Positions 1-64,000 are shown, counted from the first letter of the stretch. The stretch is 64,000 nucleotides of DNA from Candidatus Poribacteria bacterium (GCA_963665845.2 OY762492.1:2656001-2720000); one strand, 5' to 3'. The notes: a model not told the origin generated them from the sequence alone. A program made the numbers and translations.

Positions 1-264
1 CCATGCAAACAGCGCCGCCGCCGCCAGCTCCACAAGCGGATAACGCAGCGGAATGCGGGCGGAGCAGTCGGCGCACCTGCCGCGCAGAAACAGATAACTG
101 AAAAGCGGGATGTTATGGACGGCGCGCACCGGCGCCCCGCAGGAGGGGCAGTAGGAGCGCGGCGGATTCCATGGCGTCTGTCCAAGCGGGATTCGGTGGA
201 TGCATACGTTTAAAAAGCTGCCGGCGCACAATCCGATCAAGCCGCTAAGGATCGTCGGGGTCAT
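1..264 (-). CDS. pilD: Prepilin peptidase (A24), 5' part; runs off the window edge
   Basis: Hand translation from ATG at 264: MTPTILSGLIGLCAGSFLNVCIHRIP...PRSYCPSCG...HNIPLFSYLFLRGRCADCSARIPLRYPLVEL. This has the GSFLNV motif and two CxxC pairs of the PilD N-domain. Confidence 0.9.
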   Translation of the reverse strand, partial: MTPTILSGLIGLCAGSFLNVCIHRIPLGQTPWNPPRSYCPSCGAPVRAVHNIPLFSYLFLRGRCADCSARIPLRYPLVELAAAALFAW

Positions 265-670
265 ACGGGGGCCACCAGTCGGGGTTTTCGCGGATCGGGG
301 CGGACAGCTCCGCCTCGGCTCCGAGTCGGTATTTGTCGGGGGCTTTGTCGTTTTCTGGGTCGATGCCGACCAGCCCGCGCGCGTTGTCAAAAATGAACTG
401 CCCGCCCCATGGCGTCTCTAGCATACGGAGCGAATCGAGATACGGTCCGCGCCAGCCCTCCGCGCCTGGGTTGTTCACCAGATGAGTCGGATCGACGCAT
501 GGCGCCCCTGTTTGACGGGCGAACCGCGCCGCGGCGTCCGAGATCGTTTCCAAGCGCGTTGCCGCCGCGTTCACTTTTCGGCTGTCCATATAGACCGGCA
601 GCGTGAACGCCCCCGCTAAGACCGCCGCAGCAATCAAAACGCCCGCCTTCAAGAGTCGCATTCGTCCCAT
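245..670 (-). CDS. Type II secretion GspG-like pseudopilin domain protein (start uncertain, 661-682)
   Basis: N-terminal hydrophobic helix followed by the GspG C-domain-like segment LVNNPG..GWRGPYL....TPWG; adjacent to pilD. Confidence 0.65.
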   Translation of the reverse strand: MGRMRLLKAGVLIAAAVLAGAFTLPVYMDSRKVNAAATRLETISDAAARFARQTGAPCVDPTHLVNNPGAEGWRGPYLDSLRMLETPWGGQFIFDNARGLVGIDPENDKAPDKYRLGAEAELSAPIRENPDWWPPYDPDDP

Positions 671-1239
671 TTCTCCTTCCACGCGCGCAGGATGTTCAAC
701 GCCCCGTCCAGATCGCCTTCCCGCAGACGCTCCAGCGCTGCTTCGTCCGCTTGTCCGCGCGCCTCGCCCATCAAGGCGGTCAGCTCCTCATACGCATGCC
801 CGTACCGTTCTTCAAGCTCCTCCCGCATCTGCTTCGCTAACGCGGGGCTTCGTCCGCCCGTTGAAACGGCGATCGTCAACGCGCCGCGCTGAACCGCCCC
901 CGGCGTATGAAACGTCGCGTCGTCCAGCGCATGCGCGCTGTTGATCCAGACTCCCATGCGCCGGGCGCAGCGCGCCATCGATTCGTTCACAGCGCGCGAA
1001 TCGGTCAACGCGAACGCGAGCCGAAAGCCGCGCAGATCGCTCGGTTTAAACGGGCGGGGCGCCCATCGAAACGCGCCGGACGCCTCCAGTTTCATCAGCC
1101 CTTCGTTCAGCGTCGGGCTAACGACGGTCAGCTTTGCGCCGCATGCCAACAGACGCCGTATTTTCCGCTCCGCTACCTTCCCCCCGCCGGCGACCAGCGC
1201 CGCCTCCCCCCGCAGTTTCAAAAAAATAGGATACATCAA
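649..1239 (-). CDS. Precorrin-2 dehydrogenase / sirohydrochlorin ferrochelatase (SirC/CysG N-terminal type)
   Basis: MYPIFLKL..ALVAGGGKVAERK, and IAVSTGGRSPALAK motifs. Confidence 0.9.
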   Translation of the reverse strand: MMYPIFLKLRGEAALVAGGGKVAERKIRRLLACGAKLTVVSPTLNEGLMKLEASGAFRWAPRPFKPSDLRGFRLAFALTDSRAVNESMARCARRMGVWINSAHALDDATFHTPGAVQRGALTIAVSTGGRSPALAKQMREELEERYGHAYEELTALMGEARGQADEAALERLREGDLDGALNILRAWKEKWDECDS

Positions 1240-1329
1240 AACGGACGCCTCCCGCTGACCAAACCCCTTTTAAGTTGGGACATTTGAACGGACGCGGATG
1301 TTACGGCGTTCTGCTGAAGGGGGCGACTC

Positions 1330-2163
1330 CTATGATGAGGAGTCGTCCGTCCGGAAGAACGCGCGCCGCGCCAGCAGCGCCATCCCTAAACCCAACCCAA
1401 ACACGCACACAACGGTCGGACCCGTTGGATCATCCATCTGGTACGATATATTGCAGCCCATGAAACTCGCCGCGACGCCAAAAGCCCAGCCGATGATCAA
1501 CCGGGAACTCACGCGGGAGGCGAGCAGAGAGCCGACAATGGCAGGCGCAATCAAAAAGCTGAACACCAGCAGAACGCCCGCAATCTGCACCGAGCTGGTC
1601 ACGACGACGCCGAACAGCGCATAAAACAGGAAATCCCATCTGCGTATCGACACGCCGCTCTCCTGCGCCTCCTTCGGGCGCATCGAGATGAGCATGAACC
1701 GCTTCCGGAATATCCAATGGATCAGCCCGACCGCCGCATACAGCGCCGCCACAGCGCCGACCTCCCCCCAGCTGACAAACAGGATGGAGCCTGTCAACAT
1801 CGACTTGATCTCGTCCGAGGCATGCGCGATGCGGTCCGCCATGAGAATCGCCCCCGCCGACGCGACCGCATACGCCATGCCGATGAACGCCTCCTGCGGA
1901 ACGCTGCCCTTGATGGAGCGCGTGTAGGTGAAAACGCCCGCGCCGACAATCGTCAACCCAAGCGAAAAGAGATACACCCCAATCTTGCTTTCCACATGCA
2001 GCAGCGCCGCGAGCAGCGCGCCCAGCGCCGCTATTTGAGCCAGCGCAAGGTCCACAAAAATGACGCCGCGCGCCAGGATATGAATCCCAAGATAGGCATG
2101 AATGCCTGTCAGGATCAGGCACGCGGCGAACGGAGCCGCCATGATCGAGAGCTGCTCCATCAC
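1330..2163 (-). CDS. ABC-3 family metal (Zn/Mn/Fe) transporter permease
   Basis: Multi-TM protein with YLGIHILARGVIFVDLALAQ and GVLLVFSFLIAPA motifs. Confidence 0.9.
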   Translation of the reverse strand: MMEQLSIMAAPFAACLILTGIHAYLGIHILARGVIFVDLALAQIAALGALLAALLHVESKIGVYLFSLGLTIVGAGVFTYTRSIKGSVPQEAFIGMAYAVASAGAILMADRIAHASDEIKSMLTGSILFVSWGEVGAVAALYAAVGLIHWIFRKRFMLISMRPKEAQESGVSIRRWDFLFYALFGVVVTSSVQIAGVLLVFSFLIAPAIVGSLLASRVSSRLIIGWAFGVAASFMGCNISYQMDDPTGPTVVCVFGLGLGMALLARRAFFRTDDSSS

Positions 2164-3110
2164 GGCGCCAGCGCTTTTTCTTCTTCGACGGAGGTCTGCC
2201 GCGGCTCAGCCGCTTTTTCTAACTCGACGGCGATCTTCTCAAACATATCGGCGTAAGTTTTCACCTCCTTGTAGGCGCCGACCGTCTGCGGCAGGGGGAT
2301 GTACTTCACCCCCGCTCGGTTTGCGGTCGCCTGCGGAATCTTCGGCGGAAAATGGTTTGACGCGACGACCGCGGCCGCCTTCTCCGACTTAATCTGCGCA
2401 ATCAGATTCGCCAGATGGCGCGGACCGGGCGGAATGCCCGGCTTCTCCTCCACATGACCGATCACATCCAACCCGATCCAGTTCGACAGATACGCCCAGG
2501 TGCGGTGGTAGGCGACAACCTTGACGCCGCGCCATGCCTCAAGCCGCTTCTCCCAGTCTTTGATGCGCTTCTTGTAGGCGGTTTCAAACGCCTTCAGGTT
2601 CGCTTCGTACTGCTCCTTCCGCTCCGGGTCGATTTCGGAAAACCGCTCCGCCAGCAGCTCGGCGACCAGAATGCCGTTGCGCGGATCCAGCATATAGTGC
2701 GGATTCCCCTCGGCATGAATATCCCCGTGGGAACGATGCAGCTCCTCTTCGGGAACCTCCAGCTTCTCCTTCACCGCATCGGAGGCGTTGATGAGCCGCC
2801 GGCTTCCGGGCGCCATATGCTTGTTCCGCGCGCCTTCGATCAGCTTTGGAAGCCAGCCGACCTCCAGCTCCATGCCGGTGAAGATCAGAATGTCGGCGCG
2901 GTTGACGCGGCGTATGTAGCTCGGTTTCGCTTCCACATAATGCGGGTCCTGCGTCCCTTTCGCAATGGCGTGGACATCCGCGTTGTCCCCGACGATCTCC
3001 TTGGCGACCGCCGCCAGGTCGGGCGTCGTCGTCACGATGCGAAGCGCGTATGCCGAGTCGCATAGAAAAAGGGCGAAGATTGTGCAAAGGGCGAAGATTG
3101 CTCTGCGCAT
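2160..3110 (-). CDS. Metal ABC transporter substrate-binding protein (ZnuA/TroA cluster A-I)
   Basis: Signal peptide; DPHYVE, GNPHYMLDP and YHRTW His-ligand motifs; EEKPGIPP. Confidence 0.92.
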   Translation of the reverse strand: MRRAIFALCTIFALFLCDSAYALRIVTTTPDLAAVAKEIVGDNADVHAIAKGTQDPHYVEAKPSYIRRVNRADILIFTGMELEVGWLPKLIEGARNKHMAPGSRRLINASDAVKEKLEVPEEELHRSHGDIHAEGNPHYMLDPRNGILVAELLAERFSEIDPERKEQYEANLKAFETAYKKRIKDWEKRLEAWRGVKVVAYHRTWAYLSNWIGLDVIGHVEEKPGIPPGPRHLANLIAQIKSEKAAAVVASNHFPPKIPQATANRAGVKYIPLPQTVGAYKEVKTYADMFEKIAVELEKAAEPRQTSVEEEKALAP

Positions 3111-3219
3111 ACATGTACTCCTCGTGTTGTTTCAGCTGACGCCGGCGCCTGAATTGAAACATGCCTGAATACAGATCAAATGTTCCAACTCAAGCGCCGA
3201 CCTCATCGCTGACGATGCC

Positions 3220-4443
3220 TCAATAGGAATGGGCGGGGTGAGAGCCGATCGTGAAGCTGTACTGAAGCGACACGCTGTTTTCGGCATCCTCCTCGTCCGG
3301 ATGGCTCTTGGACGCAAACTGCAGGCGCAGCAGCTGAAACTCGGTCGGGACGAAGGCGAGAATCGCGCGGATGCGGGACGCCGTCTCCTCATGCTCCGTC
3401 AGCCAGTCGAAGCCCGCCTCGGCGATCCAGCCTTTGGCGAACTGGTACTGCGCCAGAGCGTGTCCGCCCGACAGATCCTCTTCGCCGACGCTGCCGGTCA
3501 AGAACTCGCCCTCGATGACAAACATCTGATGCCGCGCGGCTTCCAGCGGTTTCCATTTGATCCGCGCGTCCACGCCGAAGACCGAATTCGACTGCTCCAC
3601 ATCTTCAACGATGTCGTCATGCAGCTCTTCTATCGTCCGCGAGCCGAACAGCGCCGACGCGCCAAGCTCAAACGTGGTCGCGTCGTTGATGTCCAGCTGG
3701 TTGTGGAGCCGTCCCAGATAGGCGAGGTCCCAGCCCTCTTCGCTTCCGAAAAGTACAGGGTTGTCGCCGTTGTAGACGCCGCCAATCAGTTCGGCGTACC
3801 AGTCGACAGGGGCGAGCCAGCTCAGTTCGGCGCCGACTTCGTTCAGGCTCTCTTCCCCAAACAGGCTTTCGTTGACAAGCGGCGCTTCGATGAACGGGTA
3901 CTGATGCTTATGCAGCTGGTTGTGGCGTCCGAATGAGGCGAAGTATTTGCCCGCCTTGAGCGCCAGGTCTGCCGGCATTCCGAGCGTCAGGACATACGCC
4001 TCCTCCAGCTCAAAGCCGGCGGAGCCATGCATGCCGAGCATGACGTTCGCTTTCACATGCGGATCGACAAAGGAGGTGAACTGCGCCTCAATCTCTTGAA
4101 CGCCCCAGCCGTCCTCAATGGCGGCGCCGTGAGCATGCGCGTCTCCTCCGTGTCCGTTTTCAGCCTCTGAATGTCCGTTCTCTTCGTCATGATGCCCGTT
4201 CTCTTCATGTCCGTTCCCGTCGTCATGATGATGCTCCTCTTCGCCGCCGAGCATGGCGTTTCCGAGGAACAGCCCGTTGATGCTGATGGCGGGGTTGAAG
4301 GCGCGCGACACGCCGGTTACATCCCCAGGAGCGTCCGCTTTGCCGTCGTCTTGGGCATGCAATGCGGAGCTGAACATGAGCGCCGCCAGCATCGCCAGCG
4401 CGCTTCCCAGTCGACCGATCATCCGAACAACGCTGCGTTTCAT
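3220..4443 (-). CDS. His-rich outer-membrane beta-barrel/porin associated with Zn/Mn uptake
   Basis: Signal peptide, FNPAISING, a His/acidic tract with ENGH repeats, FGRHNQLHKH, C-terminal IGSHPAHSY; first gene of the metal operon. Confidence 0.75.
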   Translation of the reverse strand: MKRSVVRMIGRLGSALAMLAALMFSSALHAQDDGKADAPGDVTGVSRAFNPAISINGLFLGNAMLGGEEEHHHDDGNGHEENGHHDEENGHSEAENGHGGDAHAHGAAIEDGWGVQEIEAQFTSFVDPHVKANVMLGMHGSAGFELEEAYVLTLGMPADLALKAGKYFASFGRHNQLHKHQYPFIEAPLVNESLFGEESLNEVGAELSWLAPVDWYAELIGGVYNGDNPVLFGSEEGWDLAYLGRLHNQLDINDATTFELGASALFGSRTIEELHDDIVEDVEQSNSVFGVDARIKWKPLEAARHQMFVIEGEFLTGSVGEEDLSGGHALAQYQFAKGWIAEAGFDWLTEHEETASRIRAILAFVPTEFQLLRLQFASKSHPDEEDAENSVSLQYSFTIGSHPAHSY

Positions 4444-4519
4444 AGAGTGAACCTCTTTCGTTGGTTCTGTTTATGGACGTTCGCTTACGGAACCTAGCCG
4501 TTTTCAATTCGCCATGTAT

Positions 4520-4710
4520 CTTAGCCGAAGCCGGCGGAATGTCCAAATTTTTTTTGAGCTTCGCCGCATAACCTTAGCAGAAGCTGTCGGAATATCCAAA
4601 TTTGTTCACTCCGCCGCGCATCTCTTAGCCGAAGCCTGCGAGATGTCTAAATTGTTTTTCACTTCGACACATCGTCTTAGCCGAAGCCGTCGGAATGTCC
4701 AAATTTTTTT
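4520..4710 (-). repeat. Four tandem ~52-bp units, each with a sigma70-like promoter on the minus strand
   Basis: CTTAGC(C/A)GAAGC..CG(G/A)(A/G)AT(G/A)TC(C/T)AAATT starts at 4520, 4573, 4624 and 4676. The reverse strand reads TGGACA-like, N16, then TAAGAT-like. Confidence 0.85.
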
Positions 4711-4786
4711 CAAAAAGAAGGGAAAATTCTTTGCGCGGCATGCTCTGCGAATGCGAATCGCTGCCGCTTCGTCCGCTGACATTTTT

Positions 4787-5419
4787 TTAAGGCAACAGCG
4801 GATTCTCCTCTTTTTTCGGCGCGCCGACAGCGAACGCTCCAATCAGGACGCCCTCCACGATCGTCAAGCTGGACTCGACGATGGGAGACGCGCCGACGAT
4901 GACCGACGCGCCGACCGACGCAACCAGTATAACGCCGCCGAATACCGGCATTTTTCCGCCGCAGCTTGCCGCAAACAGGCAGACCGCAAAGACGCCCAGA
5001 ATAGCGTTCACGGCGCGGGTCGGCTCCAAAACGCCGTCCCAGAGCGCGAAGACCGCCGCTTGCGCCGCGTCCATGCCTGCTGGGGACGCTTCCGCCCATT
5101 TGCGCATCGTTTCAATCGGTATCGTTTGAAGCGCCGCTTCGATGAGCGAGATCGGAAGCCAGACCAGCAGAAACGCCATGCCGGCGCGCGCCCATCCGTT
5201 TTCAACGCTCTTTCCGAGGGCGTAAAGCGGGGCGGTTAACAGAAGTAAAACGCCGATGCGGAAGCCCCATGTTTTGCCGAGCAACGGCGCGTTGCCGAAG
5301 AAATCGATCCATGCGTCGGCGCCCTCCGCCGGGGCGCCGCTGTAAATGAGCGTTTGCCAGACGCCCGCTATCGTCAACCCTAATGCTCCAATCAGCGCCA
5401 AACCGCGCGCGCCTCTCAT
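4787..5419 (-). CDS. Integral membrane protein of unknown function
   Basis: ATG at 5419 preceded by GGAGG; about 6 hydrophobic segments. Confidence 0.65.
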   Translation of the reverse strand: MRGARGLALIGALGLTIAGVWQTLIYSGAPAEGADAWIDFFGNAPLLGKTWGFRIGVLLLLTAPLYALGKSVENGWARAGMAFLLVWLPISLIEAALQTIPIETMRKWAEASPAGMDAAQAAVFALWDGVLEPTRAVNAILGVFAVCLFAASCGGKMPVFGGVILVASVGASVIVGASPIVESSLTIVEGVLIGAFAVGAPKKEENPLLP

Positions 5420-5712
5420 TTTTGTTCCTCCTTCATTTTTGTCCAATGCTGCGCAAACTGGAAGAGCAGACTTTCTGTCCAGCGGCAGATAAGAACCGCC
5501 GCCGCAATCGACAGCAGAATCGGAAGCGTCATGGACGGCGATCCGTTCTCGGCTGCGTTTGGGAGATCTAAGAGGGGAACGCAGATCAGCGCAAACGGCA
5601 GCGCGCCGGACAGGCACAACATCAAGAGATGCAGAGCGTACGACAACACAGCCGCCAAAAGCCCGCCTCTACGTTTCAACAGCAGACTCACAACCGCTCG
5701 GCTGCCTTTCAT
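5416..5712 (-). CDS. Small membrane protein (2-3 TM), hypothetical
   Basis: GGAGG RBS upstream, hydrophobic sequence, ATGA overlap with the next gene. Confidence 0.5.
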   Translation of the reverse strand: MKGSRAVVSLLLKRRGGLLAAVLSYALHLLMLCLSGALPFALICVPLLDLPNAAENGSPSMTLPILLSIAAAVLICRWTESLLFQFAQHWTKMKEEQK

Positions 5713-5779
5713 TTGCGCCTCCCTTCTGTCTGTCTAAGTGAGCATCATGCAGAACGCCGCCGTTTTTTGCAACCGCTTT

Positions 5780-6176
5780 TTTTAACCCTAAAGCGTCCGC
5801 GCCGCCCGTCGTCATTCCCGTGAAAACGGGAATCTTAGGCGTCGCAGACGCCGTCCATATGGCGTCTCCGATCAACATCATCGCATGAGCGTACTCCCTT
5901 TTAACCCTAAGGCGTCCGCGCCGCCGCGCCCGATTCCCCCTTGAAAAGGGGGGCTAGGGGGGTTTAAAGTGCGGGCGCAGCGGCTGCGATGCCTTAAGAT
6001 TCTCGCTTGCGCGGGAATGACAGCGGGTAGGATGGACGTTGAGGTGAATGCGACGGTGTCGGATTAGGACTCTGGATTCCCGCTTGCGCGGGAATGACGA
6101 CATGGTTGGCGGCGCCTTTTTCCCATGAATAAAAGCTTTGATCGTTCCACTGTCTCAACTTTCAGCATGGGGTCAT
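5780..6176. repeat. Mosaic intergenic repeat (three dRS3-like palindromes, a C/G hairpin, one MITE end)
   Basis: GTCATTCCCGTGAAAACGGGAAT at ~5811; ATTCCCGCTTGCGCGGGAATGAC at ~6076; CCCCCTTGAAAAGGGGGGCTAGGGGGG at ~5936; reverse-complement MITE left end at 6151-6175. Confidence 0.85.
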
Positions 6177-6178
6177 GG

Positions 6179-7369
6179 TTAAGGCTCCTGCTCCCGCTTC
6201 AGCCGATACAACGGAGACATCTGCCGCTGCTCTTCGATCTTCTCGGTCAACATATCGGCGACAGCGGCGGCGTCTTCCATCGTGTTTCCGCGCCCTAACC
6301 CGAACCGTATCGCCGACCTTGCCAACCGCTCTTCGATGCCCATCGCCCGAAGCGCGTAGGAGGCGTCCAGCGATTTTGATGTACACGCCGAGCCGGAGGA
6401 GAGCGCGGCGCCGCGCATGCTCAACAGTACCGCCTCGCTTTGGACATACTCGAAGCTGACGTTCAGGTTGCCGTAGAGACGCTGCGTCGGGTGTCCGTTC
6501 AGGCGGACAAAGTCGATCTGGTTGAAGATGCGATCGCGCAGGTCGTTTCGGATCGCTTCGATGCGCGGCGCCTCTTCAGCGCGCAGCTCATGGCTCCGCT
6601 GCGCCGCCGTTCCAAAGCCGACGATGGCGGGAACGTTCAGGGTGCCGGAGCGGTAACCGCGCTCCTGCCCTCCGCCGTCCACCAGCGGAACGAAACGAAT
6701 GCGCGGGCGCCGCTTCCGCAGATAAAGCGCGCCGACCCCCTTCGGTCCATAGATTTTATGCCCCGATATGGACATCAGATCGACATTCAGCGTGTCCACA
6801 TCGCTGTCATATTTCCCGAACGCTTGAACCCCGTCGGTATGAAATAGAGCGCCCGCCTCCCGCGCGATGCGTTCGATTTCGGCGATCGGGTTGATCGTGC
6901 CGTATTCGTTGTGCGCCCAGACAACCGAGACGAGAGCCGTTTTGTCGTTCACGGCGCGCTTCGCGTCGTCAGGGTCGACCATGCCGTGTTGGTCAACATC
7001 CAGATAGACGACCTCAAAGCCCTCTTTTTCAAGCGCCTGACATGCCTCTAGGACGGAGTGATGCTCAACCTTTGTCGTAACGACGCGGTTTTTGCCGCGC
7101 TCTTTGTAGGCGCGGGCGACGCCCTTGACCGCCATGTTGTTCGATTCGGTCGCGCCGCCGGTGAATAAAACCTCGTCCGGTCGGCAGTTGAGAACGTCCG
7201 CGATCTGCCCGCGCGCCTGCTCAACCCCCTCTTCAGCCGCCCATCCCCATTGGTGCGTTCGGCTGGACGGGTTGCCGAATTCGCTGGTGAGAAACGGCGT
7301 CATCGCCTCCAGCGCCGCCGGGTCAAGCGGCGTCGTCGCGTGGTGGTCCATGTAGACGGGTCTGTCCAT
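6179..7369 (-). CDS. iscS: Cysteine desulfurase (IscS/NifS)
   Basis: YMDHHATTP, FGNPSS, SGHKIYGPKG (PLP Lys) and SSGSACTS (catalytic Cys). Confidence 0.95.
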   Translation of the reverse strand: MDRPVYMDHHATTPLDPAALEAMTPFLTSEFGNPSSRTHQWGWAAEEGVEQARGQIADVLNCRPDEVLFTGGATESNNMAVKGVARAYKERGKNRVVTTKVEHHSVLEACQALEKEGFEVVYLDVDQHGMVDPDDAKRAVNDKTALVSVVWAHNEYGTINPIAEIERIAREAGALFHTDGVQAFGKYDSDVDTLNVDLMSISGHKIYGPKGVGALYLRKRRPRIRFVPLVDGGGQERGYRSGTLNVPAIVGFGTAAQRSHELRAEEAPRIEAIRNDLRDRIFNQIDFVRLNGHPTQRLYGNLNVSFEYVQSEAVLLSMRGAALSSGSACTSKSLDASYALRAMGIEERLARSAIRFGLGRGNTMEDAAAVADMLTEKIEEQRQMSPLYRLKREQEP

Positions 7370-7444
7370 CGTCGGCTCCCGCTGTTTCGACGCATGATAC
7401 ACGGAATGGGCTTGACAATGCAAGCGTCGGCCCAATTTATACGT

Positions 7445-8275
7445 ATGCCGAAAAATATAAAAAGCCCGCTGCGCTACCCAGGCGGCAAGTCAAGAGCGCT
7501 CAAGCAGATCCTTCCGCTGATACCCGCCAATATCGCGGAATACCGCGAGCCGTTTGTCGGCGGCGGCTCCGTTTTCTTTGCTGTCCGCAGCCTGTTCAAA
7601 AATAGCGTCCGCTACAAGATCAACGACCTGAACTACGACCTGTACTGCTTCTGGAAACAGACGCGCGACAACGCCGACCAGCTTGTCCAAGCGCTGCTCA
7701 AAACGCATGCCGAGTCAACCGACGGACGCGCGCTCTTTGAAAGGCTGTCGCAGGCGAAAGACGAACTGAGCCAAAACCGAAACGCCCTCGGCGAATTTGA
7801 GCGCGCTGTCCGCTACTTCATCCTGAACCGCATCACTTTTTCCGGCGTCGTCGACTCCGGCGGATATTCGCAGTCCGCCTTTGAGAGCCGCTTCACCCGT
7901 TCCTCCATTGAGCGCGTTCAGAAGATCGCGCCGCATCTGAACGGCGTTCAGATCGACAACGAAGATTATGAAAACGCGCTCCATGAGGGCGGCGAGGGAG
8001 CGTTTCTTTTTCTAGACCCGCCTTACTGGAAGGCTACGGCGTCCAAGCTGTACGGGGCGCGCGGCTCTCTCCACACCGCCTTTGACCATGCCCGCTTTGC
8101 CGACAACATGCGCCGCTGCAGGCACCGCTGGCTCATCACCTACGACGATTCGTTCGTCATTCGCCGCCTTTTCAAGTTTGCGCGCATCCGCGAGTGGACG
8201 CTCCAATACGGCATGAACAACTACCGCCAAGGAGCCGCCGCCAAGGGACGCGAGCTGTTCATCTCCAATTACTAA
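7445..8275 (+). CDS. DNA adenine methyltransferase, Dam/D12 class; orphan in this window
   Basis: SPLRYPGGKS, EPFVGGGSV, INDLN and FLDPPY motifs. Confidence 0.92.
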   Translation: MPKNIKSPLRYPGGKSRALKQILPLIPANIAEYREPFVGGGSVFFAVRSLFKNSVRYKINDLNYDLYCFWKQTRDNADQLVQALLKTHAESTDGRALFERLSQAKDELSQNRNALGEFERAVRYFILNRITFSGVVDSGGYSQSAFESRFTRSSIERVQKIAPHLNGVQIDNEDYENALHEGGEGAFLFLDPPYWKATASKLYGARGSLHTAFDHARFADNMRRCRHRWLITYDDSFVIRRLFKFARIREWTLQYGMNNYRQGAAAKGRELFISNY

Positions 8276-8284
8276 CCCCGCCGT

Positions 8285-9655
8285 TCAGAGCGACAGGACA
8301 AACGCGACGAGAGCCGCCCTGTCGTTATGCGTCATCGTCTTAAACATTTCGCGGGCGGCTTCTGCTTCTCCGCCATGCCACAGAATCGCCTCCTCTATGG
8401 AGCGGGCGCGTCCGTCATGCAGCAGGTTCGTATGCCCGTTCACGACGGCGCTGAGCCCGATTCCCCATAGCGGCGGCGTGCGCCATTCGTTGCCGTCGGC
8501 GGCGTAGTCGGGCCTGCCGTCCGCCAGTTCGGGACCCATGTCATGCAGCAGCATGTCGGTGTAAGGATAGATTGTTTGGTTGGAGACTTCGGGGACATCC
8601 GCCAAGACGCCTGTTCTCAATTCGGGAACATGGCAGGAGGAGCATTGCGCCTCCGTAAACAGCCGTTCCCCGCGTCGAACCTGCGGGTCGTTCACATTGC
8701 GGCGCGCCGGGACCGCCAGCGTCTGTATATAAAAGGTCACGGCGTCCAAAATCTCGTCGCTAATCTCCGGATCGTCCATCCGGTCGTCCGATTGGAGCTG
8801 TCCGTAAGACGACTCGCGCGGGAAAAGCGAGGTGGTGACGCCCATGTCGTCATGGTACGCCGCCGCCGTCTGCTGCCGCAGCGAGGGCTGATTCGCCTTC
8901 CATCCGAATCGTCCGAGCGCAAACCGCCCCGTCTCGACATCGGTCACATAATTGGGCTTGCCTGAAATGCCGTCTCCGTCCGCGTCATGCTCGTCGGCGA
9001 GGCTCAAGATATACTCTTCAGAGACCGCCTCAAGCAGCCCCAGACCGAAGACGGGGCGCGGCATCCGCAGGGAGGTCAGCGTTTCCGCCGGCAGCGGCGT
9101 GTAGGCGTCCTGAATGTCAGGTTCCGGGACGCGCAGCTCGTAGGAGCGTCCGTCCGCGGTTTTGACGACGACGATGCGGTAATGGACGGCGACGGTCGCT
9201 TCCGGCTCCGAGTTGATGATCGCGCGGTCGTTCAGCTGTCCGCCGTAGCCGGGTACGGGCGTCGGCGCGCCGCCGTTCGACATGTCGTCGGGCAGGCTAA
9301 GGCGTATGAGCGCGGAGCCGAGCGGCCCGCCCTGCATCGGAGCGGGGGCGCGCCCGTCCCGCGGATGGCAAAACACGCATGAAGCGCTGTTGAAAAGAGG
9401 TCCCAGACCGCTGTTCACCTCGGCGGGAGCCGTCACAAACACCGCTTCAAATTGCGCGTCTCCCTCCAGATGCAGATCAAGACCTTCTTCATCAAGATTC
9501 GGCGCCGGCATGGAATAGGCATGGCTGGAGGCGTCGAACACGGTCGTATCTCCGCCGGCAAGCGGAATCTCCATGTCCATGTCGGTGTCGTCTCCGCAGC
9601 CCGCCAGCAAAGCCGCTATCCCGATCAGCGCTCCGATGCGCGTTATTGCTCTCAT
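8285..9655 (-). CDS. Di-heme oxidoreductase family lipoprotein (DHOR)
   Basis: Lipobox LAGC; two CxxCH motifs (CVFCH, CSSCH); GRFGWKA; WRTPPLWG; LLHDGRAR. Confidence 0.92.
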   Translation of the reverse strand: MRAITRIGALIGIAALLAGCGDDTDMDMEIPLAGGDTTVFDASSHAYSMPAPNLDEEGLDLHLEGDAQFEAVFVTAPAEVNSGLGPLFNSASCVFCHPRDGRAPAPMQGGPLGSALIRLSLPDDMSNGGAPTPVPGYGGQLNDRAIINSEPEATVAVHYRIVVVKTADGRSYELRVPEPDIQDAYTPLPAETLTSLRMPRPVFGLGLLEAVSEEYILSLADEHDADGDGISGKPNYVTDVETGRFALGRFGWKANQPSLRQQTAAAYHDDMGVTTSLFPRESSYGQLQSDDRMDDPEISDEILDAVTFYIQTLAVPARRNVNDPQVRRGERLFTEAQCSSCHVPELRTGVLADVPEVSNQTIYPYTDMLLHDMGPELADGRPDYAADGNEWRTPPLWGIGLSAVVNGHTNLLHDGRARSIEEAILWHGGEAEAAREMFKTMTHNDRAALVAFVLSL

Positions 9656-9664
9656 GGTTTCTCC

Positions 9665-10756
9665 TTACTGGATGTCGGCGGCATCAATCAATGGAACGAC
9701 GTCGCTTTCGAGCGTCGTTTGAACGACCCGCACCGCGTCGATCGCCGCCTCTACATCCGGGCGCGCGTTTGTAATCGCGTCGCGGAACGGCGGAGGTATC
9801 GCGCCGATTGCGGCGATGGCCGCCTCAATCTCGCCTTTGAGCCGAGTATCCAGCGCTGAGTCCTGCCCAGCGACAAATTCGGTCAAACCCATGCCCGTCG
9901 TCCCTTGGTATCTGCCAAGATAAGCGTTCTGGATGCCGCGAATGTTGTTCTGAAAATCGGCGATGGAGTTGAAGCTGAACTGCGATTCGACCAGCGTCGT
10001 ATCCTCTTCGTTGTACGGGTCGGAGATTTTGCCGTTCGCCACCTCGTCGGCGATCGTGATCATTCCGTTGACGATCTCTTGAACAGCCGCCTTTTTGGAG
10101 ACGTATATTTGGCTTGACACGCCTGCGTTCACAAAATCGCCCAGAAAGTTGCCGCCGTCCGAACTCCACGCGGCATAGAGCGCCGACGTGTCGCCTTTCA
10201 AACTTTCGGTCACCGCCGTCAGATACTCGATCTCACGGGTCGTCAGGTCGGACGCCTTTTTCTGGCTTCCGACGCCAAACAGCAGGTATTCGATGGTGTG
10301 GAACCCTTTCAGCGTCTCTTCCAGCGAGTCGACCGTCTCTTTCGTGAGCGTTTGATTGCTCGCCAAGACGGCGTCCAGATCGACGCGGTTGACGGGCCAG
10401 CTGTCCAGTTTCGGATCGATGCCGAGCGTGTCGACAGGACCGAAGAGCCACGCCTCGCTCTGCTCCCACGGGATGCGCGTCGCTGTCCATGCGTCCTGCG
10501 CGTCGGTCAGGTTCGCGTCGCTGACGTCGCTTTCGAGATTCAGAACGGCGGAGAGCAGGACGCTCGCCGCCTCGTCCAGATCAGCGTAGGTTGCGAGAAC
10601 GATCTTATTGGCGTAGTCGTTTATCAAGACCGTCGCGTCGAACCCTTCGATCGGGTCAACATCGTCTTCGCCGCAGCCGACTGCGAGCGTCAAGAGCGGC
10701 AGACAGACGGCAAGCGCCGCCAGACGTGTGAAGATACTCGTTGCGTTTTTGGTCAT
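9665..10756 (-). CDS. Imelysin (peptidase M75 / IrpA-like) iron-uptake lipoprotein
   Basis: Lipobox AVGC; WEQSEAWLFGP; LDSWP; GFHTIE (GxHxxE). Confidence 0.92.
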   Translation of the reverse strand: MTKNATSIFTRLAALAVCLPLLTLAVGCGEDDVDPIEGFDATVLINDYANKIVLATYADLDEAASVLLSAVLNLESDVSDANLTDAQDAWTATRIPWEQSEAWLFGPVDTLGIDPKLDSWPVNRVDLDAVLASNQTLTKETVDSLEETLKGFHTIEYLLFGVGSQKKASDLTTREIEYLTAVTESLKGDTSALYAAWSSDGGNFLGDFVNAGVSSQIYVSKKAAVQEIVNGMITIADEVANGKISDPYNEEDTTLVESQFSFNSIADFQNNIRGIQNAYLGRYQGTTGMGLTEFVAGQDSALDTRLKGEIEAAIAAIGAIPPPFRDAITNARPDVEAAIDAVRVVQTTLESDVVPLIDAADIQ

Positions 10757-10808
10757 GGTTTTCCTTTCGCGTTTTATTGACAGCCCATGCGGGCTGGTTG
10801 ATTTAGGT

Positions 10809-12029
10809 TCACAGGACGAACCCAAAGCCGAAGCTGAATGTGTCCTCTTTCTTGAGCGTGTCGGAGCCTAAGCGGCGCCAGGTGTAATGCGTTTTGAAGA
10901 TCAGCTGCGACGCGGGCGCGAAGTTGAGCCCGAGCGTCAACGCTTGCCGATCCCAGCGCGGATTGTCGAAGGCGCCGTCGGGGACGCGGAACATCGTGTC
11001 GTAACCCTCAACCTGCCCAAAGAGAATCAGCTCCTTGTTGAAGCCGCCGATGAGCGTTCCGATGTCATATCCGCCTTCGATGCGCCATCCGAGGGCGGCG
11101 CTGCCGACAGGCGTTCGTTTCACGTTCAGTTTGTTGGACAGGTTGCGGTTGAGGCGGGAGATTTCGCCTGCGTTTTGGAGCGCGCCGTAAAGCAGAAGCC
11201 CACGCGCCCTCACCGGCCCGCTTTCATAAACGGCATGCAGGTCGGCGATGAACACATGCGCGTCCAGATCGGTGTCCGGCTTGGGGCGGTTGTCCGCCGT
11301 ATCGCTCCAGTAGACGGACGCCCCGAAATGCGAGTCGGACATCGGATGCCCGTAGTCGAGTCGGGCGGCGAGGGCGATGTTGTCCGCATTGACCGTCTCA
11401 AAACGGGTCTGATGTCCGCGCGCGACCCATGAGGCGGAGCTGAAGCCTGTTGAATCGAGTCCTGTTATGGCGAGAACATGGTAAAAAAGCGGTCCGGCAT
11501 TGCCGACAGCGCCGACGCCCGTTTCATGCCATACGACGGGGATGATGCTGCTTTCCGACTCCGACGGCTCGACGGTGAACGACTGCATCGGCGTGTGCCG
11601 AAGCGTTTGAAGCCCCATCGGGACGAGGAGATGTCCAAACTGAATGTCCAGGTTGGGATGGACGGAGGCGGTCAAGATCAGTTCTTCGATCAGCACCTCT
11701 CCGCCGACCTCCACCTCTTGTTCAAATTCGCCGAACTCTTCGAGCCGGTCGAATTCCATTGTGGAGCCTGTGCCGCCATGTTCGATTTCGACCTCCACTT
11801 CGAGCTGGATATTTTTTGTGAGGTCCGACCAGAATTCGACGACCAGTTTGTTCAGGTCGACAGCGGCTCTTCGTTCGGGTTCCCAGTCCCAGTTGAAGTT
11901 GGAGTAGTGCATGTTGCCTCTGGCTCCGAAGACGGTCTTGCTTTCTTGCGCGGAAGCTGTTGCGCCGGTCAACGCTGTCAGAGCTGCGCATAAGAACGCG
12001 CAGGCAAGCGTATTGATATTTAGTCTCAT
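10809..12029 (-). CDS. Outer-membrane porin of the imelysin iron-uptake locus
   Basis: Signal peptide, EIEHGG, IIPVVWHETG, alternating beta-strand pattern, C-terminal FGFGFVL. Confidence 0.85.
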   Translation of the reverse strand: MRLNINTLACAFLCAALTALTGATASAQESKTVFGARGNMHYSNFNWDWEPERRAAVDLNKLVVEFWSDLTKNIQLEVEVEIEHGGTGSTMEFDRLEEFGEFEQEVEVGGEVLIEELILTASVHPNLDIQFGHLLVPMGLQTLRHTPMQSFTVEPSESESSIIPVVWHETGVGAVGNAGPLFYHVLAITGLDSTGFSSASWVARGHQTRFETVNADNIALAARLDYGHPMSDSHFGASVYWSDTADNRPKPDTDLDAHVFIADLHAVYESGPVRARGLLLYGALQNAGEISRLNRNLSNKLNVKRTPVGSAALGWRIEGGYDIGTLIGGFNKELILFGQVEGYDTMFRVPDGAFDNPRWDRQALTLGLNFAPASQLIFKTHYTWRRLGSDTLKKEDTFSFGFGFVL

Positions 12030-12030
12030 T
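12012..12030 (-). promoter_or_regulatory. Fur-like box overlapping the porin start codon
   Basis: Minus strand AATGAGACTAAATATCAAT; 7-1-7 dyad resembling TGATAATnATTATCA. Confidence 0.6.
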
Positions 12031-12130
12031 TACATTATACTCCTTTGAAAAACCCATATATGCGGTTTGCCATCCGATTGAACGCATTGATTCTGCTTAT
12101 CCATTCGCCGATGCGTCCGCCTTTATAGAT

Positions 12131-12149
12131 ATTGATATTCAATCTCATT
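12131..12149 (-). promoter_or_regulatory. Fur-like box
   Basis: Minus strand AATGAGATTGAATATCAAT; 17/19 identical to the box at 12012. Confidence 0.7.
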
Positions 12150-12181
12150 TATCTCGCCTTATTACCCAACCCTTTTCTAAA

Positions 12182-12210
12182 ACCTTAGCCGAACCCATCC
12201 CGCCTGTCAA
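12182..12210 (-). promoter_or_regulatory. Sigma70-like promoter of the iron locus
   Basis: Minus strand TTGACA-N17-TAAGGT. Confidence 0.65.
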
Positions 12211-12229
12211 ATGTTTTTGATGAGCTTAT

Positions 12230-12315
12230 CCTTAAAGTAGGGACCTTCAGCCTGACAAACGCGGACGGTTTCTGCCGGGACTTGGATTCCCGCGCGCTTT
12301 ACCGGGGCTGGAATA
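12230..12315. repeat. Degenerate MITE end plus palindrome
   Basis: AAAGTAGGGACC...ACGCGGACGGTTTC...GGATTCCCGCG aligns with the MITE right end at 18860-18915. Confidence 0.6.
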
Positions 12316-12342
12316 TTGTCCTTACTCAAGGGACAAGATCGG

Positions 12343-15300
12343 TTATTTTAAAACGACCATGCGCCGCATCGCTGTGAATGAACCCGCCTCAATGCGGGCG
12401 TAATAAATCCCGCTGGCGGCAGGTTCGCCTAAGGCGTTCCGCCCGTCCCAATGAGCCGCCTTCGATCGGCTGCGGTAGGTTCCCGCCGGCAACTGCCCAA
12501 GTTCTAACGCGCGAACCGTCTGACCCGCCGCGTTGTAGATCGTCAACTTCACGCGCGACGCTTCCGCCAACTCAAACGGGATCCATGTCTCTGGGTTGAA
12601 CGGGTTGGGGTAATTCGGCAGGAGAACCGTTTTGGACGGTATCTCGGTCATGAGAAGCCTGCCGAAGTCGACCGCGCCGCGCGCGATGTCTTGTTGAGTA
12701 AGCGCATAGCGGACGCTCTGAACGCCGCCGAACGCGCCTGCCGGGTCTGCAACGCGCAATTCAAACAGATCGCCGACCGCATAGCCGTCGCCGAAAAGGT
12801 CTAAAAAGACGACCGAAAAACGCCCGTCTTCAGACGACGCGCCTGCCGCGGCGGTCAAGGTCTGACCAGTCCGCAGATGCGTTACGGACGCCGCAATCCC
12901 GTTGAGCGGAGCCAACCCGTCCTCTAGCGAAAGGAGGCCCGACGCGGCCAGCGCCGAAACGGAGGCAGTATCCCGCTGCGAAACGGACGCCGCCGCGGCC
13001 GTTGCCGCCGCGGCGTCGTTCGTCCATGCTTCGCCGTCGAAGGTCAAGACGGTTGCCTCGCTGGCTATGAGGATATACCCTTTGCCGCCAACCAGAGGCT
13101 CGTTCAATACCGACCCGACCGCATGCTTGAATTTGCCGTCCTTTTCAAGAAAGCATGTCGTCGCCGCCGCGTCCATGCTCATCAAGTCGCCCACTGTGGC
13201 GACCGATCCGCTGCGCGGAACCCCGATGAGATTGACGCCTTGGCGCAGGGGTACCTGCGTCGGCAGAAGCCCGCCTGTGAACGTTACCGATTTTGCCGAC
13301 AGCATAATCGCCAGAACAGCCCCCGAATCGCGCAGGGGGGGTCCTGTTCCAGCTCCAAAATACGCCGCGAATTGGCCGTCCGCCGTCTGAACGACAAGGG
13401 CGCCGACCGCCTCTGAACCGCCCAGTTTTTTGTACAGATCCTCCGCGTTTTCAAGTTCGGGATCGTTCACAGGCGCATGAATCATGTTCAAGCCGGCGTT
13501 TAGGCGGAGCGTGAACGACGCGTCGGGAATGAGCGCCAAGACCGCGTAGGAAGCCGCATCGTTGGGGTTTCCGTCGGCGTCTTGCGCGGCGCCGACGGGA
13601 ACGGTCACAACGACGGGGCCGGTTGCCGCCGGCGCAATGACCGCCGTATAGTTGACGCCGGAGCCTTCGAGGCTTACCGCTTCGCCGTTGGTCGCTTCAA
13701 TGTCGGACGCTTCAAAGCCTGTGACGGTTTTGCTGAAGGAGATTGCCGCTTCAAAGGAACCTGTAACGATGCCTTCCGGACCCGTTATCAATGTCGATGG
13801 GGCAACGATACTGACGCCGCGCGGCCAGATGCGTATCGTGTCGTCCTGGCTGGCGCTGGCGAGCCTGGAGCCGTCGGGAGAATACGCGACCGATGTGACG
13901 CTTCCCGTATGCCCGGTGAGCGTTTCGATATGCGCGCCCGTTTGCGCGTCCCAGATGCGAATCGTGTCGTCGCGGCTGGCGCTGGCAATCCTGGAGCCGT
14001 CCGGCGAATAAACGGCGGATAGGACGCTTCCGGTATGCCCGGTGAGCGTCTGCAGCGTTTCGCCCGTGTTGGGGTTCCAGATGCGGATCGCGGCGTCCTG
14101 GCTTCCGCTGACGAGCCTGGAGCTGTCCGGAGAAAACGCCGCTGAATAGACAGAGTTTGTATGTCCCGTGAGCGTTTGGAGAAGCTCGCCTGTCCCGGCG
14201 TTCCAGATGCGTATCGTGTCGTCGTCGCTGCCGCTGGCGAGCATGGTTCCGTCCGGCGAATACGCTACTGATCGGACATAATCGGTATGCCCCGTGAGCG
14301 TTTGGAGAAGCTCGCCTGTATCGGCGTTCCAGACGCGGATTGTGTCGTCCCGACTGGAGCTGGCGATCCTGGAGCCGTCCGGCGAGTAGGCGGCAGACCT
14401 GACCGTATCCGTATGTCCAGTGAGCGTTTGGAGAATTTCGCCCGTCTCGGCGTTCCAGACGCGGATCGTGTCGTCGGCGCCGGCGCTGGCAATCCTGGAG
14501 CCGTCCGGCGAGTACGTTACAGAAATGACAGAGCCTGTATGTCCAGCGAGCGTCTGCAGCGTTTCGCCTGTGCTGGGGTTCCATATGCGTATTGTGTCAT
14601 CGTCGCTGGCGCTGGCGAGCGAGGCGCCGTCCGGCGAATACGCCGCCGACCAGACATTGCCGGTATGCCCGCTTAAAATCTGCGAGCTTACGGCGGAAGG
14701 CTCATAGACGACGGAAAATTCGTTGGAGGCTTGGTTGGCGCCCGCCGCGTTGGCGGGGACGCTTACGCGCACCGTCCCTGCGCGGGTCGGCGCAATGGTC
14801 GCCGTATAGGTTTTGCCGCTGCCGGTAAGTTTCGTCACGGAGCCGTTGGTCGCTTCAATATCGGACGCTTCAAAGCCCGCGACCTCCGCGCTGAATGCGA
14901 TCGTCACATTGAACAGACCCGCCTGGACGCCGGTCGGGCCGGAGACGGTTACGGAGGGCGGTTCATAGACGACGGAGAACTTGTTGGAGGCTTCTTTGTT
15001 GCCCGCCGCGTTGGCGGGAACGCTTACGCTCACCGTCCCGGGTAGGATCGGCGCAATGGTCGCCGTGTAGGTTTTGCCGCTGCCGGTAAGTTTCGTCACG
15101 GCTCCGTTTGTTGTTTCAAGATCGGACGCATCAAAGCCTGTGACATCCTCGCTGAAGGCGATCGTCACATTGAAAGGTCCTCCCTGAGCGCTGGTCGGTC
15201 CGGAGATGGTCACAGAGAGCGGGGCAAGATCGCTGACATTCCAGATTCGAACCGCTCTATCGACGCTTCCGCTGGCGACGTTCCGTCCGTCCGGCGAATA

Positions 15301-16194
15301 GGCGACCGAATAGACATCATCCGTATGTCCCTGGAGCGTTCGGAGATGCGCGCCTGTGTCGGCGTCCCAGATGCGAACCGTGTTGTCGGCGCCGCCGCTG
15401 ACGAGTCTTGTCCTGTCGGGCGAATAGGCGACCGATTTGACTTCGTCCGTATGTCCTTGGAGCGTTCGGATGCGGGAGCCTGTATTCGCGTCCCAGATAA
15501 TGATCGTTCCGTTGTCGTTGTCGTCGTCGCTTCCGCCTCCGCTAGCAATTTTCTTTCCGTCCGGCGAATACGTTACAGAATAAACATCATCCGTATGTCC
15601 CTGGAGCGTTCGGAGAAGCGTGTACGTATCAGTGTTCCAGATGCGAACCGCGTTGCCGCTTCCGCTGACGAGTCTTGTCCCGTCGGGCGAATAGGCAACC
15701 GATTCGACGTCGCTCGTACCTTGGAGCGTTCGGATGCGGTCGCCTGTTGCGGCGTTCCAGATACGGATCGTTCCGTTGTCGCTTCCGCTGACGATCCTTG
15801 ACCCGTTTCGCGAATAGGCGACCGAATTGACATCATTCGCGCTGAGCATGTGGAGAAACGCGCCCGTGTCGGCGTTCCAGATGCGAACCGTGTTGTCGTC
15901 CCCGCCGCTGACGAGTCTTGTCCCGTCGGGCGAATAGGCAACCGATTCGACGCCGTCCGTATGTCCTCGGAGCGTTCGGATGCGGTCGCCTGTTTTGACG
16001 TCCCATATGAGGATCGTTCCATCGTCGCTGGCGCTGGCGATTTTAGTCCCGTCTGGAGAATACGCGACCGAATACACTTCGCCCGTGTGACCTGTCAGCG
16101 TTTTAAGGGTTTGCGCTTGGCTGTTATGCGCCAGAAAAGCGGCGGCAACAGCAAAGCAAAAGGCTGTGGAAAAAGCGGAAGTAAGGCGTTTCAT
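12343..16194 (-). CDS. Large secreted protein: two WD40 propellers, three Ig-like domains and a C-terminal FlgD-Ig/T9SS-like sorting domain
   Basis: Signal peptide from ATG 16194 (GGAGG RBS); repeats of GHT..V.SVAYSPDG..ASxSxDxTIRIW; Ig repeats FNVTIAFS..VxGFxASD; C-terminal LLPNYPNPFNPETWIPF...WDGRN..GE..ASGIY. Confidence 0.92.
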   Translation of the reverse strand: MKRLTSAFSTAFCFAVAAAFLAHNSQAQTLKTLTGHTGEVYSVAYSPDGTKIASASDDGTILIWDVKTGDRIRTLRGHTDGVESVAYSPDGTRLVSGGDDNTVRIWNADTGAFLHMLSANDVNSVAYSRNGSRIVSGSDNGTIRIWNAATGDRIRTLQGTSDVESVAYSPDGTRLVSGSGNAVRIWNTDTYTLLRTLQGHTDDVYSVTYSPDGKKIASGGGSDDDNDNGTIIIWDANTGSRIRTLQGHTDEVKSVAYSPDRTRLVSGGADNTVRIWDADTGAHLRTLQGHTDDVYSVAYSPDGRNVASGSVDRAVRIWNVSDLAPLSVTISGPTSAQGGPFNVTIAFSEDVTGFDASDLETTNGAVTKLTGSGKTYTATIAPILPGTVSVSVPANAAGNKEASNKFSVVYEPPSVTVSGPTGVQAGLFNVTIAFSAEVAGFEASDIEATNGSVTKLTGSGKTYTATIAPTRAGTVRVSVPANAAGANQASNEFSVVYEPSAVSSQILSGHTGNVWSAAYSPDGASLASASDDDTIRIWNPSTGETLQTLAGHTGSVISVTYSPDGSRIASAGADDTIRVWNAETGEILQTLTGHTDTVRSAAYSPDGSRIASSSRDDTIRVWNADTGELLQTLTGHTDYVRSVAYSPDGTMLASGSDDDTIRIWNAGTGELLQTLTGHTNSVYSAAFSPDSSRLVSGSQDAAIRIWNPNTGETLQTLTGHTGSVLSAVYSPDGSRIASASRDDTIRIWDAQTGAHIETLTGHTGSVTSVAYSPDGSRLASASQDDTIRIWPRGVSIVAPSTLITGPEGIVTGSFEAAISFSKTVTGFEASDIEATNGEAVSLEGSGVNYTAVIAPAATGPVVVTVPVGAAQDADGNPNDAASYAVLALIPDASFTLRLNAGLNMIHAPVNDPELENAEDLYKKLGGSEAVGALVVQTADGQFAAYFGAGTGPPLRDSGAVLAIMLSAKSVTFTGGLLPTQVPLRQGVNLIGVPRSGSVATVGDLMSMDAAATTCFLEKDGKFKHAVGSVLNEPLVGGKGYILIASEATVLTFDGEAWTNDAAAATAAAASVSQRDTASVSALAASGLLSLEDGLAPLNGIAASVTHLRTGQTLTAAAGASSEDGRFSVVFLDLFGDGYAVGDLFELRVADPAGAFGGVQSVRYALTQQDIARGAVDFGRLLMTEIPSKTVLLPNYPNPFNPETWIPFELAEASRVKLTIYNAAGQTVRALELGQLPAGTYRSRSKAAHWDGRNALGEPAASGIYYARIEAGSFTAMRRMVVLK

Positions 16195-16372
16195 CAAAGA
16201 ATCCTCCGTTCGCGGCGATGAGGTCTGTATCGGATTGAAAGCTGCACATACGCCGACCAACGCCTGCCGAACCTTTAGCGTAAACAACAAGTTTGGCTGA
16301 AGGTCCGGCGGCGCAATTCAGCGTCTTTGAAAGCGTGAAAACCTTAATAGCCCTTATCGGGGCAGGTTGCCG

Positions 16373-16729
16373 TCAGTCGTCTCTGCGGCGTCGATCGTCG
16401 TCATCATCATCGTTTCTGCGGCGCCGGTCGTCGTCATCATCGTCGTCTCTGCGGCGCCGGTCGTCGTCATCGTCGTCGTCATCGTCATCGTCATCATCGT
16501 ACCGATCATCGTCGTACCGGTCGTCGTCATCATCGTCATCGTCGCCGCCGCGCCGGTTGTTGTTCCGGTCGTCGTCACCGTCGTCGTAGTACCGGTCGTC
16601 ATCGTATCTGTCATCGTCGTAGCGATCGTCGTACCGGTCGTCGTCCAGATAATAATCGTCGTGGTCTTCGCCGCACGAGACCAAACAGGCGACGCCAAGA
16701 ACTGCCGCCGCAAACATTGCCCACTTCAT
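16373..16729 (-). CDS. Asp/Arg/Tyr-rich low-complexity lipoprotein
   Basis: GGAGG RBS; MKWAMFAAAVLGVACLVS-C lipoprotein signal; then DDDRY repeats and poly-D/RRRR blocks. Confidence 0.75.
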   Translation of the reverse strand: MKWAMFAAAVLGVACLVSCGEDHDDYYLDDDRYDDRYDDDRYDDDRYYDDGDDDRNNNRRGGDDDDDDDDRYDDDRYDDDDDDDDDDDDDRRRRDDDDDDDRRRRNDDDDDDRRRRDD

Positions 16730-16809
16730 GATTGTCCTCCAGAGTTTCCGTTGCGCTGTCTGTATAACATACCGAATCAAAATGCGCAATGCGGGACTTT
16801 AGCGTACCC

Positions 16810-16936
16810 TTAGAGTTGGGACATTCCGCTTGACGAACGCGGGCGGCTTCTGCGGCGCCCGTCCTTTAAACCCCCCTAGCCCCCTTTTCAAGGGGGGAAT
16901 CGGACGCGGCGCCGCGAATATCCCGTATGAGCGTAC
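16810..16936. repeat. MITE end plus C/G hairpin module, overlapping the 3' end of the DUF123 gene
   Basis: AGTTGGGACA at ~16815; CCCTAGCCCCC..AAGGGGGGAATCGGACGCG..GAATATCCC.TATGAGCGTAC is also present at 18929-18988. Confidence 0.8.
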
Positions 16937-17540
16937 GAACTTTGACGGGAAGCTGGCGCCACCATGCCTCCTCCGCATCGATTTTGAGAATGTGCGTGTT
17001 GCCGGGTATGTCGTTCGCGCCGAGTCCTTTTTCGATAACGGACGCGCATGGGTCCTTTAAAATGAGCTGTCCCAGTTCCCGTTCGATCTTGGCGCGTGTC
17101 CGCAAAATGACGGCGCCAATCAGTTCCGCCTCCGACCTGTCCAGCAGATGATCGATGTTCCAGTGGAGCCGCTTGCCGTTTCTCGGCAGCAGATTTCCTT
17201 CGCCGAGCTGAATCGACGGAAAAAACTGAAGAAAGGTTTGTTGAATCGGATGCGGCGGCAGATCGCCTGTACGCGACGCATGGCGCGCGAGCCGACGCGC
17301 GAGCGATACGCCCCCTTTGGACGCCAGCGCCGAGCCGACGTAAAGATACTCGCCGGCGGGGGTATGAATCGGCTTCGCTTTTTTAAACCGTCCGTACGGC
17401 ATCGTCAAACTCTCGCGGACATGGATGCGCAGCAGGTAGGCTCCCGACGGCTCCTCTCCGCCGCAGACGGCGATGAAAAAGCGGCTTGAAGGCGCGCGGC
17501 GCGTCTTTATTTGCAATTGGGAGCCTGAATTCGTTAACAT
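16866..17540 (-). CDS. DUF123 / GIY-YIG (Uri) superfamily protein (start uncertain)
   Basis: GAYLLRI, GEYLYVGSA, RRLARH and KRLHWNIDHLL motifs. Confidence 0.8.
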   Translation of the reverse strand: MLTNSGSQLQIKTRRAPSSRFFIAVCGGEEPSGAYLLRIHVRESLTMPYGRFKKAKPIHTPAGEYLYVGSALASKGGVSLARRLARHASRTGDLPPHPIQQTFLQFFPSIQLGEGNLLPRNGKRLHWNIDHLLDRSEAELIGAVILRTRAKIERELGQLILKDPCASVIEKGLGANDIPGNTHILKIDAEEAWWRQLPVKVRTLIRDIRGAASDSPLEKGARGV

Positions 17541-17565
17541 AACCATGTTCACTTCGGCGGAGGGC

Positions 17566-18750
17566 ATGACGATGCGGATGATACTTTATACAGGAAAAGG
17601 CGGCGTCGGTAAAACCAGCGTGACCGCGGCGACCGCCATCCGCTTGGCGGAGATGGGTTATCGAACGCTCGCGATGTCGGTCGACCCGGCGCATTCGTTA
17701 GCCGATTCGTTCGATCTGGACCGGCGGCTCATGGACCACGGCGAAGGGCGCCCCGTGCAGGTGAGAGACAACCTGGACCTGCAGGAGATACTGATCCACG
17801 CCGAGGTGGAGCGGCACTGGTCGGTGGTGTACGGGTACATCGCAAAGCTGCTGAAAACCTCCGGGGTGGACGGCGTCGCCGCCGAAGAGCTTGCCATCTT
17901 TCCCGGCATGGAGGAAATCTGCGGGCTGCTGTACATCAACCAGTATCTCCAAGAGCAGACCTACGATGTCGTCCTGCTTGACTGCGCGCCGACGGGGGAG
18001 TCGCTCCGCTTTGTCAGCATCCCGACGACGCTCGACTGGTATATGTCAAAGGTGTTCAAGATGGAGCGGCGGCTGGCGACCATCGCGCGCCCCGTCATCA
18101 AAAAAGTCAGCTCCCTCCCGATACCGGAGGACAATTACTTCAGCAACATCGAATACCTGTTTGAGCGGCTTCAAGGAATCGACGCGGCGCTGCGCGATTC
18201 GTCCATCACAACGGTGCGCCTTGTGACGAACCCTGAAAAGATGGTGCTGAAGGAAACGCAGCGCGCCTTTATGTACTTCTGCCTCTACGGGCTGACCATC
18301 GACGGCGTCGTCATCAACCGCATCCTGCCGCCGGACATTCAGGGCGAGTTCATGGAATCGTGGCGCTCTCTTCAGCAGGGGTATCTGGAGGACATCGAGT
18401 CGTTTTTCAGCGGCGTTCCGATCTGGCGCATTCCGCTTTTTCAGGGCGAAGTGGTCGGCGAGTCGAGCCTCAAACGGCTTGCGGACGCGCTGTACGGCGA
18501 CGGCGACCCGTCCGAGCGGCATGCTGAAGAAGCGCCGATACGTTTTGAAAAGGTGGACGAAACGACGCATCTGTATATGCGCCTGCCGTTTGTGAAAGCG
18601 GAGGATATTGAGCTGTCCGCCTTCACAGACGAGCTGGTGGTTCAGATTGGCAACTTCAAGCGGCATGTGTCGCTTCCGCGCAGCCTCGCCGGACGAAAAC
18701 CGAGCGGAGCCAAGCGCAAAGGCGACATGCTCGACATCGCATTCGACTAA
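17566..18750 (+). CDS. ArsA/GET3 family ATPase with C-terminal HSP20-like domain (Get3d type)
   Basis: GKGGVGKT, DPAHSLADSF, DCAPTG, VTNPEKMV; C-terminal LPF...DELVVQIGNFKRHVSLPRSL. Confidence 0.9.
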   Translation: MTMRMILYTGKGGVGKTSVTAATAIRLAEMGYRTLAMSVDPAHSLADSFDLDRRLMDHGEGRPVQVRDNLDLQEILIHAEVERHWSVVYGYIAKLLKTSGVDGVAAEELAIFPGMEEICGLLYINQYLQEQTYDVVLLDCAPTGESLRFVSIPTTLDWYMSKVFKMERRLATIARPVIKKVSSLPIPEDNYFSNIEYLFERLQGIDAALRDSSITTVRLVTNPEKMVLKETQRAFMYFCLYGLTIDGVVINRILPPDIQGEFMESWRSLQQGYLEDIESFFSGVPIWRIPLFQGEVVGESSLKRLADALYGDGDPSERHAEEAPIRFEKVDETTHLYMRLPFVKAEDIELSAFTDELVVQIGNFKRHVSLPRSLAGRKPSGAKRKGDMLDIAFD

Positions 18751-18761
18751 GGGGTAGTACT

Positions 18762-18928
18762 CTGACCTCTGCCTAAAGTTGGGACATCTGAACCGACGAT
18801 CGCTCTATTCATGGGAAAAAGGCTCCGCTTACCAGGCCGTCATTCCCGCGCAAGCGGGAATCCAGAGTCCACCTCGAAACCGTCCGCATTCGTCTGCCGA
18901 CATGTCCCAACTAAAGACGTAAGGGCAA
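18762..18928 (+). mobile_element. ~167-bp MITE-like element with imperfect terminal inverted repeats
   Basis: Left CTGACCTCTGCCTAAAGTTGGGACA; right TGTCCCAACTAAAGACGTAAGGGCA; internal ATTCCC-N8-GGGAAT. Confidence 0.75.
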
Positions 18929-18994
18929 CCCTAGCCCCCCTTTTCAAGGGGGAATCGGACGCGACTCGAATATCCCATATGAGCGTACTATCGA

Positions 18995-20314
18995 CTAAGG
19001 CAGAAGACCGCCGACCGCCCGCGCCAGCCGCGCCGCCGCGGCCGCCGCGTCATGGGCGGCGCGCAGCTGATTCAGCTCTGTTTGCGTCCGCTGCAGCTCT
19101 ATGTCCGCCAGCTCAACGCTCGTGATCAGCCCGTTTTCAAACGACAGGTTTGCAATGCGCAGCGCCTCTTCCGCCTGTTGGACCGCCTCGTTGAGCGCCT
19201 CAAGCGACGCCTTCGCTTCTTGATAGGCGAGATACGCCTGCCGCGTTTCCAGCTCCACGCCGCGCTTCAGCGCCTGAACCGCCAGCGACGCCTGCGCGAG
19301 ACGCGCCTCCGCCGTCTGCGTTTGCGCCTTCGCTGCGAACCCGTCAAAGATCGGAAACGAGACGCCGACGCCGGTTGACCAGACGCTCTGCGCGTTCTGC
19401 TTCTCGTTGTCGCTCCAGGAGCCTGTCCAGGTGAGGGCGACGTTCGGCTTGTTGGCGGCTTTGGCGATCTGAACGCCGCGCATGGCGGCGTCGGCGAGCG
19501 CCTGCGCCTCTTTCAGCTCATGCCTGTTCATGCGCGCCGTTTCGATCAGTTCCTCCAGCGGCGCCTCCACCGGTTCGTGTTGGAAGTTTCCGACTGCCTT
19601 GAATTCCAGGTCGGAGTCTTCGCCGATGGAGACGGCAAGGGCGCTCATGGCGAGGGCGCGGGCGTTGTCGGCGCGCATGGCGTCCGCGCCGGCGTTCGCT
19701 TTGGCGACATTCGCTTGAAGCAGGTCCAGCTGCGTCGCCGCGCCGGCTTCCATGCGCAGCTGTACGATGTTGAGCCGCCGTTCGGTTTGCTTTAGGGCGC
19801 GCTGGGCGGTTTCTGCGGCTTTTTCGGCGAAGAGCGCCGCATAAAAATACTCGGCGGTCTGCAGGGCGGTACGCTGTTTTACGGCGTTCAACGCCTCCAT
19901 TTCCGCCTGTACCGTTTTGTCGGCGGCTTGGACGGCGCGGGTCGTTTTCCACCAAGTGAAGATCGGCCACTGTATCTGCGCGATGCCGCGGTAATCATGG
20001 CGGGTCCCGAATTCGATCTCGATCGGGTCGCCGTTCTGCGCCGGGTCTTGAACGCCTGGAAACCCGTCAAAGTCGAGCGCCTGTTTCAGCAGGATCCCGT
20101 TGTAGAGGTAGGAGCCGGTGAGGTTGAGCGACGGCAGCCGCTGGGCGCGGGCGGCTCTGGCTTGCGCGCGGGCGGCTTCGACGCTTTTCTCGGCGATCTG
20201 GACAGGTTCCGACTTTTGAAGCGCGCGTTCAATCGCCTGCTCTAAGGTGAAGGCGTTCTCGGCGGCGGGCGCCGGCTGCGCCAGAAGAAGCGCCGCAAGA
20301 AGAATACATGGCAT
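18995..20314 (-). CDS. TolC family outer-membrane efflux protein
   Basis: TLEQAIERAL, two OEP repeats, GVSFPIFDG, ENGLIT. Confidence 0.92.
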   Translation of the reverse strand: MPCILLAALLLAQPAPAAENAFTLEQAIERALQKSEPVQIAEKSVEAARAQARAARAQRLPSLNLTGSYLYNGILLKQALDFDGFPGVQDPAQNGDPIEIEFGTRHDYRGIAQIQWPIFTWWKTTRAVQAADKTVQAEMEALNAVKQRTALQTAEYFYAALFAEKAAETAQRALKQTERRLNIVQLRMEAGAATQLDLLQANVAKANAGADAMRADNARALAMSALAVSIGEDSDLEFKAVGNFQHEPVEAPLEELIETARMNRHELKEAQALADAAMRGVQIAKAANKPNVALTWTGSWSDNEKQNAQSVWSTGVGVSFPIFDGFAAKAQTQTAEARLAQASLAVQALKRGVELETRQAYLAYQEAKASLEALNEAVQQAEEALRIANLSFENGLITSVELADIELQRTQTELNQLRAAHDAAAAAARLARAVGGLLP

Positions 20315-20353
20315 CGCGTATGTCTCCCGTATGCATAGGACGTCTACATACAG

Positions 20354-20382
20354 AATTTAGCGCGCAAGGCGCATAAGGTCAA
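20354..20382 (-). promoter_or_regulatory. Sigma70-like promoter of the tolC-like gene
   Basis: Minus strand TTGACC-N17-TAAATT. Confidence 0.5.
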
Positions 20383-20398
20383 GAAGCTCGGCAGTACG

Positions 20399-20556
20399 GC
20401 AGTACCTACAGGCGATGGCATTCATTTGCGCGGCGGCCCGATGTCCATGCTGTCATTCCCGCGCAAGCGGGAATCCAGAGGCGCCGTAGAGGCCGTCCGC
20501 GCCCCGCCCGTTATGACAAAGCCCCAGACCGTCTAAATCCTTTCATCCTAGTTCAG
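20399..20556. repeat. Mosaic intergenic repeat
   Basis: GCAGTACCTACAGGCGATG (also at ~62606), GTCATTCCCGCGCAAGCGGGAATCCAG, and ATCCTAGTTCAG (also at ~57582). Confidence 0.8.
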
Positions 20557-20639
20557 CAGAACAGCGTAACGCCCGCCCCCGCGCTTCGTTTACCATGCGC
20601 CGCGCCGATTCACACATAAACAGATAAGGACAGCCGCCC

Positions 20640-21056
20640 ATGCCGAGCGTGTATCTTCACTTCAACGGCAATTGCCGCGAAGCGTTTGAGTTTTACAGGT
20701 CTGTTTTCGGGGAAGAGTTCACGACCATCTCCGCCTTCCGCGACGCCCCCGTCGACATCCCTAATATCTCCGAAGACGACATGGACATGATCATGCATGT
20801 CAGCTTTCCCGTCTACGGCGACGAGCTGATGGGCAGCGACGTTCCCGACAGTTTCGGCTTGAACCAAGGCAACAACTTCGCTGTCAGCGTCTCTCCTGAA
20901 ACGCGCGGGGAGGCGGACGCGCTGTTTGCCGCGTTGTCGGAAGGCGGGAGCGTCCGCATGCCGATGAGCGACGCTTTCTGGGGCGGATACTTCGGCGCCT
21001 GCGTCGACAAGTTCGGCGTCGCCTGGTACATCAGCAGCGAGGACGTTTCTGAATAA
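20640..21056 (+). CDS. VOC/glyoxalase PhnB-like protein
   Basis: YLHFNGNCREAFEFY, IMHVS, LMGSD, FWGGYFG..VDKFGVAW. Confidence 0.92.
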   Translation: MPSVYLHFNGNCREAFEFYRSVFGEEFTTISAFRDAPVDIPNISEDDMDMIMHVSFPVYGDELMGSDVPDSFGLNQGNNFAVSVSPETRGEADALFAALSEGGSVRMPMSDAFWGGYFGACVDKFGVAWYISSEDVSE

Positions 21057-21074
21057 CGCGCGCTGTCACCGCAA

Positions 21075-21235
21075 TGAACAAAGCCTCTATTCATGGGAAA
21101 ATGCCCCGCTAACCAGGTCGTTTCCCGCTTCCGCGAGGACATGCATTCCCGCCTTTGCGGTGAAACGCGCGGGAATCCATCGGCGCCGCTAAGCGTTTTA
21201 ACCCCCAACCTCCTTTGAAAAGGGCGGGGGGTTTC
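21075..21235. repeat. Mosaic intergenic repeat
   Basis: CTATTCATGGGAAAA, CCGCTTCCGCGAGGACATGCATTCCCG and a long palindrome variant, shared with 45720, 57620 and 62530. Confidence 0.75.
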
Positions 21236-21292
21236 TGGCGTAACACAGCGGCGAACCGATACGTTCTTAAACATGGGCAGACCGCCGCCCGC

Positions 21293-21363
21293 GTATGTTG
21301 CCCTTGTATGTTGACCGCGTATGTTGCCCGTGTGTTGCAATGGGCGCGGGCGCGGGTTATGAT
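21293..21363 (+). promoter_or_regulatory. Promoter of the yvcK operon with four upstream direct repeats
   Basis: GT(A/G)TGTTG at 21293, 21306, 21319 and 21330; TTGCAA(21335)-N17-TATGAT(21358). Confidence 0.65.
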
Positions 21364-21402
21364 AGCCACAGACATTCACCGTCCTCCTCGAAAGGCGGCT
21401 TC

Positions 21403-22569
21403 GTGAAACCCTTGAACATCGCGTGTATCGGCGGAGGGACGGGACTCTCCACCCTGCTCCGAGGCTTCCGTCAGTATGCGGCGGCAAATGACGGCGGACC
21501 TTACGACATGGACGGGCTAACTGCGATCGTCTCCGTCTCCGACGACGGAGGCAGCTCCGGCAAGCTGATTGACGAATTCGGCGTCCTTCCCCCAGGCGAC
21601 ATCCGCAACTGCCTCGTCGCGCTCGCCGAAGAGAACGAAACGATGAGCCGTCTTTTTGAGTACCGGTTTGACAGCAACGGCGCTCTGCGCGGACACAGCG
21701 TCGGCAATCTGCTGCTCATCGCGCTCACCGACCTGTTCGGCACGTTTCCGCTCGCCATACGCGAAGCCGCCAGGGTACTTGCGGTGCGCGGGCGCATTCT
21801 CCCGGTGACCGTCGAACAGACGCTCCTGTGCGCCGAGCTGGTGGACGGCGAGATCGTCTGCGGCGAGTCGAACATTCCAGACCGAAGAAACCGCGCCCCG
21901 ATCCGCCGCGTCTTTTTAAAACGCCGACCCGAAAACGGCGCCGATGTGGAGGAGCTTGGAAGCGACTCGATCAAGGCGCATCCGGAGGCGGTCAAGGCGA
22001 TTGTGGAAGCGGACGCGGTCGTCATTGGGCCGGGGAGCCTTTATACCAGCATTCTTCCGAATATCGTTGTGCCTGAAATCGCGGACGCGCTGCGCCAGTC
22101 GAAAGCGCTCAAGGTTTATGTCGGAAACGTCATGATTGAGCCGGGCGAAACGGACGGGTTCTCGCTTTCTGATCATGTGAACGCCGTTCGGCGGCATGGC
22201 GACCTGCGCGTCGATTATGTGCTGGCGAATTCAGGTCTCGCGTCGGACGCGCTGCTGCGGCGGTACTACAAGCAGGCGCAGCAGGCGCAGCGCCCATCGG
22301 ACAACTCCAAACAGTGGACATCGTTCAACGACTTTATGGATCAGATCGACCCGAAGGCGGACCCGCGCGACCCGCCCGAACGCGCGCTTGTGCAGACGCT
22401 TTACCGCCCCGATGTGGACGATGTCTCCCCCGCCGAGATCGTGCAGGAGGATTTGATCAGGGAGGCGGACGTTCAGGAACGGGGCGAGACGCTGCGCGTG
22501 CTGCGCCATCATCCGCTCAAGCTTGCCGCCGCCATCGCGCGCCTGTTTGAGAACCGCTGCGGCAAATGA
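21403..22569 (+). CDS. yvcK: YvcK/GlmR (CofD-like UPF0052) UDP-GlcNAc-binding protein
   Basis: IGGGTGLSTLLRG, DDGGSSG, PPGDIRNC, GHSVGNL, GPGSLYTSILPN, PGETDG; GTG start at 21403. Confidence 0.92.
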   Translation: MKPLNIACIGGGTGLSTLLRGFRQYAAANDGGPYDMDGLTAIVSVSDDGGSSGKLIDEFGVLPPGDIRNCLVALAEENETMSRLFEYRFDSNGALRGHSVGNLLLIALTDLFGTFPLAIREAARVLAVRGRILPVTVEQTLLCAELVDGEIVCGESNIPDRRNRAPIRRVFLKRRPENGADVEELGSDSIKAHPEAVKAIVEADAVVIGPGSLYTSILPNIVVPEIADALRQSKALKVYVGNVMIEPGETDGFSLSDHVNAVRRHGDLRVDYVLANSGLASDALLRRYYKQAQQAQRPSDNSKQWTSFNDFMDQIDPKADPRDPPERALVQTLYRPDVDDVSPAEIVQEDLIREADVQERGETLRVLRHHPLKLAAAIARLFENRCGK

Positions 22570-25031
22570 TGAAGGCGCTGGACGAAGCGTTTGGATTTCC
22601 GCTCACAGAGACGCGCCCCGACATCGCCGAACGGCTTGCCGCCGCGCTTTCAGCCGAAACGCCCCGCCTCTCCGATGAGGAGATACGCCGCCGCCTTTCC
22701 ATTCAATGGGTCGTTCTGGCCGCCGGCAAGGGCAGCCGCATGGATCCGACGGGGCGGTTTAACAAGAACATTGATCTCTGGTTTGGAACGCAGAACGCTC
22801 TTCAGCGTGTTTGCCGCCATCTGCCGGGGACGCTTCCTCCGCTCGCAGTCGTCAGTCCAGCGATGGCGCGGCGCGTTTTAAAAAAAACGGACGGCGGAGA
22901 AACGCTCTCTGGACACATCTCTGGACTCCTGGACGAAGCGCGTCTGGACATCCGTCTTCGAGACCGTCTTTTTGGGAAGGGCGCGCCGCTGGCGGTTCAA
23001 CCGGCGCCGAACGGCCCTGGCGGGGCTGTCATGGCGGCGGAACCGTTTTTGCGCGCGTCTGAAGCGGAGCTGGCGGGCGTTCTTTACGGAGATGAACCGT
23101 TTGCGCCGCCGGACGCGGCGGTTGAAACGCTTGCCGCGTTCATTTGCGAGGGGGCGGACGCGGCGCTCTGCGGAAAGAAACCTGAAACGGTTGTCGGAAA
23201 GGGCGCCGTACTTTTCGACGAGGAGGGGCGGTTCTGCGGAACGCTGGAATGGCGCGACATGACGCCCGAAGAGCAGGAACGCATGCGCGCCCTGCATGAA
23301 ACGAACGACGCCGTCACGAACGCGGGCGTCTCCGTTTTCCGCCGCGAAACGATGCTGGAATTGCTCGGCTCGCTCTGGCTTCACAACGGGGCGGAATATC
23401 ATCATACCGATCTGTTTCGGCTTTTTTATGAGCGCGGTTTCAAAACGCATGCGCACATCTATGAAGGATTTATACCTTCTGGAGTGAACCGCTGGACGAA
23501 CGTTCTGGACGGGGAGGCGGCGCTTTTTGAGCGGGCGCGAAGGCGGCTTGCCGAGGAGGGCGTTCGCGTCTTGCCGGGCGCGCAGGCGCACATTGCACCG
23601 CACATTTCAAACGGAGAAAACAGGGAGAGCGGCGCGGCGTTCGGCGTCGGATGCGCTGTTTCGGGGAGGATCGTTGTCGGGGAAAAATGCGGCATCGGGA
23701 AGTATGTACATCTTTCAGACACCGTTTTAGAAGGCGAAACCAGCGTCGGCGACCGGGCGCGCGTCCGCGATTCAAGGCTGCGGAACGCCGCCGTGGACGC
23801 ATGCGACGACGGATCGCCGGTCGGCGCCGCCGTCAACCTGCTGCATACGCTGACAAACATCGACGGCTGCGCGCTTGAGAATGTTGTCGTCGGGCGGGGC
23901 TGCCGGCTTCAGAACGTTCAGGCGCGTTTTACGGTTCTGCCGCCGAATCTGCGTTTGCGGAATCGGCGCCTCGGCGTTTGGCGCGACCCGTCGCTTGGGC
24001 TGCCGTATGAGGAAACGCCGGCGCTCTACCGACTCGTCCCGGAGAGTTATCTGCCGGGCGTGTTCACCTTCGCCGACCGGAAGCATGAGCCTGACTGGGA
24101 GAAGCTGCGGGCGCATGTTCGGCGCATGTCGGTCGAAGAGCTGGCGCCGCGCCTCTCTCGAAGCGAAGAGACGCGGCGCGTTTTCATCCGCTGCGTTCAT
24201 CAGCTTCTGGACGCGCAGTTTGAGGGTCGACATCTCATCGACCCGTTGACGCCGGAGGAGCTGTGGGGGGTTCTGTATGAGCTGGCGCGGCTATGTTCAG
24301 GCAACCCCGATCCGTACGCCGCTGAAAAGCGCGCTTCCCGAAACGAAGCGGAGCGGCTTTTCAACCAAATGAACGGGCGGGGCATGGAATGGGAGCCGCT
24401 GCTGCGCGCCGCGGCCGCCGCCAACCTGATCGATTACAGCAGCGCGCGTATGACCGCCGCGATGCGCCTTAACCCAAACCTGCTCGCCGAAACGCTGGAA
24501 GAGGCGCAATCCAGACCCTTCGCCATCGACTCTTTCAAGGCGTTTGAACGGCTGCTGTTGAGCGGGGAGAAGCGGCGCGTTCTCTTGTTGACCGACAACG
24601 ACGGCGAGATCGTGTTCGATATAGAAATGGCGCGTCGGCTTGCGGCGGAGGGGCATCATGTTGAGATCGCCGCCCGTTCGTCCGCCGCCGGCAACGACAT
24701 GACAGCGTCCGATTTATCGGTTATACTGGGCGGGATGGACCTTCATATCGGCGTTATGGGCAGCGGCTCGCGTACGGCTGGAACAAACCTGTTTCAGGCG
24801 TCCGCCCGTTTTGCGCATGCGCTTCAAGAGGCGGACGTCGTCGTCTCAAAGGGGCAGGGAAACTGGTACACGACGCAGGGGCTGCGCAAGGACAGGTTTT
24901 ACATGCTGATGTCGAAGGGTATGACAGCGGAGCGGACGACCGGCGTTTCGGCGGAGGGGTTGATACTGGCGCATCTGTCCGCCGGCGCGGAGGGCGGTCG
25001 TCCGCTCATCGAAACTGCCCAGAACGAATAA
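22566..25031 (+). CDS. Fusion of a GlmU-like nucleotidyltransferase, a short left-handed beta-helix and a DUF89/ARMT1-like phosphatase
   Basis: N-terminal LAAGKGSRM, LYGDEP, NAG, EYHHTD, GVN; C-terminal DPYAAEK, ANLIDY, DNDGE, NDMT, SKGQGN. Confidence 0.8.
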   Translation: MMKALDEAFGFPLTETRPDIAERLAAALSAETPRLSDEEIRRRLSIQWVVLAAGKGSRMDPTGRFNKNIDLWFGTQNALQRVCRHLPGTLPPLAVVSPAMARRVLKKTDGGETLSGHISGLLDEARLDIRLRDRLFGKGAPLAVQPAPNGPGGAVMAAEPFLRASEAELAGVLYGDEPFAPPDAAVETLAAFICEGADAALCGKKPETVVGKGAVLFDEEGRFCGTLEWRDMTPEEQERMRALHETNDAVTNAGVSVFRRETMLELLGSLWLHNGAEYHHTDLFRLFYERGFKTHAHIYEGFIPSGVNRWTNVLDGEAALFERARRRLAEEGVRVLPGAQAHIAPHISNGENRESGAAFGVGCAVSGRIVVGEKCGIGKYVHLSDTVLEGETSVGDRARVRDSRLRNAAVDACDDGSPVGAAVNLLHTLTNIDGCALENVVVGRGCRLQNVQARFTVLPPNLRLRNRRLGVWRDPSLGLPYEETPALYRLVPESYLPGVFTFADRKHEPDWEKLRAHVRRMSVEELAPRLSRSEETRRVFIRCVHQLLDAQFEGRHLIDPLTPEELWGVLYELARLCSGNPDPYAAEKRASRNEAERLFNQMNGRGMEWEPLLRAAAAANLIDYSSARMTAAMRLNPNLLAETLEEAQSRPFAIDSFKAFERLLLSGEKRRVLLLTDNDGEIVFDIEMARRLAAEGHHVEIAARSSAAGNDMTASDLSVILGGMDLHIGVMGSGSRTAGTNLFQASARFAHALQEADVVVSKGQGNWYTTQGLRKDRFYMLMSKGMTAERTTGVSAEGLILAHLSAGAEGGRPLIETAQNE

Positions 25032-25049
25032 ACGAAGAGGAGTGAACGC

Positions 25050-25838
25050 ATGGAGGTGGTCGTCGCGCCGGACGTGGATCAATTCGCCGCGAACTGGCTT
25101 GTGGAGCAATGGGATGAGATCAGCGCCCTTGGGCTGGCGACCGGCTCCACCCCTGAAAATTTATACGGCTGGCTCATTCAGCGGTATTACGACGGCGACA
25201 TCTGTTTTGCAGACATGAACACATTTAACCTGGACGAGTACCTGTCGCTGGCGCCGAATCATCCGCAGAGTTACAGGGCGACGATTCACCGCCAGCTGAT
25301 TCAGTATGTGGACCTGAAGCCTGAAAATTTTCATGTGCCGCCGGGTTTGACGAACGATGTGGAGGCGGCGTGCGAAGCGTATGAGGACGCCATCGCGGTC
25401 GCGGGCGGCGTTGATGTGTGGATACTCGGCATCGGGCATGAGGGGCATATCGCGTTCAACGAGGCGCCGAGCGAGAAGGAGACGCGCACCCGGCTTGTGG
25501 ACCTGTCGGACAGCACCTTATACCATAACGCGCGCTTTTTCGACAACGATCTTTACCGCGTCCCGAAGCAGGCGATCACCGTCGGCGTGGCAACCATTTT
25601 AGAGGCGCGGAAGCTGCTGCTTCTGGCTAAAGGGGACGCGAAGGCGAAGCCCGTCGCGGACGCGGTGATGGGAAATCAGACGGAGAATTTAGCGGCGTCT
25701 TGGCTCCAAAGCCATGAGGCATGCGTCGTCGCGCTTGACCATGCGGCGGCGTCGGAGCTGCTGACGCGGGCGCCGGCAGGCGAGTCGGTCATCGAGAGCG
25801 CGGACGGGATACGGCATACGATCACCTTCGCCGCCTAA
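25050..25838 (+). CDS. nagB: Glucosamine-6-phosphate deaminase
   Basis: LGLATGSTP, TFNLDEY, HPQSY, LGIGHEGHIAFNE, VPKQAITVG. Confidence 0.92.
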   Translation: MEVVVAPDVDQFAANWLVEQWDEISALGLATGSTPENLYGWLIQRYYDGDICFADMNTFNLDEYLSLAPNHPQSYRATIHRQLIQYVDLKPENFHVPPGLTNDVEAACEAYEDAIAVAGGVDVWILGIGHEGHIAFNEAPSEKETRTRLVDLSDSTLYHNARFFDNDLYRVPKQAITVGVATILEARKLLLLAKGDAKAKPVADAVMGNQTENLAASWLQSHEACVVALDHAAASELLTRAPAGESVIESADGIRHTITFAA

Positions 25839-25859
25839 GGAAGCGTCCGCGCCGCTATT

Positions 25860-26032
25860 CGTCCCCCGCTCTCCGCGAGGACATGCATTCCGGGCGCGGC
25901 TAAAACCCCCCCAGCCCCCCTTTTCAAGGGGGGAGTCTAGAAACCCGCGCGATCCGCCGTCATCGGGCGGATCGTCATTCCCGCGCAAGCGGGAATCCAG
26001 AGTTCTCTCAGACAGCCTCCGCATTCCAAAAG
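25860..26032. repeat. Mosaic intergenic repeat
   Basis: CCGCGAGGACATGCATTCC; CTAAAACCCCCCCAGCCCCCTTTTCAAGGGGGGAGTCTAG; GTCATTCCCGCGCAAGCGGGAATCCAGAG; CAGCCTCCGCATTCCAAAA. Confidence 0.85.
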
Positions 26033-26067
26033 ACCTCAAGAGGCTCCTTTGAGCGTTAGCTAATTGC

Positions 26068-27072
26068 CTAAAGCGGCTCCTCAAACAGCTCCGCGATTTC
26101 AACCATCGCCCGCCGTTCGTGCGACCGCGCGCATGCCTCAATAACCGCCAGCGTGTCCAGGTTGTTGCGCCCCGATATGCCAGGCTCAACGCCCTCCGCG
26201 ATGTACCGGTAAAAATCGTCCATGACGCCCTGCTCGGATCTGCCCGTCTGAACGAGCGGAACCGACTCCGCCGCGCCTGAATTGATCGGACGAAACTCGA
26301 CTCCGCCGACATCGTAAGCGCGGATGGTGCCTTTTGTTGTGTGGAAAAAGGCGCGGTAGAAGCTGTTCTGGGCGACGTGCGTCATTGTGTAGGCGCAGAC
26401 GGCGCCGCTCTCGTATTCGATGACGGCGCTGATGTTCGCGTTGTGCGGGGCGTATTTGCTCCACGAGGCGCCGTAGGTTTGCCCAATCGCCGTTTTGGGC
26501 CGCCCCAGAAAGAAGTTCAGGTTGTCAAAATGGTGGCAGCTCATGTCCCACATCATCGCGTTTTTGTAGTTGAGCGTGCGCGGCTCTGGGCGGTAGCGGT
26601 GGTGCGTTATGTCCATGAATTCGGCGTCGCCGTATGCGTCCGTTCCAAGCATGCTCTTGATGGTTTGCTCTACGGGGTTGTAGCGGTAGTTTTGCGAGAC
26701 GCAGAAGCGGCTTCCCGCCTGCTCCGCTTCTTGGACAAGCCGCCGCGCGAGGCTCCATTCCAGCGTCATCCCTTTTTCAACAAGCGCATGCAGCCCCGCC
26801 TCAAACGCGGCGCGCGCGATGGGCGCATGCATGACGGTCGGCGCGCAGCCGACGACCAGATCCGCCTCAACCGCTTCGGCGGCTTTGGCGGTGTCGTCGA
26901 AGCAGGCGCTCTCGGGCAGCCCCGTCTTTTGACGCGCGGCTGCAAGATGATTCGGGTTGATGTCCACCAGCGCGACCGACTCAAACCGCTCGTCCGCGCC
27001 GACCAGATCCAGCGGCCAACGCCCCCGTCCTCCTGTGCCGACATGAATCACGCGCAACGGCCGCTCCGACAT
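26068..27072 (-). CDS. Gfo/Idh/MocA family oxidoreductase
   Basis: Rossmann VGTGGRG, HALVEKG, SQNYRY, DMSCHHFD. Confidence 0.9.
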   Translation of the reverse strand: MSERPLRVIHVGTGGRGRWPLDLVGADERFESVALVDINPNHLAAARQKTGLPESACFDDTAKAAEAVEADLVVGCAPTVMHAPIARAAFEAGLHALVEKGMTLEWSLARRLVQEAEQAGSRFCVSQNYRYNPVEQTIKSMLGTDAYGDAEFMDITHHRYRPEPRTLNYKNAMMWDMSCHHFDNLNFFLGRPKTAIGQTYGASWSKYAPHNANISAVIEYESGAVCAYTMTHVAQNSFYRAFFHTTKGTIRAYDVGGVEFRPINSGAAESVPLVQTGRSEQGVMDDFYRYIAEGVEPGISGRNNLDTLAVIEACARSHERRAMVEIAELFEEPL

Positions 27073-27147
27073 CGCCTTCTCCGTTTCTTCGTTTTTGTAC
27101 GCGCCCGCATCCTACCGCCGTCTGTTCAAAAACGCAAACGCGCCTTA

Positions 27148-27312
27148 CTGACCTTGCGTCTTTAGTTGGGGCATGCGGGCGGGCGAACGCGGACGGTTTC
27201 GGCGGCGCTTCTAGATTCCCGCTTGCGCGGGAGTACGATCTGGTTTGCGGCGCTTTTCCCATGAATAAAGGCTTTGTTCGTTCAATGGTCTCTACTTTAT
27301 GCATGAGGTCGG
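27148..27312 (-). mobile_element. ~165-bp MITE-like element, reverse orientation
   Basis: CTGACCTTGCGTCTTTAGTTGGGGCA ... TCTACTTTATGCATGAGGTC; collinear with 18762-18928. Confidence 0.75.
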
Positions 27313-27357
27313 GAGGTTCTGAACTCGTCAATATCCCGACTTAAAGGGCTGGATCCG

Positions 27358-28389
27358 CTAGCAGGTTGAAAGAATATCCTCCGCGAGGCTTCCGCACAGC
27401 GCCTCAAACCCTTCGCGCCGAAACCGCGTCGGCGGTTCGATGATGTCGGGGCGGCCGATGACCGCGTAATGATCAACAGCCGCAAACCCGCGCGTCTCCC
27501 CCCATAGCTGCGACAATGTCGGGATGACGCCGTCTGTCAGCCGCGCGTCCGCCTTCACGCGCTCCGTCTTTGGCCAGATGCAGCCCTCCAAAACGGCAGG
27601 GCGCGGCGCGGCGCCTTTCTGCCATCGGGACGCATGATAATCCATGAAGGCGTATAGGCTCGCGCGGCGCGGCGCGCGGACTCCCGCCGCATAGCTGACA
27701 TAACGCACATTCGGCGCGTCCGTCATCCGCGCGGAAAGGCGGCGCATGCGCCCTGGGTTCATATCCTCCAACGCGCCGCTCAACTGCGACAGGCTGCGCA
27801 AATACTGCGCGACCGCCGGCAAACGCCCCTGCGGATCCTCCGCGGCATCTTCAAAAATGCTCAGGATGTCTCTCGGCGCGCCTTTCAGGCTTTTCTCCAG
27901 CGCATATTTCCGCGAGTCGAAAAAACGCCAGACCTGTTCAACCGCGTTCGGCTCCGCCATCTTCAACGCCGCGCGCGAGCAGAACGCCATGAACTTGTCA
28001 AAACGAACGGCGCGCCCAAAATCTGCCAGCGGCGTTCCAAAATGAGGCGACGCAATGCAGACCGCCGTCCGCAGACGCTCCTGAAGCGGCGCCGGCAGAT
28101 GTACAGAGACGGCGGGCGACGCAAGCCAGCGCGCGTCCAGACCGCCCATGCTATGCCCTACCAGATGCAGCGAACGGGGAAGCGGGCGCCCCTGACGGAA
28201 GAGGCGGACGATGTTGCGGCGGAGAATCTTGGCGCGCTGTTCAATCGAAGCGGCGGGGCGCGTCGGAACCGAGACAGGCTCTATGCCGCGCTTCAACAGC
28301 TCCGCCGACACCGCGCCCCAGTAGTGGAACCGCGGACCTGTCCCGACAAAACCCATATAGCCAGGTATCAGGACGGCAAGATGCCTCAT
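27358..28389 (-). CDS. Alpha/beta hydrolase, lipase-like
   Basis: GHSMGGLDAR nucleophile elbow, SPHFGTPLAD, TDGVIP, DH. Confidence 0.88.
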   Translation of the reverse strand: MRHLAVLIPGYMGFVGTGPRFHYWGAVSAELLKRGIEPVSVPTRPAASIEQRAKILRRNIVRLFRQGRPLPRSLHLVGHSMGGLDARWLASPAVSVHLPAPLQERLRTAVCIASPHFGTPLADFGRAVRFDKFMAFCSRAALKMAEPNAVEQVWRFFDSRKYALEKSLKGAPRDILSIFEDAAEDPQGRLPAVAQYLRSLSQLSGALEDMNPGRMRRLSARMTDAPNVRYVSYAAGVRAPRRASLYAFMDYHASRWQKGAAPRPAVLEGCIWPKTERVKADARLTDGVIPTLSQLWGETRGFAAVDHYAVIGRPDIIEPPTRFRREGFEALCGSLAEDILSTC

Positions 28390-29990
28390 TCTTCCGCTTC
28401 TTCGTTATACGCCGGCTTCACGAGGTAGATGTTGAACCGCTCATTCCCGATGGCCGCAGGTCCCATGAAGGACTGCAGCAATTCAATGCGCGGGTTTTCT
28501 TCTAAAACCTCTTCAGACAGGTTGCCGCTAAGCGCGATGAGCGTTTCATGGTCTCGGTCGAGCGCCGTCTGGGCGACCTCCCTCTTGCTGCCGCTTCGGC
28601 TGCGTTCTCGGTCCCAGCGCACAAACGAACCCCATCGGGAGCCGCGCTTGTAGTAAAACCGCTTATTTTCAAGATAGCCGACGATGGCACTGGTCGGCGC
28701 GTCCTCATGCGCGATGATGTAAGCGTCCTGATAGCCCGCCCCGCGCAGATACTCCGCCGCCTCCAGCGCCCTTGAAAAAACGATGCGCCGATCCCATCGG
28801 TGCGCCCGCAGCCCGCCGAACGCCTGAAGCGCAAACAGCAGCGTCAACCCGACCGCCGCGGCGCGTTTCCAGTGCGGATGCAGGCGCTTTAAAAAACGCG
28901 GAACCGCCAGCAGCGCGCTCCAGTACCGCGCTGTCCAAACGAGTGCCGCCAGCGTCAGATATAAAAACCCGTGATGGCGGATGCTGCCGGGGTACTTCAT
29001 ATAGAAAAAGGTCAACAGCCCGACGGTCGCCGCGCCGAAGGAGATCAGCGCGCCCGGGCGGCGCCATAAACTGACCGCAAACAGCGCCGCCAAACCGACG
29101 CTGAACCAGAGCTTATGCGCGCTGTAAAAGCTCCAGTCGTACAGCGCATTCGAACCCCAGCCGTTCTCTTTCGGCACCGCAAAGTACGCCCTGTTGAGGC
29201 GGTCTAGCATGTTGATCGCGCGGTTTGGATCCCAACTGGTGTGCCATCCGACCGCAAAGCCGTAGTCGGGGGGCGGCTTCAGCTGAAGAACCGCCGTCAA
29301 GATGCCGATGCCGATGAGCGCAAAGCCGACCCAGACGCGCCGCCGTTCGGAAGACGCCGCCTCGGCGATCTCGCGCCGGCTTATGAGCGCCTCCAGCGTC
29401 AGCCCGAACGCGAGCGCGATAACGACGATGAGCGCATGAACGCTTGTGTGGCACGCCAGCAGCAGCGCCAGTCCAAGCCAGTGAAAGTACTTGAACCGAT
29501 GTTGATACAGCGCCGCAAACGCAAACAGCAGCAGCATTCCGACGCCGTAATTTCGGCAGATGACCGCATACTCATAAGACGGAAAATAGCCGAACGCGAA
29601 CAGCAGGCGCGCGGCGGGATGAAACGGGGCGTAGCGCGTAAAAAGAAACACCGCCCCAGCCGCAATCGCCAGATGCAATATCTGCATCCCGACAGGCGAC
29701 CATGAGAGGCGCGTTACGGGCAGCAGCAGCAGGTGCCACAAGCCTGGATGCCCCTCGTATTTGAGATGGCGATGCAGGTCGATCGGTCCTGTGCTGTCGC
29801 GGGCGAGCAGCCATGCCTGTATTTCGTCGCGCCACATCTCATGCAGCCCCGCCGTCCAGCCGACAAACAGGACGAACGCCGCCGTGACCAGGATCGCAAA
29901 GAGCCGCTCCGTCCGCTTGTCAGGCGAGTCCCAGCGCATGAAGCTCCATACGTTTCCCCAGCGCGTCATACGGACGCTCCCTTCAGGCAT
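28386..29990 (-). CDS. Polytopic membrane protein, probable GT-C glycosyltransferase-like
   Basis: HEMWRDEIQAW (DE after TM1), YEGHPGLW, RNYG, about 11 TM segments. Confidence 0.65.
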   Translation of the reverse strand: MPEGSVRMTRWGNVWSFMRWDSPDKRTERLFAILVTAAFVLFVGWTAGLHEMWRDEIQAWLLARDSTGPIDLHRHLKYEGHPGLWHLLLLPVTRLSWSPVGMQILHLAIAAGAVFLFTRYAPFHPAARLLFAFGYFPSYEYAVICRNYGVGMLLLFAFAALYQHRFKYFHWLGLALLLACHTSVHALIVVIALAFGLTLEALISRREIAEAASSERRRVWVGFALIGIGILTAVLQLKPPPDYGFAVGWHTSWDPNRAINMLDRLNRAYFAVPKENGWGSNALYDWSFYSAHKLWFSVGLAALFAVSLWRRPGALISFGAATVGLLTFFYMKYPGSIRHHGFLYLTLAALVWTARYWSALLAVPRFLKRLHPHWKRAAAVGLTLLFALQAFGGLRAHRWDRRIVFSRALEAAEYLRGAGYQDAYIIAHEDAPTSAIVGYLENKRFYYKRGSRWGSFVRWDRERSRSGSKREVAQTALDRDHETLIALSGNLSEEVLEENPRIELLQSFMGPAAIGNERFNIYLVKPAYNEEAEE

Positions 29991-31056
29991 GTTCAGACAG
30001 CGGAAGAGAGACGCGCCTGCCCTCCCGCGCCGAGCGGTAAGCGCCCAAGATCATCTCGATGCACAGCTTGCCTTCTTGGGCGGTTGCATGGGTCGTCTGC
30101 CGGTCGGGGGACGGTTCTTTCAGGTAGTCGATGAACGGGCGGGCGACCGCGGCGATGCGTTCGCCATGCCCCGCCGGGACCGGAAAGCCGAGGTCCTGCC
30201 ACCCCTTCTCCGCCTCCGCCTGCCGCCATAGTTTTAAGCCGATCGGACTGGGAAGCGAGGCGGCGGTATTCGTGGAGGGTCCGTCGCCATGGTTCTGAAT
30301 GAGAACGCCCTCGTCGCCGTACACCTCCGTCGTGTTCTCGCCCGCCCAGATGACCGAGGAGTTGAACAGAATGCCCATCGCGCCGCTTTCAAAGCGGTAG
30401 ACTGCGCAGCCGGTGTCGTCCGGGGCGGCGGAGCTGAGCAGGTTGTCGATCTCGGCAACGACGCTGACCGGCTTGCCCATAACCCAGAGCAGAAAATCTG
30501 CCGCGTGGGAGGCGTCGTCCATCCACATGCCCATGTTTTTCACAGGGTCAACATGCCATGAGGAGTGGAACGATTCATGCAAAAGCGCGGGGATGCAGTG
30601 CCGGCGGCGGAGAATGCCGATCTTGCCTAAGGCGCCGTTTTGGACGAGATCGCGTATTTTCTGGTTCATCGGGTCTTGGCGCATTTGGTAACCCATGGAG
30701 AACAGGACGCCCGCCTCCTCCACATCCGCAATGATCTGGTCGCAGTCTTCTAAAGTGAGAGCCATCGGTTTTTGGAGAAGGATATGTTTGCCCGCGCGCG
30801 CGGCGATCCGTACCATTTCGGCGTGGCGGTAGGTTTCGATGCCGATCATGACCGCGTCCACATCGGCGCGTTCAACCAGCTCTTCTGGCGAGTCGCAGAA
30901 AGGCATGCTGTACCGCTGGGCGGCGGCGGAACCGCGCGCGGCGTTGTCGTCCCAGCAGGCGGCTAAATGCGCGTCCTCAAAGCCGTGTATCTGCGCGCAG
31001 TAGGCGTTTAGATGCCCATGCGCCAGGCTCATGATTCCGATGCCGATCGATTTCAT
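29983..31056 (-). CDS. Gfo/Idh/MocA family oxidoreductase
   Basis: GKHILLQKPMALTLEDC, GALGKI, DDASHAAD. Confidence 0.9.
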   Translation of the reverse strand: MKSIGIGIMSLAHGHLNAYCAQIHGFEDAHLAACWDDNAARGSAAAQRYSMPFCDSPEELVERADVDAVMIGIETYRHAEMVRIAARAGKHILLQKPMALTLEDCDQIIADVEEAGVLFSMGYQMRQDPMNQKIRDLVQNGALGKIGILRRRHCIPALLHESFHSSWHVDPVKNMGMWMDDASHAADFLLWVMGKPVSVVAEIDNLLSSAAPDDTGCAVYRFESGAMGILFNSSVIWAGENTTEVYGDEGVLIQNHGDGPSTNTAASLPSPIGLKLWRQAEAEKGWQDLGFPVPAGHGERIAAVARPFIDYLKEPSPDRQTTHATAQEGKLCIEMILGAYRSAREGRRVSLPLSEHA

Positions 31057-31163
31057 CCGTTCTCCTTTGCTGACAACCATACGCCCCACATGATAGCGCT
31101 AATGGAGTTCCGATGGTTCCCCTTTGAAAAGGGGGCTAGATGGGTTTGAGGCGCGGTAGGCGT

Positions 31164-31457
31164 CTAGTTATCGTCGTCTGTGCGCTCGCGCATCTTTTCT
31201 GCCGTTTGTTCAGTGTCAGGTTGCCGCAGCGTTTCCAGCTCTCGCGCGCGGAGGGCGTCTTCCAGCATGAGCGTCAGGTCGGCGTATTGCTTGTCCATGC
31301 GCTCGCGCAGCGCCGCCATCTCTTGCCGTATCTGCTCCAGCTCCCGCTCTTTTTTAGCGGCATTGCGGAGGCGCGCCTTGTCATTAACGATCATTATCGC
31401 TACAAAAAAGATAATCCAGATAACTGGCATAATCAATTGTGATTCAGCGAGCCACAT
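31164..31457 (-). CDS. Small single-TM coiled-coil protein (array member)
   Basis: TM followed by EMAALRERMDKQYADLTL. Confidence 0.75.
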   Translation of the reverse strand: MWLAESQLIMPVIWIIFFVAIMIVNDKARLRNAAKKERELEQIRQEMAALRERMDKQYADLTLMLEDALRARELETLRQPDTEQTAEKMRERTDDDN

Positions 31458-31509
31458 CGCTGCGCCTTTCTCTTCGTTTCAAGCTGCCGCCCCGCCGCGC
31501 TCAACGACT

Positions 31510-31683
31510 CTAGTTTCGCTTATCCCCTTCGCCGTTTCTGTGAGGACGAAAATTTAGACGCGCCCTCTTGGAGGCGCGCCGACGGGCAAGCAGCGACACG
31601 ATCACGGCGGCAACTCCGATGATATAAAAACACAGCGCCGTTATCAGCCATTCAACCGCTTTTGAGATGGTTTGAGCGTCCAT
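31510..31683 (-). CDS. Small single-TM protein, 57 aa (absent from the ORF track)
   Basis: MDAQTISKAVEWLITALCFYIIGVAAVIVSLLARRRASKR...; AGAAGGTG upstream; fills the gap in the array. Confidence 0.55.
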   Translation of the reverse strand: MDAQTISKAVEWLITALCFYIIGVAAVIVSLLARRRASKRARLNFRPHRNGEGDKRN

Positions 31684-31698
31684 TGTTCACCTTCTTTC

Positions 31699-32007
31699 TT
31701 ACCGTTCTTCATCTTCCGTTTGCTCTAGCGCTAACGCCTCGCGTTCTTCTTGACCGCCGCCAAGCTCGCGGCGAACCGCCTTCTCGCTGCGCAGCTCCTC
31801 CAGCGACAAGGTCACGTTCGCGTATTGGTCGTCAAAACGTTCGCGCAGCGCCGCCATCTCGTTCTGCATCGCCTCCAGCGTTTTCTTCAGATCGGCATTT
31901 TCCTTTTTGGATTGGAATCTGGAGCGCAGCTGTGAGAACACTATGATCCCCCAAAGCCCGACGATTCCCATACCGACAATGATCAAAACAAAGAGATAAC
32001 CGTTCAT
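31699..32007 (-). CDS. Small single-TM coiled-coil protein (array member)
   Basis: FVLIIVGMGIVG; EMAALRERFDDQYANVTL. Confidence 0.8.
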   Translation of the reverse strand: MNGYLFVLIIVGMGIVGLWGIIVFSQLRSRFQSKKENADLKKTLEAMQNEMAALRERFDDQYANVTLSLEELRSEKAVRRELGGGQEEREALALEQTEDEER

Positions 32008-32034
32008 TTGTCCGCCCTTCCGTCTTCAGCCGAT

Positions 32035-32349
32035 TCATTCTTTGCCGTCATCCGTCCGCGTTTGCTCTAGCGCTAACGTCTCGCGCTCGCGTTGTTCGTC
32101 GGGGAGCTGGAGCTGCGCCGCCGTTTGACTGCGCAGATCGTCCAGCGCCAAGGTCACGTTCGCGTATTGGCTGTCAAAGCGCTGACGCATCTCCGCCATC
32201 TCGTTCAGCGCCGCCTTCAGCTCTTCCTTAAGGGCGGCATTCTCCTTTTTGGATCGGGATCTGTCGCGCAAAGCTCCGAGCAGTATACTCCCCCAACGAC
32301 CGACGATTCCCATACCGATAATGATCAGAACAAAGACAAAAAAGTTCAT
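32035..32349 (-). CDS. Small single-TM coiled-coil protein (array member)
   Basis: FVLIIIGMGIVG; EMAEMRQRFDSQYANVTL; paralog of 31699. Confidence 0.8.
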   Translation of the reverse strand: MNFFVFVLIIIGMGIVGRWGSILLGALRDRSRSKKENAALKEELKAALNEMAEMRQRFDSQYANVTLALDDLRSQTAAQLQLPDEQRERETLALEQTRTDDGKE

Positions 32350-32378
32350 TGTCAGCCTTTCTGTTTTCTGCCGGCGCG

Positions 32379-33853
32379 TCAAAGATACCCCAGCTCCTCC
32401 AACCGCGCCGCGATCTTCGCCTCATCCTCTTCAGAGTACGCCTCCGCTTCCGCCTCGTCCTCCTCCAGCAGGTTGGCGCCTTGCGCGTCCGTCGGCGGCT
32501 CAACGCCCAGCAGGTCTAAGACGGTCGGCGCGATATCCAGCAGGCTCATGCCCAGGCGCGGCGACGGCTCATGCTCAACGCCCGGACCCGCCGCGATGAA
32601 GACGCCGCGTTCCGCGTGGTTCGCGTCGTCCGGCCCCGTGTCGTTCTCAAACGTGTAAATATGCCCCGACCCGACCTGCCCGATGGAGCGCCAATGCAGC
32701 CCGCCGAACTCCGCTATCAGATCGGGCGCGGCGCCGTTCACCTGGGCGTACAGATCTTCAGGGCGGCGCACCCGCGTTCCGATCGGTTTGCCTTCGTTAT
32801 CGCCCAGCGCCTCTAGGCTTTCGATGATCTCGTCGCGCAGCGTTTCAACCTGCGCCTTCGGGACGGCGCCTTGCGGCTCGCGCCCCTTGATGTTCAGGAA
32901 AATGCGCCCATAATAACCGCCCTCTCCCCATACGCGCGTTTTTTGCCAGTCGATCATCTCTGCGGTCAGGCGCGTCGGTTCGGGCGGCGCCTCTTTGAGC
33001 GTCAAATACCCGTTCTGGATGAGCCACTCGTTGAGGCAGATTCCGCCGTCCATGCGTTTCGCGCCATGGTCGGAGGCGATCAGGACGGTCGTTTCGTCGC
33101 CGAGTATGTCCATGAACCGCCCGATTTCGGCGTCCATCTCGACATAAAAATCGCGCACAACGTTTTCATACGGGTTGCCCTGTTCATACAGCCGATGCCG
33201 CGGGTCCACATACCGCCAAAATGCGTGGTGAAGCCTGTCGACCGCCATGACGACCATCGCAAAGAAACGCCATGGCTTCGTCTGCGCGAGTCGGCGGGCG
33301 GCGGCGAACCGCTTCCGCATCATTTCGTACAGCTGCGTCAACAGCGCGTCTTTCGGCTCCATGCGGAAATTGCGGACATCGAACAGATAGCCGCCGGCGG
33401 CGCGGTTCACCTCCGCCGCGAGCGAAGCGGGGTGCGTGAAAACGCGGTCGGCGTCCGGCGTCAAAAAGCAAGAGACGAGACAGCCGTTCATCGGACGCGG
33501 CGGATAGCTGGGCGGAACGCCGACAACGACGCTTTGTTCCGACATGGAGCCGAGTATGTCCCACAAGGTCGGCGCCTTGATCGAACGGAGGAGGCGAGCG
33601 ACAACGGCGCATAGGAATGATCAGCGCGGTTTCGGAAGCCGTACACGCCCAACGCTCCTGGGTCGCGGCTCGTCATCATGCACATCCATGCGGGAACGGT
33701 GATGGGCGGCGAGACGCTTTCCAGTTCGCCGTGGACGCCGCGGTCCGCCAGCGCTTTCAGATTCGGCAAGCCGTTCAAACTTTTTCCAAACAGAAACTGC
33801 GGCGTCAAGCAGTCGATGCCGATGAGCGCGACTCGTTCCGTTTTCTTTACCAT
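32379..33853 (-). pseudogene. Type I phosphodiesterase / nucleotide pyrophosphatase (AlkP superfamily) with a 1-nt frameshift near 33587
   Basis: N-part (IGIDC, PPITVPAW, GFRNR) lies in one frame and the C-part (KAPTLWDIL, SDHG, GPDDANH, RLEELGYL) in another. Adding one C in TCCTCC[C]GTTCG joins them. Confidence 0.8.
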
Positions 33854-34536
33854 TTTGCGTTCATCGCAAAGCGGGGCTGGGCGCTGACATTCATGCTGCC
33901 GCTGTGGGCGGTGAAGATGCTGTAAAAGAGAATGTCGCCGCGCTTCGGCGTCGTTTCGACAGGCGCGCCGATGTCCAAATCTCGAAACGCCTGCGCCAAT
34001 TCCCACATGAGCGCATACGCTTCAGGATTGCTGCGCGCGAGCGAAACCGCTTTCAGATGCGACTTTGGCCAGACAAGCGTCCCGCCGCCATGCTTCGGCA
34101 CATCGTTTAAAAACAGCATGGAGGCAAGGCGGCATGGCGTCGGGAAGGTTTTGTGACCATGCTCTTTGATGGAGTGGTCAAGGTGCGGTCCGCCGGGGCG
34201 CCATTCGCCCTCGGTCGGAAAGATGTTGATGCAGTAGGCGCCGCCGGGCGGGCGGTAGGCGTCCTGAACAGGAGGCGCGTCGCCCAGCTGCGCGACCGCC
34301 GCCATCGCTTCGGGCGTGTAACAGGCGGTCAGGTCGGGGTCTTTAAACACCTGATGCCCTCTCGGCGCGTCCGCCCATGCCGCCGGGTTGTCAGGGTCCA
34401 GTTTCAGGTTGCGCCACATGGCGTCGTAGGCGCGGCGGGCGGTCTCGTCGGGCACCAGACCCGATGCGAGCAGATACCCGTTCTCCAAATAATACTCGAT
34501 TTGCTCCTGCGTCAGCGGAGCCGCTGTTTCATTCAT
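33847..34536 (-). CDS. Phytanoyl-CoA dioxygenase (PhyH) family, canonical HxD
   Basis: LTQEQIEYYLENGYL, PHLD, GGGTLVWPKSH, GDILF...HSG..N...R. Confidence 0.88.
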   Translation of the reverse strand: MNETAAPLTQEQIEYYLENGYLLASGLVPDETARRAYDAMWRNLKLDPDNPAAWADAPRGHQVFKDPDLTACYTPEAMAAVAQLGDAPPVQDAYRPPGGAYCINIFPTEGEWRPGGPHLDHSIKEHGHKTFPTPCRLASMLFLNDVPKHGGGTLVWPKSHLKAVSLARSNPEAYALMWELAQAFRDLDIGAPVETTPKRGDILFYSIFTAHSGSMNVSAQPRFAMNAKW

Positions 34537-35248
34537 GCCGTTGCCTTTCATGATCGTTCTCGAACCTCATCTTGCACAATTCAGCAATCTCATTGATCTC
34601 AACGCCCCGCCAGTTTTCCACCTCCGATCGATGCGGATCGTAGACATCGGTCAGGTCAACCCGTATCAGTATCGGAAACATGCCGACAGCCGCGGCTCCT
34701 GTCAGCTCTTCGCTGCTTCCGTCTCCAATATAGACGCATTCCAGCGGCTTTACATTCAACCGGCGGCATGCGGTCTCATAGATCGCCCGCGCCGGCTTCT
34801 GGATCCGCTCCTCGCATGAGAACGCCGCCGCGTCTATATATGTTGCCAAGGGCGATTGGGGAAAACATTTCACCGTGTCCGATGCGCAATTTGTGATCAT
34901 GCCGAGAAGCAGCCCGCGCGATTTTAATTCGGCGAGAGCGTTCAACGTTTCAGCGTCAGGAATGAGCGCCTTTTGGGTGAATCGATACCTCAGGGCGGCC
35001 GCCTGCGCTATCTGCGGGCGGTTCGCTTTTCTGCCTAAACGCCTGCATGCCTCGACAAGGTTTTCTTCTACGGAACGGCCTTTTCCTACGGCGCGCTCAT
35101 AAAACAGCCGCTTCATTGCTTCCCGAAATTCAGGATACGGCGCATGCAATACCGCCGCTGTTTCCTCTAAAACTTGATCATACGCCCTGCGGCTATAGGA
35201 CGGTACCAACGTTCCGAACAGATCAAAGATGAGCGCTTTATACCGCAT
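34529..35248 (-). CDS. HAD-superfamily hydrolase
   Basis: IFDLFGTL, ITNC, KP, YIGDGSSEELTGA. Confidence 0.9.
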   Translation of the reverse strand: MRYKALIFDLFGTLVPSYSRRAYDQVLEETAAVLHAPYPEFREAMKRLFYERAVGKGRSVEENLVEACRRLGRKANRPQIAQAAALRYRFTQKALIPDAETLNALAELKSRGLLLGMITNCASDTVKCFPQSPLATYIDAAAFSCEERIQKPARAIYETACRRLNVKPLECVYIGDGSSEELTGAAAVGMFPILIRVDLTDVYDPHRSEVENWRGVEINEIAELCKMRFENDHERQRHE

Positions 35249-35258
35249 TTTTTGAACG

Positions 35259-36017
35259 TTAAAGCGGAGCGTTTGACAAATCAGGCTCCTGCCAGACGCC
35301 CGACGCCGCGTTCGTTAAGACCGCTCTCTGGGACGGCGAGACCGCCGCCAGCGTCCTCGGCGACGGCTGATAGCCCGGCCACACCGCCGCGTCCGCCCGC
35401 CCAAAGTTGACGATGATCGTCTTGCGCGTTTTGTTGGAGCGGTTCGGCAACCCGTTATGCAGCAGCCCCTCATTGAAGAGGATAATGTCGCCCGCCTCAA
35501 CGTCGTCAAACGCATGCGGCTCTTGCCCGTCAACGCCTGGGCGGTGCGAACCCGGCGCTACGGCGAATTCGCCCTCCTCGGCGCCGACATCGGTCAAGCA
35601 GTAAAAAACCTTCACCATCGGGCAGATGAACGCCCCGCGCGACACATGCCCGTTCGCATGGCTGCTGACGCCCCGGTGCCATCTGCCGCCTTCGTAGCCT
35701 GGATACGTATAGTACAGCTCATTGTCGATATGCCGATAGTCGGCGCCAAGAAACGTCTCCAGATACGGCGCGGCGGCGGGATGGTTTAAAAAACAGGCGA
35801 AGCGCGGATCCGCGTCGATGATGCGCGACACGGGGCGGTTCAGCTGATGCCGTATGCGATCGGGGTCGTCCGCGTTCAGCGCTTCAATATCGGACGACTC
35901 CGCCTCCGCCGCCCATTTCAGCGTTTCCGCGACCTCATCGGGCTTCATGCCGTTTTTGAGATGCAGATAGCCGAGAACGTCAAACGCGCCTCCGATCTCT
36001 TTGCGGGGATCGTTCAT
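35259..36017 (-). CDS. PhyH-family Fe(II)/2-oxoglutarate enzyme with an HxG motif (candidate halogenase)
   Basis: FDVLGYL, WHRG, FYCLTDV..EEGEFAVAPGSH, AGDIILFNEGLLHNG..N....RK. Confidence 0.85.
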   Translation of the reverse strand: MNDPRKEIGGAFDVLGYLHLKNGMKPDEVAETLKWAAEAESSDIEALNADDPDRIRHQLNRPVSRIIDADPRFACFLNHPAAAPYLETFLGADYRHIDNELYYTYPGYEGGRWHRGVSSHANGHVSRGAFICPMVKVFYCLTDVGAEEGEFAVAPGSHRPGVDGQEPHAFDDVEAGDIILFNEGLLHNGLPNRSNKTRKTIIVNFGRADAAVWPGYQPSPRTLAAVSPSQRAVLTNAASGVWQEPDLSNAPL

Positions 36018-37087
36018 GGGGACGGCCGCTCGTCTTCTGGGACATCCTGATAAACCTCCTCCAGCGAATGGAACCCGTCCTTGACGACAACGCTGTACAG
36101 GTTGTTTTTGTCGACCTGGACAGGGTCCAGCAGGACCGACGGCACATCGATTTTGCCGTTCGGGGTTGTCTGGTTTGCCGCGGGCTTTTCGCCTTTCGCC
36201 AGGGCGACCGCCAGCTCGGCGGCGCGTTCGGCAAGCGGCTTCAACGGCTTATACACCGTCATCGTCTGCAGACCGGCGGCGATGCGTTGACAGGCGGCAA
36301 GGTCGGCGTCCTGCCCGCTCACCGCTGTTTTCCCGGCGAGACCCTGCGCGCGCAGCGCCTCCACGGCGCCGCCCGCCGTCCCGTCGTTCGAAGCGACGAT
36401 GGCGTCGATCATGTTGCGGTTTGCTGTCAAAGCGTTCTCCACATGCGCCAGCGCCGCGTCAGGGTCCCAGTTGTCTGTCCATTGCTGTCCGACGACCGTC
36501 ACGGCGCCCGATTCGATGAGCGGCATCAAGGCGCGCATCTGCCCTTGTCGCAGCAGCAGCGCGTTGTTGTCGGACGGCGAGCCGCCCAGCAGAAAGTAGT
36601 TGCCCTTCGGGACAACGCGCGTCAGATACTCCGCCTGCATATATCCGACCCGCTCATTGTCGAACGAGATATACAGGTCCAGATCGCAGTTTCGGATGAT
36701 GCGGTCGTAGGCGAGGACGGGGACGCCCGCCTTTTTCGCCGCTTCCACAATCGCCGCGGCGGCTTCGCCGTCGCGCGGGATGACGACCAGCGCGTCCACG
36801 CCCTGCGCGAGCAGGTTTTCCGCCTGCGAATTCTGTCGGTCGGCGCTGCCGTCCGCCGATTGAACCAGCGCCTCGCCGCCCAGCTCCTCAACGCGCGCCT
36901 TGAACAGGTCTCTGTCCCGCTTCCACCGCTCCACGCGCAGCGAGTCCATCGACAAGCCGATGCGCAGCGTCCCCGTTTTTTCCGCCTTTTCCGTCTTCTC
37001 CGTTTCTTCCGTTTTCTCCGGCGAGGGGCAACCCGCCAGAAACGCGCACAGCGCCGCCGCCGCCATCCATACCGTTAATCGCCGCAT
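36014..37087 (-). CDS. xylF: D-xylose ABC transporter substrate-binding lipoprotein
   Basis: Lipobox LAGC, ERWKRDRD, LAYDRII, ISFDNERVG, SNDGTAGG, SGQDADL, MTVYKP. Confidence 0.88.
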   Translation of the reverse strand: MRRLTVWMAAAALCAFLAGCPSPEKTEETEKTEKAEKTGTLRIGLSMDSLRVERWKRDRDLFKARVEELGGEALVQSADGSADRQNSQAENLLAQGVDALVVIPRDGEAAAAIVEAAKKAGVPVLAYDRIIRNCDLDLYISFDNERVGYMQAEYLTRVVPKGNYFLLGGSPSDNNALLLRQGQMRALMPLIESGAVTVVGQQWTDNWDPDAALAHVENALTANRNMIDAIVASNDGTAGGAVEALRAQGLAGKTAVSGQDADLAACQRIAAGLQTMTVYKPLKPLAERAAELAVALAKGEKPAANQTTPNGKIDVPSVLLDPVQVDKNNLYSVVVKDGFHSLEEVYQDVPEDERPSP

Positions 37088-38343
37088 GTCGCTTCTCCGT
37101 TCTCTTTCGTGTCTGATTTCAGTTCCAGCCTGACAATGTCGCCTCTCAACGCCTCGCCGGTCACCAGAACGGCGCGCGACATGGCGGGGCGCATCGCCTC
37201 TTCGACTCGTATTGTTCCAATCAGTTTTTCGACCGCGCCGATCTTTTCGCCGGTGTCAGGGTCCAGCACCGGCTCGCCTTCTCGATAGACGCGGAACATG
37301 TCGCCCGTTTTTACCTTGTGTTTTCCGCCGAGATTGATGTAGATCTCGTTCTCCTGTATAAACGCGATTTTTCCGATCAGCGCCTCCCGCGCCGGCTCCG
37401 CCTCCCCCTCTTCAGGCAGCGCCGGCCCGATGCGGTCCCGCAGCTGGACGACCGCCGAATTCAGCGTCTTCGCCGTGACAATTCCAAGCAGCGTTCGGCG
37501 GTAGTTGGGCGGCGCGCCTCGTTTTTCCGGCGCGTCCCAGCCGTTGACGCCGAATTTGATCCTGTTCAAAAGGCTGTATTCCACAATGGGCGGCTGTCGT
37601 TTCGGCGCGGCGGCGTCTTGAGAGCCGAGCCTTGTGGACGCCCCTTGGTTGTCTAAGGAGGTCGCGAGCGGACCTGTCTGCGCGGAGCCGACGGAATAGG
37701 TCGCCGTTTCGTCGATGCGCGCGGACAGCAGCTCACGCCCCTCCGGTCCGTAGGCGGTGAACTGAACCCGCGCGGAGGCGCGATAATGCGCCGCCTCCAC
37801 CCCGACCTTGCCGGTTGCTGAAAACGTCCCTCCGCCGCCCATCTTTCCGCTTGTTCCGCCGCGCAGCCGTTCCTGTCTGAACTTTTCGATCTTGCCGGTC
37901 AGGAGCGCGTCCGCGCCGAGATGCGCCGCGAGCCGTTTTCGCGCCGCCTCTTTTTTGAGGTCTTTTGGATTCAGCTTGAGCTGCGCCAGCGCCGCGTTCA
38001 TCTCTTCTGGGGAGATCGGCTCGTATCCGTAGGCGCTTTCCAGCGTTGTCGTCAGCATGTCGCGGAAGCCCGCCGCAAGGTCCCACCGCTCGCGCGCCCC
38101 GCGCGTCCGCCCGAACAGCTTCTCCAGAGGTCCCATCGGAATGCATCCGCATCCGCGCGGAGAGTCGAACCCGGAGCTGTCTTGAAATTCAAGAACGGCA
38201 AGCCGCTTGTTGAACGACTCATCCGCCGACCATGCTGTTGAAAGGGCGGCGAAGAGAAACGCCGCGGCGGCAAAAAGCGCGCCGGTTTTTAAAACGCGCG
38301 CGGAAAACGGACGGGCAAATTTAAAAAAGAAAAAAAGAGGCAA
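37075..38343 (-). CDS. Secreted CsgG/FlgT-like protein (start uncertain)
   Basis: Signal peptide, RLAVLEF, ADALLTGKI; C-terminal IYINLG...GDMFRVYREGE..DPDTGE. Confidence 0.7.
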   Translation of the reverse strand: MPLFFFFKFARPFSARVLKTGALFAAAAFLFAALSTAWSADESFNKRLAVLEFQDSSGFDSPRGCGCIPMGPLEKLFGRTRGARERWDLAAGFRDMLTTTLESAYGYEPISPEEMNAALAQLKLNPKDLKKEAARKRLAAHLGADALLTGKIEKFRQERLRGGTSGKMGGGGTFSATGKVGVEAAHYRASARVQFTAYGPEGRELLSARIDETATYSVGSAQTGPLATSLDNQGASTRLGSQDAAAPKRQPPIVEYSLLNRIKFGVNGWDAPEKRGAPPNYRRTLLGIVTAKTLNSAVVQLRDRIGPALPEEGEAEPAREALIGKIAFIQENEIYINLGGKHKVKTGDMFRVYREGEPVLDPDTGEKIGAVEKLIGTIRVEEAMRPAMSRAVLVTGEALRGDIVRLELKSDTKENGEATCGD

Positions 38344-38365
38344 GGAATGCTCCTCCAGAGGCGGC

Positions 38366-38629
38366 TCATCCGCCGCGTATCGCCGGTATAAAATGGATTT
38401 CGCTGTCGGGCTGGACAGGTTGAATGAGACCCATCGTTTCCGTTTCGCCGTCGATGGAGGCGGCGACGCCCGGCATCAGCTCTCCGTCCTGCGTGAGCCG
38501 CTTTTTGACGCCCGGAAAAAGTTCCTCAAGCGCGTCAATAATCTGCCGAAGCGTCGCGCCTTCCAGCTCCACCTGCTCAACGCCGCCTGTATGCCGCCGC
38601 ATCAACGGCGGTATAAATACGGTCGCCAT
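38366..38629 (-). CDS. MoaD/ThiS family sulfur carrier
   Basis: MATVFIP..RRHTGG, ubiquitin-like length, C-terminal IPAIRGG. Confidence 0.9.
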   Translation of the reverse strand: MATVFIPPLMRRHTGGVEQVELEGATLRQIIDALEELFPGVKKRLTQDGELMPGVAASIDGETETMGLIQPVQPDSEIHFIPAIRGG

Positions 38630-38712
38630 GTCGATCCTCCTCCGCGTTTGACCCAGAACAATGCGCCGCATGGCATGATACTCCTGTTTGAGTCGACGCG
38701 CAAATGAAAGGA

Positions 38713-39251
38713 CTGACCTCATGCATAAAGTTGGGACACTTGAACCGACGATCGCTCTATTCATGGGAAAAGGCGCCGCCAAACAGTTCGTCATTCCCGC
38801 GCAAGCGGGAATCTTAAGGCGTCGCAGCCGCCGTGGCGGCTAAAACCCCCCCAGCCCCCCTTTTCAAGGGGGGAGTCTAGAAACCCCGCGCCCCCTGCCT
38901 CCCGCTGGTCGTCATTCCCGCGCAAGCGGGAATCTTAAGGCGTCGCAGCCGCCGTGGCGGCTAAAACCCCCCCAGCCCCTCTTTTCAAGGGGGGAGTCTA
39001 GAAACCCCGCGCCCCCTGCCTCCCGCTGGTCGTCATTCCCGCGCAAGCGGGAATCTTAAGGCGTCGCAGCCGCCGTGGCGGCTAAAACCCCCCAGCCCCC
39101 CTTTCAAGGGGGGAGTCTAGAAACCCCGCGCCCCCTGCCTCCCGCTGGTCGTCATTCCCGCGCAAGCGGGAATCCAGATGCGCCGCAAGAGACGTCCGCC
39201 CTTGCGGTAAGACTTCATGCCGACATGTCCCAACTAAAGAAGCAAGGTCAG
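38713..39251 (+). mobile_element. MITE-like element expanded by three tandem ~121-bp units
   Basis: Left CTGACCTCATGCATAAAGTTGGGACA; right TGTCCCAACTAAAGAAGCAAGGTCAG; GTCATTCCCGCGCAAGCGGGAATC at 38790, 38911, 39032 and 39151. Confidence 0.85.
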
Positions 39252-39369
39252 GCGCCTTCCGTTCACTTTTACTCTAAAAGGCGCTAACATACTGGACAGC
39301 GATTTTAAACAATCCAACCCGTAACGGCGTCTAACAAGATACGCGCCCGACCATGACACGATCGAAAAG

Positions 39370-40734
39370 GTGGATATGGACATACGAAGATTGACGCGGT
39401 TCACATGCTGCTGGATCGCGGCGGCATGCGCCCTTGCCGCAAGCGCGCAAAACGGCGCCGCCCCCGAACCGCCCGACAACCTGAACGAAATACTCGGCAT
39501 TGAGGAATGCATACAGATCGGCCTCGAATACGCGGCTTCCATACGCGCTGCGAGGCTGTCGGAAAGCTCCAGCCGCCTCAGCCTGCAAGACGCGCAATCC
39601 GCTTATCTGCCGACGATCCAGACGCAAGGCTCCTATTTCGCCAACGACCGCATCGATTTTGACATCGAACGCGAAAATCTGGACTGGAGAATCACCGCCA
39701 ACTACACGCTCTGGGACCATGGCAGACGGCGCATTCAGCTGAACCAAGCGCGCAACAGCCTCGAAAGCGCGCAAACCGACCTGGAACGGAACCGGCAAGA
39801 CCTTGTGCTTTCCGTTGTCCGGGCGTACTACAGGCAGCTGGAAGCGCAAAAGCTGGTGGAGCTGGACAAGTCGCTCCTAGAAGCGTCCCAGGAGAACGCT
39901 GAAAAGGTGCGCGCTTTCATGCTGATCGGAAAAACGGCGGTCGAAGCGGATGTCGCCGCCGCGGAAGTGCGCGTCGCCGCGGATGAGCTTTCCCTTCTGA
40001 ACGATGAGAACGCGCTCTCCATCGCCCAAGCTCAACTCCCAAGAACGCTCGGACTCCCTCCCGAACAGCCGATACAGATTGCGGACGACCCAGGCTTCAC
40101 CCTTTATCAAGAAACAGGGCAATTTGAACGGTACGCCAAAACGCTTGAAGAGACGGTCGCCGAGGCGCTTCAAAAACGCCAGGCGGTCAAGGCGTCCGAA
40201 CTGGACCTGCGCTTCTTGGAGCTAAGCCTCAAACGGGCGGCGCGGGAGCGACTGCCGCAACTGACCGCGCAAGCGAACTACGGCGTCGACCTCCATAACT
40301 TTTTGCGCGAACGGGAAAACTTCAAGGAATTTCGGTCATGGGACGCCGCGGCGCGCCTCTCCTTTCCGATCTTCGACGCGGGTTACAACCGCCGCCAGCT
40401 GGACCGCGCCAACATCAATCTTCTGCGGGCGCGAGAGCTGCATGCAGACCTGAAACGCGGCATCTCGCTGGACGCGACGCAGGCGTACTACAATCTCAAA
40501 CAGGCTGAAAAACGGCTCGACATCTCCGCGGTGCAGGTTCGAAACGCGCAGCTGAATCTGGACGTAACAACTGAACAGTACGCGCAGGGGCTGGTGATAT
40601 TGCTTGAGCTGCTGGACGCGCAGACGCAATTTGGGCAGGCAATAACGAATCAGGTCCGCGCCTATTACGACTACAAGATCGCGCAGCGGTCGCTGGAGCG
40701 CTCCGTCGGAAAAGCGGCGCCGGCAGCCCCTTAA
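39370..40734 (+). CDS. TolC family outer-membrane protein
   Basis: Signal peptide, IEECIQIGLE, LSFPIFDAG, ELLDAQ, YYDYKIA. Confidence 0.9.
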   Translation: MDMDIRRLTRFTCCWIAAACALAASAQNGAAPEPPDNLNEILGIEECIQIGLEYAASIRAARLSESSSRLSLQDAQSAYLPTIQTQGSYFANDRIDFDIERENLDWRITANYTLWDHGRRRIQLNQARNSLESAQTDLERNRQDLVLSVVRAYYRQLEAQKLVELDKSLLEASQENAEKVRAFMLIGKTAVEADVAAAEVRVAADELSLLNDENALSIAQAQLPRTLGLPPEQPIQIADDPGFTLYQETGQFERYAKTLEETVAEALQKRQAVKASELDLRFLELSLKRAARERLPQLTAQANYGVDLHNFLRERENFKEFRSWDAAARLSFPIFDAGYNRRQLDRANINLLRARELHADLKRGISLDATQAYYNLKQAEKRLDISAVQVRNAQLNLDVTTEQYAQGLVILLELLDAQTQFGQAITNQVRAYYDYKIAQRSLERSVGKAAPAAP

Positions 40735-40754
40735 CAGAAGCGGAATTCAACCCT

Positions 40755-42683
40755 ATGAACCGCAAAAAATGGACGCTCATCGGAACGGCGGCGCTCATCG
40801 CCCTGATCGCAGGAGGAGGTTATTTCTTCTTAAAACCCTCCAAAAGCGAAGAGGAGAAACCGCGCTCTGAAATTGTCCGCTCGGCTCCGTTCATCGTCAA
40901 AATACGTGAAACGGGCAAGCTGGAGCCGCTCATCTCCGTCAATGTGAAATCGAACGTTGAAGGCGAAATCGCGCGCATATACGTCCGCCAAGGCGACAAG
41001 GTACAGCAGGGCGATACGCTCATCAAACTGGACGACGAACGCATACGGGAGGAGCAGGTTCAAGCAAACGCGAACCTGGAAGCGGCGAAGGCGCAGCTTG
41101 ATCAATCGAAGCAGTCGGTTGAGTTGACGCGCATTCGTCAGAACGCGCTGCAAAAGTCGGCGGAAGATGGGGCGAGCATTGCAAAAGCGTCTCTGGACGC
41201 CGCCAAAAAATCGACCATTCAGCAGATACGTTCGGCGGAGCTGGAGCTGGCAAACGCCCGCGCCTATCTTGACCAGGATCTGATCGCGTTGAATCAGGCG
41301 CGCATCACGGAGCGGCAGAGTCAGTTGAGTTTGAGCCGGGCGAAATCGCGCCTCTCTTCCACGCGCGTCAACCTTACGAACGCCGAGTCGGAATTGACCC
41401 GCTCTAAAGAGCTGTATGAAAAAAAGTATATCTCGTTGAGCGCGCTGGAAAACGCGCAAGCCGCCGAAGCCTCCGCCCGAACAACCTACGAGCAGACGGA
41501 GCAGGATGTGTCCGCCGCCGAGGAGTCGGTCAAATCCGCCGCGGAGTCGATTGCGTCCCGCGAGACCGGCATCGCCAGCCGGCGCGAGGCGATACGGGTT
41601 CAAGAAGCGAATCTGGAGACGCTCAAAGAATCGCGCGAGGCGATCGAGTATCAGGCGGAGCTGCAGCTTCAAACGGCGCAAACAGAGCTGAAACGCGTGC
41701 GCGATTCGGCGGAGGCGGAAGTAAAAAACAGCGAATCGGCGCTGGCGATTGCGAACGCGAACTACATCCGCGCCGAAAGCGGACTCAAAAACGCGCAGGA
41801 GCGGCTTGAATGGACGGAGATCGTCGCGCCGCTCACCGGCTCCATCATCGCGCTTGTAGTGGAGGAGGGGGAGATTGTTCAATCGGGCAGATCCGCCTTC
41901 GCGCAAGGTCCCGCCATTATGACCATCGCCGATCTGTCGCAGATGGTCATCAAAACATATATCAACGAGGTGGACATTCCGCGCATACAGGTTGACCAGA
42001 AGATAGAGATCCACCTCGGCGCCTATCCCGAACAGGTGTTTGAGGGGCGCGTCAAGGAGATCTCGCCTCAAGGCATACCGCTGGAGAATGTCACCAAGTT
42101 TGAGGTGGTCATCGAAGCGCTCGGCTCCCCCGAAGAGCTGAAGCCTGGGATGAACGCGGACGTCGACATCGTTGTCGCCGACCGGCAAGATGTGACGCAG
42201 CTGCCGATCGAGACGCTCATCGAAAAAACAAAGATGATTGTTCAGCTGGGGGTCGCCGGCGCCGATATGCAGCGGCTGAGCATAGATCAAAGCGTGGATG
42301 TGGAGTCGCGTTCCGGCAAGCGTTACGGGGGGCGCATCGTCGCGTTCAACGAATCGGGCGAGTATGCGGCGACCGTGTTTATCGATGAGACGGCGCCGGC
42401 GGGTCTCCGCGCCGGGATTCAGACCATGTCGCTGATTCTGAAAGCGGACAGCGGCAAGAAGGAAGACGAAACGAAAATAGAAGACCTGCGCTGCCTCGTC
42501 CAGAGAGACCGAAAACAGCTGGTGCTGCTGCCGGTTGAAACGGAAAACAAGGACGAATCCAGCGACCGAGAGACGGCGATCAAGGTCGGCTTGCGAAACG
42601 ATATGTCGTTTGAAATACTGGAAGGACTCAGCGTCGGAGACTCGGTTCTCGTGCCGGACCTCTCCAGGCTTATTGGAAGGTAG
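40755..42683 (+). CDS. MacA/HlyD-like periplasmic adaptor with a very long coiled coil
   Basis: N-terminal TM, VKSNVEGEI..IYVRQGDKV, long helical region, IVAPLTGSI, LKPGMNADVDI. Confidence 0.9.
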   Translation: MNRKKWTLIGTAALIALIAGGGYFFLKPSKSEEEKPRSEIVRSAPFIVKIRETGKLEPLISVNVKSNVEGEIARIYVRQGDKVQQGDTLIKLDDERIREEQVQANANLEAAKAQLDQSKQSVELTRIRQNALQKSAEDGASIAKASLDAAKKSTIQQIRSAELELANARAYLDQDLIALNQARITERQSQLSLSRAKSRLSSTRVNLTNAESELTRSKELYEKKYISLSALENAQAAEASARTTYEQTEQDVSAAEESVKSAAESIASRETGIASRREAIRVQEANLETLKESREAIEYQAELQLQTAQTELKRVRDSAEAEVKNSESALAIANANYIRAESGLKNAQERLEWTEIVAPLTGSIIALVVEEGEIVQSGRSAFAQGPAIMTIADLSQMVIKTYINEVDIPRIQVDQKIEIHLGAYPEQVFEGRVKEISPQGIPLENVTKFEVVIEALGSPEELKPGMNADVDIVVADRQDVTQLPIETLIEKTKMIVQLGVAGADMQRLSIDQSVDVESRSGKRYGGRIVAFNESGEYAATVFIDETAPAGLRAGIQTMSLILKADSGKKEDETKIEDLRCLVQRDRKQLVLLPVETENKDESSDRETAIKVGLRNDMSFEILEGLSVGDSVLVPDLSRLIGR

Positions 42684-42686
42684 ATT

Positions 42687-43472
42687 ATGCTTAGATACCG
42701 CAGACAATCGGCTGAAGACGGCGGATCAACGAACGGCGCTCCGCCTATTATTCAAGTGAACGACCTGCATAAAACCTATGTGATGGGCGATGTGCAGGTG
42801 CATGCGCTTCGCGGCGTCAGCCTCAACATCACCCAGGGCGAGATGGTCGCCATCATGGGTCCGTCCGGCTCCGGCAAGTCCACCTTTATGGACATACTCG
42901 GCTGCCTCTCCAAGCCGACGCAGGGAGAGTATGTTCTGGAAGGCTCCGCCGTTGAGACGCTGAACGACAACCGCCTCGCCGAGATACGCAACCGCAAAAT
43001 CGGCTTTGTGTTTCAATCGTTCAACCTGCTGCCGCGCATGTCGGCGCTCCATAATGTGGAGCTGCCGCTCATCTATGCCGGCGTCGGCAGGCGGTCGCGC
43101 CGGCGGCGCTCCATGGAGGCGCTGAAGTCGGTCAACCTAGAAGACAGGGCGCATCACCGCTCCAACGAACTCTCCGGGGGACAGATACAGCGCGTCGCCA
43201 TCGCCAGGGCGCTGGTGACGAACCCGTCCATCATCTTCGCCGACGAGCCGACCGGCAATCTCGACACCAAAACGAGCGCCGAAATCATGAGCGTCTTCAC
43301 CGACCTGCATGAGCGCGGCAACACGCTTCTTCTGGTGACGCATGAGCCTGAAATCGCGTCGTATTGCCAGCGAATCATACGGCTGCGGGACGGGCTGGTG
43401 GAGGCGGATGAATGGATCAAAGAGAAATGCGATACGCCGGAGTTTGAGGTTGTGGGCGATGAGCGGATGTGA
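42687..43472 (+). CDS. ABC transporter ATP-binding protein (MacB/LolD/FtsE family)
   Basis: GPSGSGKST, IGFVFQSFNL, LSGGQIQR, ADEPTGNLD, VTH. Confidence 0.95.
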   Translation: MLRYRRQSAEDGGSTNGAPPIIQVNDLHKTYVMGDVQVHALRGVSLNITQGEMVAIMGPSGSGKSTFMDILGCLSKPTQGEYVLEGSAVETLNDNRLAEIRNRKIGFVFQSFNLLPRMSALHNVELPLIYAGVGRRSRRRRSMEALKSVNLEDRAHHRSNELSGGQIQRVAIARALVTNPSIIFADEPTGNLDTKTSAEIMSVFTDLHERGNTLLLVTHEPEIASYCQRIIRLRDGLVEADEWIKEKCDTPEFEVVGDERM

Positions 43473-43986
43473 GCTTCGCTTTGGAAAGGCGCGCCCAGGG
43501 GACATCGAGGCGATGCTGCGCATTGAGCTGCAGTCGTTTGGGGCGCCGTGGACGCGCGCCTTGTTTGAAAAGGAGCTGTCCGGCGAATTGCCGCAGTCCA
43601 GAACAACCGCCGCCTGGCTCAACGGCAAGCTTGCCGCATACTGCGTCGCATGGACGGCGGCGGACGAAACGCATATCGTCAACTTCGCCGTCCATCCAAA
43701 CCTGCGCCGTCAAGGGATCGGGAAGGCGCTTGTGCGGCATGTTTTCGCCGACGCGCTCCGCGGCAAAGCGCCCCGCGTCACCTTAGAGGTCCGCGTCAGC
43801 AACCGCCCCGCAATCCGCCTCTATGAAAGCATGGGGTTCCGAATTGCCGCCGTACGCAAAGGCTACTATCGGGACAACGGCGAGGACGCCTACGTCATGT
43901 GGGCGGACGCGCGCCATGAACCAACCTCAACCGAAAGCGTCAACAATGAATGCCAGAGAAGTCCGATGGGAGCGCATGTTCCCTGA
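43459..43986 (+). CDS. rimI: Ribosomal protein S18 alanine N-acetyltransferase
   Basis: IELQSFGAPW, AVHPNLRRQGIG, LEVRVSN, RKGYYRDNGEDAYVM. Confidence 0.9.
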   Translation: MSGCELRFGKARPGDIEAMLRIELQSFGAPWTRALFEKELSGELPQSRTTAAWLNGKLAAYCVAWTAADETHIVNFAVHPNLRRQGIGKALVRHVFADALRGKAPRVTLEVRVSNRPAIRLYESMGFRIAAVRKGYYRDNGEDAYVMWADARHEPTSTESVNNECQRSPMGAHVP

Positions 43987-44887
43987 TGAGCTGGAAGCCG
44001 CCTTTCAAAACTGCCCCGTTCTCTATTTCTCCTACGGGCTGTGCGAGCCTCACGGTCCGCAAAACGCTGTCGGGCTGGACGCGCTGAAGGCGCATGCAAT
44101 CGCATGCAAAGCGGCGCGGAAATACGGAGGGATCGCCGCGCCGCCGGACTACTGGCATATCCATGAACTGGGCGGATATGCGCATTGGGCGCATAACTCC
44201 GTCGGACAGGTTGAACGGCACTGGATGACCTCCGTTCCGCCATGGATTCATTTTAAAAACATCTGCTACCAGATACGGACGGCGGACGCGCTCGGCTTCC
44301 GCGCCGCCGTTCTTTTGACAGGGCATTACGGTCCCAACTGGGAAGATTTAAAAACGCTGACGCAGTTGATTCAACCGTACGCCGCTGTCCGCCTTTACTC
44401 GCTGCCCGACTTTGAGGCGAATCAGCCCGGCATGGACGGCGCGTCCGGCGACCATGCAGGCAAAGTCGAAACCTCGCTGCTGTGGGCGTTGGAGCCTGAC
44501 TGCGTCGACATGTCCAGAATGCCCGGCCGAGACGACCCCGGACCCCACTTCGCTATGGGCGGGAACGCCTACGAGGCGGATCGGCGCGTCGGGGAGCGCA
44601 TGGCGGAGGATGAGGCGCGGTTCTTGGGCGAAAAGGCGCGCGAACTGCTGGAAGCGTATGAAGAGGCGCATCAGGGCGGGGAACCTGAAAACAGGCTGCG
44701 CACCTTCGACGATGTGGAGCGGGTCTGGGAAGAGGCAGTCCTGCCGGCGCTGGGCGAATTCAAGACGATGAACGACGGGCATCTCCAGGAGCCGCTGCCG
44801 TCCTCCTCCGTCTGGTCGGCGAATTCGCCCATACCTAAGCGCCGCGGAGAGCGGTTTAGCCGCCCGAAGACCAGCGCGTTCCGTTGA
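43946..44887 (+). CDS. Creatininase/amidohydrolase family protein
   Basis: GLCEPHGP, TGHYG, DHAGKVETS. Confidence 0.88.
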   Translation: MNAREVRWERMFPDELEAAFQNCPVLYFSYGLCEPHGPQNAVGLDALKAHAIACKAARKYGGIAAPPDYWHIHELGGYAHWAHNSVGQVERHWMTSVPPWIHFKNICYQIRTADALGFRAAVLLTGHYGPNWEDLKTLTQLIQPYAAVRLYSLPDFEANQPGMDGASGDHAGKVETSLLWALEPDCVDMSRMPGRDDPGPHFAMGGNAYEADRRVGERMAEDEARFLGEKARELLEAYEEAHQGGEPENRLRTFDDVERVWEEAVLPALGEFKTMNDGHLQEPLPSSSVWSANSPIPKRRGERFSRPKTSAFR

Positions 44888-45479
44888 CGACCAGCTTCGC
44901 AAACATCGGATGCTCGCAGGCGGACGGGTCATGCCCAAGCGCAATGTAGCAGACGCGCCCCTCTCCATGCGGCTTCGTCCAGACGACAGGGTGCGCCTCG
45001 CCTTTATGCAGCGCGGTTGCCAGCGTCAGAACCCGCGAGTCGTAGTTCAGAATGTACTGCTCGTCGGTCACAAAAAATTCGGAGTCCACGCCGTCTGTGA
45101 CGGGATGCTCCACGTCGGTCAGGCTCACCTGGTACTGGCGGTAACGCGGGTGCGTCACAAAGTATCCGCCGACGATGTTGCGGTAGTCGGGGTCGCCGCG
45201 GAACGAATCGGCGGCGCTGTGAATGCCGACATACCCTTTTCCGGAGGCGAGCCAGTTGGAGAGTCCTTCCCGCTGCGACGCGGTGATTTCGCCGACCGTG
45301 TAATGAAACACGAGCGCGTCGTACGGTTTCAGGTTGTCTCCTTCGAGAGCCGACAGATCCTCCTGCGCGGTGTCGATGTCGAAGCCGCCGTCCGCTTCCA
45401 GCGCGGCGACCAGATGCGGCTGAATGCCTTTCCAGTCATGAATGCCGCCGCCGCCGAACACTAGCGTTTTGATGCTCAT
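44856..45479 (-). CDS. ThuA-like domain protein
   Basis: GKGYVGIHS, GGYFVTHP, HPVT, DEQY, GEGRVCYIALGH. Confidence 0.9.
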   Translation of the reverse strand: MSIKTLVFGGGGIHDWKGIQPHLVAALEADGGFDIDTAQEDLSALEGDNLKPYDALVFHYTVGEITASQREGLSNWLASGKGYVGIHSAADSFRGDPDYRNIVGGYFVTHPRYRQYQVSLTDVEHPVTDGVDSEFFVTDEQYILNYDSRVLTLATALHKGEAHPVVWTKPHGEGRVCYIALGHDPSACEHPMFAKLVVNGTRWSSGG

Positions 45480-45569
45480 CCGTATCGCTCCATTTTCTGT
45501 TCATGAAAAATGTTGATGGACGCGCTATGTATACCGCTTTCTGCGCTGCGCGTCAACGCCCTCATTTAA

Positions 45570-45797
45570 CCGGCAGTCTCTACAGGCGATGACGACGAAA
45601 ATCCCGTTTGAGTTGTGCTAATCGTGATTCCGCGCACGGAACTAAAACCCCCCCAGCCCCCCTTTTCAAGGGGGGAGTCCAGAAACCGCGCCCCAACCGC
45701 TGTGATTGGGCTATTCGTTCCCCGCTTCCGCGAGGACATGCATTCCCGCGCAAGCGGGAATCCAGAGTTTTCCCAGACAGCCTCCGCATTCCAAAAC
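45570..45797. repeat. Mosaic intergenic repeat
   Basis: C/G hairpin module at ~45642; CCGCTTCCGCGAGGACATGCATTCCCGCGCAAGCGGGAATCCAGAG at ~45722. Confidence 0.85.
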
Positions 45798-45824
45798 GCC
45801 GCATGAGCGCGCTGCCGGACGAGC

Positions 45825-47828
45825 CTAATGATCGGAGACATCCCAAAGAAGGACGGTACCGTCGGCGCTTGCCGTCCCGATCGTCTTTCCATCCGGGGAA
45901 AACTCCGCCCAGTTGACCGCTCCCGTATGCCCTTCAAGCGTTTTGAGAAGGGCGCCCGTCTCGGCGTTCCATATCCGCGCCGTTCGGTCGCCGCTGCCGC
46001 TGACAATCATCGTTCCGTCCGGCGAATACGCCGCCCAGTTCACGCTGTTCTCCGAATGCCCTTTCAGTTGTCTCAGAACGGCGCCGGCGCGCGCGTCCCA
46101 AACCGTAAGGCTGCCGTCCATACCGCCGCTCACGAAGGCGCGTCCATCCGGCGAATAGACGGCTGAATTGGCGCCTTGCTTATGCCCCTTGATCGTTTTG
46201 AGAAGGTCTCCCGTACGGGCGTTCCAGATCCGTATCGAGCCGTCATTGCTTGCGCTGACGATCGTTTTGCCGTCCGGCGAATAAGCGGCTGAATAGATCG
46301 GATAAACCGTATTCGTTCTAACATCTCTTCTTAGATCTCCTTCAAGCGTTTCGAGAGACTTGCCCGTCTCGGCGTCCCAAATGCGGACATAGCCGTTTTT
46401 GCCACCGCTAAGGAGACGCTGCCCGTCTGGAGAAAACGACAGCGTAACGATCTCATTTGCATCCCCTTCGCTAGCGGGACGCAATCCGTCTGGAGAAGAC
46501 AACCACGTAACAACCCCAACTCCATCCGTTTTGATCTCTTTAAGAAGCGCGCCTGTCTTAGCGTCCAGAATAGTGATCGCCCCGACGCCCCTAACGCAGG
46601 CGATTCGCTTGCCGTCCGGCGAATAGGTCAGCATGCGCAGATACGCCTTCTGCTCCCGCAGCATGTTGACAAGCGCGCCGGTTTCAACGTCCCATAAATA
46701 CAGGCTGCGGTCGTCGGAATAGCTGACAACGATATGCTTCCCGTCCGGCGAAAACGAGGGACGCATGCCGACGCCTATATATCTCCTCTCAATCGTACGG
46801 ACAACGGCGCCAAGCGCAACGTTCCAAATTCGAATCGGGCCGTATCCTTCTGTTCCCGCGATGAAATGCCCGTCCGGCGAAAAGGCGGCCAAAGAGGCGT
46901 TGAAAGAGTAGTCCAACGGGTAAAGAGGCGCGCCGCCGGGAAATCTCCACAAAAGCAGCCTCCTAGAAGGACCGCCGCCGGCAAGGATTCTACCGTCCGG
47001 AGAATAGGCGACAGAGTCGACATGACGGGCGTCAAGCGTGTTGAGCGTCTTGCCCGTCTCGGCGTCCCAGACGCGAATCGTCTTGCGGTCGGCGCCTGCA
47101 ATATAACGCCCGTCTGGAGAACACGCCGCCGATACGACCGAGTCGGCATGCCCTTTCAGCGTTCGAATCAGCGTTAAGGTTCTGGCGTCCCATATGCGAA
47201 TCCTTTTGCCGCTGCCGCTGACGATGCGCTGTCCGTCCGGCGAAAAGGCGGCGGAATGAACCGTACCTGTGTGTCCTTCAAGCGTTTTGAGAAGCGCCGC
47301 CGTTTTGACATCCCAGACGCGAACCGTTTTGTCGCCGCCGCCGCTGACGATATAACGTCCGTTCGGCGAAAAGGCGGCTGAATAGACTCCGCCTGTATGT
47401 CCTTCAAGCGTTTTGAGCGTCTCGCCCGTCTCGGCGTCCCAGATGCGAATCGTCGAATCGCCGCTGCCGCTGACGATATAAAGACCGTGCGGCGACCAGG
47501 CGGCGGAACGGACCGACTCGGTATGCCCTTGAAACAGCGCGATCTCGTCTCCGAAACGCGCGTCGTATATCCACACGCCGGGGCTGCCTGCGGCGGCAAT
47601 CCTGCGGCTGTTCGGCGAATAGGCGAGCGAATGGAGGCGCCCTTTGCCAATGCGCAGCTTGGCGCCGTCGGGAAGCGCGCGCCGACAGATCAGATCCGTC
47701 TCGGCAAGAGATCGAGTCAACCCATCGGCGGCAAACGCCTCAAAGACGCCGCATATCAAAAAGCATACGATGAAGAGAGGCGGGCGTCTCCAATGAAGAC
47801 GGCGATCCGCGCCAAAGCGAATGTTCAT
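45825..47828 (-). CDS. Secreted WD40-repeat protein (double propeller)
   Basis: LPDGAKLRIGKG, then about 14 GHT..SPDG..IWD repeats. Confidence 0.9.
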   Translation of the reverse strand: MNIRFGADRRLHWRRPPLFIVCFLICGVFEAFAADGLTRSLAETDLICRRALPDGAKLRIGKGRLHSLAYSPNSRRIAAAGSPGVWIYDARFGDEIALFQGHTESVRSAAWSPHGLYIVSGSGDSTIRIWDAETGETLKTLEGHTGGVYSAAFSPNGRYIVSGGGDKTVRVWDVKTAALLKTLEGHTGTVHSAAFSPDGQRIVSGSGKRIRIWDARTLTLIRTLKGHADSVVSAACSPDGRYIAGADRKTIRVWDAETGKTLNTLDARHVDSVAYSPDGRILAGGGPSRRLLLWRFPGGAPLYPLDYSFNASLAAFSPDGHFIAGTEGYGPIRIWNVALGAVVRTIERRYIGVGMRPSFSPDGKHIVVSYSDDRSLYLWDVETGALVNMLREQKAYLRMLTYSPDGKRIACVRGVGAITILDAKTGALLKEIKTDGVGVVTWLSSPDGLRPASEGDANEIVTLSFSPDGQRLLSGGKNGYVRIWDAETGKSLETLEGDLRRDVRTNTVYPIYSAAYSPDGKTIVSASNDGSIRIWNARTGDLLKTIKGHKQGANSAVYSPDGRAFVSGGMDGSLTVWDARAGAVLRQLKGHSENSVNWAAYSPDGTMIVSGSGDRTARIWNAETGALLKTLEGHTGAVNWAEFSPDGKTIGTASADGTVLLWDVSDH

Positions 47829-49720
47829 CGACCGCCCTCCTGATCCTGCCCTTGCGGCAGAGCGCGGGAATCTTCGTCAGACAGATCCCATATGAGAATG
47901 GTTCCATCCTCGCTGGCGCTGGCGAGCGTCTTGCCTTCCGGCGAATACCCGACCCATTTGACATTGCCGGTATGCCCTTCCAGCGTTTTAAGACGCTCGC
48001 CCGTCTCGGCGTCCCAGATGCGTATCCTCTCGCGGCTGCTTCCGCTGGCGATCGTTTTTCCATCGGGCGAATACGCCGCCGAAAAGACCCATATATCCTC
48101 TTTCAGCGTTTTGAGAAGCGCGCCTGTCGCGGCGTCCCAGATGCGCAAGGTTCCATCATCGCCCGCGCTGACAATCGGTTTGCCGTCCGGCGAATACGCC
48201 GCCGAATTGACTGGCTCGGTATGCCCCTCCAGCGTTTTGAGAAGCGCGCCTGTCTCGGCATTCCAGACGCGCAAGGTTCCGTCTTCGCCTGCGGTGACGA
48301 CCGCATTTCCGTCTGGAGAAAACGCGGCGCCGTTGACCCGCTCCGTATGCCCCGCAACGATGAGCTGGGCGCCCGTTGCGGCGTCCCATACCCGAACGGT
48401 CTTGTCTTGGCTTGCAGACACAATCCGATCGCCGTTTGGAGAGTATGAACCGAAAAGGATGTGTTCAGCATGCCCTTTGAGCGTGAGGAGACGCGCGTCC
48501 GTCTCAACATTCCGTATGACGATCTCATCATTGTCCGAATAGGCGATCGTCTTTCCGTCGGGAGAATACGCCGCCCATGTTGAATAGTCGGGCTTTCCGA
48601 GCGTTTTGAGATGCGCCCCATTTTCATAGTCCCATAGATCGATGCCGCCGATCGGAGCGGCGATCGTTTGACCGTCCGGCGAGAATGCAGGAATGCGATA
48701 GCCGCCGCCAATATGACCGTCAAATGTATAGACAGGGGCGCGAATCTGGATGTTGATAATGCGAACGCCATCGCCGGCATCGCCCGCAACATTGTGTCCG
48801 TCCGGCGAAAACGAAACGGCAGAGCTGTGGCTATTTTTCACGAACGGCAAAAGAGGCGACTCGTAGTCGGCGCTCCATACGTTGCCTAAACCGCCGGCGA
48901 GGAACCTCCCGTCCGTGGAATATGCAAACGATCTGAAATTTCTGAAATTGCCGAGCGAATCTAGAGGATGAAGCAGCGCGCCCGTCTTGACATCCCAGAT
49001 TCCGATATATTGAGCATTAAAAGTTGTGCAGGCGATTCGTTGTCCGTCAGGCGAAAATGCGATAGACATGACGCCCGCCTTATTTTCCTCATCGTCTATC
49101 GAGTTGAGAAGCGCGCCTGTCTCCACATCCCATATCGTTATGGTCGGATCGCCGCCTCCTCCGCCGGCAACCTTCTTTCCGTCGGGAGAATAGGTTGCCG
49201 TAAAGACAGTACCTGTATGCCCCGTTAGCGTTTTCAGCAGGCGGTTCGACTCGGCGTCCCATATCTTGACCGATTCGCCATGCGCGGCAAGGAGGCTCTT
49301 TCCGTCCTGCGAAAATTCAGCAGAGAAGGTCCATCCGCCCTTTCGACCAAGCGTGTTCAAAAGCGCGCCCGTTTCGGCGTTCCATATCCGAACCGATCCG
49401 TCCCAGCTTGAGCTGACAATCTTCTTGCCGTCCGGCGAATAGTCCGCCGAATTGACCGCCGCTTTATGCCCCCGCAGCAGCGCCATCTCCTTGCCGTAGC
49501 GCGCGTCGTAGATCCATATGCCGATCGTACTGCCGACCGCGATCCGCTCCCCGTCCGGCGAATAGTCGACCGAATAGACATGGCCCCTGCCGATGCGCAT
49601 CTTGACGCCGTCGGGCAGCGACAGCGGCGAAATGTACGACAACATCTCCGGCTCCGCCGCCGAGGCGCCGACGAAGCTGATCAAGAAGAGCGCGCCGATA
49701 GAAGAGAGGCGTTTGTTCAT
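47825..49720 (-). CDS. Secreted WD40-repeat protein (paralog of 45825)
   Basis: Signal peptide, LPDGVKMRIGRG, about 14 WD repeats. Confidence 0.9.
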   Translation of the reverse strand: MNKRLSSIGALFLISFVGASAAEPEMLSYISPLSLPDGVKMRIGRGHVYSVDYSPDGERIAVGSTIGIWIYDARYGKEMALLRGHKAAVNSADYSPDGKKIVSSSWDGSVRIWNAETGALLNTLGRKGGWTFSAEFSQDGKSLLAAHGESVKIWDAESNRLLKTLTGHTGTVFTATYSPDGKKVAGGGGGDPTITIWDVETGALLNSIDDEENKAGVMSIAFSPDGQRIACTTFNAQYIGIWDVKTGALLHPLDSLGNFRNFRSFAYSTDGRFLAGGLGNVWSADYESPLLPFVKNSHSSAVSFSPDGHNVAGDAGDGVRIINIQIRAPVYTFDGHIGGGYRIPAFSPDGQTIAAPIGGIDLWDYENGAHLKTLGKPDYSTWAAYSPDGKTIAYSDNDEIVIRNVETDARLLTLKGHAEHILFGSYSPNGDRIVSASQDKTVRVWDAATGAQLIVAGHTERVNGAAFSPDGNAVVTAGEDGTLRVWNAETGALLKTLEGHTEPVNSAAYSPDGKPIVSAGDDGTLRIWDAATGALLKTLKEDIWVFSAAYSPDGKTIASGSSRERIRIWDAETGERLKTLEGHTGNVKWVGYSPEGKTLASASEDGTILIWDLSDEDSRALPQGQDQEGGR

Positions 49721-49848
49721 AGGCGTTTTCCTTGCGCCTGTTGCTGCGGTCTGCTAAATGAGCATAAGGGACGCTGGGCGGCGCGTCAAGGCGCTTGCGC
49801 TGCCGCCGAGTCTGTGCGACGCTTAACGCCAGGAGCGGAGAGCATCGT

Positions 49849-50658
49849 ATGGAAAACGGCAAGACGGCGCTGATCACCGGCGCGTCTAGCGGCATCGGCA
49901 TGGAGCTGGCGCGCCTGTTCGCCCAAGACGGATACCGCCTCGTTCTCACGGCGCGCAGCGAAGACAAACTGAACGCGCTGGCGGACGAGCTCGCGGAGGC
50001 GCATGGGGCGCCGTCGCTCGTCCTTCCGAAAGATTTGGCGCAGCCGAACGCGCCGGCGGAGCTTCACAACGCGCTCAAAGAGAACGCGGTTCACGCGGAC
50101 GCTCTCGTCAACAACGCGGGCATCGGCAGCTACGGCTTTTTTCATGAAACAGACCCGGAGCGGATCGCCGGCATGCTTCAGCTGAACATCATGTCGCTCA
50201 CGGCGCTGACCCGCCTGCTGCTTCCGGAGATGGCGGCGCGCGGCGGGGGGCGCATTATGAATGTGGCTTCCACGGCGGCGTTTCAGCCTGGACCGCTCAT
50301 GGCGTCCTATTTTGCGTCGAAGGCGTATGTGCTGTCGTTCTCGCAGGCGGTCGCCAACGAGGCGGCCGGCAGCGGCGTCTCGATCACATGCCTATGCCCC
50401 GGTCCCGCGGCGACCGGTTTTATCGAAAGCGCCCAGATCGGATCGCCGCGCATTTTTAAAACGAACATACTGGACAGCTCCCGCGTCGCCAGAGAAGGTT
50501 ACCGCGCCATGATGAAAGGCAAGCGGGTCGCGGTCGTCGGCAGGATCAACAAGATTCTCGCCCTCGCCGTTCGTCTGGCGCCGAGAAGTTGGACGACGCG
50601 CGCGCTGCGTTATCTGTTGACCGATCCTGACAGTCCGCCGGCAAAGGAGAAGTCATGA
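49849..50658 (+). CDS. Short-chain dehydrogenase/reductase
   Basis: TGASSGIG, NNAG, YFASK. Confidence 0.93.
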   Translation: MENGKTALITGASSGIGMELARLFAQDGYRLVLTARSEDKLNALADELAEAHGAPSLVLPKDLAQPNAPAELHNALKENAVHADALVNNAGIGSYGFFHETDPERIAGMLQLNIMSLTALTRLLLPEMAARGGGRIMNVASTAAFQPGPLMASYFASKAYVLSFSQAVANEAAGSGVSITCLCPGPAATGFIESAQIGSPRIFKTNILDSSRVAREGYRAMMKGKRVAVVGRINKILALAVRLAPRSWTTRALRYLLTDPDSPPAKEKS

Positions 50659-51713
50659 CTGCGCGGGGCGGAGCCGAAGCGGTGGATCATAAACGGGCGG
50701 ACGGGCGGTACTACACGCGCGGAAACCCGTTTCTGTTGAAGCCCTTTCAGCGGTGGGCGAAGGAGGCGCGGTTGGATCGGCGGCGCGTTCTGGAGCCTTT
50801 TGCGGGAGCGAAGGATATACCGCGCCTGTTGGACGCGGCGGGTTATGTCGGGCTGGAATGGTCGCTTTTTGACATTCAGCCCAGCGCGGAGGGGGTGAAG
50901 CGGCGCGACACGCTCGCCGATTTTCCGACCGGTTACGGCGCATGCATCACGAACCCGCCATGGCTCGCGCGCAACTCGGCGACGCGGCGCGGTTTGCCGT
51001 TTCCGCCCGAATCACAGTATGACGATCTGTATAAGCATGCGCTTGAAAAATGCCTCGCCCATTGCGGATGGACGGCGGCGATCATCCCGGAGGCGTTTAT
51101 ACGCAGCGGACTCTTTTTGGAGCGGCTGTCCGATTTCGTCTCGCTGGTTTCCTTTGCGCCTGTTGAATCGGACGGCGGCGGCGCGCCGTCGAAGATGTTT
51201 GAGGATACAGATCATCCGGTCGGCTTGGCGCTCTTTGCGCCGTCGGCGGAGGAACAGGCGCGCGTCTGGAGAAACGACCGCTTTCTCGGCGAGCTGGGCA
51301 GTCTGCGCGCCCATCTGCCTCCCGCGTCGCGCAACCGCCGCATCGTCTTCAACAACCCGAACGGGAACCTGGGCTTGATCGCCATCGACAACACGGTTGA
51401 AGCGTCCATACGGTTCTGTCCGCCTGAAGAGCTGAAGGGTCGTCTCGTCAGCTCGCGCGATCGGTTTCTGACGGTCATCCGCGTCCCTTGGAACGCCGAC
51501 ATTGACCTGTTGAACGCGCGCTTGAGAACGCTCCGCGAAAAGACGCATGACGTGTTTTTAACGGCGTTCAAGGGTCTTCGCCAAGACGGGAAATACCGCC
51601 GCCGCCTCGGATACGCGCTCGCCCGCTCCATCATCGACATGGACAATCCGCAGCTCAAAATGAATCTGATGTTTAGCCTCAAGCCGCCAAAACGGAATGG
51701 AGACGCGCCATGA
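50655..51713 (+). CDS. Putative gamma-class amino-DNA methyltransferase; orphan in this window
   Basis: GRYYT (motif X), LEPFAG (motif I), ITNPPW (motif IV), DDLY, IIPE. Confidence 0.7.
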   Translation: MTARGGAEAVDHKRADGRYYTRGNPFLLKPFQRWAKEARLDRRRVLEPFAGAKDIPRLLDAAGYVGLEWSLFDIQPSAEGVKRRDTLADFPTGYGACITNPPWLARNSATRRGLPFPPESQYDDLYKHALEKCLAHCGWTAAIIPEAFIRSGLFLERLSDFVSLVSFAPVESDGGGAPSKMFEDTDHPVGLALFAPSAEEQARVWRNDRFLGELGSLRAHLPPASRNRRIVFNNPNGNLGLIAIDNTVEASIRFCPPEELKGRLVSSRDRFLTVIRVPWNADIDLLNARLRTLREKTHDVFLTAFKGLRQDGKYRRRLGYALARSIIDMDNPQLKMNLMFSLKPPKRNGDAP

Positions 51714-53137
51714 AACGCAACGCCGTCGTCATCTGCGTCGATACTTTTCGCGCCGACATGGGAGGCTCCGGCGGCAAGCTCAGCTTCGTCAAGACGCCCA
51801 ACATCGACCGCCTGCGCGATGAGGGCGTCTCCTTCACCCGCTGCTTCGGCGAGGGCGAGCCGACGATACCGGTGCGCCGCTGCCTTTTCACGGGGCGCCG
51901 CTCTTTTCCATGGCGGCATAACATTCCAAACGAGGGGCTGCAGCCGCACGGGGGCGGCTGGCACGCCATACCGCCCGAACATGACGCGCTCGCCGAAATC
52001 CTGCATGACAACGGCTGGCTGACCGCCCTTGTCGCCGACACCTACCATATGTTCAAGCCGACGATGAACTTCACCCGCGGCTTCTTGAGCTGGCAGTTCA
52101 TACGCGGGCAGGAGAACGACCCTTACCGTTCCGGCCCGTTGAGCGGCATCGACCTTGCCGCGCACACGCCTGAAGACGACCCGACGCCGCTGAATCATCC
52201 GACGCTGGCGCAGTACCTGTTGAACGCGCAGGGGCGGACAAGCGAAGAGGATTGGCAGGCGGCGCAGGTGTTCAGAACGGCGGCGAGCTGGCTTGAACAG
52301 AACCGCGCCAACTCCCCCTTCTTCCTTTGGATCGACAGCTTCAGCCCGCATGAGCTGTGGGATCCGCCGCGTCAATACGCGGACGCCTATTTTCCGTCCA
52401 AGCCAGGTCTCAAAGATTACATCTACCCAGCCTCGTTTCGAGGCAATGTCGAGAGCTTGACCGACGACGAACGGGAACGGGTCAAGGCGCTCTATTTCGG
52501 CTTCGTTACCTTTGTCGACCGCTGGATCGGACATCTGCTGAACGCGGTGGACAGCTTGAATCTGTGGGACGACACGATCGTCATGTTCGTCACCGACCAT
52601 GGAACGGAGATGTTGGACAAGGGCAGGTTTGGCAAGAGCGCCGCCCGCCTCTACCCTTACAACACGCGCCTGAATTGGATCGTCCGCCATCCGGACGGAC
52701 CGCGCGGCGTCGAGTGTAACGCATGGACGCAGAACGATGATATGTTTCCGACGCTGCTGAACCTGCTGGGCGTTTCGGTTGAGGAATGCGACGGATACGA
52801 CGTCTGGCCGGTCGTCTCGGATCCGTCCAAGGGGGAGCGCAAGCATGCGGTCACGGGATGGGGCAACAACGTCTGCGTCCGCGGGGAGAAATGGGCGGTT
52901 CATATGAACGCGACGGCGGAGAATTACGCCGACACAGCGCGCGTGTACGACCTTGAAAACGACCCGGACGAGACGAAGAACATCGCCGAGGCGAATGCGA
53001 ATGTGATTCAGCAGGCGGCGATACGGGTTGAGCAGGCCGCCGGACCGATGCCGCTTCAATTCGATCAGTTCAAGCAGCGCGCCCGCGGACGCACGATGCG
53101 CTCTTTCGCGCCCTTGCGGTTTAAAACGGATGAATGA
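51710..53137 (+). CDS. Sulfatase-like hydrolase with a TIPVR signature
   Basis: VDTFRAD, TPNIDRL, PTIPVRRCLFTGR, FSPHE, TDHG, YDLENDPDET. Confidence 0.85.
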   Translation: MKRNAVVICVDTFRADMGGSGGKLSFVKTPNIDRLRDEGVSFTRCFGEGEPTIPVRRCLFTGRRSFPWRHNIPNEGLQPHGGGWHAIPPEHDALAEILHDNGWLTALVADTYHMFKPTMNFTRGFLSWQFIRGQENDPYRSGPLSGIDLAAHTPEDDPTPLNHPTLAQYLLNAQGRTSEEDWQAAQVFRTAASWLEQNRANSPFFLWIDSFSPHELWDPPRQYADAYFPSKPGLKDYIYPASFRGNVESLTDDERERVKALYFGFVTFVDRWIGHLLNAVDSLNLWDDTIVMFVTDHGTEMLDKGRFGKSAARLYPYNTRLNWIVRHPDGPRGVECNAWTQNDDMFPTLLNLLGVSVEECDGYDVWPVVSDPSKGERKHAVTGWGNNVCVRGEKWAVHMNATAENYADTARVYDLENDPDETKNIAEANANVIQQAAIRVEQAAGPMPLQFDQFKQRARGRTMRSFAPLRFKTDE

Positions 53138-54665
53138 TCTTCAACGCTGCTATGAGGCGTTCGTTTTTTTAAAAAAAGAGATGTCGCGCTGGCTGTCGCA
53201 GAGCGCGCGCATGGACGGACCCGGCCCGAACGGCGGCGGAGAAGATGAAGCGAATTACGCGCTCGCATGGTTTCAACATTATCTCATAACGCGCGAAGAG
53301 GCGGCGGCGCGCCATTTCCGCGAACTGCTGTCGGCGCTGAAAGGCTGGGTCGAACGCGAATGCGTCAACGGGTATGAGCCGAAGGCGGAGGCGCACCATG
53401 GGACGGAACCGTTTTTGCTGTTTCTGCCGAGGTATATTGATCTGTTTCCTGAAGACGAGTCGGCGCGGCGTCTGCTTCTAGGGGCGGCGCAGCATATCGG
53501 CAACTGGCATCCCGAATCGCCCGATTGGTTCGATGAACGGCGCGGCTGTTTCCGCTCGTTTCATTTGGGAACGCGCCATGTCGGAAACGATCCGCGGTAT
53601 GCGTATGAGTTCACTGATCACATCCGTTTTCTTCATATCGCGCTTGCCGCCTACCGCGCGTCGGGTCGACAGCGGTATGTGGACTGGGCGTTTCAATATG
53701 GGCGCGTCTGGGCGAAGCGGATCGCGGCATGCGAGACGATCCCTGTTATCTGGACGCAGGCGGGCGAGCCGGTCGCCGCGGACGTTTTACCGCAAAGTCT
53801 TGACCCGCGAACGCGCCGCGCCGCCGCTGGACATCATATCCCGAACGATCCGTTGAGCGGCGTTGAAAACCTGCTGGCGTCCGGCGCCGTCTATGCGTTT
53901 GGAGACCTGTTTAGCTTGAACCGCGAGCCGCAGTTTGCGCAGGCGGCAAACCGAATCGCGTCGCCGTTGATCTCAACATTGAGCGACCCGTTCGCCGACC
54001 CTGGCGCCGCCGCGTTGAGTTACACGCGCCATGCGTTTGGCGACAGGTCGCTGGACGCGCCGCTTCTGGAGGAGATCGCGCGTTTTCCTAAAGAGCCGCC
54101 GCGGCCGCTGGCAATGCTTTTCCCTGAAGAGCGGAAACGGCGGGAGCCGGGCGTCGGAAAACGCAGCGACATGATCTACTGGGCGGAATGGCAAGAGGAC
54201 GGATCGGCGCGTCCCTTACAGGCGCCGACGACCGCCGCGTATGCGCTCGCTTATCAGATGACGCGCGAACCGATCTATGCGCGTATCGCGCTGGAGACCG
54301 CCGGACGCAAACTGGCGATGGCGCGGCGCGTTCTGCGCGGCGGACGGGAGCATGCGGACATGGGCGGCGCGGTCTGTTCTGTGGCGGCGGGGCATGGACG
54401 CAACTGGGGCTGCGGCGCCGTGACAGGCTGTTATGGTCCGCTGCTCTTGGGTACGCGCGAGATTCTCGGCGCTGTGACGCCGCGCTATGAGTTTGCCGGC
54501 GGCAAAGTCCCAGACGGCTTGCTGCCGCTCGCGTCGGACGGCTCCGTCCTGTTTTACAACGGCTCAAAAAAGCGGCTTGATATCGAATGGCGCCCGTTCG
54601 GAAAATCGGGTTGGGAAAAACTGACGCTGCAGTCGTCCGAGTCGGCGGAGCGGAATCTGGAATGA
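53130..54665 (+). CDS. Hypothetical protein, mostly helical
   Basis: Long ORF whose start and stop overlap the flanking genes; no family recognised. Confidence 0.75.
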   Translation: MNDLQRCYEAFVFLKKEMSRWLSQSARMDGPGPNGGGEDEANYALAWFQHYLITREEAAARHFRELLSALKGWVERECVNGYEPKAEAHHGTEPFLLFLPRYIDLFPEDESARRLLLGAAQHIGNWHPESPDWFDERRGCFRSFHLGTRHVGNDPRYAYEFTDHIRFLHIALAAYRASGRQRYVDWAFQYGRVWAKRIAACETIPVIWTQAGEPVAADVLPQSLDPRTRRAAAGHHIPNDPLSGVENLLASGAVYAFGDLFSLNREPQFAQAANRIASPLISTLSDPFADPGAAALSYTRHAFGDRSLDAPLLEEIARFPKEPPRPLAMLFPEERKRREPGVGKRSDMIYWAEWQEDGSARPLQAPTTAAYALAYQMTREPIYARIALETAGRKLAMARRVLRGGREHADMGGAVCSVAAGHGRNWGCGAVTGCYGPLLLGTREILGAVTPRYEFAGGKVPDGLLPLASDGSVLFYNGSKKRLDIEWRPFGKSGWEKLTLQSSESAERNLE

Positions 54666-55288
54666 ACGCGGCGGGGCTGCTGCTGGCGGCGGGCGCATCA
54701 AGGCGAATGGGAACGCCCAAGGCGCTCCTCCCCTTCGGCGATGCGACCGTCATAGAGCGCGGCGTCCAGAATTTTAAAGAGGCCGGCGTTCAGCATGTCG
54801 TTGTGGTATTGGGTTTTTGGGAAAAGGAGATACGGCGCGCCTGCCCCGATCTGTTCAGCGGAAAAGTAACGGCGGCGCTGAATCCTCAACCCGAACTCGG
54901 TATGCTCTCTTCGGTTCAATGCGGGTTGCGCGCGGCGGCGAAGCTGGGCGTTGAGGCGGTTCTCCTCGCGCTGCTTGACCAGCCGTTCGTCCCTCCGTTC
55001 GTCTATCGGCAGACGCTGGAGGGCTGTCAAACGAAGCTTATCTCGATTCCTCAATACAACGGACGAAGCGGACATCCGATCGCCGTGTCGATGCGGCTCG
55101 CCGAGGAGGTATTGGCGATGAACCCTGAAAGGCAGACGCTGCGCGACTTCGTCCGCGCGGAGCCTGGGCGGGTTCAGCCCGTATCGGCGGGAACGAACGC
55201 TATTCTGCGCGACATGGACGCCCCGTCAGAGTATCATAAGGAGTTGAAGCGGCTTCAGAAGAAACATGGAGAGAGCGATGCTCCCTAA
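54662..55288 (+). CDS. Molybdenum cofactor cytidylyltransferase-like (MocA/YgfJ) nucleotidyltransferase
   Basis: LLAAGASRRMGTPKALL, GMLSSVQCG, DQP, GHP, RDMD. Confidence 0.88.
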   Translation: MNAAGLLLAAGASRRMGTPKALLPFGDATVIERGVQNFKEAGVQHVVVVLGFWEKEIRRACPDLFSGKVTAALNPQPELGMLSSVQCGLRAAAKLGVEAVLLALLDQPFVPPFVYRQTLEGCQTKLISIPQYNGRSGHPIAVSMRLAEEVLAMNPERQTLRDFVRAEPGRVQPVSAGTNAILRDMDAPSEYHKELKRLQKKHGESDAP

Positions 55289-55982
55289 AGCGATCCTGTT
55301 CGACCTAGACGACACGATCTTGCGGTTCTCCGACTCCGGCGCCGACCGCTGGCGCGAGATCTGTATGGACGCTGGACCGCGGCTTTCGCTGTCTCCGTCG
55401 GCGCTGTTTGACGCGATTCATTCGACGGCAAATGCGTTTTGGAGCAGCCCTGAACGGACGCCCGCCGACCGGTTCGATTTTCCCAAAAGCCGCCGCCGCG
55501 TCGTTCAAAAGGCGTTTGAGTCGCTTGAGATCGACAATCCTGAATTTGCCGTAGAGCTGGCGGACCTGTTCTCGGCGACGCGGGACGAAGGCATCGCCCC
55601 GTTCCCCGGCGCCATCGAGACGCTGAAACGTTTGCGCTCAAAAGGCGTCCGCTTGGCGATGGTCACCAACGGAAGCGAGGAGGCGCAGCGGGCGAAGATC
55701 AACCGCTTTCAGCTGGAGCCGTATTTTGAGTATATTTTAATAGAGGGGGAATTCGGCGCCGGGAAGCCGGAGCCGATCGTGTATGAAACCGCGTTGAACG
55801 CTGTAGAGGCGGAGCCGAGCGAGGCGTGGATGGTGGGCGACAGCCTAGAAAACGAGGTGGCGGGACCGCAGCGCCTCGGCATTTACGCCGTCTGGCGCGA
55901 CAACGCGGGGCGCGGACTCCCGCCCAACAGCGCCATCAAGCCCGACCGTATTATCCGATCCATCGCGGAGCTGCTGCCATGA
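55278..55982 (+). CDS. HAD-superfamily hydrolase (YjjG-like)
   Basis: FDLDDT, VTNG, GKPEP, MVGDS. Confidence 0.9.
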   Translation: MLPKAILFDLDDTILRFSDSGADRWREICMDAGPRLSLSPSALFDAIHSTANAFWSSPERTPADRFDFPKSRRRVVQKAFESLEIDNPEFAVELADLFSATRDEGIAPFPGAIETLKRLRSKGVRLAMVTNGSEEAQRAKINRFQLEPYFEYILIEGEFGAGKPEPIVYETALNAVEAEPSEAWMVGDSLENEVAGPQRLGIYAVWRDNAGRGLPPNSAIKPDRIIRSIAELLP

Positions 55983-57412
55983 GCATACGAGACGCCTACA
56001 GATCGCCGTTGACGGAGCGTTACGCCAGCGCGGAGATGTGCCGCATTTTTTCCGCGCAATTCCGCTCCGAAATCTTCCGCCGCCTCTGGATCGCGCTCGC
56101 GGAGGCGCAGCGGGAACTCGGCTTGCAGATCAGCGCGGCGCAGATCGAAGCGATGCGCGCCAACATAACGAACATTGACCATGAGTACATCGCCCAAAAA
56201 GAGCGGGAGATACGCCACGACATCATGGCGCATATCCACGCCTTCGGGGAGGTTGCGCCGACAGCCAGAGCGGTCATCCATCTCGGCGCGACGAGCGCCT
56301 ATATCGGCGACAACGCCGACCTGATACAGACGCGCGACGCGCTGCGCATAGTAGAAAAGCGGCTGTTGAACGCGATGGCGCCGCTCGCGTCGTTCGCCGA
56401 ACAGTATAAGGCGCTGCCGACGCTTGGGTTCACGCATTATCAGCCCGCCCAGCCGACGACGGTCGGCAAACGCGCCTGCCTGTGGCTCCATGACCTGCTG
56501 ATGGACTGGCATGATCTCCAATACAGGCTGAACAAGTTTGCCTTTAGAGGCGCGAAGGGCGCCACCGGAACGCAGGCAAGCTTTCTCAAGCTGTTTGAAG
56601 GAGACGGCGAAAAGGTCGCCCGGCTGGATCGCCTCGTCGCCGAGAAGATGGGTTTTCAGGGCGCCTTTCCGGTGACGGGGCAAACCTATCCGCGCAAACT
56701 GGACGCGCAAACGGCGGCTCTTCTGTCCGGCATTGCGCAGTCGGCGTCCAAGTTCAGCGGCGACATTCGCCTGCTGCAAAACCTGAAGGAGATTGAGGAG
56801 CCGTTCGGCGCCAAGCAGGTCGGGTCGTCCGCGATGCCGTATAAACGGAACCCGATGCGTTCGGAGCGGATCGGGGCTTTGTCGCGGTATATGTTGACGG
56901 CGGCGCAAAGTCCGGCGGCGACGGCGGCGTCTCAATGGTTTGAACGGACGCTGGACGACTCGGCGAACAAGCGCATCGTCATGCCGGAGATGTTTTTGGC
57001 GGCGGACGCGGTGTTGATTCTTGTTCAGAATACGGCGTCGGGGCTGGTCGTCCATGAGAAGATGATCGAGAAGCGTCTTCGGGCGGAGCTGCCGTTCATG
57101 GCGGCGGAAAATATACTCATGGAGGCGGTGAAGCAGGGCGGCGACCGTCAGGAGCTGCATGAGCGTCTGCGGGAGGCGGCGCAGGAGGCGGGCAGGCGCG
57201 TCAAACAGGGCGAAGAGAACGACCTGCTAGAGCGCATCGCTTCAGACAAGGCGTTCGGTTTGGACAGAGCGGCTCTAGAGTCGGCGCTGGACCCGCATGC
57301 GTATATCGGGCGCGCCGAAGAGCAGACGGAGGCGTTTTTGGATGAACATATCCGCCCGATACTAGAAAGCCGCGCGGACGATCTTGATCAAGGCGAAGAG
57401 CTGCGCGTCTAA
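55979..57412 (+). CDS. purB: Adenylosuccinate lyase
   Basis: YRSPLTERYAS, HLGATS, THYQPAQ, GSSAMPYKRNP, WFERTLDDSA. Confidence 0.95.
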   Translation: MSIRDAYRSPLTERYASAEMCRIFSAQFRSEIFRRLWIALAEAQRELGLQISAAQIEAMRANITNIDHEYIAQKEREIRHDIMAHIHAFGEVAPTARAVIHLGATSAYIGDNADLIQTRDALRIVEKRLLNAMAPLASFAEQYKALPTLGFTHYQPAQPTTVGKRACLWLHDLLMDWHDLQYRLNKFAFRGAKGATGTQASFLKLFEGDGEKVARLDRLVAEKMGFQGAFPVTGQTYPRKLDAQTAALLSGIAQSASKFSGDIRLLQNLKEIEEPFGAKQVGSSAMPYKRNPMRSERIGALSRYMLTAAQSPAATAASQWFERTLDDSANKRIVMPEMFLAADAVLILVQNTASGLVVHEKMIEKRLRAELPFMAAENILMEAVKQGGDRQELHERLREAAQEAGRRVKQGEENDLLERIASDKAFGLDRAALESALDPHAYIGRAEEQTEAFLDEHIRPILESRADDLDQGEELRV

Positions 57413-57451
57413 TTCGTTATTCAGATTTGCGGTAAACGCGCGGAAATCGAG

Positions 57452-57680
57452 AGGCGCGGCGTCCGATTCCCCTTGAAAAAGGGGCTAGGGGGTTTGGCGC
57501 TCGGGTTGCGCTTGGTTTTGAACTAGGATGGAAGGATGATTAAGATTGCCAAGAGAGCGGCTTACGGGAATCCTCTTGGCAATCCTAGTTCAGACGGCAG
57601 ACAGTTTCGGCGGCGCCTCTGGATTCCCGCGCGTTCACCGCAAGGGCGGGAATGCATGTCCTCGCGGAAGCGGGGAACGA
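57452..57680. repeat. Mosaic intergenic repeat with hairpins
   Basis: C/G module at ~57465; TGAACTAGGAT...ATCCTAGTTCA and GATTGCCAAGAG...CTCTTGGCAATC stems; long palindrome and reverse-complement GAGGACATGC module. Confidence 0.8.
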
Positions 57681-57700
57681 CCTAGCATTCCGCGTTTGCC

Positions 57701-57729
57701 TTGAACAATCCGCCCGTCAGCGCCATAAT
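57701..57729 (+). promoter_or_regulatory. Sigma70-like promoter of the outer-membrane protein cluster
   Basis: TTGAAC-N17-CATAAT. Confidence 0.5.
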
Positions 57730-57767
57730 CTGATAGACGCAAAACGAAAAAGAAACGGAGAGCAACT

Positions 57768-58604
57768 ATGAAAGCGTTCACAGCCGCGGCCGCAGCCGTA
57801 CTCATGGCGCTTGGCGCGTTGACGGCGTCCGCGGGGCAATGGTACATCGGAATCGGCGGCGGAGTCGTCTTCGGTCCCGCCCTCGATATGAGCGGACACA
57901 ACCTCGACACAACCCGCTACCCCGACTGGGACTACACAGGTCTGCCCGACGACAAGCCCGAAGGCTACCGATGGTTCTACGATCTTGAGACGGACGCCGG
58001 CTACGCCTTCCCTGATGAAGCCGCCGTCGGATACATGATGTATGAGGAAGGCGAAGGCGGCGCCCGCATCGAATTCGCCTACTCCCGCCGAACGCAGCCG
58101 CTTGAGCAGGTCTTCAAAGACCTGACATTCCTGGACGAATCCGCCATTCAACCGAACAACAGCGGCGTTAATGCCGATTTTAAATCGGAAATCGGCGATC
58201 TGACCAACAGCGTTGCCGCTCTCAATCTCTACTACGATCAGCCTGTCGCCGACCGCGTTAAAGCGTATCTAGGCGTCGGGGGCGGGATCGCCCGCGTGAA
58301 CATCTCCGACCTCTTCTTCCGAGTCAACTACACCGACGCCGACGGGGTCGCGTTGAGCGAATACGACAGCGCCCAGTGCGAAGATTTTTTAGAAACCGCC
58401 TTCGCCGCCAACATCCATGCAGGCGTCGACTACCAGCTCACCCGAACCCTCCTTGCCGGCTTGAAATGGAGTTACGCGGTCATCGGAGAGATTGAATCGG
58501 TCAGCAATTATATGGAGCATCCGATTCCAGAGTTGACGAACACCACCGTTTTCAGCGGCAACCGGCAATGGTCGCTTGCCTTCGCCCTGAAATACATGCT
58601 TTAA
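57768..58604 (+). CDS. Outer-membrane 8-stranded beta-barrel (Opa/P44-Msp2/Ail-like)
   Basis: Signal peptide, WYIGIGGG, LNLYYD, AYLGVGGG, AGVDY, C-terminal ALKYML. Confidence 0.82.
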   Translation: MKAFTAAAAAVLMALGALTASAGQWYIGIGGGVVFGPALDMSGHNLDTTRYPDWDYTGLPDDKPEGYRWFYDLETDAGYAFPDEAAVGYMMYEEGEGGARIEFAYSRRTQPLEQVFKDLTFLDESAIQPNNSGVNADFKSEIGDLTNSVAALNLYYDQPVADRVKAYLGVGGGIARVNISDLFFRVNYTDADGVALSEYDSAQCEDFLETAFAANIHAGVDYQLTRTLLAGLKWSYAVIGEIESVSNYMEHPIPELTNTTVFSGNRQWSLAFALKYML

Positions 58605-58669
58605 ACGAAAAAGCGCTGTATCATGGGCGCGTTGAGTAAGCAATTCACAAAACGCAAACGGAGATTTGC

Positions 58670-59182
58670 ATGACGCGATTCATAAACATGGCGCTGGCTG
58701 CGAAAGTTGCCGCGGCCTTGTGCCTGATGACGTTCATCGGAACCCCACATGCCTTCGCCGGCAACCATGAGGCGCATGAAACCGAAACCCAGGTAAAGTA
58801 CGTCTCCCATAAAAGTCCTGTCCTCGCTTTCGTGGCATCCTTTGTCATTACAGGAGCCGGCCAGGTTTACAACGGAGAGTGGAAGAAAGGCGCGGTTCAA
58901 TTCGTGGGGGCTACGGCAGGCGCCGTAATGGTGCTGAGCGCAGTGGGCGAAGATGAAACTCTGGACGAAGACGACAACGCGACCCTTGCGGGCATTGGAG
59001 CCTTGGTATGGGTCGGCTCCGCCGTGTGGTCATTGATTGACGCGCCGATTTCCGCCAACCGAATCAACCGAGAGGCGCAGTCCGCGCATCTGTTTCAGAT
59101 GGACGCGGGACCCTTCATCGTCGGGGCGGATCCTGTCGTCCGGCGGAACGGCATGGGAGGAGCGTTGACGCTCCGTTTTTAA
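58670..59182 (+). CDS. TM2/DUF5683-like secreted protein with a C-terminal beta-signal (array member 1)
   Basis: KSPVLAF..SF...GAGQVYNG..KG; hydrophobic hairpin; IDAPISANRIN...LTLRF. Confidence 0.8.
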   Translation: MTRFINMALAAKVAAALCLMTFIGTPHAFAGNHEAHETETQVKYVSHKSPVLAFVASFVITGAGQVYNGEWKKGAVQFVGATAGAVMVLSAVGEDETLDEDDNATLAGIGALVWVGSAVWSLIDAPISANRINREAQSAHLFQMDAGPFIVGADPVVRRNGMGGALTLRF

Positions 59183-59194
59183 CCGCTGGACAAG

Positions 59195-59223
59195 CGGCAG
59201 AGGCGCCCGGCGCGTCTCTGCCG
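59195..59223 (+). other. Intergenic 12-bp hairpin (no clear U-tract)
   Basis: CGGCAGAGGCGC-ccggc-GCGTCTCTGCCG. Confidence 0.5.
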
Positions 59224-59249
59224 TACCCGGCTCTTTTCTAGGAGAAAAC

Positions 59250-59885
59250 ATGCGGCGTTTTGGCGTTCTTTTTTGCTTCGCCGCCTTGATGGGACTGGGA
59301 GCTTCGGAAGCGTCTGCGCAGCAGGCGATGGAAGATGTCGTTTATTTGAAGGACGGCAGCATCCTCCGCGGGACGATCATTGAGATGACACCGGGCAAAA
59401 CCCTGAAAATCCAAACGCGGGACGGCAATATCCTTACGTACGACATGGATAAAGTGGCGCGCATGACCAGAGAGCCGGCGGTCGGCGGTCAGAAATCGCC
59501 TGTCTACAAGAAAATCCCCGCTCTCTCTTTCGCGCTTTCTTTTTTCGTTCCAGGAACTGGGCAGTTTTACAACGGCCAACCGGGAAAAGGCGCGATTCAA
59601 TTAGGTGTAGCTGCGTTCGGTCTCGCTCTGTTGCTTGTGGAAACACAAGCCGGGGTTCTGATGGCTGTAACTGGAACAGGTGAAGGCGGCTCTTTCAATG
59701 GAGCCTGGATATATTTTGGAGCATGGCTGTGGTCAGTGATTGACGCCCCGATTTCCGCCAACCGAATCAACCGAGAGGCGCAGTCCGCTCATCTGTTTCA
59801 GATGGACGCGGGACCCTTCATCGTCGGGGCGGATCCTGTCGTCCGGCGGAACGGCATGGGAGGAGCGTTGACGCTTCGTTTTTAA
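59250..59885 (+). CDS. Array member 2, with an extra N-terminal DVVYLKDGS domain
   Basis: Signal peptide, DVVYLKDGSILRG, PGTGQFYNGQ, same C-terminus as member 1. Confidence 0.82.
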   Translation: MRRFGVLFCFAALMGLGASEASAQQAMEDVVYLKDGSILRGTIIEMTPGKTLKIQTRDGNILTYDMDKVARMTREPAVGGQKSPVYKKIPALSFALSFFVPGTGQFYNGQPGKGAIQLGVAAFGLALLLVETQAGVLMAVTGTGEGGSFNGAWIYFGAWLWSVIDAPISANRINREAQSAHLFQMDAGPFIVGADPVVRRNGMGGALTLRF

Positions 59886-59920
59886 CCGCCGTTCCCAGCT
59901 CTCTTTCGAGTAGGAGAAAC

Positions 59921-60535
59921 ATGCAACGTTTGAGCATTCTTTTTTGCCTCGCCGCTTTGACGGGACTGGGCGCTTCGGAAGCGTCTGCGCAGCAGGCGAT
60001 GGAAGATGTCGTTTATTTGAAGGACGGCAGCATCCTCCGCGGGACGATCCTTGAGATTACACCGGGCAAAACCCTGAAAATCCAAATGCGCGACGGCAAT
60101 ATCCTTACGTACGACATGGATAAAGTGGAGCGCATGACCAGAGAGCCGGCGGTCGGCAGTCAGAAATTGCTTGTCTACAAGAAAATCCCCGCTCTCTCTT
60201 TCGCGCTTTCTTTTGCCATTCCAGGAGCCGGGCAGTGTTACAACGGCCAACCGGGAAAAGGCGCGCTTCTATTCGGAGCGGCGGCGTTAGGACTCGTACT
60301 CGGAGCAGCCGGAAGCGGAAGCAACGACTTGATGTTTATACCGAGTCCATTCATACTTCTTGTTCCCGTCGCTTGGATCTGGTCGTGGATCGACGCGCCA
60401 ATGACCGCCTTTCGAATCAACCGAGAGGCGCAGTCCGCGCATCTGTTTCAGATGGACGCCGGCCCCTTCGTTGTCGGCGCCGATCCTGTCGTCCGGCGGA
60501 ACGGCGCCGGCGGCGCGTTGACAATCCGTTTTTGA
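59921..60535 (+). CDS. Array member 3
   Basis: N-half near-identical to member 2, different middle, conserved C-terminus. Confidence 0.82.
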   Translation: MQRLSILFCLAALTGLGASEASAQQAMEDVVYLKDGSILRGTILEITPGKTLKIQMRDGNILTYDMDKVERMTREPAVGSQKLLVYKKIPALSFALSFAIPGAGQCYNGQPGKGALLFGAAALGLVLGAAGSGSNDLMFIPSPFILLVPVAWIWSWIDAPMTAFRINREAQSAHLFQMDAGPFVVGADPVVRRNGAGGALTIRF

Positions 60536-60577
60536 TTCGGTAGAATCGGCATGAGCTTTGGAAACGGAGGCATGCAA

Positions 60578-61423
60578 ATGACGCGAACGGCTGTGGTGTG
60601 TTTCGTTGCGGCGGCGGCTGCATTCTTCGCCTCGGCGCAAGAGGCGGAGCGGGACCGATGGTACTTCACCGCCGGGGCGGGTTTAAACTTGACGGCGACT
60701 CTGGATCAAAACGGATACAGCTACGACGATGTCGCCTATCCTGACCTGGACTATTCCCATCTGCCCGGCGGAAAGCCGGACGGATTCCGATGGCATTACG
60801 TTGTGGAAACCGAATCGGGTCAAGCGTTTCAAGCCGCTGTCGGGCGCATGTTTAAAAGCGGCGGGCGGCTCGAACTCCGCTACGACCGCCGAACCGCCCC
60901 CTTGGAGCATGGCGAAAAAAAGAGTACCTACCTTTACGGCGATGAAATCAAAGGCAGGGAAACGGAGATTGTTGGGACGCCGAAGTGGGGCATTGGCGAT
61001 CTGCTGACCGACACGATCTCTCTCAACGCTTATTACGGCGTCCCTGTCGCCGACGAGAAAATCACGCCTTATCTGGGCCTCGGCGTCGGGCTTTCCCGCG
61101 CCACAGCTACCGATGTGTACTTTGAATCTCAATACGCGGGAACGGCGGAGCCTGGCTGGCCGGCGCCTGAAACGTTCAACAACCTGCAAAATGTGGATGT
61201 GGACGGCGTCGCCGCAACGCAGATTTTATCGGCAGGCGTCGACTTTCGGCTCACAAACGAAACGCTGGTCGGGTTGAAATATGTGTACGCCGCTGTGGAC
61301 GACATTGAACAGGAAGACCTGTACCAGACCCATCCGAAGCCTGGGTTCACCAGCGTCACAAAATTTAGCGGCATGAACCACTGGTCGATAGGGGTTGAGG
61401 TCAAGTATCTGCTTGGAGAATGA
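60578..61423 (+). CDS. Outer-membrane beta-barrel, paralog of 57768 (start uncertain, 60551-60578)
   Basis: WYFTAGAG; YPDLDY..LPGGKPDGFRW matches YPDWDY..LPDDKPEGYRW; PYLGLGVG; AGVDF. Confidence 0.82.
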   Translation: MTRTAVVCFVAAAAAFFASAQEAERDRWYFTAGAGLNLTATLDQNGYSYDDVAYPDLDYSHLPGGKPDGFRWHYVVETESGQAFQAAVGRMFKSGGRLELRYDRRTAPLEHGEKKSTYLYGDEIKGRETEIVGTPKWGIGDLLTDTISLNAYYGVPVADEKITPYLGLGVGLSRATATDVYFESQYAGTAEPGWPAPETFNNLQNVDVDGVAATQILSAGVDFRLTNETLVGLKYVYAAVDDIEQEDLYQTHPKPGFTSVTKFSGMNHWSIGVEVKYLLGE

Positions 61424-61430
61424 GGCGGCG

Positions 61431-61949
61431 TCAAAGATTCGCATGGCTGCTCCATACGGCGCTGGGGTCTATGCCCGCTTTCTGCGCGATGGCTGACGCC
61501 AGCCCGTCCAAAACGAGCAGCAGCGCCTGCTCAAACGCGGATCTGCCGAGCTGCTTGGACGGCGTCGTTGGGATTTCCAGTACGGACGACGCCAGCTTCG
61601 CGGCGCGCGATTTTGCATCGCCCGTTACGCAAAGCGTTCCCGCTCCAAGCGCTTGCGCCGTTTCGATCTGCCTGCATACCGCCGGCGTCTCCCCAGAACC
61701 TGTGCATGCGAGCAGTAGATCGCCCGCGCGTATGGCAGGCGTTGTCGGCTCTCCAACGGCGAAAACGGTCCAGCCGAGCTGCGCTAGACGGGTGGCGAAT
61801 GCGGCGGCGACCAGCCCTGTTCGCCCCTCGCCGGCGGCGAACACGCGCCTGCCTGAACAAAGCTTTTCAACAAAAAGATCGAACTGATGAGAGGAAACCC
61901 GCTCTACATTTTGACGCGCTTCGGCTAAAATCTCATTCAAGATGGACAT
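61431..61949 (-). CDS. hxlB: 6-phospho-3-hexuloisomerase-like SIS domain protein
   Basis: AGEGRTG, FATRLAQLG, VGEPTTPAI, TGSGET, FEQ, HANL. Confidence 0.85.
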   Translation of the reverse strand: MSILNEILAEARQNVERVSSHQFDLFVEKLCSGRRVFAAGEGRTGLVAAAFATRLAQLGWTVFAVGEPTTPAIRAGDLLLACTGSGETPAVCRQIETAQALGAGTLCVTGDAKSRAAKLASSVLEIPTTPSKQLGRSAFEQALLLVLDGLASAIAQKAGIDPSAVWSSHANL

Positions 61950-62469
61950 ACTGAACCTCGGCTGCGGAAATCATCAACTCCCGAACGCTGTCGGCTGCGA
62001 CATTGACCCGAACGCCGCCGCCGTCAATGTGGTATGCGATCTGAACCGCGTTCCGTACCCGTTCCGCGACAATCAGTTCGCCCTTGTCGTCTGCCAGGAC
62101 ATCCTTGAACACCTAGACGACATCCCCGCGGCGATGGCGGAACTCCACCGCATTTTACAGCCAAACGGCGTCGTCCGCATCCGCGTTCCGCACTACACGA
62201 GTATGGACGCTTACGGCGATCCGACGCACCGCCGTTTTTTGTCGACGCGCAGCTTCGATTTTTGCACGGAGGGTGAGACGGCGCCGCCGGGTTTGCGTTC
62301 GTCGGCGCTGTTTCGCCGGGTGAAGCGGGAGATTGCGTTCTATCGGATCTATCGGATCTTGGGCGTCGCGGCGCTGGCAAATCGGTTCCCGCGGCGGTGG
62401 GAGGGGCATGCGGCGTTCATTTTTCCCGCGCAGTATATGCTGTTTGAGCTGGAGGCGATCAAGGATTGA
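61942..62469 (+). CDS. Class I SAM-dependent methyltransferase (type 11)
   Basis: LNLGCG, CDLN..PYPF, ILEHL, ELHRILQPNG, VPH, DPTH. Confidence 0.88.
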   Translation: MDILNLGCGNHQLPNAVGCDIDPNAAAVNVVCDLNRVPYPFRDNQFALVVCQDILEHLDDIPAAMAELHRILQPNGVVRIRVPHYTSMDAYGDPTHRRFLSTRSFDFCTEGETAPPGLRSSALFRRVKREIAFYRIYRILGVAALANRFPRRWEGHAAFIFPAQYMLFELEAIKD

Positions 62470-62477
62470 CGGAACCC

Positions 62478-62720
62478 CCTTAGGATCCCCGCTTGCGCAG
62501 GAATGACGAGAAGGAGAAGCGGCCGCCTCTGGATTCCCGCGCGCTTTACCCCAAGGGCGGGAATGCATGTCCTCGCGGAAGCGGGGGGCGATGCGCTCAA
62601 GCGGGCAGTACCTACAGGCGATGATATGCATTTTTGCGCGACTGCCTGCGGATCCAGGCCGTCATTCCCGCGCAAGCGGGAATCCAGAGTTTTTCCATAG
62701 AGCCTTCGCATTCCAAAACG
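62478..62720. repeat. Mosaic intergenic repeat
   Basis: Three palindrome variants, GAGGACATGC module, GCAGTACCTACAGGCGATG, CCAGAGTTTT...GCATTCCAAAA. Confidence 0.85.
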
Positions 62721-62773
62721 GCGCTCTAAAATCGAAATCATCGCCTATAGAGACTGCCCTCAAGCGTATCCAT

Positions 62774-62802
62774 TTGACACGCGCCGCAAAAAGCGTTATC
62801 TT
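62774..62802 (+). promoter_or_regulatory. Sigma70-like promoter
   Basis: TTGACA-N17-TATCTT, followed by an AGGAGG RBS. Confidence 0.6.
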
Positions 62803-62839
62803 GCCTGTAAGGTACCCTATTGAAAAGGAGGATGACCCC

Positions 62840-64000
62840 ATGAACCGCGCGCGTATGCATCTCTGGGCGGGCGTATGTCTCGGCGCGCTGCTGATGATCG
62901 GAGCCGCCGCGCTGCTCTGGAACCGCCCCGGCGAAGCGCAGGTGCAGCTTGTCACCGCCCCTGGACGAGACGCCGTCGAACTCACCATCTACGAAAGCGA
63001 AGACCTCACCTACGCCAAAGAGCGCCGAAACATCACCCTCCGCAAAGGAACCAACCTCCTCCAATTCAGCTGGGCGGGAACGCAGATCGACCCAACCAGC
63101 GTTCAGCTGGCGTCGGTCAGCGACCCTGAAAAGACGCGCGTCAAGGAAGCGATCTTTCCCAAGCATCTCAACAACGCCATCCAGTGGAGCGTCGAATCGA
63201 CCGACGGCGGCGCGAACATGGTGGAAGTCTCCTATTTCATCCGCGGGCTGCGTTGGCATGCGGACTACATGATGTTCGTCAACAGCGAAGAGACGCTGCT
63301 GCGCCTGCAGGGGCGTTTCACGCTTGTCAACCGCAGCGGCGAAGACTTTGAGGATGCGTCCGCCCGCCTCGTCGTCGGCGACATCCATCTCGTGTCGGAG
63401 GGTCAGCTTCAGGAGTCGCTCAAGCGGCTCGGCGGCATTTCCACAAAAGACGCTGCAATGTCTGTGACGTTTGGGGGAAGAGCGGTAGGGCGGGGCAGAA
63501 GCGCCCGCCAGCAGGCTGAAGCGCTGTCCGAATACTATATGTTCGCCGTCCCCGGCAAAAACACGCTTGAAAACGGCTGGACGAAGAAAATCGAAGCGAT
63601 GGATGTTCAGGACATACCGCTGGAAGTCGTGTACCGGTATTCGCCGAACGAACAGCTGGTGCGCCGAATGTACGCCTTCGTCAACAACGCCGACAGCCGA
63701 CTCGGCACGGAGCCGCTCCCAGGGGGAGCCGCGCGCGTCTTCATGGTTGACAGCGAGGGGCAGGTCGAGTTTGTCGGCTCCAATGGTCTTCGCTTCAGCC
63801 CTGTCAGCAAAGAGATCAAACTGGACCTTGGACATGAACTTGCCGTCACGGTGGAGCGCAAGCGAATGGACTTTAAAAAAATGAACCTCGCCTACAACGA
63901 CGACGGCGACGTCTCCCACTTCGACACCGAAGAAGAGATGCGCATCGAAGCGCGCAACTTCCGCCCCGAAAGCGTCCAGCTGGAGCTGCCCGAACGCATC
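62840..64000 (+). CDS. DUF4140/DUF4139 family secreted protein, 3' truncated by the window edge
   Basis: Hand translation: signal/TM, VELTIYESEDL..KERR..L.KG.N.LQFSW..TQIDPTS, GLRWHADY, NRSGEDF..A..RLVVG. Confidence 0.85.
   Translation, partial: MNRARMHLWAGVCLGALLMIGAAALLWNRPGEAQVQLVTAPGRDAVELTIYESEDLTYAKERRNITLRKGTNLLQFSWAGTQIDPTSVQLASVSDPEKTRVKEAIFPKHLNNAIQWSVESTDGGANMVEVSYFIRGLRWHADYMMFVNSEETLLRLQGRFTLVNRSGEDFEDASARLVVGDIHLVSEGQLQESLKRLGGISTKDAAMSVTFGGRAVGRGRSARQQAEALSEYYMFAVPGKNTLENGWTKKIEAMDVQDIPLEVVYRYSPNEQLVRRMYAFVNNADSRLGTEPLPGGAARVFMVDSEGQVEFVGSNGLRFSPVSKEIKLDLGHELAVTVERKRMDFKKMNLAYNDDGDVSHFDTEEEMRIEARNFRPESVQLELPERI

Follow-up and report, generated by a model that had tools for sequence, protein, structure and literature searches.

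GlmU is commonly regarded as an essential enzyme, and the cataloguing of its alternatives has only recently begun (bioRxiv 2026.06.23.733835). Uridyltransferases without an acetyltransferase have been reported in C. canimorsus, a GlcNAc auxotroph with a monofunctional enzyme (Ccan_15070, PMC4358021), and in S. aureus (NagU, a PF01704 protein; bioRxiv 2026.06.23.733835), and YvcK/GlmR is a further published GlcNAc-1-P uridyltransferase (PMC10128056), in which a consecutive Asp pair is reported to be catalytic (PMC10128056, PMC13046274). DUF89 proteins include PH1575 and AF1104 of subfamily I, as well as the PanK-DUF89 fusions AtPANK2 and HsPANK4, in which the DUF89 domain is attached to a biosynthetic enzyme and dephosphorylates intermediates of that enzyme's pathway (bioRxiv 2026.09.29.755255). 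The protein described here joins a GlmU-type pyrophosphorylase to a DUF89 domain. It shares with bifunctional GlmU (TIGR01173; PDB 2oi6, 9dr4, 2qkx) the pyrophosphorylase fold and motifs, the helical arm and the first beta-helix coils, but differs in a 44-residue N-terminal extension, an altered sugar pocket and the replacement of the acetyltransferase region by DUF89. Like Ccan_15070 and NagU it has no acetyltransferase, whereas no phosphatase domain is described for those two in the available parts of the reports, and unlike the PanK-DUF89 fusions its DUF89 partner is a nucleotidyltransferase. Judged by titles and the openings of abstracts, a DUF89 fusion of this kind was not found described in the literature, and a search for Poribacteria together with glmU returned nothing.

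The window, a stretch of 64,000 nucleotides (GCA_963665845.2, OY762492.1:2656001-2720000), comes from an uncultured Candidatus Poribacteria bacterium with a 90% complete genome (G000). On its plus strand lie yvcK/glmR (21403..22569, GTG start, 388 aa), the fusion gene (22566..25031, 821 aa) and nagB, for glucosamine-6-phosphate deaminase (25050..25838, 262 aa, the single copy found in the genome). The initial annotation had proposed a tight three-gene operon, and this is real: yvcK and the fusion gene overlap by ATGA, nagB follows after 18 bp, and the 821-aa product is read from a single uninterrupted frame and contains every motif listed for it. An assembly artefact or lost stop codon, named there as grounds for refutation, is ruled out by full-length open frames in most of the 146 genomes with fusion homologues (146/148 of this Poribacteria class). 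In each of runs X4 and X6 one contig covers the whole operon with zero differing letters; both runs belong to one study and possibly derive from the source sample, so the agreement is no independent confirmation. In two RNA libraries, contigs of related strains lie over portions of each of the three genes and link the 3' end of the fusion gene with nagB, while none crosses the transferase-DUF89 junction; compared without a silent control stretch, they indicate neither a single transcript nor an expression level.

The pyrophosphorylase domain (22698..23525, plus strand, about residues 45-320) is a predicted sugar-1-phosphate uridyltransferase with GlmU as its best NCBIfam and structural match. 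PF12804 matches at residues 49-203, and TIGR01173 at residues 138-407 with 71.2 bits, far under its cut-off of 366.85, while the GlmU N-domain profile matches 67 of 68 aligned fusion sequences. Comparison with GlmU gave an hhalign probability of 98.9 and structural Z scores of 23-24, with GlmU (Z 24.2) ranked above GalU (Z 21.9). The archaeal GlmU model TIGR03992 scored 25.9 bits (cut-off 292), and among the matches listed for the fusion there was none to the alternative GlmU TIGR03991 or to PF01704. Residues R58, K67, Q145, G150, D176, G213, E228, N252, E277, D282 and N308 are kept in 66-68 of the 68 sequences. The sugar pocket departs from that of GlmU (EY/LHHxD for EYYLTD, EW for EEK, KG for YGR), and His279/His280 and Trp229 within it are lineage-specific, so the fusion's sugar may differ. 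These changes favour an improbable alternative in which GlmR, found in 40/41 genomes and itself a published uridyltransferase, makes UDP-GlcNAc, and the fusion activates another sugar-1-phosphate such as GlcN-1-P or GalNAc-1-P. Consistent with it, the fusion stands alone in most genomes, and family f2 keeps it intact beside NagU. Since f2 also has GlmS and a candidate for a free beta-helix acetyltransferase, the fusion is not only a gap-filler. Against it, GlmR under its native regulation failed to substitute for GlmU and NagU together in S. aureus (bioRxiv 2026.06.23.733835), and in those genomes where the fusion lies in an operon, it is accompanied by glmM, glmR and nagA or nagB.

The truncated left-handed beta-helix (23526..23975, plus strand, about residues 321-470) had been noted as short and lacking an acetyltransferase HLSY motif, and this was borne out: none of the 68 sequences matches the GlmU acetyltransferase-region profile or carries HL[STA]Y or N[YF]DG, whereas among five reference GlmUs NYDG occurs in five and HLxY in four. 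Structural matches stop near GlmU residue 380-390 of about 450. This segment is likely a structural stalk; it is modelled with low confidence, and a separate single-sequence fold of the beta-helix was uninformative (pLDDT 34).

The DUF89/ARMT1-like domain (24060..25025, plus strand, about residues 499-820), recognised by the initial annotation, matches PF01937 at residues 568-777 (E 9.5e-29, 101 bits, cut-off 25) and, while closest to archaeal PH1575, stays under the cut-off of NF040824 (80.9 against 440). It superposes on 2g8l with Z 29.9 and an rmsd of 3.0 A over 282 residues, and has the same fold and catalytic motifs as PH1575 and AF1104. The metal and phosphate ligands are intact: N620, D623, D677, N678, D711 and K784 are present in 62-66 of 68 sequences and align with PH1575 as nucleophile (D677-N678), metal ligand (D711), lid (N620/D623) and phosphate ligand (K784), roles assigned by motif from Duf8901 and not by residue-level structural alignment. 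We predict that the domain works as a metal-dependent phosphatase. It has decayed in three relatives (G009, G011, G013), which means that some lineages can do without its activity.

Concerning its role, the earlier suggestion of a flux switch or proofreading device is kept as the leading guess: the domain may act as a valve that removes surplus or wrong sugar-phosphates, though we hold this tentatively. Precedents may be the PanK-DUF89 fusions and the inhibition of GlmU by glucose-1-P (PMC12345230), with glgC lying before the mutase gene in family f1; the glucose-1-P precedent is weakened because the published inhibition acts on the acetyltransferase half, a part missing from the fusion. Another reading, which we consider rather unlikely, keeps the same uridyltransferase but has DUF89 destroy the released PPi and so pull the reversible reaction forward. 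The genome has a membrane H+-pyrophosphatase, and its lone soluble pyrophosphatase match (73.5 bits) seems to lack the usual Asp-rich motif, which would suit such an arrangement. However, canonical GlmU is not known to need a tethered pyrophosphatase, and the structure model (pTM 0.50) does not fix how far apart the active sites of the two domains lie. PPi is hydrolysed by fission yeast and human DUF89 proteins (PMC9062747), but this activity is known for subfamily III, and the domain here resembles subfamily I.

YvcK matches TIGR01826 with 304 bits (cut-off 196), and its Asp47-Asp48 pair is invariant in 12/12 aligned sequences, so that it shares family membership and the catalytic Asp pair with published GlmR (PMC10128056, PMC13046274). 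It differs in that no GlmS partner was found in the genome, in the position of its gene, which in most relatives comes after an archaeal-type glmM, and in a C-terminal insertion (22267..22386, plus strand, about residues 289-328); the alignment of PDB YvcK to it ends at residue 293. Such an insertion had been described as extra and Q/P-rich. Its existence stands, but the richness (6 Q and 5 P in 40 residues) does not generalise, since the segment varies among Poribacteria and in 7 of 12 aligned YvcKs is longer and not Q/P-rich. The proposal that a CofC/CofD-like route of activation, transfer and dephosphorylation makes a new amino-sugar metabolite was abandoned as highly improbable. YvcK is a typical TIGR01826 member with a known activity, scoring 34.7 bits against the F420 CofD model TIGR01819 (cut-off 257), and yvcK tracks glmM (directly behind it in 33/41 genomes) more than the fusion (adjoining in 9/37 fusion-bearing genomes). 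That proposal could draw on a 3338-aa protein combining NTP-transferase, GalK, two DUF89 and CofD-family domains and on two others combining CofD-family and DUF89 domains, but the genes are explained more simply by a gap in UDP-GlcNAc supply. NagB is assigned by TIGR00502 (244.9 bits, cut-off 236.9).

The genome encodes consumers of UDP-GlcNAc (MurA, with LpxA- and LpxD-like ORFs read by eye), together with an archaeal-type GlmM, MurQ, NagA, NagB and three ROK kinases. A check for separate glmU and glmS, recommended at the outset, found neither recognisable: in profile searches of G000 no GlmS, no canonical, alternative or archaeal GlmU and no NagU scored above cut-off, and the best GlmU match was the fusion. 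Canonical GlmU exceeded the TIGR01173 cut-off in 0/41 genomes, against 9/14 controls. Alternative GlmU occurs in 5/41 genomes and NagU in 6/41, and the fusion is present in 28 of the 30 genomes without any of these three. With no other recognisable GlmU, NagU or GlmS, the fusion looks like core UDP-GlcNAc supply, and it probably has a role there. A search for a GlmU-type acetyltransferase found none in the genome, but two of its GNAT proteins are unassigned.

From these domains, residues, gene content and gene order we would predict, tentatively, that the fusion is the main GlcNAc-1-phosphate uridyltransferase and that the operon sits at a GlcNAc-salvage branch point. GlcNAc or MurNAc would be converted to GlcNAc-6-P via the ROK kinases and MurQ, and GlmM would move the phosphate to C1, GlcNAc-6-P being an assumed substrate of this enzyme. 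The fusion, backed by YvcK/GlmR, would then make UDP-GlcNAc, while NagA and NagB would route the surplus to fructose-6-P and glycolysis and DUF89 would remove surplus or wrong sugar-phosphates at the branch point. Salvage rather than de novo synthesis of UDP-GlcNAc is slightly favoured for this lineage. A precedent is C. canimorsus, whose monofunctional uridyltransferase goes with GlcNAc auxotrophy (PMC4358021). That lineages f1 and f8, which lack glmS, are auxotrophic for amino sugars has slightly less than even odds. Three g15 genomes have GlmS but yielded no beta-helix acetyltransferase, which makes it probable that the phylum has an acetyltransferase that escapes recognition; this genome could have one too, and the case for auxotrophy is weaker for it. 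The g15 nucleotidyltransferases of about 350 aa were considered as GlmU and rejected, their best match being long RmlA and all scores lying under the cut-offs.

Conservation of the gene neighbourhood, another suggested check, holds in part. The order glmM-yvcK-fusion occurs in G003-G007 and G011, followed by nagB in G003, G005, G006 and G007 and by nagA in G011, but yvcK-fusion adjacency is limited to the nine genomes mentioned above, and the three-gene operon is confined to family f1. No glmS was found in 115/151 genomes, this one included, and exactly one of glmS and nagB is present in 149/151 genomes and in 41/41 of the smaller set. This exclusion suggests a de novo route in which NagB, run in reverse from fructose-6-P and ammonia, replaces GlmS, with the fusion acting last, after acetylation of the product by an enzyme not yet recognised; it fits either DUF89 role, but we judge it unlikely. 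In its favour, glmS takes the place after yvcK in G023 and G045 (glmM-yvcK-glmS), nagB lies within two genes of alternative GlmU in G009, G011, G013, G016 and G063, mammalian deaminases can reverse (PMC10138107), and in C. canimorsus GlmM and an acetyltransferase sufficed without any identified GlmS (PMC4358021). However, a quick fusion tree of 24 sequences, with G003, G004, G006 and G013 left out as partial, groups the glmS-bearing genomes of f2 and f6 in a single clade (support 97), so the exclusion amounts to one event plus G004 (61% complete). It was thus set aside as strong statistical evidence and reflects one or two evolutionary events. The distribution of nagA follows that of nagB: it is present in 115/115 glmS-less genomes against 6/36 with glmS, so was lost with nagB in 30/36, as loss of catabolism predicts. 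No direct bacterial precedent for NagB replacing GlmS was found in the literature, and this genome has no identified acetyltransferase that would complete the route.

A GalK::GlmU-N fusion occurs together with an alternative GlmU in all three genomes whose DUF89 has decayed, and no GalK-type or APH-type kinase was found in the present genome. Since DUF89 enzymes use a covalent aspartyl-phosphate, the domain might act as a phosphotransferase or mutase, passing phosphate from PPi or GlcNAc-6-P to C1 of GlcNAc, so that one chain makes and uses GlcNAc-1-P. This is very unlikely: the decay correlation comes from two families only, the DUF89 motifs survive both in G063, despite its alternative GlmU, and in the GlmS clade, and GlmM is present in the genome. 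Neither DUF89 transferase activity nor such a route to GlcNAc-1-P was found described in the literature consulted. Equally doubtful is its extension, that most Poribacteria are unable to make amino sugars and depend on scavenged GlcNAc and that the fusion alone converts GlcNAc (or GlcNAc-6-P) and UTP to UDP-GlcNAc, with DUF89 recapturing PPi for the sugar.

If the salvage branch point is correct, the fusion would be another kind of GlmU alternative, in nearly all sampled genomes of one bacterial class, and tying a subfamily I-type DUF89 to one enzyme would narrow its physiological substrate to a handful of candidates. Gene content predicts an outside need for GlcNAc or MurNAc in many of these Candidatus bacteria, which, if true, is a concrete and cheap lead for cultivation media of Poribacteria.

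Six metagenome loci with distant fusions have no yvcK, nagA, nagB, glmM or glmS nearby and so lend no support to a shared operon. In relatives, a conserved 260-aa gene before glmM, which was not found in this genome, was considered as the missing acetyltransferase and rejected, being membrane-protein-like with a weak likeness to ABC-2 permeases. A cdaA-cdaR assignment for the two genes before glmM was given up, as one encodes a TPR protein and the other has no Pfam match. A direct repeat upstream of yvcK is single in G001, so it is more probably a strain duplication than an operator. A sigma-70-like promoter candidate (21335..21363, plus strand), a consensus match only, lies 40 bp 5' of the yvcK start; it matches 9/12 consensus positions, two such sites were found against 0.8 expected in shuffles, and its -10 region is kept in G001.

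The three-gene layout of the operon, on the plus strand, was confirmed as initially annotated: yvcK (21403-22569) overlaps the fusion gene (22566-25031, 821 aa) by ATGA, and an 18-bp gap separates the latter from nagB (25050-25838). YvcK and NagB passed their NCBIfam cut-offs in family model searches, and the proposed joining of a nucleotidyltransferase to DUF89 was upheld, the 821-aa protein matching both the NTP-transferase family and PF01937. Short dispersed repeats lie on both sides of the operon (21100-21200 and 25850-26010), with pieces that have 257 and 1325 BLAST matches across the genome and very high depth in the comparison with run contigs. A 138-aa ORF on the minus strand (16373-16789) encodes Asp/Arg-rich low-complexity repeats after a lipoprotein-like leader.

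In an AlphaFold model of the fusion (mean pLDDT 78, pTM 0.50), residues 499-820 match the archaeal DUF89 structure PH1575 (Z 29.9, rmsd 3.0 Å) and residues ~44-475 match GlmU (Z 23-24, rmsd 9-10 Å over both subdomains), the latter match stopping around GlmU residue 380-390. A region profile built from five GlmUs found the N-domain in 67 and the first beta-helix coils in 61 of 68 aligned fusion rows, a redundant set in which several genomes are present more than once; the acetyltransferase region was matched in none of the 68, bearing out the earlier remark that this part is missing. Across the same rows the pyrophosphorylase residues hardly vary, and 62-66 rows retain the DUF89 ligands. The sugar pocket shows lineage-specific changes relative to GlmU. 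Catalytic residues of DUF89 have been lost in three related genomes (G009, G011 and G013) and in protein P0028. By domain, fold and residues the fusion belongs to the DUF89 family, whereas it falls outside the bifunctional GlmU family, whose models match it with scores far under cut-off; it is predicted to work like a monofunctional GlmU.

The fusion is real and conserved throughout the class. It was present in 37 of 41 relatives and in 146 of 148 same-class genomes, almost always as one copy, a few copies being split or interrupted by contig ends, and a full copy was found in 0 of 3 other-class genomes. Named homologues are from Poribacteria, and in a scan of GTDB contigs the near-full-length matches were all Poribacteria or unclassified, among the matches listed. 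A profile search covering 1.84 billion representatives also returned distant proteins of like domain order without taxon assignment (e.g., P0067 and P0078), and the architecture is therefore not strictly limited to the close family. Gene order is conserved more narrowly: yvcK is directly 5' of the fusion in all eight genomes of family f1 and in G011, and nagB is 3' in seven of the eight, the contig of the exception (G004) stopping within the fusion. In G011, nagA lies downstream, and elsewhere the neighbours vary and are unrelated. By our own count, glmM is immediately upstream of yvcK in 33/41 genomes.

The source genome (90% complete, 3 contigs) encodes MurA, MurQ, LpxA- and LpxD-like ORFs, three ROK kinases, two NagA-like genes (one over cut-off), an H+-pyrophosphatase and, ~79 kb from the operon and behind glgC, an archaeal-type GlmM over cut-off. 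Searches of this 90% complete assembly did not find GlmS, GlmU (canonical, alternative and archaeal models), the alternative uridyltransferase NagU, a free GlmU-type beta-helix acetyltransferase, or GalK-type or APH-family kinases, and the remaining NTP_transferase matches resemble GlgC, ManC and GalU, apart from one unassigned protein. Among the 41 genomes, canonical GlmU occurred in none, an alternative GlmU in five and NagU in six. A MurQ (L218:6077-7510) has an additional N-terminal region of ~180 residues to which no NCBIfam model matched. The sole soluble pyrophosphatase-family match (locus L069, G000:C1:3830450-3830869) has an acidic repeat tail and apparently lacks the Asp-rich motif usual for the family. 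Our verdict is that the fusion represents a predicted new form of UDP-GlcNAc supply, not described or characterised in the literature searched, which extended to neither the DUF89-defining paper nor the bioRxiv supplements. The available passages of a preprint on giant proteins of Omnitrophota (2026.06.07.730766) do not mention DUF89.

Within the 41 genomes glmS and nagB are perfectly complementary. This complement was set down beforehand as a prediction and then checked in 151 genomes (35 from the first set), where glmS occurred in 36 and nagB in 115 (112 over cut-off), with one genome carrying both and one neither. The pattern suggests functional replacement, a reading weakened by the distribution of nagA, present in 115/115 glmS-less genomes versus 6/36 with glmS, and by the tree, in which the glmS families form one clade. 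We therefore read two strategies, one of salvagers with nagA and nagB but no glmS, and the other of a single clade that makes amino sugar itself and in which glmS usually lies next to a gene for a candidate free acetyltransferase. Against a clean split are three genomes of group g15, which have glmS but in which that candidate was not found, and the several glmS-less genomes that retain an alternative GlmU near nagB, a combination that fits NagB working in reverse.

For the source lineage, the sugar would likely come from salvage, as in C. canimorsus (PMC4358021). The DUF89 domain would serve as a sugar-phosphate valve or proofreader, the reading to which we commit, because PanK-DUF89 fusions offer an analogy (bioRxiv 2026.09.29.755255) and glucose-1-P, an inhibitor of GlmU (PMC12345230), is probably another product of the shared mutase. 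Removal of PPi by the domain is a close second (PMC9062747). The confidence we attach to the valve or proofreader role overlaps with that for the route (salvage or de novo), the two being separate questions.

Other arrangements were seen in the related loci. A second fusion, of a GalK-type kinase and a GlmU-like N-domain (~800-900 aa), occurs in five genomes, which belong to families f3, f4, f5 and f7 (L086:6765-9149 in G011, where it adjoins nagB, and L241-L244 in G009, G013, G014 and G010). A possible role is that of a single-chain enzyme for HexNAc salvage. Clusters of nagB with phosphotransacetylase are found in G009, G011, G041 and G042 (L086:2399-6756, L088, L232 and L233), that of G011 also including acetate kinase. 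In G009 and G011 the gene for the alternative GlmU is likewise clustered with nagB. Some members of a distant family of NTP-transferase/beta-helix proteins carry DUF89 (L212-L214), and others lack it (L215-L217). In giant proteins with no source assigned (P0062, P0112, P0124 and P0144), DUF89 is linked to NTP-transferase, GalK, CofD-family or ROK domains. In families f2, f6 and f8, two genes lie upstream of glmM-yvcK, one encoding a TPR/HEAT protein and the other an unnamed membrane protein (L078:6285-7759, L083-L085, L093 and L234).
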